From an uncultured delta proteobacterium (GTDB lineage Bacteria; Desulfobacterota; Binatia; UBA9968), in assembly GCA_963804165.1 (NCBI GenBank), contig CAWDPO010000004.1, positions 143,974-207,973 on the forward strand: a stretch of DNA of 64,000 nt, read 5' to 3'. The first letter of the stretch is position 1; every line of letters starts with the position of its first letter. The position numbers and the translations under genes are program-made. A model generated the notes under the pieces. That model ran no database searches. It worked only from the letters and a program-made list of their open reading frames with translations, and was not told the DNA's origin. This document shows positions 1 through 64,000 of this stretch, in pieces.

Positions 1-3000
1 TGCTAGTTCCACCGTGAACAATTTTTGTACGACGTCTTCTTCTTTTCGGCGTACCATCTCTTCGAACATGTCGAATCCCTCTTTCTGATACTCCTGGAGC
101 GGATTCTTTTGCCCGTAGCCGCGCAAACCAATGCCCTCTTTGAGATGATCCATGTTTAGAAGATGATCTTTCCACAGACTGTCGATGGTTTGCAGCATAA
201 TGATTTTTTCCAATTGCCGGAGCATCGGCTCGCCAAAACGTTTTTCCTTATCTTCGTAAGTTTGCAGCACCCGCTGGTGTGCCGTTTCCGATAGACCTTC
301 CGTCGACAATGACTCTTCTTCTCCGGCTTTAAACTCCAAACGAAGATTAAACTGATGATAAAACGCTTCGCCTAAACCTGCGAGATCCCATTCGGACGGA
401 TGAAGCTCTTTGTCCGAGTATCGTCCAACAATATCCTCAACAAGATCCTCGGCCATTTCGAGCACCTGCTCTTTCGAGGCCTCGCCTTTCAACACATCCC
501 GCCTTTGGTTGTAGACAACCTCCCGTTGCTTGTTGAGCACGTCATCGTACTCCAAAAGATGTTTACGAATATCGAAGTTGTGTCCTTCAACCTTCTTTTG
601 AGCATTTTCGATGGCACGAGTTACCAATCCATGCTCGATGGGTACACCTTCCTCCATGCCGAGCCGGCTCATAATACCCTGAATCCGATCCGCGCCAAAA
701 ATTCGCATCAGATCGTCTTCCAAAGACAGATAAAAACGCGACGAGCCGGGATCGCCCTGCCGGCCTGCGCGGCCGCGCAGCTGATTATCGATGCGCCGGC
801 TTTCGTGACGCTCCGTGCCTAGAATATGCAATCCCCCAGCGGCGATAACGCGATCCTTTTCCTCACTGCACACCTTGTTGTAGTTTTCCAAGATTTCACT
901 AAATCGCTGGCGATTTTGGTCCGGGGCTTTATCCAACTCTTCTCGAACCTGTTCGACCATGCGAAGATATTCCTGCCGTTTCGCTTCGTAGTATTGCTGC
1001 GCGGCCTGTATCGACTCCTCGTACGGCACTCGGATTTCTTCGCAGCGGGCTTCAGCTTCCTCAAAAGCACGATGAGCCTCATCGTATTCTGTAATGACGG
1101 CGGCGTGTTCCCCGTCGGCAAGCGCGGCGCGGGCGTTTTCAAACTCCAGATCAATCAGGCGCTGCTCGTAAATTCGGCGTTTCTCATCGAGCGCTTCGAT
1201 CAGAGCTTCGCGCTCACCGTTGTTTTGTTGCCAGCGTTCCAATGCCGCAGTAAATCCGTCCCTTGCTTCGTCGAATTCGCCGGCGGTCTCGGCATCGGTG
1301 CCGCGAGATGCATTGAGAACCGCGGCTTCGAGCGCCTCTTTACTGCGCAGATATCCTTCAGGAATCGGACGCATATTATGAAGTGCTTCGATCAGTTGCG
1401 TCGCTGAAAGATCCTCGTAACGCTCGCGCGCCTCGCGAAAAGGTGAAATCCCGCGGATCTCACGCTGAAGTTCCGTGGTTCGCTTTAACGCTTCGCCGCG
1501 TTTTTGATCGAAAACCTCTCCATCCTTCAGATACTTTTGTTCCGCGCGCTGCACCTCTTCTTCGTATTTTTCTCTAAGTTCGCGCAGGGCGTCTTCGTAG
1601 CGCGCTGCGCCTTGAATCGGCAGTTTTGCCGCGCGGCTGATCCATTCGTTTTCCATATCCGAGCGCGCAAGAAATTCCGGATTGCCGCCGAGCAAGATAT
1701 CCGTGCCCCGTCCCGCCATGTTGGTCGCGATGGTCACCGCGGCGAACCTGCCCGCCTGAGCGATTATGCTCGCCTCGGCTTCATGGTTCACCGCATTCAA
1801 AACGTTGTGCTTGATGCCTTTCTTTTTGAGCATGCGTGAGATCCGCTCGGATTTGGCCACCGAAGTCGTGCCGACCAATATGGGTTGTCCCTTCTTGCTT
1901 CGCTCTTCGATTTCCTGGACGACCGCGTCGTATTTTTCATTGTCGGTGCGATAGACCACGTCCGGAAGATCCTGACGCACCATCGCGCGATGAGTCGGGA
2001 TGACAACAACATCCAGTTTATAGATTTTTTTGAACTCGGGAGCCTCCGTGTCCGCGGTCCCAGTCATGCCGGCCAGCTTCTTGTACATGCGAAAATAATT
2101 TTGAATCGTGATCGTTGCCAGCGTCTGGTTTTCTTCCCGAATATGCACGCGCTCCTTGGCTTCGACCGCCTGATGCAATCCGTCCGACCAGCGCCGCCCC
2201 GGCATCAATCTACCGGTGAATTCGTCGACAATGATCACCTCTCCGTCCTTCACCACATAGTCGACGTCACGCTTGAAAATCGCGTGCGCCTTGAGCGCCT
2301 GCTGCACGTGGTGCAAGGTATCAATCTGGCGCGGATCGTAGAGATTGTGTACGCCGAGCAAACGCTCCACCTTCGCCACGCCACCTTCCGTCAACGTGAC
2401 CGCGCGGCTTTTTTCGTCAACCGTATAATCGCCCTTGGCGTCGATCGCAGCGCGGTCCTCCTGGGATGGGTCGCCCTGGATTACCGCACCCCTTTGCAGT
2501 TTCGGAATGATACGATCGATGACGTAGTACTTATCCGTGGATTCCTCCGCTGGCCCGGAAATGATCAGCGGGGTTCGCGCTTCATCGATGAGGATATTAT
2601 CGACCTCGTCCACCACGGCGTAATTGAGTTCCCGTTGGACATACTCTTCCAGCGAGAACTTCATGTTGTCGCGCAGATAATCAAAGCCAAATTCGTTATT
2701 GGTGCCGTAGGTGATATCTGCGAGGTACGCTTCCTGGCGGCTGATCGGGCGCAAGTTGAGATAACGATAATCCTGAGTAATAAATGTCGGGTCGAAAAGA
2801 TAACTCGCTTCGTGCACGATGGACGCGGTCGACAACCCCAACTTGTGGAATATCGGCCCCATCCACTGGACGTCACGCCGAGCTAGATAGTCGTTCACGG
2901 TGATCAGGTGAACGCCGCGACCCGTTAAAGCATTCAAGTAAAGCGCCAGAGTCGCCACGAGAGTTTTGCCTTCGCCGGTTTTCATCTCGGCGATCTTGCC

Positions 3001-3408
3001 CTCGTGAAGCACGACCCCGCCGATCATTTGCACGTCGAAATGGCGCAGTCCGATCGTGCGCCGCGAAGCCTCGCGCACAGCCGCGAACGCTTCCGCGAGA
3101 AGGTCTTCGAGAACCTCAGCCTCTTTCTCGCGTAATTGCTTATCGATCTCTTCGATCTGTGTTTTGATCTCGTCGCGGCGATCCGGTTCCGCGTTTACGC
3201 CTTCGACACGCGCTTCCTCGAGATCCCTTTTCAAGTTCGCGGTAGCTTCGGAAAGACGCGCCTTAAACTGGTCCGTTCTTGCCTTCAGTTCTGCATCGGT
3301 GAACCGCTGACAATCAGACTCCCACTTGTTGATGTTTTCGACGTAAGGACGAATCCGCTTGATTTCTCGGTCGTTCTTGGTGCCGATGATTTTTTTTATC
3401 CAATCCAT
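1..3408 (-). CDS. secA: Preprotein translocase subunit SecA (3' end runs off the window)
   Basis: Not in the ORF track because it is open at the window edge. Manual minus-strand translation from the ATG at 3408 gives [18 protein letters not shown]..., [77 protein letters not shown] and [14 protein letters not shown]. Confidence 0.97.
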
Positions 3409-3532
3409 AAAGCGCTGAATGTTCTCCTGCTTGCTTTGCGACGGAGAAGGAATCGATTTAGCTAGAGAATATCAAAATACATGATTCCGCCATGCACTTA
3501 AAGGCATTCTTGAGGAACGAAATTCAACGCCG

Positions 3533-4333
3533 TCAACGTTCAATGCGCACCGCCGACTCGACTTTCTCGCCGAGAAAGCGCCGGCCGACTTTAATGAAGC
3601 GGTCGGGTGCGTCGGTGACAAAAAAGCTATGTGTCCCTTTGCCGTTTTTTCTCAAGATCGATTTCCTTTTTAGAACCGACTCCACCACTTTGGCGGTTTC
3701 CTCGGCAGAATCGACCAGGCGCACGCCGCTGCCCATGAACTTTCGAATCGCTTTCTTCAATAACGGATAATGCGTGCAGCCCAGTATCAGCGTGTCGATC
3801 CCGCTTTGCTTAAAACTCTGCAGGTAGGCCTTGGCCGTCATCTCGACCACGTCGTTGTCTGTCCAACCTTCCTCGACTAACGGCACGAATAGCGGACAGG
3901 CTCGACTGTAGACTTCAATGGCCGGATTCACCGCTTTGAGGGCATGCGTGTAAGCTCCGCTTTGAATCGTCGCTTCCGTACCGATGACGCCGATCTTTTT
4001 ATTTTTCGTGCTTCTGACCGCACGCCGCACTCCCGGCTCGATCACGCCGATCACTGGAACCGCCAAGCGCTCTATTAATCGATTCAACGCGATGGCCGTT
4101 GATGTGTTGCACGCAATGACGACAACCTTGACGCCCTTTTCAACGAGGAATTCGCTATTTTCGAAAGAATAGCGCAACACCGTTTCCACTGATTTCGTAC
4201 CGTACGGCGCCCGTGCGGTATCCCCCAAATAGACTGTGTTTTCCCGTGGCAAAGCTTCGATGATCTGGTGCAACACCGTGAGACCGCCGATTCCCGAGTC
4301 AAAGACACCGATCGCGCTGTCCTTGTTCAGCAT
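3533..4333 (-). CDS. murI: Glutamate racemase
   Basis: Motifs FDSGIGGLTV, PYGTKS, IACNTS and LGCTHYP. Confidence 0.97.
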   Translation of the reverse strand: MLNKDSAIGVFDSGIGGLTVLHQIIEALPRENTVYLGDTARAPYGTKSVETVLRYSFENSEFLVEKGVKVVVIACNTSTAIALNRLIERLAVPVIGVIEPGVRRAVRSTKNKKIGVIGTEATIQSGAYTHALKAVNPAIEVYSRACPLFVPLVEEGWTDNDVVEMTAKAYLQSFKQSGIDTLILGCTHYPLLKKAIRKFMGSGVRLVDSAEETAKVVESVLKRKSILRKNGKGTHSFFVTDAPDRFIKVGRRFLGEKVESAVRIER

Positions 4334-4343
4334 TTTTTGACTA

Positions 4344-5438
4344 TCAATCGACCGGCGCCATTTGATTGCCGAGTTCCTTCTCGCAGGCCGGAGCGAAACC
4401 GAACACCTGTTGCCATACGTCTCGCGATTCCATGCAGAGATAAATCTTGACCGTCGGCGCGGCGCGGCGAATCCAACTGACCATCTTGCGGTACATCTCG
4501 ACGCGCAATGGCTGAAAGTAGCGCATCTTGCCGTCGGGACAAAGCACTTGCTCCCCGGTTACGAGCCGAGTGTGCGGAAATCGCTCGCGCATCATCCGCT
4601 TAAGCACGGGCGTCTCCCGCAATACGCCGAGACTCAACCACGAAAGCTGGTGCCAATCGATGGTCGCAAAAATCTGTTCGAGCATCGTTTGGTAGCCCAC
4701 TTCCCATCCGCGATATTCGATTATCGGATCGAAGTGAAAGCCTATACGGTAGCCGGCGTCCTGACAACGACGCGCCGCAGCAAGCCGATCATCGAATGAC
4801 GCTGTGCCATGCTCGTCGAGATCGATCACCGGCTGGGGATTCATAGACCACGCGACCACGACGCGGCCTTTAGAATCGAGATCGAGTAAGCTGTCGACGC
4901 AGTCGCTTTTGGTCTTGAGCTCTAGGAGCACGTTAGGTTGGTCGGCAAAGTACGGGATCAGCTCTTTCACCATGCCGGTGTACGGCTCGAGCGCCAGGCT
5001 ATCGGTTATCTCTCCGGTGCCGATGCGGAAAAAGACACCGCGATGCTTTTGCAAAGTACGATCGGCTTCGTCGATCAAATCGTCGACATTGCTAAAAACC
5101 TTAAGCGATGGGTTATCGAGCAAATAGTCTTGCAGGTAGCAGTAGCTGCAATCCATCGGGCAGTTACTGGCGAAGTTGATCACGAAATAGTTGCAACATA
5201 CCTGGCCGTCGCTGCCCGGACATTTTTTTAAGAAATCCCCCTTGTAGCGGCTCAAGTAAAGTTTCTTTTTCGCCGCGCCAAAGCGATCGCCACGGGCGAA
5301 ATCGGTAGTCGCATCCGATCCAAGACCGTCGACGAATTTTACGGGAACTTGCGGCAACGTGCGCCGCAAATTGGCGTAGATTCGACTCGACACTGAGCCG
5401 TGTTCGACGATCAGTTCTTCGGGGAGGAAATCTTCCAT
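4344..5438 (-). CDS. Spore photoproduct lyase-like radical SAM protein
   Basis: CxxxCxxC (CPMDCSYC), upstream CPG...VCCNY, IGTGEITDSL, ELKTKS and GFHFDPII are typical of SPL-family radical SAM proteins. Confidence 0.85.
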   Translation of the reverse strand: MEDFLPEELIVEHGSVSSRIYANLRRTLPQVPVKFVDGLGSDATTDFARGDRFGAAKKKLYLSRYKGDFLKKCPGSDGQVCCNYFVINFASNCPMDCSYCYLQDYLLDNPSLKVFSNVDDLIDEADRTLQKHRGVFFRIGTGEITDSLALEPYTGMVKELIPYFADQPNVLLELKTKSDCVDSLLDLDSKGRVVVAWSMNPQPVIDLDEHGTASFDDRLAAARRCQDAGYRIGFHFDPIIEYRGWEVGYQTMLEQIFATIDWHQLSWLSLGVLRETPVLKRMMRERFPHTRLVTGEQVLCPDGKMRYFQPLRVEMYRKMVSWIRRAAPTVKIYLCMESRDVWQQVFGFAPACEKELGNQMAPVD

Positions 5439-5453
5439 GCGGCAATTACTGTC

Positions 5454-6005
5454 CTATTCGTGCTCGTTCTCGGGACTGCGTCCGGCCAAAAGGTCGAAGA
5501 TCTCCGGCGCCAAACTCGTTGCCGCAGCTTCGCGAAGTTTCCCTGCAAGCGCCAGCAGCTCCGAGGCGCTCGTGGCAGTGAATTCGATGTGGAGCCGTCC
5601 GCCTTCTAATCCCGGCGGCACGCTCACGCGAATCTCCGGATGGAGCTTCAAACTCTTAATCCTATTCCGAATCTCGTCTTCGGTTATCGCCAAACGCGGA
5701 AATCTCCACCGCCTGAGTTGCTCTTTGATTCGCTTAACTTTATCGGCGCGACCCAATCGCGGGTCGGTGCTGACATCGCTAATTGCTTTTGTTGCCAAGA
5801 TTTGGTTGATCTTCGCGTGATCGCGCAGGGCGATTTCCTCGAGCCAATCCATGATATCTCTTAAGTGATTTTCGCCAATTTTAAGCGTGATAGCGAGATC
5901 TCCAAGCGCGTCCCTATCCGTCTCTTCCCACCCGAGCCAGCGCGCCAGGGTTTGCGAATGAAAACTTTTCTCGTGCGCGTAAACGCGCATCTCGCTCTCC
6001 GACAT
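5454..6005 (-). CDS. Hypothetical helical protein, possibly resembling a ParB C-terminal region
   Basis: Intact 183-aa ORF with an upstream purine-rich RBS, co-oriented between the GT2 and SPL-like genes. The ParB resemblance is a weak impression. Confidence 0.6.
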   Translation of the reverse strand: MSESEMRVYAHEKSFHSQTLARWLGWEETDRDALGDLAITLKIGENHLRDIMDWLEEIALRDHAKINQILATKAISDVSTDPRLGRADKVKRIKEQLRRWRFPRLAITEDEIRNRIKSLKLHPEIRVSVPPGLEGGRLHIEFTATSASELLALAGKLREAAATSLAPEIFDLLAGRSPENEHE

Positions 6006-6870
6006 CCCTTTTCTCCTCTGTAAATTCTGTGAAGACGGCCTCGTAGGCCCCCGCTTCCTGCTCTTTTCCCCTCTTGCGCGCGCCTCGCGCGAGGATCATG
6101 ACTTTGCGCCGCAGCGCTTCGAGCGCCGCCGTCCTGCGTGCGCCATCAAGACCCGAGCACAATATTTTTTGCAATGCCAAAATTCGATAACGATCCATGC
6201 CCCACAGGGAACGCGACAACTGATCGGCGTGACCACCCCGCTTTACGACGAGAGCCTCAGGAATCAACGGCACCGAATATGCCGAGGCGACGCGCAACCA
6301 AAGGTCGTAGTCTTCGCATACGGGAAAAGACTCATCGAAGCCACCGACCCGCTGGAAAAGGTCGCTTGTCATCATCACCGCGGACGGACTTACCAAACAG
6401 AGATCCAAGCTACGCACAAAGACGTCACCGGAAGGCTTTCGATGAACCGCTTTAGCGTTGACCCTGACACCATTGCGAATCCAAATCTCCTCGGTCTGGC
6501 AAATTTGAATCTCCAGGTGCCGGTCCAGAAAGGCTATTTGGATCTCCAGTTTACGCGGCAGCCAAAGATCGTCGGAATCTAGAAAAGCAACGTAACGACC
6601 CTGGGCCTGGCTGACGCCGAAATTGCGCGCCGCGGCGACGCCCCGTCTCGTTGTCTTAAACAATCGTAAACGCCCACCGAATTTTGCCAATCGATTGACC
6701 GTGTCGTCCGTCGAACCGTCATCGACGACGATGAGCTCAAAATCTCGAAAACTCTGCGCAAGCACAGAGTCGACGGCTTCGGCAATTAGAGGCCATCGGT
6801 TATAGGTTGGAATAACGACGCTGGTTATCGGCGACACGACGGACTCGAGTCTTTGGATCTGACTGACCAA
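5914..6870 (-). CDS. Glycosyltransferase family 2
   Basis: SVVIPTYNR, VVDDGSTD, AFLDSDD and EDYDLWLR. Confidence 0.92.
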   Translation of the reverse strand: MVSQIQRLESVVSPITSVVIPTYNRWPLIAEAVDSVLAQSFRDFELIVVDDGSTDDTVNRLAKFGGRLRLFKTTRRGVAAARNFGVSQAQGRYVAFLDSDDLWLPRKLEIQIAFLDRHLEIQICQTEEIWIRNGVRVNAKAVHRKPSGDVFVRSLDLCLVSPSAVMMTSDLFQRVGGFDESFPVCEDYDLWLRVASAYSVPLIPEALVVKRGGHADQLSRSLWGMDRYRILALQKILCSGLDGARRTAALEALRRKVMILARGARKRGKEQEAGAYEAVFTEFTEEKRDVGERDARLRAREKFSFANPGALARVGRDG

Positions 6871-6910
6871 CCTCGCGGCCGGACGATCAACAGAGGGTTT
6901 TTCACGTACG

Positions 6911-7342
6911 CTAAATAAACGTCTCCATTTTCTTGAAAAACTGGTCGACCATCATTTTGGCGACCCCGCTCATCATTCGTTGGCCGACGCTCGCGATCAG
7001 TCCGCCGACCTTGGCATCCGTGCTGTATTTGAGCACGGTTTGTCCATCGCGTTCTTCTAAATCAATCGCCACATCGCCCTGCATAAAACCCGGACCGCCC
7101 GACCCTTGACCGCTCAAAACATAATGGGACGGGGCTTGTTTGTCTTTGATCGCAACCTTACCTTTGTACGTTCCTTTCACCGACGCAACTCCGACTTTCA
7201 TCACGGCTTCAAATTGATCCGGCGCCACTTCGTTCATGCTTTCGCAGCCCGGCATGCACTGCGCCATGACTTTCGGATCGAGCAAGACTTGCCAAACCCG
7301 GTCTCGTGACGCGTTAAAAGTGTAACTTCCTTCGATCTTCAA
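6911..7342 (-). CDS. CoxG/SRPBCC family protein
   Basis: VWQVLLDP..MAQCMPGCE and GGLIASVGQRMM..VAK, a CoxG-like pattern. Confidence 0.85.
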   Translation of the reverse strand: MKIEGSYTFNASRDRVWQVLLDPKVMAQCMPGCESMNEVAPDQFEAVMKVGVASVKGTYKGKVAIKDKQAPSHYVLSGQGSGGPGFMQGDVAIDLEERDGQTVLKYSTDAKVGGLIASVGQRMMSGVAKMMVDQFFKKMETFI

Positions 7343-7522
7343 AAACCTTTTCCTCTATGTTTATTTTGCGCTAGCTCTGCTGAGCCCGGTCGATTGCCGA
7401 ATCCCTGATCGACCGCAAAAAACCATAACTTCCATCGGTGTAAAAAACAACACTGGAGTCGAATCACAACTTGAGCCTAGAAGAGTTGACGACCACGATA
7501 AATAGCGACTGTGAGTTCTTGA

Positions 7523-9607
7523 TTGAATCGCCGGCTAAGCTTCGCTAAACTTTCCCATCAGATGGCACAGCGAATACCCGCACTATTGCTGATTGTGGCG
7601 CTCGGGGTGTTGCCAGATCCGGTTTGTTCGCAGACCAACGATCCGAGCGACATGTTCGCAAGAGCATACGCTCTTTACACCAACGGCAAATCCGCCGACG
7701 CCAAGGAACTCTTCGAGAAGTTAATCGATCCCAAGTTCCGTCTGGCGGACTATAGCTTATATTACCTCGCAGCAATTAACTTTAGCCAGTCGAATTGGGA
7801 TCAGGCACGCCAGCTGCTCGCTCAATTGAAACAGCGATTTCCCCAGAGTATCTGGATTCAGTCAGCTGCGCTGCTCCAGGCCAAAATCGACATCGCCGAA
7901 AAAAAATACGGGCCGGCCACAGAAGCCCTGCGCCAGCTGCGCGCGGAAAAAGTGGCGCAACGCGACATCGCCGACGAAGCGCTCTATCTTCAAGCGCAGA
8001 TCCAAGAAGCTCAGGGCGAGCCGCGCCGCGGTCATGCGCTTTACAATGAGTTGCGCGACCAATCGCCCAATTCGCGTTGGTCGACGGCCGCCAGAAAAGC
8101 GCTGGCTAAGTTACGCGACTCCTTTCCCGAGATTTTCGCGTTCCGCACGATCGAATCCCTTGCCGACGAGGCCGACCGCTTGGTGCGGGAGCGTCAAATT
8201 AATGAAGCTGAAGTCCTTTACAAGAAGCTTTTGAATAACGCGACAGACGCCGACGCCCGGCTGCGCTATTTGGTCAAGCTCGCGAACCTCTATCTCTCGG
8301 CCCGGAGCAGAAGCGAATCCATGCCCCTACTTGAGCTGATCGCCCGGGAATTCCCAGGGAGCCCTGAAGCGCCGAAGGCGCTCTATCAAATCGGTCAAAT
8401 CTACTGGAATCGGCACGATAATGCCCAGGCATTCGAATATTTCAAACTGATCCTGGATAAATACCCGACCAGCGAGTATGTGGACCTCGCCCGCTTCGCC
8501 GTCGCGGACATCCATGAACACTTCGGCAGAAAAGAGGAAGCGATTCAGTTCTATAACGACATCATCCAGCCTTTTCCCAAGAGCCGGCTGCGCGACGACG
8601 CCGCCTGGCGCCTTGCCTGGCTGTACTACCGAAACGCCGACCTTGCCGCCGCAGCGGCGACGCTGAAGCTTCTCGCGAGCCAGTCAGGCAACGGCCCACT
8701 CGCCACTGCAGCACTTTACTGGCAAGCGCGTGTTGCCGAGAAATCCGGCGACATCGACGGCGCCCGACAGCTTTACCGCCATCTGGTCAACGCGGCGATT
8801 GAATCCTATTACCAAACCCTGTCGCTCCGCAGTCTCCAACGCATCGGCGGTATCGCCGACGATCCCAAGATTGTCAAACCGTACGCCGCGCAGGAATCAG
8901 ATCCTCCGATGCCGGCCGATCTGCTATTTCACGTCACGCGCGCTCGCGCGCTCTCGTCGCTTTCTCTGCGCCAACTCGCTGTGGCCGAGCTCGACGAGGT
9001 CAACCGCAGGACAAAATCCGCCGGTCACGTGCGCGCGCTCCTCATGCGCGAATATTTTCAGAACGGCGCCTACGGCCGGAGCCTGCAACTCGCCAACCAG
9101 CTCCCGAGCTCGCGCAGCGAGCGCGACCTTTACCGCTATCCGCTGGCATTCTGGGATATGATTCAACAAAAGGCGCAAGACCGCGGTCTCGATCCCTATC
9201 TCGTCATCGCACTGATCCGCCAGGAGAGTTTGTTCGACACCCGCGCCCGCTCGCCGGCAGCTGCGATGGGACTCATGCAATTGATCGCACCGACCGCGGC
9301 GCGGGTCGCCAAGCAACTCGGCCTGCCGGCGCCCTCTCAAGAAACCCTCTTCGAGCCGGAAGTAAATCTCACTCTTGGCACGCAATACTTGAAAGATTTG
9401 CTGCAACGCTATTCGAACAACTGGTACAAAGCCATCGCTGCGTACAACGCCGGCGAAGCCGCGGTTGATCGTTGGGAAAAGGAAATCGTCACCGACGATA
9501 TCGAAGAGTTCGTCGAGCGTATACCCTATGTCGAAACTCGGGGGTATGTTAAGCTTGTTTTACGAAATCACCAAATTTACAAACGGCTGTACGACACGCA
9601 AAAATGA
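7523..9607 (+). CDS. TPR-repeat soluble lytic transglycosylase (true start may be ~7562)
   Basis: N-terminal signal-like segment, many TPR-like repeats, and C-terminal SLT motifs IRQES, AMGLMQL, AYNAG and ETRGYV. Confidence 0.93.
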   Translation: MNRRLSFAKLSHQMAQRIPALLLIVALGVLPDPVCSQTNDPSDMFARAYALYTNGKSADAKELFEKLIDPKFRLADYSLYYLAAINFSQSNWDQARQLLAQLKQRFPQSIWIQSAALLQAKIDIAEKKYGPATEALRQLRAEKVAQRDIADEALYLQAQIQEAQGEPRRGHALYNELRDQSPNSRWSTAARKALAKLRDSFPEIFAFRTIESLADEADRLVRERQINEAEVLYKKLLNNATDADARLRYLVKLANLYLSARSRSESMPLLELIAREFPGSPEAPKALYQIGQIYWNRHDNAQAFEYFKLILDKYPTSEYVDLARFAVADIHEHFGRKEEAIQFYNDIIQPFPKSRLRDDAAWRLAWLYYRNADLAAAAATLKLLASQSGNGPLATAALYWQARVAEKSGDIDGARQLYRHLVNAAIESYYQTLSLRSLQRIGGIADDPKIVKPYAAQESDPPMPADLLFHVTRARALSSLSLRQLAVAELDEVNRRTKSAGHVRALLMREYFQNGAYGRSLQLANQLPSSRSERDLYRYPLAFWDMIQQKAQDRGLDPYLVIALIRQESLFDTRARSPAAAMGLMQLIAPTAARVAKQLGLPAPSQETLFEPEVNLTLGTQYLKDLLQRYSNNWYKAIAAYNAGEAAVDRWEKEIVTDDIEEFVERIPYVETRGYVKLVLRNHQIYKRLYDTQK

Positions 9608-10356
9608 CGAGAGACGCGCGCCCGTTAATCGGTGTCACCGCAGATCTTTCCGAAGCTTCCGGCAGGCTCAAAAACCATCGAGAATCGACCTTAATCGTAC
9701 CGCAAAGGTATCTGAGCGCCATCGAGCGTGCCGGTGCGATCCCGCTCGTCTTACCAGCAAGTAGCTCCGACTCCGCTTTGCGCCGAGTGGTAAGCCTCGT
9801 GGACGGTCTGGTCATTACCGGGGGAAACTTTGACATCCACCCACAGTATTACGGCGAAACCCCGCGCAAAGAGCTCGGCGTGATCAAAGCGCAGCGTACC
9901 GAATTTGAGCTGGGAATGACCGCCGCGGCATTGGCGCAAGACCTTCCCGTGTTAGGTATTTGCGGTGGAGCGCAAGCAATCAACGTCGCTTTAGGCGGCT
10001 CGTTGTACCAAGACATCGAAGCGCAGTGCGCCGGCGCCGGCGCACACCAACAAAGCGAAAAAAAATATAGCGGCGGACATCGCATAACGGTGCAAAACGG
10101 CACACAGCTTCACGCCATTGTCCGACAGCGAAGCTTGGAGGTGAACACGACCCATCACCAGGCCGTCAAAAAGCTGGGGCGTGGTCTGGTCGTGAGCGCG
10201 TTTGCCGACGATGGTGTTATCGAGGCGATAGAAAGCACGCGGCACCGATTCGTTCTCGGCGTCCAGTGGCACCCTGAAGTCTTGGCGCGACGAAAGGCGC
10301 AACAAAGCATATTCGCCGCCTTCGTCAAATGCTGCGCGCGGTGTCGCCGCGGTTGA
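9604..10356 (+). CDS. Peptidase C26 / gamma-glutamyl-gamma-aminobutyrate hydrolase family (class I GATase fold)
   Basis: RPLIGVT, LGICGGAQ, HHQAV and GVQWHPE. ATGA overlap with the SLT gene. Confidence 0.9.
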   Translation: MTRDARPLIGVTADLSEASGRLKNHRESTLIVPQRYLSAIERAGAIPLVLPASSSDSALRRVVSLVDGLVITGGNFDIHPQYYGETPRKELGVIKAQRTEFELGMTAAALAQDLPVLGICGGAQAINVALGGSLYQDIEAQCAGAGAHQQSEKKYSGGHRITVQNGTQLHAIVRQRSLEVNTTHHQAVKKLGRGLVVSAFADDGVIEAIESTRHRFVLGVQWHPEVLARRKAQQSIFAAFVKCCARCRRG

Positions 10357-10374
10357 CAACTCACTCGGCCGCTT

Positions 10375-12693
10375 ATGACTATCGAGATTCTTAATCCCGA
10401 TAACTATCGAACTTCTTTGTTCGCCCTCCCAACCCTGCTTACCGCGAGCACGATGTTGGCACTCGGGCTCATGGTTCTTATCCGCGAACGCCAGTCCCAT
10501 GTCAGTATTTCTTTCTTCGTTATGACTGCGACGGCAGCACTCTGGTTATCGGGCTATTCATTCATGTACTGCGCAACCACCGAGCGCGTGGCGGCAACCT
10601 GGAGCACAATCGGCCACATCGGGATCGTTTTCATTCCTGCGTCGATACACCACTTCACGTTGACGGCGGTGGGGAGCTACCATCGCTACAAACGACGAGT
10701 CTGGTTGATCTGGGAAGTTTCCGGCGGCTTCTTGCTTTCCGTTATATCCACTGACGCGTTTTTCAGCGGCGTGCGCTCTTATACGTGGGGTTATTACCCG
10801 ATATATCGCTGGATGGGAACCCTTTTCGTATGCTTTTTTCTCTGCCTCGTGGTCATGAGTTTGCGCCAATATTGGACCTCTTATCGTGCTGCGCCGTCAG
10901 GGGCTGGCAAATCGCGGAACCAGGGTTTGTTGCGTGCCTTTTGCATCGCGTATCTGGGATCTTTCGACTTCCTGGCCGCCTACGGCATCCCGCTTTATCC
11001 ATTCGGATATATTCCCGTCCTGGGCTTCATCATCCTCGCCGACCGGACGATTCGACGATACCATCTGGTGAACATCACCCCCGAGTTCGCCGCCAAACAA
11101 ATCATCAACGCGATGGACGATGCGCTGCTAATTTTGGACAGCGACGGCATCGTCCGCGTCGCAAATCACAACGCTTGCGAAATCTTCACCCGACCCGAAA
11201 CCGAGATCGAAGGCTCACCTTTGTCGACGCTGGCGATGGGTTTTACCCCAGTCACCGACACCCTCGCGCGCGAGATTCTCGAAGGAAAGTTGCGCAACCA
11301 CGAATTACTGGCTCACAGCGGCGATACCGCTATCAGCCTCTCGTCCTTCGTCATGCGCGACGCCGAGCACAACCCTATCGCCACGGTCTGCATGATCCGG
11401 GACGTCACTAAAGAGAAATCGGCCCAGCGCGAAATTCAGCGCCACACCGAACGACAAGCCGCACTTTACGAGCTCAACCTTGCGGCGACGTCGACGCTCG
11501 AGCTGCGCGCTGTATTAGATGTTTTGTTGGAATGGCTTGCCGGATTGGTTCCGGGGACCGCGACAACTGTCATGCTCTGCGGTGAAACCGACGAGCCGCT
11601 GCGACGGGTGGCCTGCCGCGGTATCGATGAAGTCGCGTGGAAGTCGGAATCGTCCCTCCAAATCACACCGCTTCACCCGGTGCTGCGCTCAAAAGATGCC
11701 ATTCTGGTATCCAATATTCAGATCGCCAACGAAGGACTGGATTCGGCATCTTTTGTCTCCCGGGGATTTCACTCCTATCTCGGCTTACCCCTTTTCGCGA
11801 AAGACCACGTCATCGGGATACTTTCGCTCTATTCTGAGCAGGAACGCCATTACAGCGATGAAGAAATAAACTTTCTACGCAGCCTCGCGGGTCAAGTGGC
11901 TGTGGCGATCCACAACTCTCAGCTCTACGAGCAAACCCGCCAACAGGCTTCGGCGCTGGAAAAAGCCAACCTCGTTCGAGAGGATTTCTTGGGAGTGATG
12001 TCGCACGAACTAAGGACTCCGCTGAACGTCATCTCCGGCTACGCGAGACTCGTGCACGAGGGCGTCATGGGCGACGTGAATGCGGAGCAAAAAAAGGCCT
12101 TGGATAAAGTCGGCCACCACGCCGACGAGCTCCTATTCATGGTGAACAGCATCATGAACGCAACCAAAATCGAAGCGGGCGCCTTGTCGGTGGATCCCGA
12201 ACACTTTCCGTTAGCGAGTCTCTTGGACGAGCTTAGAGTGCTTTATGATTATCCGTTTGGAAAGGATATCAGCGTGGATTGGGGCTATTCGGCGGATCTT
12301 CCTTCGTTGTATACCGACCGCGACAAGCTTAAACATATTTTACAAAACCTCATCAACAACGCGCTCAAATTCACCGACGAGGGCTCCGTGAGCATATTTG
12401 TCCGCCATCTTCCCGACAAAGACCGTGTCGAAGTGATGGTTAGGGATACTGGGGTCGGCATTCCACCGGAAGAATTACCGCTCGTCTTCGATCGTTTCCG
12501 GCAAATTGACAATTCAAGAACGCGCACCTACGGCGGAGTCGGATTGGGGTTGCATATCGTCAAGACCTTCACTGAACTTCTCGACGGTCAGGTGACGGTC
12601 GCCAGCACTCCCGGCCAGGGCTCAAGCTTCACAATCACGCTTCCTTGCATCGGTCAGCAATCCAACACCACCAATCTTTCGCCGGGTCGCTGA
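10375..12693 (+). CDS. Sensor histidine kinase (multi-TM N-terminus, PAS, GAF, HisKA, HATPase)
   Basis: About 7 hydrophobic segments, a PAS-like region, a GAF region (LGLPL...IGILSL), H-box SHELRTPL, and N/G boxes NALKFT, DTGVGI and GLGL. Confidence 0.93.
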   Translation: MTIEILNPDNYRTSLFALPTLLTASTMLALGLMVLIRERQSHVSISFFVMTATAALWLSGYSFMYCATTERVAATWSTIGHIGIVFIPASIHHFTLTAVGSYHRYKRRVWLIWEVSGGFLLSVISTDAFFSGVRSYTWGYYPIYRWMGTLFVCFFLCLVVMSLRQYWTSYRAAPSGAGKSRNQGLLRAFCIAYLGSFDFLAAYGIPLYPFGYIPVLGFIILADRTIRRYHLVNITPEFAAKQIINAMDDALLILDSDGIVRVANHNACEIFTRPETEIEGSPLSTLAMGFTPVTDTLAREILEGKLRNHELLAHSGDTAISLSSFVMRDAEHNPIATVCMIRDVTKEKSAQREIQRHTERQAALYELNLAATSTLELRAVLDVLLEWLAGLVPGTATTVMLCGETDEPLRRVACRGIDEVAWKSESSLQITPLHPVLRSKDAILVSNIQIANEGLDSASFVSRGFHSYLGLPLFAKDHVIGILSLYSEQERHYSDEEINFLRSLAGQVAVAIHNSQLYEQTRQQASALEKANLVREDFLGVMSHELRTPLNVISGYARLVHEGVMGDVNAEQKKALDKVGHHADELLFMVNSIMNATKIEAGALSVDPEHFPLASLLDELRVLYDYPFGKDISVDWGYSADLPSLYTDRDKLKHILQNLINNALKFTDEGSVSIFVRHLPDKDRVEVMVRDTGVGIPPEELPLVFDRFRQIDNSRTRTYGGVGLGLHIVKTFTELLDGQVTVASTPGQGSSFTITLPCIGQQSNTTNLSPGR

Positions 12694-12848
12694 CCCCGCT
12701 TCGCTCCAAGCACCAAGGTTTGTCGATCCCAAAGGCTCACGCCGACCGCCGCCGCATCGAGTAGCCGGCATGTTGTTGCAATCTAAGCTCGCCTGGGGCA
12801 AACAGGAGAGCGGAAACGATTTTTTTGAGCTCGAAAGGAGTACCGATC

Positions 12849-13985
12849 ATGGCGCATAAGTCCGGGGGAGATGTATTTGACAGAGCAGAAGCCGAAAAAC
12901 TTCTTTACCCTGCTAGCCGTTTACCCGGCGGCGGGCAACTGGAAGTGCGCATGGAAATCTCACCGGACCATCCCGATCCAGACATCCGCGGCGTGGCGCG
13001 CCGAGTAAAATTTTTCAACCTTGAGAGTTGGCATAAGGAATGGACTGAAGTCGCTAAAAAGAACGAAGAGCTGGCCGCTGGCTTCGATCAGGAAAACCGC
13101 AAGCAAACGGCGCACGAGTTTTACCTGCGTGCCGCCGATTTCTACCGCCGCGCAGTCGTCTACATGGCCGAATCCGACCCGCGCATGCTGCCAACTTATA
13201 AGAAGCTCGAGGAAAACTTTAACAACGCTTGGACCATGGTCCCACCGCCCTTCGAACAAGTGGAGATCCCTTACGAAGGTCACAAGCTGCCGGCGTTGTT
13301 CTGGCCCGGCCGCGCCAAGTCGGGGACTACATTACCGGTAGTTTATAACTACGGCGGCGCCGACGGCATTCTGCTGCGCGGCGAAGACGGCGGCGCGGGT
13401 CAGTATACGCGCCGCGGCATGTCGTTCCTCGACGTTGACGGCCCTGGACATGGCGGCACACTGCGCTATCACAAGCTCTATGCGCCGCCCGATTCTGAAC
13501 GCGTCGCCAAGGCGGTGATCGATTATCTGGTCACTCGTGCGGACGTCGACTCCGATCGTATCGGCCTACACGGTTCTAGCATGGGCGGCTACTCGGGACC
13601 TCGCTCCGCGTCGGTCGAGAAAAGAATCAAAGCCGTCGCCGTTTGGAGCGGCGCGTACAATCTCGTCGACGATATATTTGATTATTACCCGCCGATCCAG
13701 GAGCGTCTGCGTTGGCTGATGGGCGCTAAAGATATCAAAGACGCCCGTGAAAAGATCAAAGAGTTTACGCTTGTCGGTAGAGCGAATAAGATTGAATGTC
13801 CGCTGCTCGTCGGTTACAGCATCGACGACCGCGTCATGGACCCGCGCGGCGCGCTCAAGCTCTATGAGAACACCGTCAACTCGCCCGATCGCTCCATGCT
13901 CGACGGTGTCGGCCACGGCCAGAAGAGATTTGACCGCAGAACCTACATCGCCGACTGGTTCATGAAGCAGCTAAAAGCCGCTTAA
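12849..13985 (+). CDS. Alpha/beta hydrolase (2,6-dihydroxypseudooxynicotine hydrolase/FrsA-like)
   Basis: GSSMGG nucleophile elbow, YLRAADFYR, DGPGHG and GVGH. AAGGAG RBS precedes the ATG at 12849. Confidence 0.85.
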   Translation: MAHKSGGDVFDRAEAEKLLYPASRLPGGGQLEVRMEISPDHPDPDIRGVARRVKFFNLESWHKEWTEVAKKNEELAAGFDQENRKQTAHEFYLRAADFYRRAVVYMAESDPRMLPTYKKLEENFNNAWTMVPPPFEQVEIPYEGHKLPALFWPGRAKSGTTLPVVYNYGGADGILLRGEDGGAGQYTRRGMSFLDVDGPGHGGTLRYHKLYAPPDSERVAKAVIDYLVTRADVDSDRIGLHGSSMGGYSGPRSASVEKRIKAVAVWSGAYNLVDDIFDYYPPIQERLRWLMGAKDIKDAREKIKEFTLVGRANKIECPLLVGYSIDDRVMDPRGALKLYENTVNSPDRSMLDGVGHGQKRFDRRTYIADWFMKQLKAA

Positions 13986-14015
13986 ACCGCTCGAAGGAAA
14001 ATCGCAAAGGCACCT

Positions 14016-14855
14016 ATGTCAACTTTTAATCTCGCTCAATCCCTCGATCATTTCGTCGTTCCGGTAGACGACCTCGTCGCCGCCGAAGAATTTTACGTTC
14101 GTGTCTTCGGCGGCGTGATTACCAAGCGTAACGGTTTAAACGTCCGCCAACGTAAGCGGGGCGCGGTGCCACACACGTTCATCCAGATCGGTGGTAAACG
14201 CATGGGCGTCTATCTTCAAAGCGAGGAGCGCGCGCAGCCGACTGGCGCGCGCGGTTTGCCGACCTATTCGTTTACGACGACGGCAAAAGGTCTCGAAGCG
14301 GTCATGAAGGATATCGAACAGCTAGGCGTGCGTTTCGATACTCCCGTCAAGAACCCGTACCCTTTCGCCGACCAATGCCTATTCTTTACCGATCCGGCGG
14401 CAAATCACTACGCGGTTTATACGCCGAGGGATCCGGCTGAGACTGCGAATGGCGCCAACGGCCGTATAACGGCGGTCGGTTATATCGAATTGGAAGCGCC
14501 GGATGTAGATGCGTCGATCGAATTTTACAAAACCGTCCTCGGCTTTGAGTTACAGAGCCGAAGCGAAACTGGCAAGCAGGCGATGCTCAAGATGGCAAGC
14601 GGCCAAACGTTGATCCTGACCGAAGCGCCTTTCTCGCCGAAGGGACTGGTAATGAGCCGCAAGGTGCCGGGACCTCACATAGCCTTTTACGTGCCCGCGC
14701 AAAAATGGAGTTCGGCGATGGCGCAGCTCGATCAGCTGGGCATTGCCAACGGCGATCGCGGCGCAGCCAAGGAACGCCACGACGGTCAAGGCGGCACATA
14801 CATGGACGATCCGGCAGGCTACGTCATCCAATTCATCACCGCTGGAATGGAGTGA
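14016..14855 (+). CDS. Two-domain VOC/glyoxalase family protein
   Basis: LDHFVVPVDDL..AEEFY..VFG, a second module VGYIEL...DASIEFYKTVLG, HIAF and DPAG. Confidence 0.85.
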   Translation: MSTFNLAQSLDHFVVPVDDLVAAEEFYVRVFGGVITKRNGLNVRQRKRGAVPHTFIQIGGKRMGVYLQSEERAQPTGARGLPTYSFTTTAKGLEAVMKDIEQLGVRFDTPVKNPYPFADQCLFFTDPAANHYAVYTPRDPAETANGANGRITAVGYIELEAPDVDASIEFYKTVLGFELQSRSETGKQAMLKMASGQTLILTEAPFSPKGLVMSRKVPGPHIAFYVPAQKWSSAMAQLDQLGIANGDRGAAKERHDGQGGTYMDDPAGYVIQFITAGME

Positions 14856-15709
14856 AAGTTTTGATAACCACCGATCAAGAGAAGCGTGCGCGGCTGCGCG
14901 CCATTCTCGCCGACCCGAAAGGCGCTATCGCGCCCGGAGTCACCGACGCGCTGTTCGCGCGCCTCGCGCAAGACTGCGGCTATGGCGCCGTGCATCTCTC
15001 AGGCAATGCGATCCATAAGAACTTTTGCCTGCCGGACCGCAATCTCCTGACCATCACGCAAATCGCCCAGCGTGTCGGACAGATCTCGGAAATAAGCGAT
15101 ATCCCGCTGATCGTCGATGGCGGTACCATTTGCCTCGAGAGCGCGGCGCTGAGGCGAACGGTAAAATCGTACGAGCGAGCGGGCGCCGCCGCGATTCGTT
15201 TCGAGGACAGCTTGGTCAACGAGTACGGCGCCCCCGCTGGGGATCTCACCATCGCACCGCTGCCCGTGATCGTCGAGCGCATCAAGGCCGCCGCTGACGC
15301 CCGTACCGACCCGTCTCTGGTTCTGATTGCGCGATGTGATTCCAGGCCGAAAGAATCTCTCGATCAGGTTTGCCAACGGCTGGCGGCATACGCCGAAGCC
15401 GGCGCCGATGCCGTCGGCGTACAGCTTACCGACGCCAATGACTTCCGCCACGTTGGCTCCCATGCGCCGGCGCCGCTGGTCGGCTTATGGCCCAGGGCGC
15501 AGATGAACGCGTTTCAGTTCTTGCAAATGGGATTTCGCATCGCGCTCATGCCCTCCAGTCTCCCGCTTGCCGCCTTAGGCGGCGCGAGGGAGATGCTTCT
15601 CGCACTCAAGCGATCCGGCAGTGATCGCGATTATTTCGATAAGCGAAATGGTTCTGCCGAAACCGAAGTTTGGTATAAGAATCTGGGTTCGACTCGAAAG
15701 TTAATCTAA
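14852..15709 (+). CDS. Isocitrate lyase/PEP mutase superfamily protein lacking the catalytic Cys loop
   Basis: PGVTDALFARL, LSG, PLIVDG, AIRFED, LIARCD and AYAEAGAD. The GTG start overlaps the VOC stop (GTGA). Confidence 0.85.
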   Translation: MKVLITTDQEKRARLRAILADPKGAIAPGVTDALFARLAQDCGYGAVHLSGNAIHKNFCLPDRNLLTITQIAQRVGQISEISDIPLIVDGGTICLESAALRRTVKSYERAGAAAIRFEDSLVNEYGAPAGDLTIAPLPVIVERIKAAADARTDPSLVLIARCDSRPKESLDQVCQRLAAYAEAGADAVGVQLTDANDFRHVGSHAPAPLVGLWPRAQMNAFQFLQMGFRIALMPSSLPLAALGGAREMLLALKRSGSDRDYFDKRNGSAETEVWYKNLGSTRKLI

Positions 15710-15721
15710 CTGGAAGATTGC

Positions 15722-16222
15722 ATGCTCAAAGAGCTCCCACTGCCGCAGGCCTATCGGGCCACGCCCACCGGACTGTATCTCATTTCCACCGCGCACCAAG
15801 GCAAACGCAACGTCCAGTTTGCCTTCCGCGCCCTAGGTCTCTCCGATGAGCCTCCCCTGCTCATGATCGGTATCCAGGACAAAAATTTCAGCCGCGAGAT
15901 GATCCAGAAAAGCGGTGAGTTCGTGTTGAATGTCTGCTCGCAAAGTCAGCTTCGCGCCGTGGACAAAAGTCGTGATCTCACCGGTCGCACGACCGACGAC
16001 AAATTTCTTGCCCTGGGCTTAGACACATTGCCGGCCAAGCTCGTGCAAGCTCCGTTGGTTGCCGGTTGTCACGCCAATGTGGAATGCCGGGTTGTTCACG
16101 AATTTACTTTGGACGGACTGTTCCTCTTCGTCGGCGAGGCGCTCGCGTCCTATGTCGACGATCAGACGCCGCCCGTAGGACGGCTTGCTGGAAAAACTTT
16201 TCGTTTCGACGGACCGATTTAG
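15722..16222 (+). CDS. Flavin reductase-like FMN-binding protein
   Basis: PTGLYLIST, PPLLMIGI, IQKSGEFVLN, DKF, ECRV and LFVGE. Confidence 0.85.
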   Translation: MLKELPLPQAYRATPTGLYLISTAHQGKRNVQFAFRALGLSDEPPLLMIGIQDKNFSREMIQKSGEFVLNVCSQSQLRAVDKSRDLTGRTTDDKFLALGLDTLPAKLVQAPLVAGCHANVECRVVHEFTLDGLFLFVGEALASYVDDQTPPVGRLAGKTFRFDGPI

Positions 16223-16249
16223 CGCGATCCCTCGCCAAGGAGGTATACC

Positions 16250-16981
16250 ATGCTTCGCCGGTGGCAAATTTCTGTGTGCATGCTTTTCATGTCCAGCATC
16301 GCTTTCCTCGATCCGTCTAACCTTCAAGCGGCCGCTGTTGATGAAACGCTCGCCAAGATCAACCGCCTGGCGCCGGCCGAACGGCAAGCAACGCTGGTGC
16401 GCGAAGCCAAAAACGAACGCAGCGTCGTCTGGTACGCACCCATGAACCGCGAGGACCTGCGTCAGTTCACCACCGCGTTCGAAGCGGAATATCCCTTCCT
16501 CAAGGTTGAAATTTTGACCGGCGGACCACAGAGTTTGCTCAATCGAATTCTGACTGAACATCGCGCCGGAAGATACAATTACGATATCCTCAATATTCGC
16601 AGCTCCGCTCTCTACACACTCAAGAAGGCGAACGCCATCGCCCGCCACGACTCACCGTATCGACGTGGCCTGCGCGCAGGATTCTACGATAAAGACGGCT
16701 ATTTCAACGGTATCTGGGCTTCCCTCATGGTCTATCTTTTCAATGCCAAGCAAGTCGATCGCGCGCAGGCACCGAAATCGATCAACGATCTGTTACAGCC
16801 AAAGTGGAAGGGAAAAATGGGCATGGATCAAGACGCCGACGATTGGCTTGCAGCGGTGATGGAATACCACGGCGATGACAAGGGCAAACAAATCGCGCGC
16901 AGCCTGGGAGCGCAGCAGTTGAACATCCGCAAGGGGCGCACTCTGGTTTCGCAACTGGTCGCAGCCGGCGAGTACCCGCTG
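16250..16981 (+). CDS. ABC transporter substrate-binding protein, truncated at a chimeric junction
   Basis: Signal peptide, AFEAEYPFLKV, PKSINDLLQPKWKGK and LVAAGEYPL, after which the sequence switches to ALDH. Confidence 0.85.
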
Positions 16982-18023
16982 CAGATGGCGGCCTGGAAGG
17001 TGTTGCCGGCCATCGCGGCCGGCAACACCATCGTCCTCAAGCCGGCCGAACTCACCCCGCTGACCGCCTGATGTTCGCCGAGGTCGCCAGCAGGCCGGCC
17101 TGCCCGACGGGGTCGTCAACATCGTCGCCGGCACCGGTCCGACCGCCGGGCCAGCGCTGCTGCGCCATCCCGACGTCGGCATGGTCTCCTTCACCGGCTC
17201 CACGCGGTCGGGCCGACGGTGCTGGAGGCGGCCGCGGCACCGCCAAACGGGTCCACCTCGAGCTCGGCGGCAAGGCGCCGTTCGTCGTCTTCGACGACGC
17301 CGACCTTGAGGCCGCCGCCCACGGCGCGGTCGCCGGCAGCCTGATCAACACCGGCCAGGACTGCACCGCCGCCACCCGCGCCTATCGTCCACCGCCCCTG
17401 CTACGACCGGAGTTCGTCGACGGCGTCGCCGAGCTGACGGCCAGCGTCCGGCTCGGCCCGACCGCGGACCCGAACACCGACATCGGGCCCGCTCATCTCC
17501 TTGGCCCACCGCGACCGGGTCGCCGGCATGGTCGAGCGCGCCCGCCGGCGTACGCCACCGTCGTCACCGGCGGCGGCGTCCCCGGCGGTGCCGCTGGCGC
17601 GGGGCCGCTACTACGACCCGACCCTCATCACCGACGCCGCGCAGGACAGCGAGATCGTCCGCGACGAGATCTTCGGCCCGGTCCTGGCCGTGCTGCCCTT
17701 CGACACCGACGACGAGGCCATCGACCTGGCCAACGACACCCCGTACGGACTGGCCGCCTCCGCCTGGACCCGCGACGTCTACCGGGCGCTGCGGGCGACC
17801 CGCGAGATCCGGGCGGGCTGCGTCTGGATCAACGACCACATCCCGATCATCAGCGAGATGCCCCACGGCGGCTGAAGGAGTCCGGCTTCGGCAAGGACAT
17901 GTCGGGCTACTCCTTCGACGAGTACACCGGTCAAGCACGTCATGTTCGACATCACCGGCGTCGCCGCAAAGGGCTGGCACGACAGATCTTCACCATCCGG
18001 CCACGGCCGGCCCAACCTCGTGA
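16973..18023 (+). CDS. Aldehyde dehydrogenase (gamma-aminobutyraldehyde DH-like), 5'-truncated and frameshifted
   Basis: [45 protein letters not shown] and EMPHGG.K.SGFGKD, spread over several frames. Confidence 0.88.
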
Positions 18024-18791
18024 TCCCGGACCGGTCCGCCCCGTCGGCGCGTCGGTTCGCCGGACCAGGTCGGTGTGGTGACCGGCGCCGGCGGCGGATC
18101 GGCTCGGCCATCAGCGAGCGATTCGTCGCCGAGGGCGCCATCGTCGCGGTCTGCGACGCCGACGCCGCTGCCGCTGAAGTCGTCGCCGCTCGACCACAAG
18201 ACGGTGGCGGCCGGGCGGGGCCTGTCTTCTTCGACGTTGCCGATGCGATGCCTGCGCTGCCGGTGTCGATGCTGGTTGGTCGCCACGGGCGGCTTGATGT
18301 GCTGGTGAACAACGCCGGGATCAACCGGAGGGGCGACCTGCTCGCCGTCGCCCGGCCGATTGGGACCTCAGCTTCGCGGTGAATGCACGCCTTGTTCCAC
18401 CTGTGCCGGGCGGCCTTGCCGACATGGCCGCCGGTGGCGGATCGATGGTGAACACTGCCTCACAGTGGGGCCTCCAGCCGGCCCCTGGACACATCGCCTA
18501 TAACACCTCGAAGGCCGCGGTGGTCTCCTTCACCCAGAGTCTGGCCCGCGACTATGCGCCGCATGGCATCCGGGTCAACGCCGTGTGCCCCGGCGAGATC
18601 CACACGCCGATGCTCGCGGCGGACTGCCCGGTCCGGACCGCACCGTCGCCGACCTTGACGGCTCGGTGCCGGCGGGCCGCATCGGCCAACCTGCGGAGGT
18701 GGCAGCGCTCGTCGCGTTCCTGGCGTCGGACGAGGCGCCGTTCATCTGCGGTGCGGCGGTCGAGATCACCGGCGCCCAGGCGGTGGCATGA
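18020..18791 (+). CDS. SDR family oxidoreductase (frameshifted)
   Basis: VTGAGGG.IG, DVLVNNAG, YNTSK and IRVNAVCPG. Confidence 0.85.
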
Positions 18792-19526
18792 GCAGTACAC
18801 TCCCCCCGTGCGGGCCGCGGAAACGGTTCTGGTCACCGGCGGGTCGCGAGGAATCGGCGCCGCCGTGGCGCGGGCGCTGCACCGAGACGGCGCGTTCGTC
18901 GTCGTGCACTGCGGGTCCAACCGCCAGCTCGCCGATCGCCTGTCACTGCGGCTGGGCGAACGCGCCACCGCTGTCTGCGTTGACCTGCTCAACCGGTCTG
19001 GCCCGACACCCTGTGGCAGGAAGCACTGGCCTGGCGGGGCGTAGTCGACGTTCTGGTCAACAACGCCGGCGCCTGGATCTCTTCGCCGGTCGAAGACCCG
19101 GCGAGTGGGCACAAGGCTGGGCCGACAACTTGGCCCTCAACTTGCGTGCACCCGCGGACCTGGCCGGCACGCCATTCTGACATTCGTCAGCCGGCGGCGG
19201 CGTCATCATCAATGTCGCCAGCCGGTCCGCCCACCGGGCGATGACGCGGAACACCTGGCGTACGGCGCTGCCAAGGGGGTTGCTGGCGCTGACCAAGGGC
19301 ATCGCCCGGGGATTCGCGGCGATCGGGTGCTCGCCTATGCCGTGGCTCCCGGGTGGGTCGCGACAGATCTCGGCTGACGCGGGCTGACCGAGGCCGCCGA
19401 GGGCTGCCGCTGGGAGAGATCACTCCACCGGAAGACGTGGCCGAGATGATCGTGTTCCTCGCGTCGGGCCGTCCGCCATACGACGGGGCCACGATCGACA
19501 TCACCGGCGCGGACTACATGCGCTGA
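18788..19526 (+). CDS. SDR family oxidoreductase (frameshifted)
   Basis: LVTGGSRGIG, DVLVNNAG, YGAAK and VAPGWVAT. Confidence 0.85.
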
Positions 19527-20215
19527 CCGGTAGCCAGGTGGATCATCCCGGCCACCTCGTCAGCACTTCGGCCGATGTGATCGCGAACCTCGACAAGGAT
19601 CGCCGCTTCGTCGCCGGAAGCGATGACGTCGACCAGGCGTTGGTGCAGCTCGGCGTCGCGTGCAGGTGCGTGGCGGGTGGCCTGGTCCAGGTTCATCGCC
19701 ATCTGAATCTGGGACTCGACGAACGGCCAGATCTTGGTCAGCATGGGGTTTCCCGAGGCTTCCCACAGCGTGCGGTGCAGGTCGAGATGGGTGCGGCTGG
19801 CCGCCACCGGATCGTCGGCTTGCAGGGCTTCGAGATGTCGGCGGAGCGCCCGGCGCAGGGACGCCATACCCGGCCCGTCTGGGTCGCGAGCGACCTTCAA
19901 GGCCGCCAAGGTCTCGAGCGACACCCGGACCTCGGCGACGTCGATGAGATCTTGAGCGCTGGGCTGAGCGACCCGCACACCTTTGTAGGGCTCCTGCACC
20001 AGCGAGCCCTCCGAGATCAACTGATTCATCGCCTCCCGGACAGTCGGCCGGCTGATGCCCAGCATCGCGGCCATCGCGGTTTCTTTGATGCGTTGACCCG
20101 GCTCCAGCTCGCCAGACAACAGGGCCCGACGCATCGAGGCCACGGCCATCTCGCGGCGAGTGCTGTTGCTGATCGGCGAGAGCGCAGGGGTGTCGTCCTG
20201 GTCGATGGTCATCAC
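19514..20215 (-). CDS. GntR (FCD) family transcriptional regulator
   Basis: GELEPGQRIKE..MAAMLGISRPTVREA...L..EG. A GGAGG RBS precedes the GTG/ATG at 20215/20212, so the ORF-track extension to 20860 is spurious. Confidence 0.9.
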   Translation of the reverse strand: MMTIDQDDTPALSPISNSTRREMAVASMRRALLSGELEPGQRIKETAMAAMLGISRPTVREAMNQLISEGSLVQEPYKGVRVAQPSAQDLIDVAEVRVSLETLAALKVARDPDGPGMASLRRALRRHLEALQADDPVAASRTHLDLHRTLWEASGNPMLTKIWPFVESQIQMAMNLDQATRHAPARDAELHQRLVDVIASGDEAAILVEVRDHIGRSADEVAGMIHLATGQRM

Positions 20216-20358
20216 GTCCTCCTCCGGCCGACCCATCCTATGCCAGATCGTTTGACAATCTGCGCAGCGGTATCCTGGGGCTGTGTCCCGCCGAGCGCCC
20301 ATGGGCCGGTGCACAACACCTGTGAAGGTTCGCCGAGTGGCGCAGGAAGGAACCCACC

Positions 20359-21489
20359 GTGGGTCAGGTACGCGTGATCGAGTCGATCGACGTGCACGCC
20401 GAGGGCGAGCCCGCCAGGGTCTTGTTGGGGCTGCATCTGAGTGTTCGGGGAGCGACGATGGCCGAACGGTTGCAGTGGTGCATTGACCATCTCGACCCGG
20501 TTCGACACCTGCTTCTGCACGAGCCCCGTGGTCACCCAGCCCTCTGTGGCGTACTGGTCCTGCCGCCGGCCACGCCGGACGGGGATGTCGGGATCGTCGT
20601 CGTCGAACAGGGCGGGTTCCGACCGATGTCGGGCAGCAACACGATGTGCGCGGTGACGGCGCTCCTGGAGACCGGTGCCCTGCCGATGACTGCGCCGACG
20701 ACGACGGTGCGGATCGATACCGCGGTGGGCAGGGTAGATGCCGTCGCTCGCGTCGAGGGTCGCAAAGTCGTCTCCGTGCAGGTGCACAACGTGCCGTCGT
20801 TCGTGGTCGGTTTGAGCGTCCCCGTCGATGTACACGGCATGGCACTGTCGAGGCCGACATCGCTTTCGGCGGACAGTTCTACGTTCAGGCTCCGGCCGCG
20901 GCCTTGGGCGTTGAGCTCGGCGCGGCCAACGCACCCGCGATCATCCGGGCCGGTATGGGTCTGCTGGCGTCGCTCGCGAGCAGGTGACGGTGCGGCACCC
21001 CCAGTATTCGCAGATTGATCAGATCGGTCTGGTCATGCTGCACGGAGCATCATCCGAGGCCGGCATCGACGGCCGCAACTCCGTCGTCATGCCCAACGCC
21101 GTTCTGGACGCCCGAGATCCATGCAGCTGGAGGGGATCTCTTGACCGGTCTCCGTGTGGAACCGGAACATCAGCTCGGATGGCCTGTCTGCACGCCCGTG
21201 GGCAGTTGCCGCTCGGCCAGCCGTTCGTGCACCAAGGCGTGCTCGGCACCACGTTTACCGGAATTCTGCACGAACTGACGACCGTCGGCGACTTTTCGGC
21301 TGCGTGCCGTCGGTCGAGGGCAGAGCATGGATCACTGGTCTCAACTCCCACATGGTTGACCCGGACGATCCGTTTCCGCAGGGATACACGCTCGGCGACG
21401 TCTGGGCCTCCTCACCGTCTGAGGGCGGCGCAAAGCGCGACCCGGCCGCAGGAGCTCTTGGCCCTGGGCCTGGTCGGCGTTCTCCCTAG
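20359..21489 (+). CDS. Proline racemase superfamily protein, Ser/Cys type (frameshifted, 3' end approximate)
   Basis: DVHAEGEP.R, LLHEPRGH, PMSGSN, DIAFGG, DRSPCGTGTSAR and DPDDPFPQG. Confidence 0.88.
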
Positions 21490-21532
21490 TCGACGCGAGA
21501 CGGCGCAGCTCGGAAGGCCACACAAGCGCCCC

Positions 21533-22443
21533 TCAGGGATCGGCGAGCGCCGTCTGCGCCGAGGCTCGGAGGGCGGCGACCATGCCGGCCGATGGCGGGG
21601 TTGTGGCGGTCGGCCTGGTCAGGGCCTCGACGTGTCGGCGGAGGTGCAGCCCGGTCACGTCGACGTCGCGCAGGCCGAGGCGGCCGAGGTAGGCCAGGCG
21701 GGGGACCGCCGCGACTCCGAAACCCGCCCGGACGAAGCTGCGTACGACGTCGTAGTCGTTGCTGCGATAGCGGATGTGCGGGGTGAAGCCGGCGGCGGCG
21801 CAGGCTCGCTCGAGGGCCAAGGTGCCCGCGGTTCCCTCTCGGGTGGAGATCCACGAGGCGTCCGCGAAGTCGGTCAGCGGCACCGGTCCCGGCCGGGGCA
21901 TTCGCCGCGGTCGGGCACCAGCAGCCGTACGGGCTCGGTGAGCAGCGGCGTACGCACACTGCCGGCCGGCCAGCTCTGCGGGACCAGGTCGTAGCGGAAC
22001 ACGACGATGACGTCGAGGTCGCCCTCGAGCAGCCTGGTCACCAGCTGGTGGGGCTCGCCGTCCTCGAAGCGCACCTCGACGTCGGGGAAGTCGCGCCCGA
22101 ACCGGGCCAGGGCGCGGGGGATCAGCACCTCGCTCGCGGTCGGGAAGGACCCGAGGCCGAGCCGCCCGCGGGTGCCGGCCGCGATCTCGCGCACTGCGTC
22201 CTGCAGGGTCGCGAACGCGCCCAGCGTCTCGATCGCCCGCTCACTGAGCAGCTGCGCCTCGGCCGTCGGCTCTTACCCCTTGGGCGCTCGCGCTCGAACA
22301 GCACGCAGTCCGCTGTCGGCCTCCAGCGCGCTCATCTGCTGCGAGACGGCCGAGCCGGTGTAGCCCAGGTGCCGGCCGGCGGCCGCGAACGACCCGGTGC
22401 GCAGCACGACCGACAGGGTCCGCAGGTGCAGGGGATTCAGCAC
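21533..22443 (-). CDS. LysR family transcriptional regulator (frameshifted)
   Basis: VLNPLHLRTL...TGSFAAAGRHLGYTGSAVSQQM, GRLGLGSFPTA and GFTP.IRY.SNDY. Confidence 0.88.
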
Positions 22444-22453
22444 GTGGCCGTAC

Positions 22454-23363
22454 CTAGGGGCGAGGCTGCCGTCCACCAGCAGAGCGCCCAACTCCGCCAG
22501 CACGGACTCCGAGCCGTGCAGCGGACCGTCGTCGCGGGGCCAGGCGATCACGGCGTCGGTGAAGCCCAGCGCCGCCGCGCGGCCGAGATGGTCCCGCATC
22601 TGCTCCAGCGAACGGGGCGCGCCCATCCCGAAGGCCATGTCGAGCACCCGGCGGAAAACCTGCGCCCGGAGTTCCCTCAGGGTCCGGCGGCGTCGTCGAG
22701 CCGGCGTGCGGCCTCCGCCACGCCGAGCCACCACTCCTCGCCGCCCTGACCCGCGCCGGGTGGTTCGGCGACGCCGTTGGTGGCCCAACCGTCGCCCGAT
22801 GCGCAGCGCCAGCCGCATGCCCCGCGGACCGTTGCCCGGCGACGACGAGCGGTGGGCGCGGCTGTTGCACCGGTCCCGGGATCGTCCGCGCCTCGACCGC
22901 CGAGAACCAGTCGCCGGACCAGGTGGTCGAGGGTTGCCGCAGCAGCAGGTCGAGCAGCGTGACGAACTCCTCGAACCGATCGGCCCGCTCCCGTCCCGAG
23001 AGCGACCGGCCGCCCAGCACCGCGGCGTCGAATCCGGGTCCGCCGGCGCCGACGCCGACGAGCAGCCGGCCGCCGGACATCACGTCGAGCGTCATCAGCT
23101 CCTTGGCGAACGGGACCGGGTGCCGGAAGTTGGGCGAGGCGACGAAGGTGCCGAGGGTCAGCCGCGACGTCGTGAGCGCGGCGGCGGCCAGGGTCGGCAC
23201 GGTCGCGTGCCAGGTCCGAGTCGGCGAAGGCCCGCCAGGCCAGATGGTCCAACGACCACGCGTGCGCGAAGCCGTACTCCTCGACCCGCGACCAGCGCCG
23301 GTCCTGCGCGGGGTTGACCTCGGGCAACAGGGCCACCCCGACCTTGATCACGACATCGAGCAT
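22454..23363 (-). CDS. LLM-class flavin-dependent oxidoreductase (frameshifted)
   Basis: YGFAHAWSLDHL, LGTFVASPNFRHP..FAKE..TLDVMSGGR..VGVGAGG and PGPVQQPRPPL. Confidence 0.88.
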
Positions 23364-23480
23364 AAGGGATTCTTGTGGTGCCACGCACAGACTGTCGTCG
23401 TCGAGGCTCTCGATCGGCGTGCCTGAGCCCGTGCGATTCTGGAGGTACGCTTTCCCAACGTCGCTTGGAGATTCTTCGTC

Positions 23481-24699
23481 GTGAATGACCCGTTCGAGCT
23501 GGTCGACCAGTGGGGCCCAGAGAAGGTCGTGCTGGTCTCCGACCGTCGGTCGGGCATGCGGGGCGTGCTGGTGATCGACAACACCGCGCGAGGGCTGGGC
23601 AAGGGTGGCACCCGGATGAGCCCGACGCTGACCGTGGGGGAGGTGGCTCGGCTCGCCCGCACCATGACCTGGAAGTGGGCCGCCGTCGACCTGTTCCACG
23701 GCGGGGCGAAGGCCGGGATCCTCGGTGATCCCCGCGGCCGCGGGCAAGGAGCGGATCCTGCGCGCGTTCGCCCGCGCCTTGGCCAACGAGGTCCCGTCGG
23801 AGTACGTGTTCGGCCTGGACATGGGGCTGGCCGAGGAGGATGCGGCGATCTTCGTCGACGAGCTGAACGACCGGGGCGTCTCCACCGGGCTGCCGCGCGC
23901 GCTCGGCGGCCTGCCGTACGACCAGCTGGGCGTGACCGGTTTCGGGGTCGCGGAGGCGGCGGACGCGGCCGCGCAGCTGATCGATCTCGACCTGCGCGGG
24001 GCGCGGGTGGCGATCCAGGGGTTCGGTGCCGTGGGGCGGGCCGCGGCCGAGCGGCTGCACGAGCTCGGTGCGGTCGTGGTCGCCGTCTCCACCGCCGCCG
24101 GCTGGGCGTACGACGCGGACGGGCTCGATCTGGCCGAGCTCCTCGCCGCCGCCGCCGATCTCGGTGACCACTGCGTCACCGTGCACCCGTCCTTCTCGCC
24201 GGCCGCCCAGGATCTGCTGAGCGCACCCGTCGACGTCTTGATCCCGGCGGCCCGCGAGGACACCGTGGGCGTCGAGGTGGCCCGGTCGACCACGGCCCGG
24301 CTGGTGGTCGAGGGCGCGAACCTGCCGACCACCGAGCCGGCTCGGCAGATCCTGCACCAGCGCGGCGTGGTCGTCGTGCCGGACTTCATCGCCAACGCCG
24401 GCGGCATCGTCGCGGCGGCCCACTCGACCGACGCCCGCTACTCGCCGTTCGTGGTGGAGCCGGCCAGGATCTTCACGATGATCTCCGACAAGCTGCGGGG
24501 CAACACGGCCCGGGTGCTGCGGGACAGCGTCGCCCGCGGAGATCACTCCTCGGCAGGCCGCGATGGATCTCGCCCAGTCGCGGGTGCTGGACGCCATGGT
24601 GGCCCGGGGATTCCGGCCCGATCTCGACCACGAGCTCCGGCAGCAGTCGTCCGCGCTGGTACCGGCCTGACCCGAACGACCGCGAAGGAGGCACCATGA
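23481..24699 (+). CDS. Glu/Leu/Phe/Val dehydrogenase (frameshifted)
   Basis: GKGGTRM, MTWK, GGAKAG, VAIQGFGAVG, VVEGAN and VPDFIANAGG. Confidence 0.9.
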
Positions 24700-25916
24700 G
24701 CGACGACGCGCGCCGCCGATGGGCCCCTCGAGCACGTCGTGCCGTTGGTCGACGCCGGTCGACCCCGCTGCCCGCCGCGGCCGAGGTGGTGGTCGATCGG
24801 CGGCGGCATCATGGGCGCGAGCATCGCCTTCCACCTGGCCGAGGCGGGCGTCGACCGACGTGGTCGTGCTCGAACAGGGCACCCTCGGCTCGGGGTCGTC
24901 CGCGAAACCGCTGGGCGGGGTCCGGGCCACGTTCTCCGACGCGAACAACGTCCAGCTCGGGCTGCGGAGCCTGCGCGGCGTACGAGACCTTCGCCGACCG
25001 GTTCGGCATCGACATCGGCCTCCGCCAGGTGGGTTACCTGTTCCTGTGCCGGTCCGAGGCCGAGCTGGCGGCGGTGGAGGCGAGCGTCCGGCTGCAGAAC
25101 CGACTGGGCTGCAACAGCCGGATGGTCAGCGCCGGCGGAGGCCTGCGAGATCAACCCGATGCTGGAGCCGGGCCCGCTGCTCGGCGCGTCGTTCTCGCCG
25201 CGGGACGGCTACGCCGAGCCCGCCCGGGTGGTCGAGGGCTACGCGCGGGCCGCCGCCGCAGCTCGGGGTCCGGTTCTGCGAGTACACCGAGGTCCTCGAG
25301 CTCGCCACCGACGCCGACCGGCGGTCATCAGCGTCCGGACCCAGCGGGGGTGCGTCCGGGCCGGCACGGTGATCATCACCGCCGGGGCCTGGTCGACCAA
25401 GCTGGGCGCGATGCTCGGCGTGCACCTGCCGGTCGAGGCCGTACGCCGCCAGGTCGGCTTCACCCCGCAGCTGGCCGGCCGCACCCGACCGTGCCGTTCA
25501 CCCTCGACCTGTCGACGACGCTCTACTTCCACAACTACCGCAACGGGCTGCTGCTCGGGATCTCCAACCTGGACGAGGATCCCGGCTTCTGCCGCGAGTT
25601 CAGCTACGGCTGGACCCGGGCCTTCGACGCCGCTGCGGCGGTCGTCGCGCCGTCGCTGGTCGGGCAGCCGCTGGTCGGCGGCTGGGCCGGCCTGTACGAG
25701 AACACCCCCGACCACAACGCCATGATCGGCAAGGCGGCGGTGCCCGGCGTGCTGTACGCCACCGGGTTCTCGGGCCACGGCTTCCTGCAGGGCCCGGCCG
25801 TCGGCGAGATCGTCCGGGATCTCTACCTGGACAGGGATCCGTTCATGGACCCGACGGCCTTCAGCGCCGACCGGTTCGGCACCGGCGCGCTGCTGAACGA
25901 GGTCCACATCATCTGA
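24696..25916 (+). CDS. FAD-dependent oxidoreductase, DAO/sarcosine oxidase-beta family (frameshifted)
   Basis: IGGGIMGASIAFHLA, WAGLYENTPDHN and ATGFSGHGFLQGPAVG. Confidence 0.88.
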   Translation: MSDDARRRWAPRARRAVGRRRSTPLPAAAEVVVDRRRHHGREHRLPPGRGGRRPTWSCSNRAPSARGRPRNRWAGSGPRSPTRTTSSSGCGACAAYETFADRFGIDIGLRQVGYLFLCRSEAELAAVEASVRLQNRLGCNSRMVSAGGGLRDQPDAGAGPAARRVVLAAGRLRRARPGGRGLRAGRRRSSGSGSASTPRSSSSPPTPTGGHQRPDPAGVRPGRHGDHHRRGLVDQAGRDARRAPAGRGRTPPGRLHPAAGRPHPTVPFTLDLSTTLYFHNYRNGLLLGISNLDEDPGFCREFSYGWTRAFDAAAAVVAPSLVGQPLVGGWAGLYENTPDHNAMIGKAAVPGVLYATGFSGHGFLQGPAVGEIVRDLYLDRDPFMDPTAFSADRFGTGALLNEVHII

Positions 25917-25974
25917 GTCCGCAGCCTCGAGACCCTCGATCTCCTCCCGTAACCCTGGAAAGGCGCACCCCGTC

Positions 25975-27450
25975 GTGACCACCGCGCAGCTCACCGAGAC
26001 GCGGCGCACCCTCGCGCTCGCCGACCTGCGGGCCGAGTTCGCCCTGCGCCTGGCCGAGCCTGTACGGGACCGAGGTGCCCGCCTACAACACGCTGGTCGA
26101 GGTCTCCCGCGAGGTGAACGCCGACCTTCATCGCCGCCCACGGCGCCGAGGCCGAGCGGCTCGGCAGCATCGACCGGGTGACCGCGGAGCGGCACGGCGC
26201 CATCCGGGTGGGGTCGCCGCGCGAGCTGGCCCAGGCCGCCCGGGTGTTCGCCGGCTTCGGGATGTACCCGGTCGGCTTCTACGACCTGCGGGACGCCTCG
26301 AAGAGCTCGGTGCCGGTGGTCTCCACCGCCTTCCGTCCGGTCGACGCCGACGAGCTGGCGCGCAACCCGTTCCGGGTGTTCACCTCGATGCTGGTCGCCA
26401 CCGACCGGCGCTTCTTCGACGCCGGAGACGCAAGCGCGGCTGGAGGACGTTCATCGGCGCCCGGACCCTGTTCGGGCCGGAGCTGCTCGAGCTGGCCGAC
26501 CGGTCGGCCGACCAGCGGCGGACTCGACGCCGCCGACGCCGACCGCTTCCTCGACCTCGCCACCGCCGCGTTCGAGCTGTCCACCGAGCCGGTCGACCAC
26601 GACTGGTACTTCGCGCTGGAGCGGATCTCGGCCGTCGCCGCCGACATCGGCGGGGTGCCGTCGACCCACATCAACCACCTGACGCCGCGGGTGCTCGACA
26701 TCGACGACCTCTACCAGCGGATGGAGGCGCGCGGCATCACCATGATCGACGAGATCCAGGGCCCGCCCGACTGGGAGGGGCCCGACGTCCTGCTGCGGCA
26801 GACCTCGTTCAAGGCGCTGGCCGAGGAGCGGCAGTTCCGGCACGCCGACGGCAGCGTCCGCGCCGGCTCGCTGCGGGTGCGGTTCGGGGAGGTCGAGCAG
26901 CGCGGCGTCGCGCTCACCGCCGCCGGGGCGCGACCTCTACGACCGGATGGTCGCCGAGGTCGATGTCCGCGCTGGCCGCGGCGCCGGCCGGCAGCCACCC
27001 GGGTCGAGGTGGCCCGCGAGGTGTGGCGGGAGAACCTGCCCCGCACCGAGCGGGAGCTCGCCGCTGCAGGGACTGGCGTTCTTCACCTACCGGCGTGCCG
27101 ACCGGCGCGCCGTCGACGGCGTCAGCCGGCACGCGCTTCCTGCGGAGCTGGTCGAGGCCGGCGTGCTGGTGCCGGAGCCGATCGTCTACGAGGACTTCCT
27201 GCCCCGGTCCGCGGCCGGCATCTTCCAGTCCAACCTGACCGACGAGGGCACCCGGGACGACGACCGCTCGGCACGCCGTACGACATCGACATGCTGAGCG
27301 AGGTGATCGGCCGACCGATCGCCGACCCGACCGCGCTGTACGAGGCCCAGCAGAGCGCTTCGCTGGCCGCGGCCGCCGAGCAGCTCGGCCTGACCGCCAT
27401 CACCACCGACTCCGCCATGCAACCCACCCCGACACCGAGGACACTCATGA
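25975..27450 (+). CDS. 2-oxoadipate dioxygenase/decarboxylase (DUF1338, HglS/YdcJ family; frameshifted)
   Basis: EVPAY, AERHGAIRVG, PVGFYDL, STAFRP, NPFRVFTSML, HINHLTPR, LRQTSFKAL and PIVYEDFLPRSAAGIFQSNL. Confidence 0.9.
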
Positions 27451-28988
27451 GCACCGACTTCCCGACCACCGCCGAGATCACCGCCGACGTCGCTGCGGGC
27501 CCTGAAGGCCACCGGCGTCGACACCGACGCGATCGCCGGCGACACCGAGGTCCGCACCCCGATCACCGGCGAGGTGATCTTCTCGGTGCGCAGCCACACC
27601 GGCGACGACGTCGACGCCGCGATCGCCGCGGCCGCCGAGGCGTTCACCGCCTGGCGGGAGGTGCCGGCACCCGGTGCGCGGCCAGCTGGTCAAGCGCTGG
27701 GGTGAGCTGCTGACCGAGCACAAGGAGGATCTGGCCACGCTGGTCACCGCCGAGGTCGGCAAGATCACCTCCGAGGCGCTCGGCGAGGTGCAGGAGATGA
27801 TCGACATCACCGACCTCGCGGTCGGCCAGTCCCGCCAGCTGTTCGGCAAGACCATGCCGTCGGAGCGGCCGGGTCACCGGCTGATGGAGACCTGGCACCC
27901 GCTGGGCGTGGTCGGCATCATCTCCGCCTTCAACTTCCCGGTGGCGGTCTACGCCTGGAACACCGCGCTCGCCCTGGTCGCCGGCGACACCGTGGTCTGG
28001 AAGCCGGCGGAGGCGACCCCGCTGTCGGCGCTGGCCACCGACGCCCTGCTCGCCCGGGCCGCCGAGGACGTCGGGGCGCCGGCCGGGGTGCACCACCTCG
28101 TGCTCGGTGATCGCGACGTCGGCGAGCGGCTGGTGGAGGACCCGCGCGGTCGCCCTGGTCTCGGCGACCGGCTCGGTCCGGATGGGTCGCGAGATCGCTC
28201 CGCTGATCGCGGCCCGCTTCGGGCGCGCGCTGCTCGAGCTGGGCGGCAACAACGCCGCCGTCGTCACCCCGAGCGCCGACCTCGACCTGGCCCTGCGCGG
28301 CGATCGTCTTCGCCGCGGCCGGCACCGCCGGGCAGCGCTGCACCAGCCTGCGCCGGCTGATCGTGCACCGTTCGGTCGACGACCAGCTGGTGCCGCGGAT
28401 CGTCGACGCGTACGGCACCCTCGACATCGGCAGCCCCACCGCCGACGGCAGTGCTGGTCGGCCCGCTGATCAACCGGGCGCAGCTTCGAGGCCCAGCAGG
28501 CCGCCCTGGCGCGCGGCCGTCGAGGAGGGCGGCGAGGTGCTGTGCGGCGGCGACCGGGTGCTGGCCGATGAGCAGCCGGACGCCTTCTACGTGCAGCCGG
28601 CCGTGGTCGCGGATGCCGGCCCAGTCCGAGGTCGTGCAGGAGGAGACCTTCGCCCCGATCCTGTACGTGCTGACCTACGACGACGCTCGACGAGGCCATC
28701 GCGCTGCAACAACGCGCGTGCCGCAGGGCCTCTCCTCGGCGATCTTCACCAGCGACCAGGCCGAGGCCGAGCGGTTCATCGTCGGCCGGCGGCTCGGACT
28801 GCGGCATCGTCAACGTCAACATCGGCACCTCGGGCGCGGAGATCGGCGGCGCGTTCGGCGGCGAGAAGGAGACCGGCGGCGGTCGCGAGTCCGGCGCGGA
28901 CTCGTGGAAGGCGTACATGCGCCAGGCCACCAACACGGTCAACTACTCCGGTCAGCTGCCGCTCGCCCAGGGCGTCGAGTTCATCTAG
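27447..28988 (+). CDS. ALDH7/AmaB-type piperideine-6-carboxylate (alpha-aminoadipic semialdehyde) dehydrogenase (frameshifted)
   Basis: [76 protein letters not shown] and LPLAQGV.F. Confidence 0.9.
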
Positions 28989-29092
28989 CCCGTCCAGCTC
29001 GGAGTCGATCGTCTGACCATCGGTAGTGAGCGCGGGCGGGCCGGAACGACGGTCCAGACCACGACTCGACAGCGACGAAATACATTGGGTCA

Positions 29093-30818
29093 GTGCCCGA
29101 ACGCCGCCCGCGGGAGCCCGATCACCCAGGGCCGGGGGCGGAGCCGGCTCCGGCGCTGACCGAGTGGTTGTTGTCCAAGGCCGAGCGGGCCAACCCACAG
29201 ACCGTGCTCGACGACCCACATCCTGGTCAGCAGGCGTGGTCGGTCGGCAATCACGTACGGCCGCTGGTCCACGGCGCGACCTACTTCGCCGAGCTGCAGG
29301 AGCGCATCGAGGAGACGCGGTCGGGCGATCTGATCATGTTCACCGACTGGCGCGGCGACCCGGACGAGCAGCTCACCGACGATCCGGAATCGACCATGGT
29401 TCAGCTGCTCGGTGCGGCCGATCGTCGTGGGGTGGACGTCCGCGGCCTGATCTGGCGCTCGCACTGGGACAAGCTCTCCTTCTCCGGCGCAGGAGAACCG
29501 GCAGACCGGTGAGCAGCTGCAGGCCGAAGGCGCGGAGGCGCTGCTGGACATGCGGGTGCGTACCGGTGGTTCGCATCACCAGAAGCTCGTGGTGATCCGC
29601 TACGCCGGCCGACCGGAGCGCGACATCGCGTTCGTCGGCGGCATCGACCTGTGCCACTCGCGGCGCGACGATGCGCGGCACCTCGGTGACCCGCAGGCGC
29701 AGTCGATGGCGGCGGCCTACGGTGAGCATCCCGCGTGGCACGACATCCAGGCCGCCATCTCCGGACCGGCCGTGCTACGACGTCGAGACGGTGTTCCGGG
29801 AGCGCTGGACGGATCCGACGCCGCTGAGCCGGAGCCCGATCCGGCGGCTGCGCGACCGCTTGGCCGGAAATGACCTTCGGCCCGATCCGTTGCCGCCGCA
29901 AGCACCGCCGCCGGCCACCGGTGCCCGGCGGTACGCACCTGGTCCAGCTGCTGCGGACCTATCCGAACCTTCGACACGGTCGCGACTACCCGTTCGCCCG
30001 CGGTGGCGAGCGGAGTGTGGCGCGGGGCTACACCAAAGCACTCGAGCGGGCCGAACGACTCATCTACGTCGAGGACCAGTACCTGTGGTCGACCGAGGTC
30101 GCCGAGACGTTCGCCGACGCCCTGCGCGCCAAGCCCGAGCTGAGGGTGATCGCCGTGCTGCCGCATCTGCCCGACCAGTCCGCGCGGCTGTCTCGCGTGC
30201 CTCAGGAGCTGGGTCGACACGACGCCATGGCCCAGCTGCTGCAGGCCGGTCCCGGCGAGGGTGGCCTTCTACGGCATCGAGAACCACCGCGGGCTGCCCG
30301 TGTACGTGCACGCCAAGGTCTGCGTGATCGACGACTGGTGGGCGACCATCGGCTCGGACAACTTCAACCGGCGGTCCTGGACCCACGACTCGGAGCTGTC
30401 CGCGGTCGTCCTCGACACCGAGGGCGGCGACCACAGCGCCTATGCCCGCCGGCTGCGTCTCACCCTCGGCCGCCGAGCACCTGGATCGCGAGCTCGGACC
30501 GGACGCCTATCCCGGTGACATCTCGGCTCTCGAGCCCGGCCGGACGCCCCAGGACTGCTCGACGACCGCTGCTGCTGCGAGGTGATGGCCGACTGCGTCG
30601 ACCCGCACGACATGTTCGACGCCTTCGCCTCCTCCGCTGCCGCGCTGCAGGCGTGGCACGACGACGGGCGTCAGGGCGAGCGGCCTCCCGGCCGGCTACG
30701 ACCGCTTCGCCGACTGCACCTGTCGCCGGCCACGCGAGCCTGGGCCGGGCCGCTGTACCGCGTGATCCACGACCCCGACGGGCGGCCCAGGGCGCTGCGC
30801 CGACAGCACGCGTTCTGA
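29093..30818 (+). CDS. Phospholipase D family protein (frameshifted)
   Basis: Two HKD-type motifs, SHHQKLVVIR and YVHAKVCVIDD, plus GGIDL, IYVEDQY and GSDNFNRRS. Confidence 0.88.
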
Positions 30819-30854
30819 GGATCAGGCATCCGCCGTGGCTAGGCGCTCCACTAT

Positions 30855-31003
30855 TGGAGCGGGTGACGGGGACCTTAACTGGCATGGCCAGCTTGGAAGA
30901 CTGCGGTCGTGAGTCGTGTTGACCCAAGTCAGTCGGCAGGGCGCGCTCGTAGCGGCCGTGATGACCGGTTTCCGCCACCCCTCTGGCCCGTTGGTGGCTC
31001 ATC
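30855..31003 (-). repeat. Degenerate ~150-bp element, copy 1: tRNA-Gly(TCC)-like 3' half plus tail
   Basis: tggagcgggtgacggg...ggcatggccagcttggaagactg resembles the reverse complement of a tRNA-Gly 3' half. The tail (tcgt..cg..ccgtga.tgaccgg...tggcccgtt..tggc) is shared with copy 2. Confidence 0.65.
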
Positions 31004-31283
31004 TGCTTGGCCGCCAACGCATTGCAGGCTGCCGCGCTGTCCAACACAGCCGGCAATTGCCATCGGCTCGTCCTCAGACGCGTGACCTGTTCGGGCAGTG
31101 CTCCCCGGAACGGCCATGGGACTGATGCAGCCACAGCCGTCACTTTGCAAGTCGTGGATCGCTCGTAGAGTGCCGGCATCGACCTGATGTCTGCCTCATT
31201 GCGGTCACGGATGCTGTCAACCTCGTGGTCAGGTACGGACACCTCTAGGCGGGGCGATCTACGCCGGCGCGGATTGCAGCTTC

Positions 31284-31580
31284 TCAGGGTGTGACGATCG
31301 GAAGCTCTGATCTGGGTGTGTCCAGCAGGGCGAGGAGTCGTCCGAGGACGTCGGCGTCTCCGTGGTGGTCGATGCCGTCGAGACCGTGGCCGGCCGAGGC
31401 TCGTGGGCCGTCGACGCGAATCGCGAGTGTGTCGAGCAGCTGATCGACGGTCAGCGCGGCCGGCATGCCCGCGCCGGGGTCGAGCTCAGGTGCGCTGGGC
31501 CCGCGGCGCAGCTCGTAGGGTCCGCTCAGTAGAAGAGCGCCAGGTGGCGCTCTCGGAGCCGAAGGGTGCACACAGCTGGG
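31284..31580 (-). pseudogene. Alkyl sulfatase C-terminal remnant
   Basis: Fragments FGSESATWR, LSGPYELR, LTVDQLLDTLAIRVDGPRA and GDADVLGRLLALLD...PIVTP. The N-terminal catalytic domain is absent and an internal stretch appears deleted. Confidence 0.65.
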
Positions 31581-31614
31581 TCAAGAAGCACTTCGAAGAA
31601 TTCGAAGCGGAAGT

Positions 31615-31692
31615 GCGAGGACCGGCCCGCAGCCAGCGCTGGCGAGCCAGGACACGGACCGCAGCGCATGGCGAGCGCACGAGCTGTCTTGA
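31615..31692. repeat. ~78-bp direct repeat, copy 1 (degenerate)
   Basis: gcgaggaccggcccgcagc...aggacacggaccgcagcgc..ggcgagcgca.cgagc.gtcttga also occurs at 38341-38416. Confidence 0.85.
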
Positions 31693-32166
31693 GTGAGTCG
31701 AGCGGGATTCGCTTCGACCTCAGCGCAGTCATCGAGGTGAGTGCTTGCCAACTCTTGGGCATGCTCTGCGGCTTCGCTGAGCTTCGGTCAATGTCGAACC
31801 GGCATTGTTCATTGTGTCGGGCAGGGGGCTCCGCGATGTTGCGCATCGAGCGCGAATCGGATCCTGCCAGGAGGAAACCCAATGACCATCGACATGAAGC
31901 GAATGAGCATCGACCTGAAGCATCGGGAACCCCACGGTCCGGATTCATCCGGGAGCAGCGACACTCAGCTTCGGGCCGCCAAGGCCATAACCAGGGATTT
32001 TATTTTGGCCCGAACCGCACTGGCACTCGGTGCCGGATGGCTCGGCCTGATCTCCGGCCTTCTGATCGGACGATGGTGACCGAACGCCGCCCTGGTGTAC
32101 CTCGACATCCAACGTCGAGGGTTGGTGGCATAAGGTAGACAGGCCCTTGACTAGCGCCTTTCGCTG

Positions 32167-32320
32167 TGGAGCGGGTGGACCGGGATCGAAGCCGGCATGG
32201 CCAGCTTGGAAGGCTGCGGTCGCGGTCCGTACGAGCTCAAGATCAGGCAGCGAGATGTGCTCGTGGCGCACCGTGATTGACCGGTCCTCACCGCGCTTAA
32301 TGGCCCGTTAATGGCCCATG
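32167..32320 (-). repeat. Degenerate ~150-bp element, copy 2: tRNA-Gly(TCC)-like 3' half plus tail
   Basis: tggagcgggtggaccgggatcgaagccggcatggccagcttggaaggctg, ending in the tandem taatggccc-gt-taatggccc. Confidence 0.7.
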
Positions 32321-33602
32321 CCCTTGGTCTCCGGTGACCGCGGCTGTTGTGAGACGTGTTGCCTGTGGGCCGACACTACCGAGTAGGGCCATCAGAGGCT
32401 CTTTGTCACTCCCGGGAGTCCACCCACTCCACCTCGCGTGACAGAGACCCACTCAGTCTGGCGTTGGCCCACTCGACTTTGATGGCGTCGAAGTTGCTGT
32501 TGCTGACCGCGATGACTACGCCGTACTCCTCGTCTCGCCGCACGACCGCGCCTACGTTTGCCATGAGGCGATCCTAAGGGCGCAGATCCTCGTGGGGGCT
32601 TGCCGTCAGGACAACAATCGCTTGAAGTAACCAGGCCGCGCGTTCGAGTTGACCGTCGGACTCGAGACCAACCGCCTGCCTACAAGGAGGATGCGGGGTT
32701 GGATTGTGGCGCCCGGTGAGCCTACAGCGAGGTGCCTGATGGAGGTTCCGGACTGCTCGTAAGTGGGGTCAGTTTGGGGTCAGAATGGCGTCAGTAGTGG
32801 CGCCGATGTGATGCTGATTGACCGCTTCCGTGTCAGGGAGGCGCGCGCTCACAGATCTACCCCACAGTTTTACATTTGGCCGCCGACGACCCCCAGTTCG
32901 GCGGAGTGCGGGGTGATTGGCTGACAGTCCTATCTGTCCAGGGTGGCGGTGGTTGCGACGCCCTACGCACGCTCGACGCGGTCCATCAGGTGCCAAAGTT
33001 TAGCGCGGCCCGGATCGGCCGCGGCAGTTACTTCAACAGCGCCGACGAGCCTTTCGCCTACTCAGAGATTCGAGTCATGCATCGATGGCGACGGGTTGTC
33101 GTCGTGGACTTTCACCCGGGCACCCGCCAGAACCGCTTCCAAGCGGTTAACCCACAACTCATCTGGCTTAGCGGTAGTCGCCAACTTGCAACCTCGCTGC
33201 TGGACGGTCTGGCGTGGGTCTACGCACTACGAGCCGCTCGGGAGTCGTCCTCCCGGGCCTCGCTGAGCGTGAATCTGTCCAGCAGCGGACGACCCAGACC
33301 CGCCGAGTAAGCGTCGTTGGCTGCCGCTCTGGCTGCCACACCGGCAAACTGCGAAAGTCTCGACGGGGGCGTGACGCTGGATTCACAAACACTCCGAGGT
33401 TGGAGTCAGTCCCCTCAGGTCGACCTGCTTGGTCCACGTTCCGGTCGTTCGCACCCGGACATGTCCGCGCCGAACCCTACCACTACGAGGACGGATCGGC
33501 CTGCGTCAGGGTGCCACCCTGGCGCTTACCGGCTGTTGTGGCTATTGATCGCCATGTGGTGCGGACGCTTTGAGACCATGGACGGCGACTGATATCCATT
33601 CA

Positions 33603-34933
33603 CTACAGGCCTTTCGGATCAGCGGCCTCAACCTCTTCGACTGAAGGATGAATGACAATCAGTTCGGGTTGAGTGAGCTCACTTACGCCATCTGCTCCGT
33701 CAACTGGCTCCTTGGTCGCCGAGTTGTCGTCGGATGATGACGCGGCCACGTCACCTACTTCAGGTAGCGCCTCGCCGTCCGCGGGTGACGCAGCGGAAGA
33801 GTCTAAGGGAAGGTCGATGCGGTCCTGTTCATTCTTAGGTTCTCGAACTTCCTTGGACGGATCCATAATCATTTCTCTTGCGAGCACACGAAAACTTGGG
33901 CTCAACTTGGCGCTCGAAGCCAAATACTGGATGACGTCAAGCAATAGTTTAGCGGATACAACGTCATAATCTTCGCCAAAAGCCGTTAGAATGGATGGCC
34001 GCCGACCCCATATAAGGCTTGCGATTGCCACTTCACAATAGCGCATTCCGTCAACAATACTCCGCTGCCTAACGAATAGTCGCGCGAATGTTTCTGCGAG
34101 TGGATCAAAATATTCAGGGGTCAAATTGGTATCCAGATGCGGCGATAGGCGCCGGGTTGCACTCAGCCGCGCCTCTTTCTCGCGTATTTCGATCTGTCCA
34201 CCGAGGAAATACTCGCGAAGAGTATTGTAGACCTGAGACGTCTTGGTCCTCCTAACGTACTCGGCGGCGCGCGCTAGAGTAAGGAGGTAGATCCATGTGC
34301 AGTCGAAAAGCATGGCGACATGCACTGGATTCTTGCTGTCGAGAGTCGGCGCGGCAGACCTTGAAGATGGACCACCATCTGAGCGAGATTACGCTCGGAA
34401 CTGTAGATCCAGTTGTCATAACGAAGGTAGTCGCTCAGCGGGCCGAGTCGACTGTCGAGGCCAGTGAACGCCTGCTTTGTCTTTTCTGCTGTCGAGGCCT
34501 CAAACAAGCGGGTAACGGGAGCACTTGGCGCCCCCACGCTAGTCATCGCGAGTAACACTTCTAGGTCCTGCCGAGTGAGCACACCCAAACGCAATTTGCC
34601 GGCAAGCTGGCGTGACGCTTCAGTAACTTCACTTTCCCGAAGCATCCACGCGTCGTCAACGTCGAAGAAGTCCGCAACGCCCCTTAGCCAGAAGACACGC
34701 TCAGTGGTCCTGTTGCTACTCGACTTGCAGTCGAATACCTGGCTGGTCACTCGCCCACTTGAGGCAAGCTCAATCGAGAGAAGATCTAAATCCGTATACT
34801 CTTGGAACTGGGACTTCCCTGGCCGCCTCTCGACGTATGCTCGAAGAGGCACGTTCAGGCGCGTCGCCGAACCTTGAGGATTCCAAGCAAGTCGTCGCGC
34901 AGCCAGTTTTAAGTCTAGGTCTTTCTCGCTCAC
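33603..34933 (-). CDS. Hypothetical ~440-aa protein with N-terminal PD-(D/E)XK-like nuclease motif (one frameshift near 34340)
   Basis: Joins ORFs 34274..34933 and 33603..34325. Contains EYTDLDLL...VFDCK..TERVFWLRG and has an acidic C-terminal tail. GC is visibly lower than the flanks. Confidence 0.65.
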
Positions 34934-36189
34934 AGTTCCCCCGCCCCATTAACACCTCGAACGCGACACCCAACTCCTTTTCGGGAATTATAGCGCGGAC
35001 CCTGGTGCGAGCCGAAGCTTGGAGTGGGCGCAGAGCTCGAGCGTCGAGGTCGAGTAGTGCTTTCACGTCGGATCCGGCCTCTCGTGCGGTAGCAACCTCC
35101 TCACCGGAAATAAGGCTAATGGCAATCTGCATCGCCTCATCATTCTCGGGTGTATGGATGAAACTCAGCCGGAACCCAACTACCTCCTGGATATGAGTCA
35201 GGTAAGAATCGAATGATCCCAAGATCACGGAGAAGCTTATATTGCCGCGCATGGGAAGAGTGTGCGTTTAGTGCTTCGCGACTAAATAGAGCGTTAAGCA
35301 CTGTGGCAGCGTCTCTTGCTGATGTTGCCCCACCAAAATGCTAGCATCGACGCAAGCAACGATAGCGAGCGCCTTATCCAGTATCACCTTCCGATCACGG
35401 GTCAATGACGCGTCAAGCATGTAGGGCAATGCGGCAAATGTTCGAAGCGATCCTCCGGGCAGCAATACCCCGGGCGCGGAAATGAGCCCCTTCTTCACTG
35501 CGTCTGCAAGCACCAAGTCTGTCTCCGGGTCCACCGGCAGTCCTTGGTATGCGGCAACCTTATCGAATGCCTGGGCCAGAACCTCAGGGCCATGATTCAT
35601 CATGATCTCGCGGACAGTCGCTGGATTCTCAAAAGCAGTATAAGGGGAGTACAACAATGTCCCATTCGACGTCTCGGCAGTGCGAAAGATCGACGCATCG
35701 ACGCCCAATCTGTAAAGACGGTCAATGTCTGAAGCATCCACACCAAGATCGCTCTCAAGCGTTTCCTAGGGCAACCGGTCCACGAGCTAACCGGTCAACC
35801 ACTGCGACAAGCTCCTCCTCAATTTGCCTTGGATTTCTCGCCTTCCAGGCTGCCCCATCGGCATACAGATCGCGAAATATTGGTACATTTTCAATAATTC
35901 GTGAGATCTCACCTTGATTCCGATCCACTTCGACCATTTCAGCCGCTTCGAGAATGTCAATAACGCTGGTAAAGGCCAGAGATGGAATATCGAGAGTCTC
36001 ACTGGAAACGATCTGCAACGCGTCTATATTGCTGATGACGTTGCGGCCCCGGATGAGGCTAGCGAGGTCAGCAGCCATGCCAACCATCTGAGTGGTTTTT
36101 ACAAGGTGCAGCTGACTAGACGCCTGGTCCACTTCGCGGAGACCCAGAGTGACGTCCTGGCATCGCAATCCCGTGCTGAAGTCTTCCAT
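34930..36189 (-). CDS. Hypothetical ~420-aa protein (several frameshifts)
   Basis: Joins ORFs 35755..36189, 35268..35741 and part of 34770..35252. A GGGAG RBS lies upstream. The inferred stop overlaps the next gene's GTG (GTGA). Confidence 0.65.
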
Positions 36190-36372
36190 GCGGCTCCCCT
36201 GTGCGGCCGAACCGTCGGCGTCGGTTCGGTCGGACGACGTACGATACAGCGAGGGTGTTAGCCGCCCAAGTTCGGGCTGGCAGTTGGGTCTTTATGTCAG
36301 GAGAAGTACTCGTCGGGTGTGTTTCGCAGCGGGCGATGCCAGCGCGTGAGTCGGTTGTGAACATCACAACGC

Positions 36373-38162
36373 TCACTCGCTGTCGAGGAAATAGCTTGAG
36401 TTCATCTCGGGGTTTGGGGCAAGAGGCACCCAACCGACGTGGGTGATTCGTCCCATTCGGCCATCTCGCCCATCTTGGGCGTCGTTTGGACGGGGCTGTG
36501 CTCGATCTTCGAGCGCCGTTCGGGCCGCGTTGACTCGATCGCACTGCGCTGCTGTGAGGTAGAACGCCAGCGACTCAAGGTGACGCCAGTGTCTGAAGAA
36601 CACCTCGTATTCGGGGTCCCGGGTGATGGTGTCCTCAAGGAGTTGCACCGCGGCCTCGACTGACTCTTTGGCCACTCGCCTCCGAAGGTTCGGGAGGAGG
36701 TTGATCATCCCGTCCTCACTGACGATGATGATGAGACATTCCCCATTGTGCGTGTAGTGGTACCGCACCACTGAGTTGAATCGAGCTCCTCGGCTCGCGT
36801 CGCCTTTACCAGACGCATGTCCGTCGAGGATGACCCCCACCGCATGGCATGTTCCTTGTGGATCGACCAGGACAGCGCCATCGATACTCGTCACGGCAGC
36901 CAGCACCGCCAAGTCGAGATGCTGCGGGCGAATCTGTTGTGCTTGCGGGGGCAGTCGGGAGGCTTCCCCACTGGCGTCCCTGTGAACGACCAGCATGGTT
37001 CCGTGCGAGGCTTTGGACGCGGCGTCAGCCAGCTGCCACAAGGCATTTGACGCATTACCATCGATCTCGGGGAACGGCCGGACTGCGCTACGTCAACGAA
37101 ATGCTGGGGATCCAGGTGAGGCTGCGGAAGTGTCGGCCTCGTGTTCGTTACTCTGAGCATCGGAACTTGATTGTGGCTCAGTTCCCAAACGCCGCGGGAC
37201 ATCACGCTAAACACGAACGCGCTCTCTGCTGAGGGCAGATAACTGTTCCTCAGACGGGCTAAGCCCAACACTTCGGCTCCGTCGCACAGGAGCTGTTGAC
37301 CTCCGCCTGTCATCTCTAGGGCCTTTCGAACGGAACGGGTTTCAGAGAGCCCTATGGGCTTGACGAAGTCAAGGACAAATTCTAGGTGCGCATTCGATTT
37401 GGACGCCAGCAATAGCCCCCCAGACACCGGAACGGCCCTCGTATGGTTGGGCCGAGACCTCATTGAGTGCGACGACCAAATCTGATGGAAGTTCGCAACC
37501 GCTGAATATAGAGACCGATTGGACGAATTCGCGTGCGGCCTTCCTAATTAGTTCGGAGCGGTCGGACCAGTGAAGCGAAAAATCCTCTGGAGGAGTGCTG
37601 CGACCGAGATCGGCGGTTGCAGTGAGTAGCTCGCGTACCAGGGAGTGCTGCAGCGAGGGGAGTACCGTGTATCGGTCGACCTTGACTCGGCTCAGGGCGG
37701 GCATGGAATCCCATCGCCGGGGTAGGCCCGCAATAACCGGGTGCACTTCGTAGACTCCGTCAACGAGTGCCGACGAGCCCACGAAGAAGGTCAGATCCTC
37801 GCCCTGCAAGGACTCGGCCAAGGCATCGCGAATCACTTCTGCGCGGAATTGGTCCACATGTTCACGATGAATCTGCTCATGGTGGCGCACGCTGCTGTAG
37901 ATCATCCGGGCTTCGTCGCTTGCCTTGTACCGCTTCTGCGCTTCCGCCATTGAACCCGACAAATCCACTGCTGCGAGGGGGTCCCATTCTGGTTCAAAGC
38001 AGATTGGGAACGGCCGATCCTCAGCCTCAGTGAACCCGATCAAAAACGCTCGGGCGCCGAGCCCAAATCCAATCTGTTCAAATACATCCCTCGTCACGTT
38101 CTCTAGGCCGTATCGGAAGTGAGACTGGAACCCCACATGAACTGGAGTATTGAGTTTCGCAC
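36373..38162 (-). CDS. Long DisA_N-type diadenylate cyclase with a large N-terminal extension (frameshifted)
   Basis: The C-terminal domain has HGTMLVV, SIDGAVLVD, GVILDG, SRGARFNS and IIVSEDG (DGA plus a variant RHR motif). With one homopolymer correction the N-terminus reads VRNSILQFMWGFQSHFR. The middle has ALNEVSAQPYEGRSG and RKALEM. Confidence 0.85.
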
Positions 38163-38340
38163 GGGTCCATCGTCTAGGACTCAGATCCGATTGGTCAACG
38201 GGTACCCAGATGTGCATCGGTCTCATCGTGGTTTCAATTGGTGTCTCCAAGCTGCGGAGTGGGCTTCGATATCGTTGGAGTCTAGTGTGGGGCAGATATG
38301 CCCTGTTTGTGGTCGCGGTTGCTGAAAAAGGTTGGGCTAC

Positions 38341-38416
38341 GCGAGGACCGGCCCGCAGCGAGCGCAGCGAGCGAGGACACGGACCGCAGCGCGGCGAGCG
38401 CAGCGAGCCGTCTTGA
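38341..38416. repeat. ~76-bp direct repeat, copy 2
   Basis: gcgaggaccggcccgcagcgagcgcagcgagcgaggacacggaccgcagcgcggcgagcgcagcgagccgtcttga, with the internal unit gcgagcgcagcgagc present twice. Confidence 0.85.
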
Positions 38417-38739
38417 TTCAGGAGAGGCAGATTGGGCAGTCGGCTCGGATTACAGCTCGGACTACGGTCGACTTGGATTACAAACCGGTGACCGCCCACC
38501 GAACCGTTCCTGTCGCTGCTCAATAGTCCAAGCCGATGGTGCTAAGCATGCGCGATGCGCTGGACCACGGCGATACAGGCCAGGTACCCACGCGCACGGG
38601 TCGCCGTGAGATCAGGTGCCTCGTCGCAGCGGATGCACCGGCCGTTCGGTGGCGCTACGGCTCACACGGTCGCCGACGCCGCCGCCCAACTCGGACGCTC
38701 GATGGTCATGCGTCTCGCTTCCTGCAGAATCTCCGGCGG

Positions 38740-39330
38740 GGATCAGCTGTGCATATTCGGGGAGCTCCTGGACCGTCCGGTTGTGCCGTCTCGCGGTCCT
38801 TGGCGAGGACAATGTCTCCGGCGCTGAGGCCGGCTTTGAGGCTGATGCGGACCCATTCGCCGATCAGGATGCCGTTCTTGAGTTTGAGGATCAAGGTGCC
38901 TTTGGAGCGGGCTGCGGGATCGTCGATGATGTCCAACCGAAGAGGTCGGTGTCGTCGGCGTGGAGTTCTGAGCGCCAGGCAAACGCCTGCCTCCGGGGCG
39001 GCGGCGTCTGGTGAGGCCGGCAGGATTTCGACGCGGCGGCCGCGGTGGGACAAGCTCATCAGGACCGGCGTGAAGGGTGTCGGCCTTGTTGTCGAGGCCC
39101 TTCCAGCAGCTCCACCAGGTGCCAGAGAAGGTCGGCGGTCCGCCCGGCGAGCTCGTCGATGGTGATCGCCAGCGTCTGGGCGAGGGCGCGAGCGGCCTGC
39201 AGGGGCGGTTCGGCGTCGCCGCTTTCGTAGCGGCGGATTTGCCGGGGGTCGAGCCCGACCGCAGCCGCCAGCTCGGCCTGGGACAGGCCGAGCTCGACAC
39301 GCCGACGCCGATGACCTCTGCCGTCTGCAC
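38740..39330 (-). CDS. XRE-family HTH regulator with a beta-rich C-terminal domain (frameshifted)
   Basis: Frame-corrected: MQTAEVIRRRRVELGLSQAELAAAVGLDPRQIRRYESGDAEPPLQAARALAQTLAITIDELAG, then FSGTWWSCW...RSKGTLIL...LIGEWV...GDIVLAK. Confidence 0.8.
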
Positions 39331-39729
39331 GGTAAGGGATTACCCCCTCGAAACCCTGATGAGGACGATTAAGTCCGATAAGCGGACCTCTAGTGCTCTA
39401 GTTTAGGACCATCAAGTCCGCAACTAGGACAAAACCAAGTATAGGGGTGACGATGGCCACGAGACGCCGACCAGACCCAGGGCCAGACAGATTGCCGATC
39501 TGGCTGGCTGAAATGCCTGGCAGTTGCGGGCACACCCCCGGAGCGTCCTGACGCCGGCTCCGCGGCGCGCACTCGGTCGGCACGCCGTATCGATCGGCGT
39601 GGCTCAGGTATCTGCTGCCGCAACCGTTGTTTCACCCCGCTTGACCTCGACCGTGGATGCACTGCGAAGTGCGCTACAGGACCGCCCGGCCCAAACGAAC
39701 TCAGCATCAACCCGACAAGGAGATCCAAC

Positions 39730-40371
39730 ATGACCCCCATCCGCCTCGCCGCAGTCCTCGCCACGACCGCGTCGAGCGTCACCGCAGCCGCCGGCTGCGC
39801 GCCGATTCCCCAGGTCGCGTGCCGCAGCAGTCGCCGACTCTGTCCCTTCGACCAGCTCTGAGCCGATGCAGGATCCGACGCCGTCGATCTCACCAAGCGC
39901 GTCGCCGACCGTCGAGGCAACCCCGTCGAATCCGAGCAGCCCACCATCGACCGACAAGCCATTTGCGGTACGTAAGGGCACGATCGACAGCAAGCGGATC
40001 AGAGCCACGCTGTACCCGGTGTCACGAACTGGGCGTACCTCAACGGTCAACCTCTTCCTCGAGGAAATCAAGCCATCTCCGATGGGCTTCCGCATCCTGT
40101 GGTCGATGAGTGACCGCAATCAGGAGGTCGCCGCCAACGACAACACCGCAGTCGACGGCCTCCGGCTGATCGACGGAAAACACAAGATGGCGTACTTGCC
40201 GGCCACCACCGGTGACGGGGAATGTCTGTGCAGCCCGGCTCACAACCACGTAACGAACAACTACCGCGAGGTGATGATCACCGTGATCTTCGCCGCCCCA
40301 CCTGCCAGCACGACAGTGTCGACGTCATGATCCCGATATTCGGCACGGTCAACGATGTCCCCGTTGTCTAG
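39730..40371 (+). CDS. Secreted or lipoprotein, Pro/Ser-rich linker (frameshifted)
   Basis: AAGGAG RBS, a signal peptide with AGC, DGLRLID...YLPA....ECLCS and FAAPPA..TTV.DV.IP.FG...DVPV. Confidence 0.7.
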
Positions 40372-40925
40372 GGCGCGAACGGTCGGGGTCGCGACCGCAA
40401 CGGCCACTGTGCTCGCAGTTTTCCTCGCCACTCCCGCCTCTGCCGAGCAGCCGGGGGCCGACCCACCTGCAGATCCAACGGCGCCGGTCGTCTCGATCAC
40501 CGCACCGGTCATCCCCATTCACACCGGCACCGCCGATCTCCGGGCGGCGCACCACCCGCCAGGACACCAAGACCGGCGCGAAGGTTCGGCTGGATAGCAC
40601 CATTCTGTTCGCCAAGGACAGCGCAGCGTTGCAGCCGGGGGCGAAGACCAGGATCCGCCGGGCGGCACGGTGGCTTCGCGCCCGCGGGCCGGGCGATGTC
40701 ACCGTCATCGGGTACACCGACGATCTCGGTCCGCCCCAGCATGGGCTGGACCTGTCCTATCGCCGGGCCGCCGCCGTCGCCCGTATCCTCCGTGATGCGC
40801 TGCCCGGCCGGGTGATCGCCTACACAGGTATGGGCGAGGCCAATCCGCGCCGTCCCAACACCAGCGAGGCCAACCGGCGGCAAAACCGCCGCGTCATCAT
40901 CACCATGGTCGAACGACGCCGATAG
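40355..40925 (+). CDS. OmpA/MotB C-terminal domain protein (frameshifted)
   Basis: LDSTILFAKDSA.L, VIGYTDDLG...GLDLSYRRA.AV and G.GEANP...N....NRRQNRRV. Confidence 0.88.
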
Positions 40926-41126
40926 AACGTTGAGCCAATCGACAGGCTCCCGTACAGGCCGGACTTCGCATTGGAACCGATGGTGCGCCTGAGCACGGTT
41001 GTCCACAGGTTGTTCGACCCGTTACGGATTCCGCGCTGAGCCCTTAGGCTGCCGAAATCTCTCACGGAACCGTGACCACCAAGGCGGCCTGACGTCCTTA
41101 GGTTCACAGGATCGGAAGGAGTATCG

Positions 41127-41750
41127 ATGAGAATCGCGATCACAAGAATTCGCGCGCTCTGTGCCATTCCCCTAGTGGTCACTGCCTTGACGGTCGGATC
41201 TGCCTGCTCGGAGCCCTCCACCGGCCCCGTTCCGACGCCGTCATCTGCCGTGTCGTCACCGCACCCGCATCGCCCCCGACGCCGACGCCGACGGCCCGCC
41301 CCACGGCGGACGCGAAGACCGAGGCAGCTCGCCGCGAGGTGCTCGCCCTGGTCGACAAGTACTACAAGGTCGATGAGGCGATTGCTGAGCAATCCGCAGC
41401 GTTCCGCTCGACCGGTATTACAGGTCGCTGGCGGAAAGTACGTCCATGTGCTTTTGCAGAATGCGCAGAGCCAGCGCGCCCAAGGCTACAGGGTAATCGG
41501 AGCGTTCGATTCGGCCGTCGCGAGGTCCCTGAGAACCTGACCCGTCCGGTGATGACGAGAAGCTGCCTCGGCAACGGTGCAGAACTGCCTGGACGTCCGC
41601 AGAGTCGACGTGGTGGACCAGGAGGGCAAGTCGGTGGTCGAGCCGAACCGGGCCGATGCGTACGTTGAACGGTTGAGGCTGCAGAAGAAGAAGTACGGCT
41701 GGCGAGTGGTGGCCGGCAACAACAAGGGAACGGCCCGATGCGACGCTTGA
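41127..41750 (+). CDS. Putative lipoprotein (frameshifted)
   Basis: AAGGAG RBS, a lipobox-like SAC, a Pro/Thr linker and CLDV..VDVVDQEGKSVV. Confidence 0.6.
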
Positions 41751-42634
41751 TCTCGACCCTTATCCTCTTAGCCGGGATCCTGACAGCAATGGCCTTCGCG
41801 CCAGAGACGTCCCTGCAGTCCCCACATGCCTGAAGACTGATCTGCGGACCGGAAGTCTGCCTGGTCGAAGTCCAGGTGCCCGGCGATCCCAAGCCGATCT
41901 CCGACGACAAGCCCAGAGTCAAGCCGGACCGGTGGAAATCCCGGGTGACCTGCTCGACGGCGAACAAAGGTCCCGTGTCGACACAGCGCCGGGATCTGGT
42001 CCGACCAGCACCGCTGCTACGTAAAGCGCGTGGCGAAGCAACTCCGAAGTCCGATCCGTCGTGGGAGGGCCATACGACCGGAGCGTGTACTACACTGATT
42101 CCAGGCCGACGACAACGATACCTATCCTTCTGGCTCGCAACCGCCCCTGGAGCCGCACCTCCACCTGATCCGCGCGTCCTGGCCCAACAAGCCATCCAGT
42201 CGATGCAGCTGCACGCCATCGAAATCGGGATCGTTCCTGAACCGCGCCCGGACCGGATCGGGGTGATTGGTTTGCCGACGTGGATGTGGGCTGACAGTCC
42301 TGATCAGCACACGTGGGGTCCGATCACCCGGACGGCGTCGGCTGGTGGTTACACGGTGACGGCGACGGGTCGGGTGCAGCGGGTGGTGTGGGCGATGGGG
42401 GATGGGTCGACGGTGGTGTGCACGAAGCGGGGCACGCCGTATGCGGATTCGTTCGGGAAGCGGTCGAGCCCGGATTGCGGTCACCGGTACACCCGTCAGG
42501 GCCGTTACACGGTCCGCGCGACCTCGTATTGGGTCGTGGAGTGGGCCGGGATCGGCCAGTCCGGAACGATTCCGATGAATTTCACCAGCACAGCGGTGAT
42601 CACCATGGGCGAGGTCCAGGTGCTCAGCCGCTAG
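41738..42634 (+). CDS. Secreted actinobacterial protein of the family often labelled 'ATP/GTP-binding protein'
   Basis: PPDPRVLAQQA, GLPTWMW, WAMGDG..VVC...GTPY, SPDCGH.Y and Y.VRATSYW...W.G.G. No Walker A motif is seen. Confidence 0.75.
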
Positions 42635-42658
42635 AAGCGTCGAGCCGAGGAGTTGATC

Positions 42659-43362
42659 ATGTCGGTCACCGTGAACGGACGCAACAAGCCAGCCGCGGCC
42701 ACGGCTGACGGCAAGCCGAAGGAGCGCGCGGCGGCCGCCGAGCGTGGGGGCGGTGGCGGCGCCGCCGAGGTTGCGGCGCCGGCCGCTGCTGGCGGTCGCG
42801 TCGGTGGCCGCGGTGTGTCTGGGCGCGTTGTTGGCGGCGTGGGCGTACACCTCGATCAGCACCGCCCAGGAGGTGGTGGCGGTCCGGGCCGAGTGTGCAG
42901 CGGGGTGAGGTGATCACCCGGGAGGACCTGGTCACGGTCCGGGTGGGGGTGGATCCGGCGCTGAAGCCGGTCCCGGCCGCGGAGCTGGACTCGATCGTCG
43001 GCCAGCGGGCCGCGCTGGACCTGGCCGCCGGCGGGCTGGTCACCGCCGACCGGTCACGCCGGCGGTGTTGCCGGCGCAGGGCATGTCGGTGGTCGGGGTG
43101 GCGCTGCCCACCGGATTGTTGCCGGGGGAGCCGTTGCAGGTGGGGGACCGGGTGCGGGTGGTCGCCACGCCGGGGGAGCAGGGCGAGGTCACCGAGCGGC
43201 AAGCAGCGGTCGATTCCGGCCACGGTGGTGGGCCTGTACCCGGACGCCGACAACGGGCGGACGGTGGTGTCGGTGCAGGTTCCGTTCGATCAGGCGGCGG
43301 AGCTGGCCGCCCGGTCGGCGACCGGCAAGGTCGCATTGGTGTTGGACTCCCGGGAGCGGTGA
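42659..43362 (+). CDS. SAF-domain (CpaB-like) membrane protein (frameshifted)
   Basis: An N-terminal TM segment, VQRGEVITREDL..V, IVGQRAALDLAAGGLVT and LQVGDRVRVV. Confidence 0.75.
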
Positions 43363-43367
43363 CGGCG

Positions 43368-44166
43368 ATGGCGTTGATCGTGTTGACCTCGGCGGCCGGA
43401 TCTCCGGGGGTGACGACCACCGCGGTGGGTTTGGCGTTGACCTGGCCGCGGCCGGTGCTGTTGGTGGAGGCCGACCCGACGGGCGGCTCGGCGGTGCTGG
43501 CCGGCTACTTCCGGGGGGGCACCGGCCACCCGGCGGGGTTGATCGATCTGGCCTGGGCGGACCGGCAGGGTTCGCTCGCCGCCACCCTGCCCGGGTTGAC
43601 CATGCCCATCCCGGATTCGCAGGCCGTCCTGCTGCCGGGGGTCCGGGCCCATGGGCAGTCCCGACAGCCTGGTCGGACTGTGGGAGTCGCTGACCGCGAC
43701 GCTGAAAGGTTTGGAGTCGACGGGCCAGGACGTGCTGGTCGACGCCGGCCGGCTCGGCCTGACCGGTTCACCGGAGCCGCTGATCTTCGGCGCCGACCTG
43801 ACGTTGTTGACGGTGCGGACCGATCTGGTGGCGCTGTCGGCGGCCCGGTCGTGGGCGGAGACGTTGCGTCGAGGATTCGACGCAGCACGGGCGCGGCGGG
43901 CCGGCTGGGTCTGCTGCTGGTCGGGGACGGCCGCCCCTACGGGGCGCGGGAGGTGTCGAAGGTTCTGCAGCTGCCGGTGACGGCGGCGCTGCCGTGGGAT
44001 CCGGAGGGGGCGGCGGTGTTCTCCCGCGGCGCAACCCCGCCGCGCCGGTTCGACCGGTCCCCGCTGACCCGAGGCCTCCGGGCCGCGCCGCCGCGGCGAT
44101 CGACGCAACCGGTCGACCGCACCCGGGACCAGCCTCGACACGGCCGCTGCGGGGGTGCGGTCGTGA
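43368..44166 (+). CDS. ParA/MinD-like (CpaE/TadZ-like) protein with degenerate Walker A (frameshifted)
   Basis: LTSAAGSPGVTTTA, LLVEADPTGG, DVLVDAGRL and LPWDP. Confidence 0.75.
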
Positions 44167-44778
44167 ACCGCGCACGCCTGAGCGAATCGCCCGAGGAGCC
44201 GGCGGATCCGGCGGAGCTGCCACTGTTCGCCGCCGACGGCACGCAGCCGGCCCGGCCGGGCCGGGTGCGGTCCCGGTTCTCGATGAGGGTCGACACCGTG
44301 CCCACCCCAGCGATGCACGCCGCCGACCGCTTCCCGGGCGGCCACATCACCGCGGTCCACGCGTGCCCACGCAGTGGACCCGGCCGGTTCCGTCCGGCTG
44401 GGCCGGTGGGCGACGGGATGGATTGGTCGCAGGTGGCGATTCTTCCGGTCGCAGGCCTCGGATCGGCTGAGCGCGGCGCTGGGCGAGGGGCTGGGCCGGC
44501 TGGATCGGGACGGGCAGCGGGAGCTGGGCCGGGCGATCATTCTCGAGCTGCTGCAGGCCGAGGCCGCGGCCCGCATCTCCGAAGGGGTGGAGCCGTGGAC
44601 GGCCGGTGGAGCAGGATCGGCTGGCCGCGGGCGGTGTTCGACGCCTTGTTCGGGCTGGGCCGGCTGCAGCCGCTGGTCGATGACGACCGGGTCGAGAACA
44701 TCATCATCACCGGCCACGAAACGGTCCGGCTGGAGCTGACCGACGGCACCATCATTCCCGGCGACCCGGTCGCGGGGC
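44163..44778 (+). CDS. CpaF/TadA-like secretion ATPase, N-terminal fragment truncated at a junction
   Basis: AVFDALFGLGRLQPLVDDDRVENIIITG...DGT...GDPVA. The sequence switches before the Walker motifs. Confidence 0.8.
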
Positions 44779-45685
44779 ACCTGAGCACCAGCTGGCCGCC
44801 GCGGCGGCCCAGCCAGAGCGGGTGGCCGGGGCGGATCTCCACGCCGTAGAGCACCTCGCCCACGCCGCAGGCCTCGAGCGCCGGCCGCAGGTGGTCGTGG
44901 CGTCCCACCGAGACGCCGCCGGTGGTGACGAGCAGGTCGGGGGCCTTGCCGTCGCGGCCGTCGAGGATGCCGCCGACGGCGTCGATGGTCGCCTGGAGGT
45001 CGTCGGGCACGACGGCGCGCGCCACCAGCTCGGCGCCGGCGGCCTCGGCCTGGGCGGCCACGCCGGGCCGGTTGGCGTCGTACACCTGGCCCGGCCCCAG
45101 CTCCTCCCCGGCCGGGACGACCTCGTCGCCGCTGCCGACCACGGCGACCCGCGGACGGCGGATGCAGGCGACCTCGGCGTGGCCGGCGCCGGCGACGACG
45201 GCGACCTCGTGGGCGCCGACCACCCGGCCGGCGAACAGGAGCACCTGGCCGGCGCGAACGTCCTCGCCCCGGTCGCGGACGAACACGCCGGGCTCGGGGT
45301 CGGCGAGGGCGCGCACCAGCTCCCCCTCCTCCACGGCGTCCTCCACGCGGAGGATCGCGTCGGCGCCGTCGGGCAGCTCGGCGCCGGTGGAGATGCGCAC
45401 CGCCTCGCGGGCGGCCAGCGACGGCGCGAAGGGCGCGCCCGCCCGGCTCTCGCCGACCAGGCGCACCACGCCGGCGCCCGCAACGTCGGCCGCGCGCAGG
45501 GCGTAGCCGTCCATGGCCGAGTTGGTGAAGGCGGGATGGTCGCCGCGGGCGAGCACGTCCTCGGCGAGGACCCGGCCCGCGAGCTCCTCGAGCGGGACCG
45601 TCTCGGCCGGCAGGTGGAGGGCGAGGGCGCGGACCTGGGCGAGCGCCTCGTCGAAGGTGACGTCCCGGAGCGCGGCCGTGGTCAT
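44779..45685 (-). CDS. moeA: Molybdopterin molybdotransferase, 3'-truncated
   Basis: GRVLAEDV, FTNSAMDGYA, ISTGA.LP.GAD, SGDEV, TTGGVSVG..D and IRPG.P. It stops where LPGNP is expected. Confidence 0.92.
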
Positions 45686-45692
45686 GCGCGGA

Positions 45693-46736
45693 TCATCGCA
45701 GGCGCTCCCGCAGCGCGAGCACCCGCGCGACCGACGCCTCGGCGTCGGCGCGCGCGGCCGGGTCGGAGGCGATCTCGGCTCGGAGGGCGCGGGCGGCGGC
45801 GGCGCCGTTCCCGAGGCCGGTGTACATGACCAGGTCGCTGCCGGCGCCGGCGGCCCGCACGGCGACCGCGCCGGGCCCGCCGACCGGTGCCAGCGCCGGC
45901 GTGTCGAGCGCGTCGGTCACGCTGACCCCGGCGAAGCCGAGGCGGCCGCGCAGCTCGCCGCTGGCGATGCGGCGCGACAGCGCCGCCGGGGTGCCGGGTC
46001 GAGCGCCGGGTAGACGGCCGTGCCCAGCATCACGAGGGGGACGCCGCGGCGGATCAGCGCGGCGAAGGGGGCCATGTCGACCCTGCGCAGCTCGCGGGCC
46101 GGCAGGTCGATGCGGACCGGGGCGGCGTCGGTCGTCTCCTGGGCGGCGCCGAGCCCCGGGAAGTGCTTGGCCGTCGCCGCGACGCCGGCGCCGGCGAGGC
46201 CCTGCGAGAAGGCGACGGCCGCGCCGGCGACCGCGGGGGCCGTCGTCCCGAAGAGCCGGCCGGCGCCGGCGAGCGCGGAGCCGGGCCGGGCGACGTCGGC
46301 GACCGGAGCCAGGTCAACGTTCGCCCCGACGCCGTGCAGCAGGCGGCCCGCGGCGGCGCCGGCCGCCCGCGCCGAGGCCGGCCCCGCCGCGCCGATCTCC
46401 ACCGGCCGGCGGGCGGGCGGGCCGGGGAGGCGCCGCACCAGGCCGCCCTCCTGGTCGACCATGACGAGCAGCGGCGCCCGCAGGCCGGCCGGGCGCGGGA
46501 TGGACTGGAGGCGGGCGATCAGGGTGCGGGCGCCGTCGAGCCCGGCGATGTTCCCTCCGAGCAGCAGCACCGCCCCGGCCTCGCCGCGGGCGATGCGGGC
46601 CGTCAGCTCGGCCGGCGGGGTCGTCCCGGGGAAGCCGTAGACCACGCGCTGGCCGGCGAGCTGGGCAGGCGTCAGGCCGGCCGCCGTGGAGGGCGCCAGG
46701 GCGACCAGCTAGCGCCGTGACGAGGCCGCCGATCAC
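45693..46736 (-). CDS. Glycoside hydrolase family 3 (NagZ-like; frameshifted)
   Basis: MVDQEGG.VRR, DLAPVADV, TAKHFPGLG and TDAL. Confidence 0.85.
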
Positions 46737-46749
46737 GGCCCGGCGGAGG

Positions 46750-47145
46750 TCAGTCCTCCCCGCGCTCCTCGAAGTCGAGCGAGGCCGAGTTGATGCAGTA
46801 GCGCAGCCCCGTCGGCTGGGGGCCGTCGGGGAAGACGTGGCCCAGGTGGGCGCCGCAGCTGCGGCACACGACCTCGGTGCGGACCATCCCGAGGCTCGTG
46901 TCGGGGCGGTCCTCGACCGCCTCGCCCGCGGCGGGCTCGTAGAAGCTCGGCCAGCCCGTCCCCGACTCGAACTTCGTGTCCGAGTCGAAGAGCGGCTCGC
47001 CGCAGACCACGCAGGTGTAGGTGCCGTCCTCGTGGTGCTCGGCGTAGCGGCCGGTGAACGGCCGCTCTGTGGCCCCCTCCTGGGTTACTGCATACTGCTC
47101 GGGCGTGAGGCGCTCGCGAAGCTCGGCGTGGCGATCGTCCGGCAT
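46750..47145 (-). CDS. msrB: Peptide-methionine (R)-S-oxide reductase
   Basis: [36 protein letters not shown] and RYCINSASL. Confidence 0.96.
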
Positions 47146-47245
47146 GTCGTCCCCCCCGGTCGGCTCGGGATCCGTCACCCCGGCATGGTCCCACAGACGC
47201 GCCGCCCTGCGCCTCCTGGCCCCGGTCGTCGCCATCCTGGCGGCG

Positions 47246-48209
47246 ATGGCGGGAGCCGTCCTGGCGTCCGCCGCGCGCTCGCCCGGGGTGCCGCCGCCCG
47301 ACCCCGAGCGCTGGGCCCGGCCGGCCGCCGACCGGCTCGCCGCCGAGGGCCTGTGGCCCGAGCTCGCCGGCGCCGACCTGGGCCGCGACGCCGTGCGCGC
47401 CGACCTCGACCGCGCCGTCGCCATCCTGACGGGGGTGCCCGTCGCGGATCCGGCGCCCGCCGCGCCGGCCTCGGCGTGGGTGGTCAACCGGCGCATCGTC
47501 GCGGCGCTCGGCCTCGAGCCCGAGCGGCTCGCCCTGCAGGCCCTGGCGACGGAGGACGGCCGGCGCATCCCGCTGCCGCCCAACTTCGGCTCGGAGGTGC
47601 TGGCGCGCGAGCTCGGGCTGGTGCACAACCGACGTCGCGACGAGGTGGAGCGCGCGATGGGCGAGCCGGTGCGCCTGGCCGACCTTGCGAGCATGGTCGA
47701 TCGGGCTCGGGCGCTCACGCCGGAGGACCGCGCCCGCGTGGCGCTCTTCCGCGACATCCGCCTGCCCGCCATGAGCGGCGCCCAGGTCGCCGTGGTGACG
47801 CGCCGCCCTCGGCCAGGTTGGCCAGCCCTACGTCTGGGGCGGCGACTGGCCCACCCCGCGCTCGCCGGTCGGGCCCCAGGCCCACGGCGGCTTCGACTGC
47901 TCGGGGCTGGCCTGGTGGGCCTTCGCGCAGGCGGGCCTGGGGGACGCGCTGAGCCGGCGCACCGCGAATCACATGGCCTTCGAGCGGCCGCGGGCGCGCT
48001 CGCGCGTCGAGGCCCTCGCGCCGGGCGACCTGGTGTTCTTCGGCGACCGGGGGCGGCGGGTGAAGCGGGGAGGGATCTCCCACATGGGGATCGTGCTCGG
48101 CAACGGCTGGATGGCCCAGTCCTCCGGCTCCCGGGCCGGGGTCTCGGTGACCTACCTCCCGGAGTACTGGCCCGAGGGGCAGGCGTTCGGGAGGCGCATG
48201 CCGGGATAG
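47246..48209 (+). CDS. NlpC/P60 (C40) peptidase, secreted (frameshifted, start approximate)
   Basis: [19 protein letters not shown] and [10 protein letters not shown]. Confidence 0.85.
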
Positions 48210-48278
48210 GCGGGGAATGGCCGCGCACTCCGCGGCGTCATCAGTGGCAGGTCCACCACCATCGAAAGGGAACCTGCC

Positions 48279-49296
48279 ATGACCAGCACCTCCATTCGCC
48301 CGATGATCCGCCGCCGCTCCGTCGCCGGCCTGCTCGCCGCCGGTGCACTCCTGGCCGCGGGCGCGGGACTCGCCGCCGACCGCGCCGACGCGGCCGTCTC
48401 GGCCCAGGTGGCCAACGGCGTCCTGCTCGTCAACGGCGACCGCGACTCCGACACGATCACGCTCCGCCTGCAGGCCGGCGTCCCGACCGTCGTCGAGCTC
48501 GACGACGACGCGGACGGGGCCGCCGACGCGAGCTTCGACCGGGCCACCTTCGACCGCATCGTGGTCACGAGCCGCGGCGGCGACGACACCGTCCGGATCG
48601 ACGACGCCAACGGCACCTTCACCGACACCGAGTCCACGACCGTCTTCGCCGGCGCCGGCGACGACACGCTCCTGGGCGGCGGCGGCGCGGAGCTCCTCTT
48701 CGGCGGCCCCGGCGATGACACGGCCGACGGCAACCGCGGCAACGACACCGGCATCATGGGGTCCGGCCACGACGTCTTCACCTGGGACCCGGGTGACGGC
48801 AGCGACGTCATCGAGGGCCAGGCTGGCTACGACACCATGGACTTCAACGGCGCCGCAGGCGACGAGATCTTCGACGCCTCGGCGAACGGGCAGCGCCTGC
48901 GGTTCCTCCGGAACGTCGGCAACATCACCATGGACGCCGACGGCGTGGAGAAGGTCGACCTCGACGCGCTCGGTGGCGCGGACACCACGACGGTGAACGA
49001 CCTGTCCGGCACCGACGTGAAGAAGGTCTACGTCAACCTCGCGGGCGCGATCGGCGGCACGGCCGGCGACGCCGCGGCCGACTCGGTGGTGGTCAACGCC
49101 ACCCCGGGCGACGACGAGATCGACATCCGGCCGCGCTCCGGCCGCGCCGTCCTCTCGGGGCTCTCAGCGAAGGTCACCATCGCCTCGCCCGAGGCGGCGA
49201 ACGACACGCTCACGGTCAACGCCCTCGGCGGCGAGGACACCGTCCGCCTCGGCAACGGGCCTGAGCGGGCTCATCCGCACCACCGTCAACGCGTAG
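48279..49296 (+). CDS. Secreted calcium-binding RTX-like repeat protein
   Basis: Signal peptide followed by GAGDDTLLGGGG, GGPGDDT, GNRGNDT and WDPGDGSDVIEG. A frameshift near the 3' end puts the inferred stop at 49296. Confidence 0.8.
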
Positions 49297-49320
49297 CCGA
49301 CGCGAGCTCGGCGGCGCGGG

Positions 49321-49629
49321 TCAGGCCGAGTCAGGCCCGCCCGCGCCGTCCTGCTCCACGACGAGCTCGCGCACCCGCAGCGTGCCCACGTCGAGCTCCC
49401 CGACCGACAGGGCGCCGAAGGACGCGCGCTGGACCGCGAGCCGCCTGATCGCCAGGCGGCCGATGGCCATCGCGCCGACCGCGAGGGCCCCGACGGCCAG
49501 GGCGCCGACGGCCAACGCGCCCACCGCCAGGGCGCCGGTGGAGGCGGCCCCGACGGAGGCCGTGTTCAGCTGCACGTCGTCCGGCAGCGTGGCCCTCAGA
49601 CGCGGCAGGGTGGTGGGAATGGACGGCAT
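49321..49629 (-). CDS. Small protein with GALAV pentapeptide repeats
   Basis: GALAV x4, then GAMAI and GRLAI. A GGAGAG RBS lies upstream. Confidence 0.65.
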   Translation of the reverse strand: MPSIPTTLPRLRATLPDDVQLNTASVGAASTGALAVGALAVGALAVGALAVGAMAIGRLAIRRLAVQRASFGALSVGELDVGTLRVRELVVEQDGAGGPDSA

Positions 49630-49660
49630 GGCGCTCTCCTCGGTCGGGATGGGTCGTCGG

Positions 49661-50308
49661 TCAGCCGCTGCGGAGGAAGGCGAGCACCGCCAGCACGCGC
49701 CGGTGGGCCCCCTCCGACGACGTCAGGCCCAGCTTGCCGAAGATGTTCGAGACGTGCTTCTCGACGGCCCCCTCGGTGACCACCATCGCCTCGGCGATGG
49801 CCGCGTTCGAGCGCCCCTCGGCCATGAGCTCGAGGACCTCCCGCTCGCGCGGGGTGAGGTCGGCCAGCGTCGAGGCCCTCCCCCGCCGCGCCACGAGCTG
49901 GGCCACGACCTCCGGGTCCATCGCCGTCCCGCCGTCGGCCACCCGCCGGACGGCCTCGACGAAGTCGGCCGGGTCGGCGATCCGCTCCTTCAGCAGGTAG
50001 CCCACCCCGCCCGCGCCGTCGGCCAGCAGCTCGACGGCGTAGGTCTGCTCCACGTACTGCGAGACCACGAGGACCGCCGTGCCCGGCACGCGGCGGCGGG
50101 CCTCGAGCGCGGCGCGCAGCCCCTCGTCGCGGAAGCTCGGGGGGAGGCGGACGTCGACCACGGCCACGTCCGGGCGCTCGCGCGCCACGGCCTCCACGAG
50201 GGCCTCGCCGTCCTCCACGGCGGCGACCACCTCCATCCCGCTGTCGCGGAGCAGGCGGACGATGCCGTCGCGGAGGAGGGCGAGGTCCTCGGCGATCACG
50301 ACCCGCAT
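49661..50308 (-). CDS. NarL/LuxR-family response regulator
   Basis: MRVVIAED, VVDVRLPP, GYLLK and LTPREREVLELMAEGRSN. Confidence 0.93.
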   Translation of the reverse strand: MRVVIAEDLALLRDGIVRLLRDSGMEVVAAVEDGEALVEAVARERPDVAVVDVRLPPSFRDEGLRAALEARRRVPGTAVLVVSQYVEQTYAVELLADGAGGVGYLLKERIADPADFVEAVRRVADGGTAMDPEVVAQLVARRGRASTLADLTPREREVLELMAEGRSNAAIAEAMVVTEGAVEKHVSNIFGKLGLTSSEGAHRRVLAVLAFLRSG

Positions 50309-51985
50309 GGCAGCTCCGCCGTGAGGATCGTGCCCCGGCCCGGGGGGCTGTCGACGACCAGGCGCCCGTCGTGGGCCTCGACCCGCCGGCGCAGGCCGGT
50401 GAGGCCGTCCCCGGCCGGGTCGGCGCCGCCGATCCCGTCGTCGGCCACCCGCACCGACAGCAGGTCGTCGCGCCGGGCCACGTCGATGCGCACCGAGGTC
50501 GCGCCGCTGTGCTTGGCCGCGTTGGCGAGCGCCTCGGCGACCGTGAAGTAGGCGGCGGCCTCGAGCGCGGGGTCGAGGCGCCCCCCGGCGTCGACGTTCA
50601 GCTCGACCGGCAGGCGGCTCGCGCCGGCGAGCGACCCGAGGGCGGCCTCCAGGCCCCGGTCGGTCAGGACCGCCGGGTGGATGCCGCGCGCCAGGTCGCG
50701 CAGCTCGACGATCGCGCGCTTGGCCTCGTCGTGGGCGCGGGTGACCTGCTCGCGCACCTCGGCGTCCTCGACCTTCTCCTTGGCCAGGCCGAGGTCCATC
50801 GCCAGCGCGACCAGGCGCGCCTGGGCGCCGTCGTGCAGGTCGCGCTCGATGCGCCGCAGCTCCGCCGCCTGGGCGTCGACCGCCCCGGCGCGGGTCTCCT
50901 GGAGCACCTCGATCCGCTCGGTCGCCTCGGCCTCCTGCCGGCGGCCGGCGGTCGCCTGGATCGCCGCGTGGATCGCGAACGGGAGCGACCAGGAACAGGA
51001 AGGTCCAGACCGGCCAGAAGTAGCCGCCAGGGGTCGTCACCGCCCAGATGAGGGTGAGGAACAGGGCGAGCAGCCCCACGACGCCCGCGTGGCGGGCCAG
51101 GGCGACGCCGCGCGGCCCGAGGTCGGGCAGCAGCGACGGCGTGAGCACCCAGACGGCGTGGATCCCGAGCGCCGTCCGAAGCACCAGCATCGGCCAGAAG
51201 GGCCAGAAGTAGCCGCCCGGCGTCGTCGCCGCCCAGATGATGGTCAGGGCGACGCTGATCGCGCCGGAGACCGTCGCGTGGACGCCGAGGGCACGGCCGT
51301 GGCGGCGCCGGCGGCCGCCGGCTCGAGCGCCAGGCCGTCGCCCGCGCGCGCGGGCGGGCCGCGGCTCGCGGGCCTCGCCGACGCCGAGGACGCTCCGCGC
51401 CAGGGCCGCCGCAGAGGCTCCCGAACGCCGTCACCAGCGGGACCGAGAGGACCAGGAGCAGCGCGCCGAGCGGGACGAGCAGGAGCGCCTCGCCGAGGGT
51501 GTCGACGTCCCAGAAGCCGTAGCACCGGTCGCCGTCAGGCGTAGTAGTGGAACGGGGCGGTGAGCGCCTGGAGGCCCTGGAAGATGACGCCGAGGGCCAC
51601 GGATGCCGAGCGGCAGGCCGACGACGAAGCGCAGGAGCAGGTAGGCCTGCTCGCGCCACGAGGCCGGGTCGGTGAGCCAGTTCCAGAGGCTGCGGAACGG
51701 GTTGCCGGTCCAGACGGGCCGGGCGCCGCCCGCCAGGCGGGTGCCGAGGAGCGCGTCGGCCAGCATGCGCTCCAGGGCCGCGGCGCCGCGCACGGCGACG
51801 CCGAGGACCAGGAGCACCGGGATGCCGAGCAGCGTGATCAGCAGCCCGAGGCCGAGCGACCAGCCTGTGACCAGCAGGACGAACCAGGCGATCCCCAGGG
51901 GGATGCCGGCCACGAGGAACGCGAGTGCGCGCGGCGCGCGCCCCTCCATGAGGGGCGCGGCCACGTAGCGGTGGAAGATGCTCAT
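50296..51985 (-). CDS. HisKA_3 sensor histidine kinase with a multi-TM sensor region (frameshifted)
   Basis: IERDLHDGAQ, ARGIHP..L, EALANAAKH and DDGIGG. The N-terminus has two copies of WAxTTPGGYFWP. Confidence 0.9.
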
Positions 51986-54234
51986 CGCGGGTCCTCGATC
52001 GTACGAGCCGGCGGGGTGGTGCGCGGGCGCACCCGGGCGATCCGCGCGAGCCGCGGCGGCATCGTCCAGTTGCGCTCGCCGGCCACCCGCATGATGGCGG
52101 GGACGATCAGGCAGCGCACGAGCAGCGCGTCGATCGCCACGGCCGCGGCGAGGCCGAACCCGAACTCCTTCAGCGAGACGTCGGTACCGGTGGCGAAGCC
52201 CCCGAACGCGACCACCATGATCAGGGCGGCGGTCGCGATGACCCGCCCGGTGCTCGCGAGGCCCAGGCGCACCGCGCGCCGGTTGGGCTCGCCGCCGTCG
52301 CGCAGCTCGCGCATGCGCTCGACGAGGAACACCTGGTAGTCCATCGAGATGCCGAACAGGAACGCGAAGAGCATGACCGGCACCCACATCGCGATGCCGC
52401 GCACCTCGCCGTCCAGGCCCAGCAGGTCGGCGCCGACGCCCTGCTGGAACACCAGGTACAGCAGCCCGTAGGTGGCCAGCAGCGACAGCGCGGACATGAG
52501 CACCGCGACCAGCGGCACGAGCCACGAGCGGAACGCGCGCATGAGCGCGACGAAGGTCAGCACCAGGACGCCCACGACCAACCATGGGAACGGGCCGTAG
52601 AGCGCGTCGTTGAACTCGTTCTGGATGGCGGGCTCTCCCGTCAGCAGGACCCTGCCGCCGGGGACCGCGCCCGCGACGTCGGCCTTGCGCTCCTCCATAA
52701 GGTCGTTGAGCGAGCGCGCCGAGTCCGACAGCGGGTCGCCGCGCGGGGCCACCTGCATGAGGGCGTAGCGGCCGCTGTCGTCCACCAGCCCACCCTCGGC
52801 CGCGGCGCGGAACCGCTCCGGGTCACGGGTCGACGGCCAGGTGACGCCGCTGACCACCCCGTACTCGCTGCGGAAGTCGTCGGCGACGTCGCCGAGCCGG
52901 TCGATCGTCGCCGGGTCGTAGGCGCCGCCGGGCCGGCCGGTGTCGATGACGTAGGTGTCGGGGTTGAGCGTGCCGCCGAGCTCGGCGCGCACGATGCGGC
53001 CGGCCTGGACCGACTCCACGTTGGGGGCGTCGGCCAGCTCGTCCTGGTGGATGCTCAGGTTGGTCGACTGGCCCGCCAGGGCGACCAGCGCGATGAGCGC
53101 CACGGCCGCGACGGGGATGGCCCAGCCGGTGACGGCGCGGGCGATGGGGCCCCAGAGGGCCGCCTCGCGCAGGCGCCAGCGGCGCGGGTAGACGCGCAGG
53201 GCGTCGACGCGCGGGCCCAGGGCGCAGAGCACCGCGGGCAGCACGGTCAGCGCGGTCAGGACCGCGGCGACCGGCACGAGCATCCCGCCGATGCCCATCG
53301 AGCGCATGAACGGGATGGGGAGGGCGACGAGCACCGCCAGGCCGATGGCCACGGTGACGCCGGACAGCAGCACCGCGCGGCCGGCGGTGGCCATGGTGCG
53401 GGCGGTCGCCTCGACGCGGTCGGCGCCGGCCCGCATCTCCTCGCGGAAGCGCGAGACGACGAGCAGCGCGTAGTCGATGCCGATCGCGATGCCGACGAGC
53501 GTGATCACGTTCGTCACCAGGTCGGCGATCTCCATCGTCTGACCGAAGAGATAGGTCCCCGCGAACGCGAAGACGATCGCGACCCCGGCCATCAGCACCG
53601 GCAGCAGCGCGCTGACGAGGCTGCCGAAGAAGATCAGCAGGATCAGCAGCGCGATCGGCAGGACGATGGTCTCGGCCATCGCCAGGTCGTCGTTGAGGAC
53701 CGGCTCGAGGTCGTGCCAGACGGCCGCGTCGCCGCCCACCAGGGTCGGCGAGAAGCCCTCCGGCGAGCCCAGCGCGGCGCGGATGTCGCCGAGCCGGTCC
53801 ATCGCCTGGTCCTCGGGCAGGGGCACCGAGAGGGTGGCGAAGGTCATGTGGCCGTCCTGGCCCACGAGGTCGCGGCTGCCGGTGGAGAAGTAGGAGACGA
53901 CCCGGGTGCCCGGCACCACCTGGGCGGCGCGCTCGAGCGAGGCCGTGACCGCCCCCCGATAGGCCGGGTCGTCAACCGTCAGGTCCGGGTTGCGGAAGAC
54001 CGGTTGGATGTCGGTCGCCTCGCGACCGTCTGAGAAGTGCGTCTCGACGAGCTCGATGCCGCGGACGGCCTCGCTGCCCGGCAGGCTCTGCTCGTCGGTC
54101 GTCACGTCGCCGATGCGGCCTGCCAGCATGACCGCGCCGACGAGCAGGACGAGGAAGAGGGGGATGACGATCCACCTGCCGCGCGCCATGAGGCGGCCGT
54201 GGCGCTCGAGGATCGACGATCGGGGCGGGGGCAC
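51982..54234 (-). CDS. MmpL/RND family transporter
   Basis: GIDYALLVVSRFREE, AGRAVLLSG, GISMDY.VFLV.RMRE and TGRVI..AA.IM. The likely GTG start at 54234 follows a GAAGGGAG RBS. Confidence 0.93.
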   Translation of the reverse strand: MPPPRSSILERHGRLMARGRWIVIPLFLVLLVGAVMLAGRIGDVTTDEQSLPGSEAVRGIELVETHFSDGREATDIQPVFRNPDLTVDDPAYRGAVTASLERAAQVVPGTRVVSYFSTGSRDLVGQDGHMTFATLSVPLPEDQAMDRLGDIRAALGSPEGFSPTLVGGDAAVWHDLEPVLNDDLAMAETIVLPIALLILLIFFGSLVSALLPVLMAGVAIVFAFAGTYLFGQTMEIADLVTNVITLVGIAIGIDYALLVVSRFREEMRAGADRVEATARTMATAGRAVLLSGVTVAIGLAVLVALPIPFMRSMGIGGMLVPVAAVLTALTVLPAVLCALGPRVDALRVYPRRWRLREAALWGPIARAVTGWAIPVAAVALIALVALAGQSTNLSIHQDELADAPNVESVQAGRIVRAELGGTLNPDTYVIDTGRPGGAYDPATIDRLGDVADDFRSEYGVVSGVTWPSTRDPERFRAAAEGGLVDDSGRYALMQVAPRGDPLSDSARSLNDLMEERKADVAGAVPGGRVLLTGEPAIQNEFNDALYGPFPWLVVGVLVLTFVALMRAFRSWLVPLVAVLMSALSLLATYGLLYLVFQQGVGADLLGLDGEVRGIAMWVPVMLFAFLFGISMDYQVFLVERMRELRDGGEPNRRAVRLGLASTGRVIATAALIMVVAFGGFATGTDVSLKEFGFGLAAAVAIDALLVRCLIVPAIMRVAGERNWTMPPRLARIARVRPRTTPPARTIEDPR

Positions 54235-54348
54235 GGGCGCTCCCTTCTCGGTCGGGGATGGGTCGTCCCGAGCCTCGTCCCGCGGCGCCCGCGCCGGAAT
54301 GCGGCCAGCGGGCGTCGCGCCCTGACGGCTCCCGGCGTCCTCATGCGT

Positions 54349-54360
54349 GGGGCTAGCCCC
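54349..54360. promoter_or_regulatory. Perfect 12-bp palindrome upstream of the mmpL-HK-RR operon, a possible response-regulator site
   Basis: GGGGCTAGCCCC about 115 bp upstream of the mmpL start. A related inverted arm, gcgcccgggggggct, lies at ~54456-54470. Confidence 0.4.
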
Positions 54361-54516
54361 CCCCCCCGGGGCGCAAGATCTCCGGCCGGCCCCGGAGCGG
54401 CCGATCGTGATCGATCCGTAAGAATCGTAAGCCTGGTCACACGGGGGGGTGCCCCGCGCCCGGGGGGGCTGTAGGTTCGGCCGGTCCGGAGTGCGGGTCT
54501 CCCCGGGTGAGGTCAC

Positions 54517-55455
54517 GTGAGCTCTCGCGGTTCAGCGCAGACGCGCAGGTCCCGCCCAGCGGCCCGGCTGCTGCAGGCGGCCCTGGCCGTGGCCGCGATC
54601 GCCCTCGCCGTCCCCGCGCTGGCCTCGGCCCAGACGGCCGAGCCCGTGACCGCCCCGGCCGCCGATCACGAGCTGGCGAACGCCGGCCCGGCCGCCCCGG
54701 AGGCGCCCGCCCCGGCCCCGGCCGAGGAGCCCACCCCCGCGCCGGCCGAGCCGCCCGCACCCCCCTCGGCCAACGAGCCGACGCCGCCCGCCGAGGCCCC
54801 GGCCCCCGCCCCCGCCCCGACCGAGGCGACGCCGACCCCGACGCCGGTGACCCCGGCGCCGCCCGTCATGCCGGCCCCCGACGCGCCGCGCTCCCGCACG
54901 GTCGAGGCCGTCCTCGGGCCGGTGGTCGTCGACGCCTCCGCGGCCGCGCCGGCCAGGGCGCCCGTCGTCATCACCGGGGCCCCCGCCAAGCCGCCCCCCG
55001 GCATCTCCGCCGCCGCGCTCGGCGATCCCCTCGAGCCGCCCGCGCCCACCATGCTCGCAGCGGCGGCCGAGCCCGCGCCGGCCGGCCCGGAGCCGGACAA
55101 CCAATTCACCCCGGCCTCGCTCACCCCCGAGGCGGCCGCGCCGCCCGCCCCCGTCGGGGCCCCGCTGCGCGGCGCGCCCGGCGCCGACCAGCGCCAGGGC
55201 CCCAACCCCTTCCAGGCGCTCGCCGAGGCGGCCGGGCCGCTCCCGGGCGGCGCCAGCCTGCTCTCGGCCCTCGCCGCCTACGTCATCCCCGGCGGCGGGT
55301 CCCTCCCGGGGACGCCGCTGCTGCTGATGGTGCAGCTCGCCGTCATCCTGGCCCTGCTGGTCGCCCCGCGCCCGGGGCTGCGCGAGCGCGTGCTCGCCGC
55401 CGCCCGGCTCGGGCCCCACGCGGGCCATCGCACGATCCTTCCGAGACCCGGCTGA
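54517..55455 (+). CDS. Pro/Ala-rich exported or membrane protein
   Basis: Signal peptide, a long PA-rich low-complexity region and a C-terminal hydrophobic segment. Confidence 0.6.
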   Translation: MSSRGSAQTRRSRPAARLLQAALAVAAIALAVPALASAQTAEPVTAPAADHELANAGPAAPEAPAPAPAEEPTPAPAEPPAPPSANEPTPPAEAPAPAPAPTEATPTPTPVTPAPPVMPAPDAPRSRTVEAVLGPVVVDASAAAPARAPVVITGAPAKPPPGISAAALGDPLEPPAPTMLAAAAEPAPAGPEPDNQFTPASLTPEAAAPPAPVGAPLRGAPGADQRQGPNPFQALAEAAGPLPGGASLLSALAAYVIPGGGSLPGTPLLLMVQLAVILALLVAPRPGLRERVLAAARLGPHAGHRTILPRPG

Positions 55456-55564
55456 ACGACCCCTGCCCCGCCCGAGGTGCGCCTCGGGTGGGCCTCGCGT
55501 CCGCGCGCCGTGCCGCCCCGTGGGCGGCGGCGCACCGTCCTTCGCGAAAGATGGGGTCTCTTCG

Positions 55565-55972
55565 ATGCAGTCCATGCACATCCACGTTCTCGGGCCCGAC
55601 GGGTCGGAGCGAGCCGCGCTCGAGCGCGCCGTCGCCGGCCTCGGGTGCACCGTGAGCGCCGCCGAGCCGGCGGAGGGGTCGGACGCCCCGGGCGCCGACG
55701 CCCTCATGGTCAACGTCCGCGGCGACCAGTCGGCGATGGCCGGCCTCGCGCCGGGCCTCGTCGCCGACGCGCGCCCGGCCCTGGTCGTCTCGGAGACGGC
55801 CAGCCCGCTCGTGGCCGAGCTGGCCCGCCGCCCCGCCGGGGCGATCCTGGTCAGCGGCAACGAGTCGGAGGCCGGCTACCGCGTCGCCCTCTCGCTGCTC
55901 GCCGGCCTCCGCGCGAGCTCGCTCTGGCGGGCCACGGCGGACGACTCGCTGACCCGGACGGCCGCCCTGTGA
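55565..55972 (+). CDS. Hypothetical protein (possibly a degenerate receiver-like fold)
   Basis: Compact ORF with alternating beta/alpha character (MHIHVLG...LGCTV...DALMVNV...PALVVS). Confidence 0.45.
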   Translation: MQSMHIHVLGPDGSERAALERAVAGLGCTVSAAEPAEGSDAPGADALMVNVRGDQSAMAGLAPGLVADARPALVVSETASPLVAELARRPAGAILVSGNESEAGYRVALSLLAGLRASSLWRATADDSLTRTAAL

Positions 55973-56054
55973 CGACCGCCTCACGCGCCGGCTCGCCGGG
56001 TCTGGCGAGCCGGACGCTCCGGCGCGCGCGCGGGGCGGCCTCGGGCTACGAGGC

Positions 56055-57670
56055 CTAGGCGCCGAGCGCCGGCTCCCCAGGCTCGCCAGGCGGACGTTCT
56101 GGCGGTAGTCGATGGGGACCGTGACGAGCGCCGGGCCGCCCTCGGCGAGCGCCGCCTCGAGGGCCGCCCGCAGGGCATCGCCGCCGGTCGCGTGGCGGTG
56201 GCTCCAGCCGAAGGCGGCGGCCAGCCCGGGCCAGTCGGGGTTGCCGAACTCGATCGCGTGGGTGCGGCCGAAGCGCCGCTCCTGCTTCCAGCCGATCACG
56301 CCGTAGGCGCCGTCAACCCAGACCACGACGACGACCGGGAGCCCGAGGCGGCGGGCCGTCTCCATCTCCTGGACGTTCATCATGAAGCCGCCGTCGCCCG
56401 AGACCGTGACCGCCCGCCGCTCGGGCTGGGCGAGGGCCGCCGCGATCGCCCCGGGCAGGCCGATGCCCATGGTGGCGAAGCCGTTGCTGATGATCACGGT
56501 GTTGGGCTCGTAGGCCGGGAACAGGCGGCCGAGCCAGAGCTTGTGGGCGCCGACGTCAGAGATCAGGATGTCCGTCGGCCCCATCGCCGCCCGGATGGCG
56601 AGGATCGCCGCCTGGGGGCTCACGAAGCCGGGCCGCTCGACCGTGGCGCGCAGCTCGGTCGTGACGGCGACGCGCAGGCGGGTGGCGTAGGCCGGCACCT
56701 CCCCGGCGGGCAGGGCCTCGCGCAGCAGCCGCAGCGTCTCGCTGAGGTCGCCGACCAGCTCGACCTCGGGGATGTACTCGGTGTCCACCTCGGCCGCGCG
56801 GGCGTCAACGTGGACGATCCGCTTGCGCCGCTCGGCGTTCCAGGCCTCCGGGGCGAACTCGACCAGGTCGTAGCCGACGCAGACCACCACGTCGGCCTCG
56901 TCGAGCCCCGCGGTCATGCTGTCGCGCGCCTGCACGCCGACGGCGGGCAGCGAGAGCAGCGAGCGGTCGTCGAGCGCGCCCTTGCCCATGAAGGTGGGGC
57001 AGGCCGGGATCCCGGCGTGGGCGCAGAGGGCGCGGAGCTCGCCGGCCGCCCCGGACCGGATCGTGCCGTTGCCGGTGAGGATCACCGGGCGCCGCGCCTC
57101 GCGCACGATCGCGGCGGCCTCGCGGACCGAGGCCTCGTCGGGGTGGGTCGGCCCGGGGAGGGTCCTGGCCAGCGGCCGCGCCGACGAGGGCAGCTCGGCG
57201 GCGGCGATGGTCTCGGAGAGCTCGAGGTGGGCCGGCCCGGGGCGCTCGGCCTCGGCGAGCTTGAAGGCCTTGCGCACGACCTCGGGCACGGTCTCGGGGC
57301 GCTCGATGCGCGCGTTCCACTTCGTGACCGGCCGCAGCATGTCGACGACGTCGACGTACTGGTGGCTCTCCTTGTGCACCAGGTCGAGCCGCACCTGCCC
57401 GGTGATCGCCACCATGGGCGCGTAGTCCAGGTAGGCGTCGGCGATGCCCGTGATCAGGTTGGTCGCCCCGGGGCCGAGGGTGCCCAGGCAGACCCCAGCC
57501 CGGCCGGTGAGGCGGCCGTGGACGTCGGCCATGAAGGCGGCGCCCTGCTCGTGGCGCACGATGACGATCTCGATCGGCGAGCGGCGCAGGGCCTCGACGA
57601 TCTCGAGCGTCTCCTCGCCGGGGATGGCGAAGATGCGCTCGACGCCCTCGGACTCGAGGCAGCTCACCAT
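56055..57670 (-). CDS. Acetolactate synthase large subunit (ThDP enzyme; 3' end approximate)
   Basis: PGEE, RHEQGAAFMA, TLGPGATN, SDVGAHK, SNGFATMG and GDGGFMMN.QE.ET. Confidence 0.92.
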
Positions 57671-57724
57671 CAGCTCGGCGGCCTGCAGGGGCGCCCTCCG
57701 GATCGACGCGGCGGGTGCCGGAGC

Positions 57725-59278
57725 CTACCCGGCCCGCAGGCCGAGGTGCCCCAGGTGCCCGGCGAGCCGGGCGGCGTCGGGCGGCTCGCAGCGGAAGCCC
57801 AGGTAGCCGTCCGGGCGGACGACGAACGCGGCCGGGCCCGCGGCGCCCAGGCGGCCGTGGACGCGCAGCGCCGCGTCGGCGAGCGGCTCGACCCCGGGCG
57901 GCCCGGAGGCGGGCAGCTCCCCGGTGACGAACACGCGCGCCCGCACCCGGGGCGCGAACCGCGCCGCCAGGGCCAGGGCGTCGTCGGGCGGGCCCACGCC
58001 GGCCGCGACCCAGAGCTGCGTCCCGGGGTCGCGCAGCAGGTCGCGCAGGCTCACGACGGTGCCGTCCGGGCGCACGAGCGGCCCCGCGTCGAGGACGCGG
58101 CCGCCGGGCGCGACGCCGTCCCCGCCCGCGGGCGGGTCGCCGCCGACGATGGGGCTGTCCGGGTAGGCGACCGCCAGCTCGTGGCCGGCCTCGACCGCCG
58201 CGACGGCGCGCCCCTGCGATGCGTAGGCGACGGCCAGCGAGAGGTCGCGCGCGGCGGCGGCCTCGCCGGTCAGCACGTTGGCCTCGTGGACCGCGCCCGA
58301 GGCCTCGACCGCCGCCAGGGCCACCGGGCGGCGCTCGGCCTCGTAGGAGGCGAGCACGGCCTCCGGCGCGCCGTCCAGGGCCAGCCGCAGCTTCCAGGCC
58401 AGGTTCGCCGCGTCCTGCACGCCGGTGTTCATGCCCTGGCCGCTGACGGGGGTCATGGCGTGGGCCGCGTCGCCGGCGAGCAGCAGCCGGCCCGCCCGGT
58501 AGCGGTCCGCCACCCGGTGGCTGACGCGGAAGCAGGCCCGGTCGTCGGCGGCCCGGACCGTCGCGCCCCGGACGTGGCGGTCGATCACCGCCTGGGCGTC
58601 GGCGAGCTCGGGGGCGTCCCCCGCCGCGTCGTCGCGGAAGAAGAGCCGCAGCCGCCCGCCGGGCAGGGGCATCGCCCAGAGGCCGTCGGCGTCGAGGAAC
58701 ACCGGGAGCTCGGCCGGCCCGTACGGCCAGCCGTCCACCTCGGCGTCCAGCACGGCCCAGCGGCCCGGATAGTCGCCGCCCTCGAAGGCGATCCCGGCCG
58801 CCTCGCGCAGGCCGCTGTGCACGCCGTCGCAGGCCACGACGAACGAGGCGAGGACCCGCTCGCCGGCGACCCGGACGACGACCGCGTCGTCCCCCTGCCC
58901 GGCCACCTCGGCGGCGAGCCCGCGCTCGACCGGCCGTGACAGGCGGGCAGCGAGCAGCGCCTCCAGGTCCCGCTGGCGCATGCTCACGGCGGCCGGGAAG
59001 GGGCTGTCGACGCCGGCGAAGTCGATGCGGGCCACCTCGCGCCCGCCCGACAGCAGCGGCACCCCGGCCAGGGCCACCCCGGCGGCGGCGATCTCCTCGC
59101 CGGCGCCGAGCGCGTCCCAGACCTCGAGGCTGCGCGCGTGGAGATCCGTGGCCCGCGACACGGCGCCGCGCTCGGCCGCGGCGTCAACGATCCGGTGCTC
59201 GACGCCGAGCCGCTCGAGCTCGCAGGCGAGCGTGAGGCCGACGGGCCCCGCGCCCACGACGAGGACGGGGAGCGCCAC
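57725..59278 (-). CDS. FAD-dependent monooxygenase
   Basis: VVGAGPVGL, ACDG.HS, LAGDAAH..TP..GQGMNTG.QDA.NLAWKL and VRPDGY. Confidence 0.93.
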   Translation of the reverse strand: MALPVLVVGAGPVGLTLACELERLGVEHRIVDAAAERGAVSRATDLHARSLEVWDALGAGEEIAAAGVALAGVPLLSGGREVARIDFAGVDSPFPAAVSMRQRDLEALLAARLSRPVERGLAAEVAGQGDDAVVVRVAGERVLASFVVACDGVHSGLREAAGIAFEGGDYPGRWAVLDAEVDGWPYGPAELPVFLDADGLWAMPLPGGRLRLFFRDDAAGDAPELADAQAVIDRHVRGATVRAADDRACFRVSHRVADRYRAGRLLLAGDAAHAMTPVSGQGMNTGVQDAANLAWKLRLALDGAPEAVLASYEAERRPVALAAVEASGAVHEANVLTGEAAAARDLSLAVAYASQGRAVAAVEAGHELAVAYPDSPIVGGDPPAGGDGVAPGGRVLDAGPLVRPDGTVVSLRDLLRDPGTQLWVAAGVGPPDDALALAARFAPRVRARVFVTGELPASGPPGVEPLADAALRVHGRLGAAGPAAFVVRPDGYLGFRCEPPDAARLAGHLGHLGLRAG

Positions 59279-59356
59279 CGGCCCACACTAGCCGCCGGGG
59301 GGTATCCTCGACACGAGTCCCGCGGCCTGAGCGCCGCGCCAGCGGAGGAGGCGGTC

Positions 59357-60811
59357 ATGTCGGTCCTCAGCCCGGCCCTCGACCCCGCGCAGCCCACCGG
59401 GCTGATGCGGGACGGGCGCTTCGAGCAGCTCAACGAGGACCTCCCGGTGCTCAACCCCTACAGCGGCGAGGAGATCGCGCGCGTGGCGGTCGGGGGCCCG
59501 GAGGACGTGCAGACGGCGGTCGCGGGCGCCCTCGGCCACATGCCGCCGCCCCCGGCGGCCGAGCGCGCCCAGGTGCTTGAGCGCGCGGCCCGGCTCGTGG
59601 CCGACCGCGCCGAGACCTTCGCCCGCACCATCTGCCTCGAGGCGGGCAAGCCGATGAAGCAGGCGCGCGCCGAGGCCGCCCGCTGCCAGGACACGCTGAC
59701 CTTCTCCGCCGTCGAGGCCCGCAGCCTCGCCGGCGAGGTGGTCCCCATGGAGTCGAGCGCCGCCGGCGCCGGCAAGCTCGGGATCATCCTGCGCGAGCCG
59801 GTCGGCGTGGTGGGGGCCATCTCGCCCTTCAACTTCCCCCTCAACCTGGTGGCCCACAAGCTGGCGCCGGCGATCGCGGCCGGCTGCCCCGTGGTGCTCA
59901 AGCCGGCCTCCTCGACGCCGCTGTCGGCGCTGCTGCTGGCGGGCACCCTGGCCGAGGCCGGCCTGCCGGACGGCTTCCTCTCGGTGGTCATCGGCGGCGG
60001 CGGCACGGTCGGCAACGCCCTGGTCGACCACCCCGACGTCCCCATGATCTCCTTCACCGGCAGCCCGCCGGTGGGCTGGGGCATCCGCCAGCGCCAGCCG
60101 CGAAAGCACGTCGCGCTCGAGCTCGGCAACTCCACCCCGGTGATCGTCGAGCCCGACGCCGACCTCGAGACCGCCGCCCGCAAGCTCGCGGGCTCCGGCT
60201 ACACCCACGCGGGCCAGTCGTGCATCTCGGTGCAGCGGGTCTACGTGCACGAGGCCGCCTACGACCGCTTCCGCGACCTCTTCGTCGCCGCCGTCGAGGA
60301 CCTGGTCGTGGGCGACCCCATGGACGACGCCACCGACGTCGGCCCGGTCATCGACGCCGAGAACCGCGACCGCATCATCGAGTGGATCGGCGAGGCGCGC
60401 TCGTCGGGCGGCGCCGTCCTCACCGGCGGCGAGCTGAACGACGAGGGGCTCATCACGCCGACGGTGATCGAGGGGATCGACCCGGAGATGAAGGTCTCCT
60501 GCGAGGAGGTCTTCGGGCCGGTCGTGGGCCTCGCCTCCTACGCCTCGGTCGACCAGGCGATCGACCTCGCCAACTCGTCGCCCTTCGGGCTCCAGGCCGG
60601 CATCTTCACCGCCCGCACCGACGCCGCCATGGCCTGGGCCGCCCGCCTGCACTTCGGCGGCGTGCTCATCAACGAGACCCCGACCTTCCGCGCCGACCAG
60701 ATGCCCTACGGCGGCGTGAAGGACAGCGGCAACACCCGCGAGGGGCCCCGCTTCGCGGTGCGCAGCATGAGCGAGCAGAAGCTGGTGCTCCTGCAGGTTC
60801 CCCAGGGCTAG
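59357..60811 (+). CDS. Aldehyde dehydrogenase
   Basis: ISPFNFPLNL, SFTGS, LELG, AGQSCIS, EEVFGP and MPYGGVKDSG. A GGAGG RBS precedes 59357. Confidence 0.93.
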   Translation: MSVLSPALDPAQPTGLMRDGRFEQLNEDLPVLNPYSGEEIARVAVGGPEDVQTAVAGALGHMPPPPAAERAQVLERAARLVADRAETFARTICLEAGKPMKQARAEAARCQDTLTFSAVEARSLAGEVVPMESSAAGAGKLGIILREPVGVVGAISPFNFPLNLVAHKLAPAIAAGCPVVLKPASSTPLSALLLAGTLAEAGLPDGFLSVVIGGGGTVGNALVDHPDVPMISFTGSPPVGWGIRQRQPRKHVALELGNSTPVIVEPDADLETAARKLAGSGYTHAGQSCISVQRVYVHEAAYDRFRDLFVAAVEDLVVGDPMDDATDVGPVIDAENRDRIIEWIGEARSSGGAVLTGGELNDEGLITPTVIEGIDPEMKVSCEEVFGPVVGLASYASVDQAIDLANSSPFGLQAGIFTARTDAAMAWAARLHFGGVLINETPTFRADQMPYGGVKDSGNTREGPRFAVRSMSEQKLVLLQVPQG

Positions 60812-60965
60812 CGCGAGGACCGGGGGCGGTGGTCCCGTCGCCCCCGGTCGAGGTCGGCGCTGTAGGGTGCCCACGTTCAGCGGATGGAGGGTGGCCTGAG
60901 CTTGAACGCTCGGCTCGACCAAGGTCGGGTGCGGTGAGGCCTGCGGTCGTGGGCCGCCCGGGACC

Positions 60966-61754
60966 GTGAGCACCGGAGGGGGCTACCGGGTCCCCGCGGT
61001 CGTCGGCGCGGTCCGCGCGCTCGACGCGCTCGCCGGCCTCGGCGGCGCGGGGGCGACCCTCTCGGAGGTCGCGCGGACGATCGGTCGCTCGAAGAGCACG
61101 GTCTTCAATCTTCTCCACACCCTCGAAGATGAAGGTCTGGTCTTCCGCGACGCCGCCACCCACCGGTACCACCTTGGAGCGCGCCTCGTGCCCCTGGGCG
61201 CCGCGGCTGCGCGGGAGGCGCGCCCGCTTCCCATGGCGGTGACCCTGGCCCGGCGGATCGCCTTCGAGGAGGGCATCTCCGTCGCCGTCGGCCAGGTGGT
61301 GGGAGGGACCTCCGCCCAGATCGTCGAAACCGCGACCCCCGCGTCCGGGCTGCACGTCGGGATCTCGATCGGCGACCGCTTCGGGATCTTCGACGGGGCG
61401 ATCGGCAAGTCGCTGCTCGCCAGCCTGCCGCCCGACGAGTGCGAGCGCGTCGTGAGGGACGGCGCCCCCGGGCACCAGGTGGAGGGCGCGCCCACCGACC
61501 CCGATGTCCTGCTCGCCGAGGTCGCGGTCGTCCGGGAGCGCGGCTGGGCCGCGAGCGTCGGCCGACTGGACGAGAAGAACGCCGTCTCTGCATCGATCCT
61601 CGGGATGCTCGGGGAGCCCGTCATCGTCCTCGCCGCCTTCGGCTTCACCAGCCAGCTGCCCGAGGAGCGGATCGCGGAGGTCGGAGAGCGGCTGCGCGAC
61701 GCCACCGCTTCCGCATCCGTCGAGACGGCGGTCCGGCCGCCGCAGGAGGACTGA
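60966..61754 (+). CDS. IclR family transcriptional regulator
   Basis: TLSEVAR..GRSKSTVFNLL.TL, GAIGKSLLA and VRERGWA. Confidence 0.9.
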   Translation: MSTGGGYRVPAVVGAVRALDALAGLGGAGATLSEVARTIGRSKSTVFNLLHTLEDEGLVFRDAATHRYHLGARLVPLGAAAAREARPLPMAVTLARRIAFEEGISVAVGQVVGGTSAQIVETATPASGLHVGISIGDRFGIFDGAIGKSLLASLPPDECERVVRDGAPGHQVEGAPTDPDVLLAEVAVVRERGWAASVGRLDEKNAVSASILGMLGEPVIVLAAFGFTSQLPEERIAEVGERLRDATASASVETAVRPPQED

Positions 61755-61805
61755 CCCGATGGGCGGGGGGCACCCCCGCAATCAGCGGATGACATCGTCC
61801 CCGCC

Positions 61806-63460
61806 ATGACCTGGGCGCGCGTGGCGGTGGCGGCGATGCTGGTCGCGGTGGCGGCGGCGGGCACGGCCGCGGCCGCCGGCCGGATGTGGCAGCCCCCGCT
61901 CACGATCACGCCGCGCGGCGCCGAGCCGCACGATCCGTCGGCCGCGGCCGGCACGGGCGGCGAGGCCCTGGCCGCGTTCACCACGACCATCCGGGGGCGC
62001 AGCCAGGTCGAGGCCCGCGTGCGCGATCCCGCCAACGCGCCCTGGGTGCGGGTCGTGCTGTCGGGGACGTTCCCGACCGCGCCCAGCCGGCCGGCGGCCG
62101 CGATCGAGCCCGCCGGGCGCGCGGTGGTCGCCTGGCGGGTCCCCGGCGGCGCGGTCCGCTCCGCGGTGCGCGACCGGCCCCATGGCGACTGGCGCGTGAT
62201 CCCGGTGGCCCCGGGGGGCGCCACGGACGACGAGCGCGACTTCCGCGGGGCGGTGGCGGCGATGGACGGCGTCGACCGCTCCGCGGCGCTCGTGTGGGCA
62301 GAGCGCGCCGCCGGCGCGTGGACCGTGCGCTCCGCGCGCCGCCCGACCTCCGGGGCGGCGTGGGCCGAGACGCCGCCGCTCGCCCTCGGCCCGGGCGCGT
62401 CCGAGCCGTCCCTCGCCCTCTCCCCCGACGGCACCGCCGTCGCCGCCTGGACCGTCCCGTCCGGCCCGGACTTCTTCGCGACCGGGCCGCTCTACGCCGC
62501 CGTGCGCTCGACCGAGGGCGCGTGGACGGCGGCGACGCCGCTCGCGGCCAGCGGCGCCCGCATCCCCTCGGCGGGGGCCGGCTACGACGGCCGCGCCGCC
62601 GTCGCCTGGGAGGATCTCACGGCCGGGACGCCGTCGGTCGCCGTGGCCGAGGCCGGCCTCGGCACCGCCTGGGGCGCGCCGCAGGCCGTGACGCCGGGAC
62701 GGGCGCCGCGGGTGGCGGCCAACGCGTCCGGCGACCTCGTGCTCAGCTGGGCGGCCCTCGGGACGCCCAGGCCACGCCGATCCTGGCCGCGGTGAAGCCT
62801 GCCGGCGCGGGATGGCCGGCCGGCCGGGAGTTGACGCCCGGCGAGGGCCTGACGTGGATCGAGGCGTCCCTTGCGCGGGTGGCGATCGGCGGCACGGGGC
62901 GCGCCTTCGTCGGCTTCCTCGACCAGGAGGGCCCCGGCTCGGCGACGGTCACGCTGGCGGCGGCGCGGGCCAACGAATCGTGGTCAACCGCGCCCGTCCG
63001 GGTGGGCGCAGACCTGTTCGGAATCGCGCTGTCGGCGTCCTCGGGCGGGAACGGACTGGCCGTCCTCCCCTCCGAGAGCAGCGACGGCTCCTTCCTTCAG
63101 GCGGCCGACTTCGACAGCTACGCGCGCCCGGTGATCACCGCCGGGCTGGCCGGCGTGCGCCGCGCCGACGGCACGGTCGCCTGGACGGCCGCCCTGCGGA
63201 ACCGCGGGCGCGTGGTGGCCCAGGGCGTGCGCCTGAGCCTGGCGATCTGCTGCGGCACCCGCCTCGTGTCGGCGCGGCCCGGCGGCACGCGCTCGGGCCG
63301 GATCGTCAGGTGGACCGTCCCGCGGCTGGCGCCGGGCCGCACCAGCACCATCCGCCTCACGGTGAGGAACCCGCCGGGATCGACCGGACGCCTCAGCGGG
63401 TCGGTGTCGGGCGTGGCGTTCCCGCCGTTCACCGTCTCGACCGTGCCCCGGCGCTCATAG
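61806..63460 (+). CDS. Secreted repeat protein with a C-terminal Ig-like (DUF11-like) domain (frameshift near 62770)
   Basis: Signal peptide, repeated (S/P).A....G.A..AW units and a C-terminal LRNRG...A.GV.L...VRWTVPRLAPG...IRLTV. Confidence 0.6.
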
Positions 63461-64000
63461 GTCGAGGACGAGGTCGCCGCGCGGTCGCCCGCAGCAGATG
63501 AGGGCGCTGCCCTGCGCGGGCGGCTCGACGGGGTCGGGGTCGTAGTCCACCGACCCTGCGGGCGGCGGGGCCGCCGTCGTCAGGCCGGCGTTGCCACCGC
63601 CGTCGCCCTCCTCGAGAAGCGCCCGGAACGACCCCTGCCAGCCCGGGCTGAGCGCCGGGATCCGCAGCGCCCGCAGCAGCTGCTGGCGCGGATGGCCGGG
63701 CAGGTAGAGCAGGGCGTCGATCTCGGCGACGGTCATCGCCTCGGGGCCGGAGGGGAGCTTGGCGATCTCGTCCCCCGCCCGCACGTCGCCCTCTCGGAGC
63801 ACGCGGAGGTAGAAGCCGGGGCGGCGGTGCGAGACCAGCAACGCCGGGATGCGCGGGTCGTCCAGGCGGATGCCCACCCGGTAGCAGGTGACCCCCGGCT
63901 GGCTCACCTCGAACTCGGCCTCGCCGATCCGGAAGCGGGCGCCGATGCAGACCTGGTCGTCGGCGAGCCCCTCGACCGTGAAGTTCTCGCCGAACGCGGT
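63455..64000 (-). CDS. MOSC-domain protein joined directly to a ferredoxin C-terminal tail (5' end outside the window)
   Basis: FGENFTV, IG.RFRIGEAEFEVSQP.VTCYR and RPGFYLRVL, then SVDYDPDP...LICC..P.GDLVLDL. Confidence 0.8.
   Translation of the reverse strand, partial: TAFGENFTVEGLADDQVCIGARFRIGEAEFEVSQPGVTCYRVGIRLDDPRIPALLVSHRRPGFYLRVLREGDVRAGDEIAKLPSGPEAMTVAEIDALLYLPGHPRQQLLRALRIPALSPGWQGSFRALLEEGDGGGNAGLTTAAPPPAGSVDYDPDPVEPPAQGSALICCGRPRGDLVLDL

What the first reader, a model, noticed from the sequence alone, without database searches (positions are those of the whole stretch)
33603..38416. Candidate cyclic-nucleotide conflict island: long diadenylate cyclase upstream of a coupled unknown-protein/nuclease pair
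Seen: three co-oriented minus-strand genes inside a block bounded by ~76-bp direct repeats and next to tRNA-derived scars. They are a ~600-aa protein with a C-terminal DisA_N domain (SIDGAVLVD, SRGARFNS, IIVSEDG) and a ~380-aa soluble N-terminal extension starting FMWGFQSHFR, a ~420-aa unknown protein, and a ~440-aa protein with a D-x(n)-D-x-K motif. Established: DisA_N/DAC domains make c-di-AMP, housekeeping DACs are DisA (with HhH) or CdaA (with TM helices), and signal-plus-effector layouts define CBASS, Pycsar and Thoeris. This DAC has neither HhH nor TM segments and has RGARFNS in place of RHR. Inference: an infection-sensing nucleotide cyclase, perhaps with a non-canonical product, linked to a nuclease effector. 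A ~180-bp gap separates the DAC from the pair, so they could be independent cassettes in one defence island.
Basis: partly seen in the sequence, partly recalled or inferred. Interest (0 to 1): 0.82.

Follow-up and report, generated by a model that had tools for sequence, protein, structure and literature searches.

The report
Known cyclase beside independent nuclease pair
The three genes are two separate pieces of cargo: a signalling enzyme from a family already shown to act in phage defence, and an unnamed but widespread two-gene nuclease module that looks like a defence system of its own.

Summary
The three genes, the 76-bp repeats and two tRNA-Gly 3' scars are real. The proposed cyclase-to-nuclease system is not supported.

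The DAC is DACNG-DACNH-DAC (CdaG / DS-2C). That family is published as needed for DS-2 defence and as making 3'3'-c-di-AMP. RGAR[FY]NS is its normal motif (112 of 120 homologues).

The pair is A, a tandem winged-helix protein, and B, an N-terminal PD-(D/E)xK nuclease plus a helical domain. No cyclic-nucleotide sensor was found in either. A and B sit together in 47 of 58 metagenome loci and 11 of 13 plasmid loci, across three phyla. No DAC lies in 68 A loci, and no A/B in 8 DAC loci.

The pair matches no Pfam, NCBIfam or PADLOC family. It has defence neighbours in 14 of 26 loci against 0 of 12 controls.

Best reading: two independent cassettes at the tRNA-Gly end of an actinobacterial island. 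The pair is an unnamed candidate defence system and is the part worth testing. The stretch is error-rich and looks chimerically joined into a 55%-GC genome.

The parts
36373..38139 (-). CdaG / DS-2C-type diadenylate cyclase (DACNG-DACNH-DAC plus C-terminal helical part), about 590 aa; three frame switches (near 38133, 37420, 37085); possible earlier GTG start at 38163
   Evidence: Pfam DACNG E 2e-44, DACNH E 3e-18; NCBIfam NF053872 DS2_3_antiphage over all three pieces, 148+96+241 bits; 70-75% to intact P0248, which also scores Pfam DAC
36774..36888 (-). DAC active-site motifs SIDGA (D at 36882) and RGARFNS (from 36792)
   Evidence: sequence; DGA in 109 of 120 and RGAR[FY]NS in 112 of 120 homologues
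36190..36372 (.). 183-bp gap between the DAC and the pair; GC falls from 59% (DAC) to 54% (A, B)
   Evidence: no promoter- or terminator-like site above chance
34930..36189 (-). Gene A: about 420-aa protein of tandem winged-helix-like domains, N-terminal ones acidic; no family match; at least three frame switches
   Evidence: homologues; AlphaFold2 model of close homologue P0102, pLDDT 84; fold searches; charge
33603..34933 (-). Gene B: N-terminal PD-(D/E)xK (Mrr-like) nuclease domain, helical C-terminal domain, acidic tail; one frame switch near 34360; start overlaps the stop of A
   Evidence: homologues; AlphaFold2 model of P0125, pLDDT 92; Z 13.2 / rmsd 3.2 / 112 aligned to AF1548, Z 11-12 to VC1899, Can2, Cdn1 nuclease domains
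34724..34795 (-). B catalytic motif TDLD...DCK
   Evidence: T50 D51 L52 D53, D71, C72 invariant and K73 at least 90% in 114 homologues; kept in distant plasmid homologues
38341..38416 (.). 76-bp imperfect-hairpin direct repeat, copy upstream of the DAC
   Evidence: 90% to the other copy, E 1.6e-21; DNA hairpin about -20 kcal/mol, no shuffle control
31615..31692 (.). 76-bp direct repeat, second copy
32167..32216 (-). tRNA-Gly 3'-half remnant ending in CCA (att-like scar 1)
   Evidence: best match to tRNA-Gly among 54 tRNAs; above all background windows
30855..30903 (-). tRNA-Gly 3'-half remnant ending in CCA (att-like scar 2); left edge of the low-GC island

Best explanation
Two independent cargo units have accumulated at the tRNA-Gly end of an actinobacterial integrative element. 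Unit 1 is a CdaG/DS-2C cyclase without a CBASS operon. It most likely makes 3'3'-c-di-AMP (shown for other DS-2C proteins, inferred here) and acts through host or unlinked immune receptors, not through A-B. Unit 2 is a self-contained two-gene anti-phage or anti-plasmid module. B is the nuclease effector (fold and catalytic residues shown by prediction and conservation; activity inferred). A is its obligatory non-catalytic partner. My preferred mechanism, all inferred: A's acidic tandem winged-helix array holds B in check and is the sensor. A phage protein, or the shut-off of host expression, removes or reshapes A, and B then cuts DNA and aborts infection (guard or toxin-antitoxin logic). Odds: independence 0.9; a defence role for A-B 0.75; the guard/TA mechanism, given defence, about 0.55.
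For: Independence: the DAC profile hits 0 of 68 A loci (650 kb; 53 have at least 600 bp and 40 at least 2 kb upstream of A) and rings in all 8 distinct DAC loci; A/B profiles hit none of those 8. Three DAC-bearing Actinomycetes genomes lack B, and the one genome with the pair lacks DACNG. Contig-length matches between homologue lists: A-B 15, DAC-A 1, DAC-B 1, chance 0.8. GC differs. Coupling of A-B: B follows A directly in 47 of 58 metagenome loci. Of the other 11, six end at the contig edge, two have a broken A and no B, and three are short fragments. B follows A in 11 of 13 plasmid loci from Actinomycetota, Bacillota and Pseudomonadota. No third gene recurs. Defence context: 14 of 26 distinct metagenome loci have a defence-specific PADLOC hit at E<=1e-15 (pAgo, RM types I/II, RosmerTA-like, Tiamat, Shedu, AbiE, SIR2 PDC-S65, PDC-S19/S20/M05A), against 0 of 12 arbitrary Actinomycetes stretches. 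On a Bacillus mycoides plasmid the pair lies between an ABC-three-component (Lamassu-type) system and Thoeris. On other plasmids it lies beside Menshen NsnABC and IetAS. Mechanism hints: the first three A regions are acidic (D+E 12-18% vs K+R 6-8%). The top structural matches include protein-binding winged helices (Cdt1, cullin WHB, UFL1, ESCRT-II). One plasmid keeps A without B (L009), and one has a truncated B with no A detected (L114).
Against: No experiment and no expression data. Only 8 DAC loci were examined, none from the closest (70-76%) DAC homologues. The control set is small and shorter per locus (38 proteins in 12 stretches vs 126 in 27 loci), and I chose which hits count as defence-specific. 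ABC ATPase, UvrD and single-domain helicase hits were set aside in both sets; a full-length TAP-like peptidase hit was set aside in the controls. 12 of 26 pair loci show no such defence neighbour. A's winged-helix matches are middling (best Z 7.9), many are DNA-binding regulators, and residues 190-421 were barely tested. A's C-terminal third is mildly basic. The A-only and B-only loci are single cases.
Confidence: 0.7

Rival explanations
1. One reading: one three-gene signalling system. The DAC senses infection through DACNG/DACNH and makes a cyclic dinucleotide that A or B's helical domain binds, switching on the nuclease.
For: Adjacent and co-oriented inside one repeat-bounded block. DS-2C proteins are active cyclases and are needed for defence in DS-2, with only 15 of 30 homologues next to CBASS, so other partners may exist. 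B's nuclease domain resembles those of the cyclic-oligonucleotide effectors Can2, Cdn1 and Card1. One unresolved contig-length match.
Against: 0 of 68 A loci have a DAC and 0 of 8 DAC loci have A/B. The Can2/Card1 match covers only residues 1-135, the generic nuclease domain, not the CARF sensor. The pair is common in Proteobacteria, which by recalled knowledge mostly lack c-di-AMP. There is a 183-bp gap and a GC step.
Confidence: 0.07
2. Independent pair, but restriction-like. A is a DNA-binding specificity or sensor subunit that recognises a structure or modification on foreign DNA (ends, single strands, modified bases) and recruits B to cut it directly, as in a methyltransferase-free type IV or Shedu-like nuclease.
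For: A's architecture resembles the multi-winged-helix nucleic-acid binders RPC62 (best Foldseek hit, E 6.6e-4, TM only 0.14), STK19 and AlkX. Its C-terminal third is basic. B resembles Mrr-type, NucS, AspBHI and MspJI nuclease domains. No methyltransferase is consistently linked.
Against: A's N-terminal winged-helix regions are strongly acidic. Structural similarity is only domain-level.
Confidence: 0.3
3. The pair is a selfish addiction or maintenance module of plasmids and integrative elements (toxin-antitoxin), with no anti-phage role; its defence-island location is passive.
For: Found on plasmids and beside transposases, integrases and relaxases. A survives without B in L009.
Against: Neighbourhoods are dominated by defence systems rather than partition genes. 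Both proteins are large for a classical TA pair (recalled knowledge).
Confidence: 0.15
4. The DAC-pair adjacency is an assembly artefact of an error-rich, chimeric contig end.
For: Abrupt mid-gene changes near 16990 and 44775 and GC of 65-80% in a 55% genome. B was found in 0 of 60 relatives of the host assembly.
Against: The DAC ends at its family's normal C-terminus and A starts at its normal N-terminus. Both sit inside one pair of 76-bp repeats and upstream of the same tRNA-Gly scars. No break is seen in the gap.
Confidence: 0.05

Closest known systems
CdaG / DS-2C diadenylate cyclase (Pfam DACNG PF21752 + DACNH PF21750 + DAC PF02457; NCBIfam NF053872), third gene of DS-2 (DeWeirdt et al., PMC13092281; Ragucci et al., 10.64898/2026.08.10.743927)
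   Same: Same three-domain order, size (about 590 vs about 550-580 aa), C-terminal helical part, DGA and RGAR motifs; the profile matches across the whole length.
   Different: No CD-NTase or phospholipase beside it here. The summed score of the three pieces (485 bits) is under the 630-bit equivalog cut-off, so it is a relative from an actinobacterial clade, not DS-2C proper. Three actinobacterial relatives also showed no CBASS hit.
Panoptoo / PanDA (minimal DAC PanS + S2TM-beta PanE; 10.64898/2026.08.10.743927, PMC13640721)
   Same: A DAC domain used in anti-phage signalling.
   Different: PanS is a ~150-aa bare DAC with a membrane effector; this DAC is ~590 aa, and neither A nor B has a TM segment or beta-barrel.
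Cyclic-oligonucleotide-activated nucleases Can2/Card1/Cdn1, Cap4, NucC
   Same: B's residues 1-135 share the PD-(D/E)xK domain fold (Z 8.9-11.6 for Can2/Card1/Cdn1, 6.7 for NucC).
   Different: The match does not extend to CARF or SAVED domains. B has a helical C-terminal domain and an obligatory winged-helix partner instead.
Mrr-like / type IV nucleases and two-gene PD-(D/E)xK defence systems (PD-T4, PD-T7, PD-lambda, DS series, PDC candidates)
   Same: PD-(D/E)xK effector, no cognate methyltransferase, found in defence islands; weak Mrr_cat similarity.
   Different: No match at E<=0.001 in PADLOC 2.0 for 87 diverse A and B homologues; in NCBIfam (June 2026) only one weak ArsR HTH hit. The tandem winged-helix partner was not found described in the searches run.

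Membership tests
CdaG / DS-2C-type DAC | DACNG-DACNH-DAC domain order | tested here: met
   Pfam hits on window pieces; all three domains on the 70-75% identical intact homologue P0248
CdaG / DS-2C-type DAC | DGA and RHR-equivalent (RGAR) catalytic motifs | tested here: met
   family counts; a DS-2-arranged Gluconobacter homologue has RGARYNS
CdaG / DS-2C-type DAC | Makes 3'3'-c-di-AMP | not testable with these tools
   shown for Hymenobacter DS-2C proteins in the preprint; inferred here
NCBIfam NF053872 DS2_3_antiphage equivalog | Score of at least 630 bits | tested here: inconclusive
   three broken pieces sum to 485 bits; no intact close homologue was scored against this model
DS-2 system | Phospholipase and CD-NTase next to the DAC | tested here: not met
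   neighbours are A, B and an XRE-type HTH; present in 2 of 8 DAC loci elsewhere
Panoptoo / PanDA | Minimal ~150-aa DAC plus S2TM-beta effector | tested here: not met
   DAC about 590 aa; no TM segment in A or B homologues; folds are winged-helix and nuclease
   0 of 68 A loci with DAC; 0 of 8 DAC loci with A/B
   no CARF/SAVED/STING hit by profile; B residues 140-365 and A residues 190-421 were not folded and searched alone
PD-(D/E)xK nuclease superfamily (gene B) | Restriction-endonuclease-like alpha/beta core | tested here: met
   Z 13.2, rmsd 3.2, 112 aligned to AF1548; 18 chains at Z>=8, nearly all nucleases of this fold
PD-(D/E)xK nuclease superfamily (gene B) | Conserved D...D/E-x-K catalytic residues | tested here: met
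   D53, D71 invariant and K73 at least 90% in 114 homologues
PD-(D/E)xK nuclease superfamily (gene B) | Metal-dependent nuclease activity | not testable with these tools
   needs biochemistry
Named two-gene defence systems in PADLOC 2.0 / NCBIfam 20.0 | Profile match of A or B | tested here: not met
   (87 diverse homologues)
Ceres, Veles, Oshun (Mordret et al., 10.1101/2025.01.08.631966) and later DefenseFinder entries | Gene content and sequence match | not testable with these tools
   the passages read do not describe these three systems; figure and bioRxiv supplement not available; DefenseFinder models not on hand

The most novel reading that the evidence does not exclude
The CdaG/DS-2C cyclase is a plug-in accessory that can serve unrelated nuclease systems as it serves CBASS in DS-2. 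Here its c-di-AMP would be read by an undescribed sensor, either A's winged-helix array or B's helical domain, making this a new signal-effector pairing. A milder and likelier novel reading (probability about 0.4, interest about 0.6): A-B is an undescribed guard-type nuclease defence system, found in at least three phyla, whose sensor/inhibitor is an acidic tandem winged-helix protein.
Probability: 0.07. Interest if true: 0.8.

Novelty: new variant of a known kind. Interest (0 to 1): 0.42.

Why it matters
The headline claim, a new cyclic-nucleotide system, falls: the cyclase belongs to a named, biochemically tested family. Two testable things remain. First, A-B is a tightly coupled, broadly spread two-gene module (486 A representatives at 50% identity). 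It sits among known defence systems and has no family model, so it is a ready candidate for a phage-challenge test in Streptomyces or Bacillus. A multi-winged-helix partner for a PD-(D/E)xK effector was not found in the searches run. Second, actinobacterial CdaG cyclases occur without CBASS (this locus and 3 of 3 genomes sampled). That bears on an open question both 2026 preprints state: what DS-2C/CdaG does and what DACNG/DACNH sense.

Tried and rejected
Complex prediction of A with B (residues 1-370): no verdict (scores 0.44, 0.24, 0.19; mark 0.32); not used either way. Sequencing runs: none was listed for 31000-39500, so frameshifts and junctions could not be checked against reads. The search for related loci with the DAC C-terminal piece in genome contigs gave 2 short weak matches, which the DAC profile did not confirm; treated as spurious. 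The search of 60 relatives of G000 found B in none; uninformative because the stretch is probably foreign to that assembly. A: 1 of 401 Actinomycetota genomes, and that locus duplicates one already counted. DACNG: 3 of 401 Actinomycetes genomes. Viral collections: no A in viral contigs or phages; no DAC in viral contigs; one partial DAC match in a Bacillus phage. PDB sequence-profile searches for A and B found nothing significant; BFVD nothing at E<=0.001. Families not listed in fold searches are not thereby excluded. The 76-bp repeat gave only short, weak matches in 59 of 251 Actinomycetes genomes (best E 1e-6). None of the 20 fetched match loci held a tRNA, and pair and DAC loci showed only 16-28 bp matches, so the repeat is not a conserved part of either unit. 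A HEPN reading of B's RN-x6-H stretch was considered and dropped (spacing off, no profile hit; motif recalled). Weak PDC-S26 (E 0.004) and Csa3 hits for A and the Atlas DpdG lead (score 0.76) reflect generic HTH and were rejected. Promoter/terminator scan was at chance level. Literature: six RefSeq accessions of pair homologues appear in no held paper; two concept searches and passages of a BREX survey gave no description of the pair. The Galperin 2023 paper is not held, so CdaG is cited through. Four look-ups of earlier scan findings returned nothing.


Full report
1. Observation. The three minus-strand genes, their motifs, the 183-bp gap, the two 76-bp repeats (31615-31692, 38341-38416; 90%) and two tRNA-Gly 3' remnants (32167-32216, 30855-30903) are all present. 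Each gene is split by frame switches but aligns end to end with intact homologues: P0248 at 70-75%, P0102 at 50-62%, P0132 at 37-48%. A neighbouring aldehyde dehydrogenase is split into four ORFs as well, so read errors are more likely than decay (inference; no reads were listed).

The stretch from about 17000 to 64000 is mostly 65-80% GC and ends a contig of a genome whose contigs are 53-58% GC. There are abrupt mid-gene changes near 16990 and 44775. It is probably foreign sequence joined in. Named homologues point to Actinomycetota; the closest named DAC homologues are Kribbella and Nocardioides, 67-73%.

2. The cyclase is a known kind. Window pieces hit Pfam DACNG (E 2e-44) and DACNH (E 3e-18), and all three hit NCBIfam DS2_3_antiphage (148, 96, 241 bits; cut-off 630). 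Three papers cover this family:
- DeWeirdt et al. (PMC13092281; passages): DS-2 is phospholipase + cGAS-like enzyme + DAC. DAC catalytic mutants lose defence, and 15 of 30 homologues lie next to CBASS.
- Ragucci et al. (10.64898/2026.08.10.743927; parts 1-2 of 5 plus passages): DS-2C is DACNG-DACNH-DAC of about 550 aa, purified homologues make 3'3'-c-di-AMP, and their exact role is called open.
- PMC13640721 (passages): the family is CdaG after Galperin 2023 (not held; not read).

Of 8 distinct DAC loci, 2 have the DS-2 layout. The 3 actinobacterial ones (3 of 401 genomes) show no CBASS hit. One sits beside AbiE and a type IIG RM enzyme; two lie among housekeeping genes.

3. The pair is its own module. 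B follows A directly in 47 of 58 metagenome loci; of the rest, 6 stop at contig ends, 2 have a broken A without B, and 3 are short fragments. On plasmids, 11 of 13 fetched loci have A-B (Streptomyces, Mycolicibacterium, Priestia, Bacillus, Clostridium, Burkholderia, Roseomonas, Komagataeibacter). One has A alone, and one a truncated B without detectable A. No third gene recurs.

A profile of the 120 DAC homologues hits none of 68 A loci (53 with at least 600 bp upstream; a few loci are near-duplicates) and rings in all 8 DAC loci, none of which has A or B. At genome level, three DAC genomes lack B and the one pair genome lacks DACNG. Contig-length matches between homologue lists give A-B 15, DAC-A 1 and DAC-B 1, against 0.8 by chance. 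The DAC-A match is too short to hold both genes; the DAC-B match stays unresolved.

4. What A and B are. Neither matches Pfam, NCBIfam or PADLOC. Among 87 diverse homologues the only hit was one weak ArsR HTH. The nearest Atlas clusters are unnamed. A has 486 representatives at 50% identity.

B's model (pLDDT 92) has an N-terminal PD-(D/E)xK domain: Z 13.2, rmsd 3.2, 112 aligned to AF1548; Z 10.6-11.9 to VC1899, Can2, Cdn1 and NucS, all within residues 1-135. D53, D71 and K73 are conserved. The rest of B is helical and unassigned.

A's model (pLDDT 84) has winged-helix domains at about 23-118 and 125-189 (best Z 7.9 to the Cdt1 C-terminal domain). Two more are suggested by secondary structure and by weak Foldseek matches to the multi-winged-helix proteins RPC62, UFL1 and STK19 (best E 6.6e-4, TM about 0.15). 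No catalytic motif stands out among 79 diverse A sequences. Residues 23-255 are acidic and residues 256-421 mildly basic.

5. Context of the pair. I called 198 neighbours in 32 larger metagenome loci and scanned 126 of them from 27 loci; L035 was dropped as a duplicate of L034. In 14 of 26 loci a defence-specific PADLOC family scores E<=1e-15, and one more locus has weaker SIR2 and Abi_C hits. Twelve arbitrary 8-kb Actinomycetes stretches (38 proteins) gave none; their only hits were ABC ATPase, UvrD and a TAP-like peptidase. The control is small, shorter, and my classification is a judgement. Plasmid examples agree: between a Lamassu-type ABC three-component system and Thoeris, beside Menshen and IetAS, and beside a restriction endonuclease. 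Other plasmid loci show only mobile or ordinary genes.

6. How it most likely works.
- Shown by computation: domain identities, catalytic residues, A-B coupling, absence of DAC linkage, defence-rich neighbourhoods.
- Inferred for the DAC: it makes c-di-AMP and acts through unlinked receptors.
- Inferred for the pair: B cuts DNA. A restrains and triggers it (guard model, about 0.55 given defence) or guides it to foreign DNA (restriction-like rival).
- Inferred for the locus: the two scars, both pointing away from the SAF/OmpA/HTH region at 39-44.8 kb, fit repeated integration at a tRNA-Gly gene that lies outside the assembled stretch, with cargo collecting at that end.

7. Novelty and verdict. 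The proposed three-gene conflict system is not supported (0.07). The cyclase is a new member of a known family, notable only for lacking CBASS. The pair appears undescribed in the libraries and searches used. I could not compare it with Ceres, Veles and Oshun (Mordret et al.; passages only), with DefenseFinder, or with bioRxiv supplements, where it may already be listed as a prediction. Two-gene PD-(D/E)xK defence systems are a familiar class, so I rate it a new variant of a known kind, interest 0.42.

Noticed in passing
window ~16990 and ~44775 (G000:C4 end): Abrupt mid-gene switches (ABC-type binding protein to aldehyde dehydrogenase by my reading; pilus-type ATPase region to MoeA) with GC steps 55 to 72% and 69 to 77%. 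The last 47 kb of this contig looks like sequence from one or two other organisms; findings there should not be assigned to the G000 taxon.
   Followed up: partly
window 38700-44775: Frameshifted XRE-type HTH gene (about 39300-38750, minus strand, read by eye), then OmpA-family and SAF-domain genes and ParA/TadA-like ORFs (last two recalled, no profile hit); looks like the transfer or pilus region of an actinobacterial integrative element.
   Followed up: partly
window 31615-31692 and 38341-38416: The 76-bp repeat is an imperfect hairpin beginning TCAAGAC on the minus strand. Weak partial matches occur in 59 of 251 Actinomycetes genomes, not beside tRNAs in 20 fetched loci. Possibly a REP- or MITE-like element; unexplained.
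   Followed up: partly
window 32400-33150 (minus) and 31287-31571 (minus): Protein-like fragments with stops between B and the first scar, and an alkyl-sulfatase C-terminal fragment between the two scars (Pfam E 1.5e-10): remains of earlier cargo.
   Followed up: no
L078 (G282) and L079 (G756): Solo CdaG cyclases inserted among housekeeping genes; in L078 between what read as Pup-proteasome genes (names recalled from sequence). No defence gene in the ORFs scanned from either 19-kb stretch.
   Followed up: partly
L121:2419-4719 (Bacillus phage PHBA67-J): A phage carries a 766-aa protein with a DACNH-DAC-like middle (32% over 270 aa to P0248) next to its integrase: possibly a prophage-borne defence cyclase with different flanking domains.
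   Followed up: no
L017, L027, L038, L043: HTH-IrrE (RmrA-like) metallopeptidase genes are the commonest defence-type neighbours of the pair (4 of 26 loci; IrrE-domain genes also in L014 and L004), at varying distance and orientation.
   Followed up: no
L004:9890-13558: ThiF, multi-ubiquitin and ImmA/IrrE genes next to the pair on a Mycolicibacterium plasmid; no PADLOC hit at E<=1e-15.
   Followed up: no
L009:6998-8272 and L114:4947-5696: A kept intact with B missing on one Streptomycetaceae plasmid; B truncated with no A detected on a Bacillus cereus plasmid. Single cases that fit toxin-antitoxin asymmetry.
   Followed up: partly
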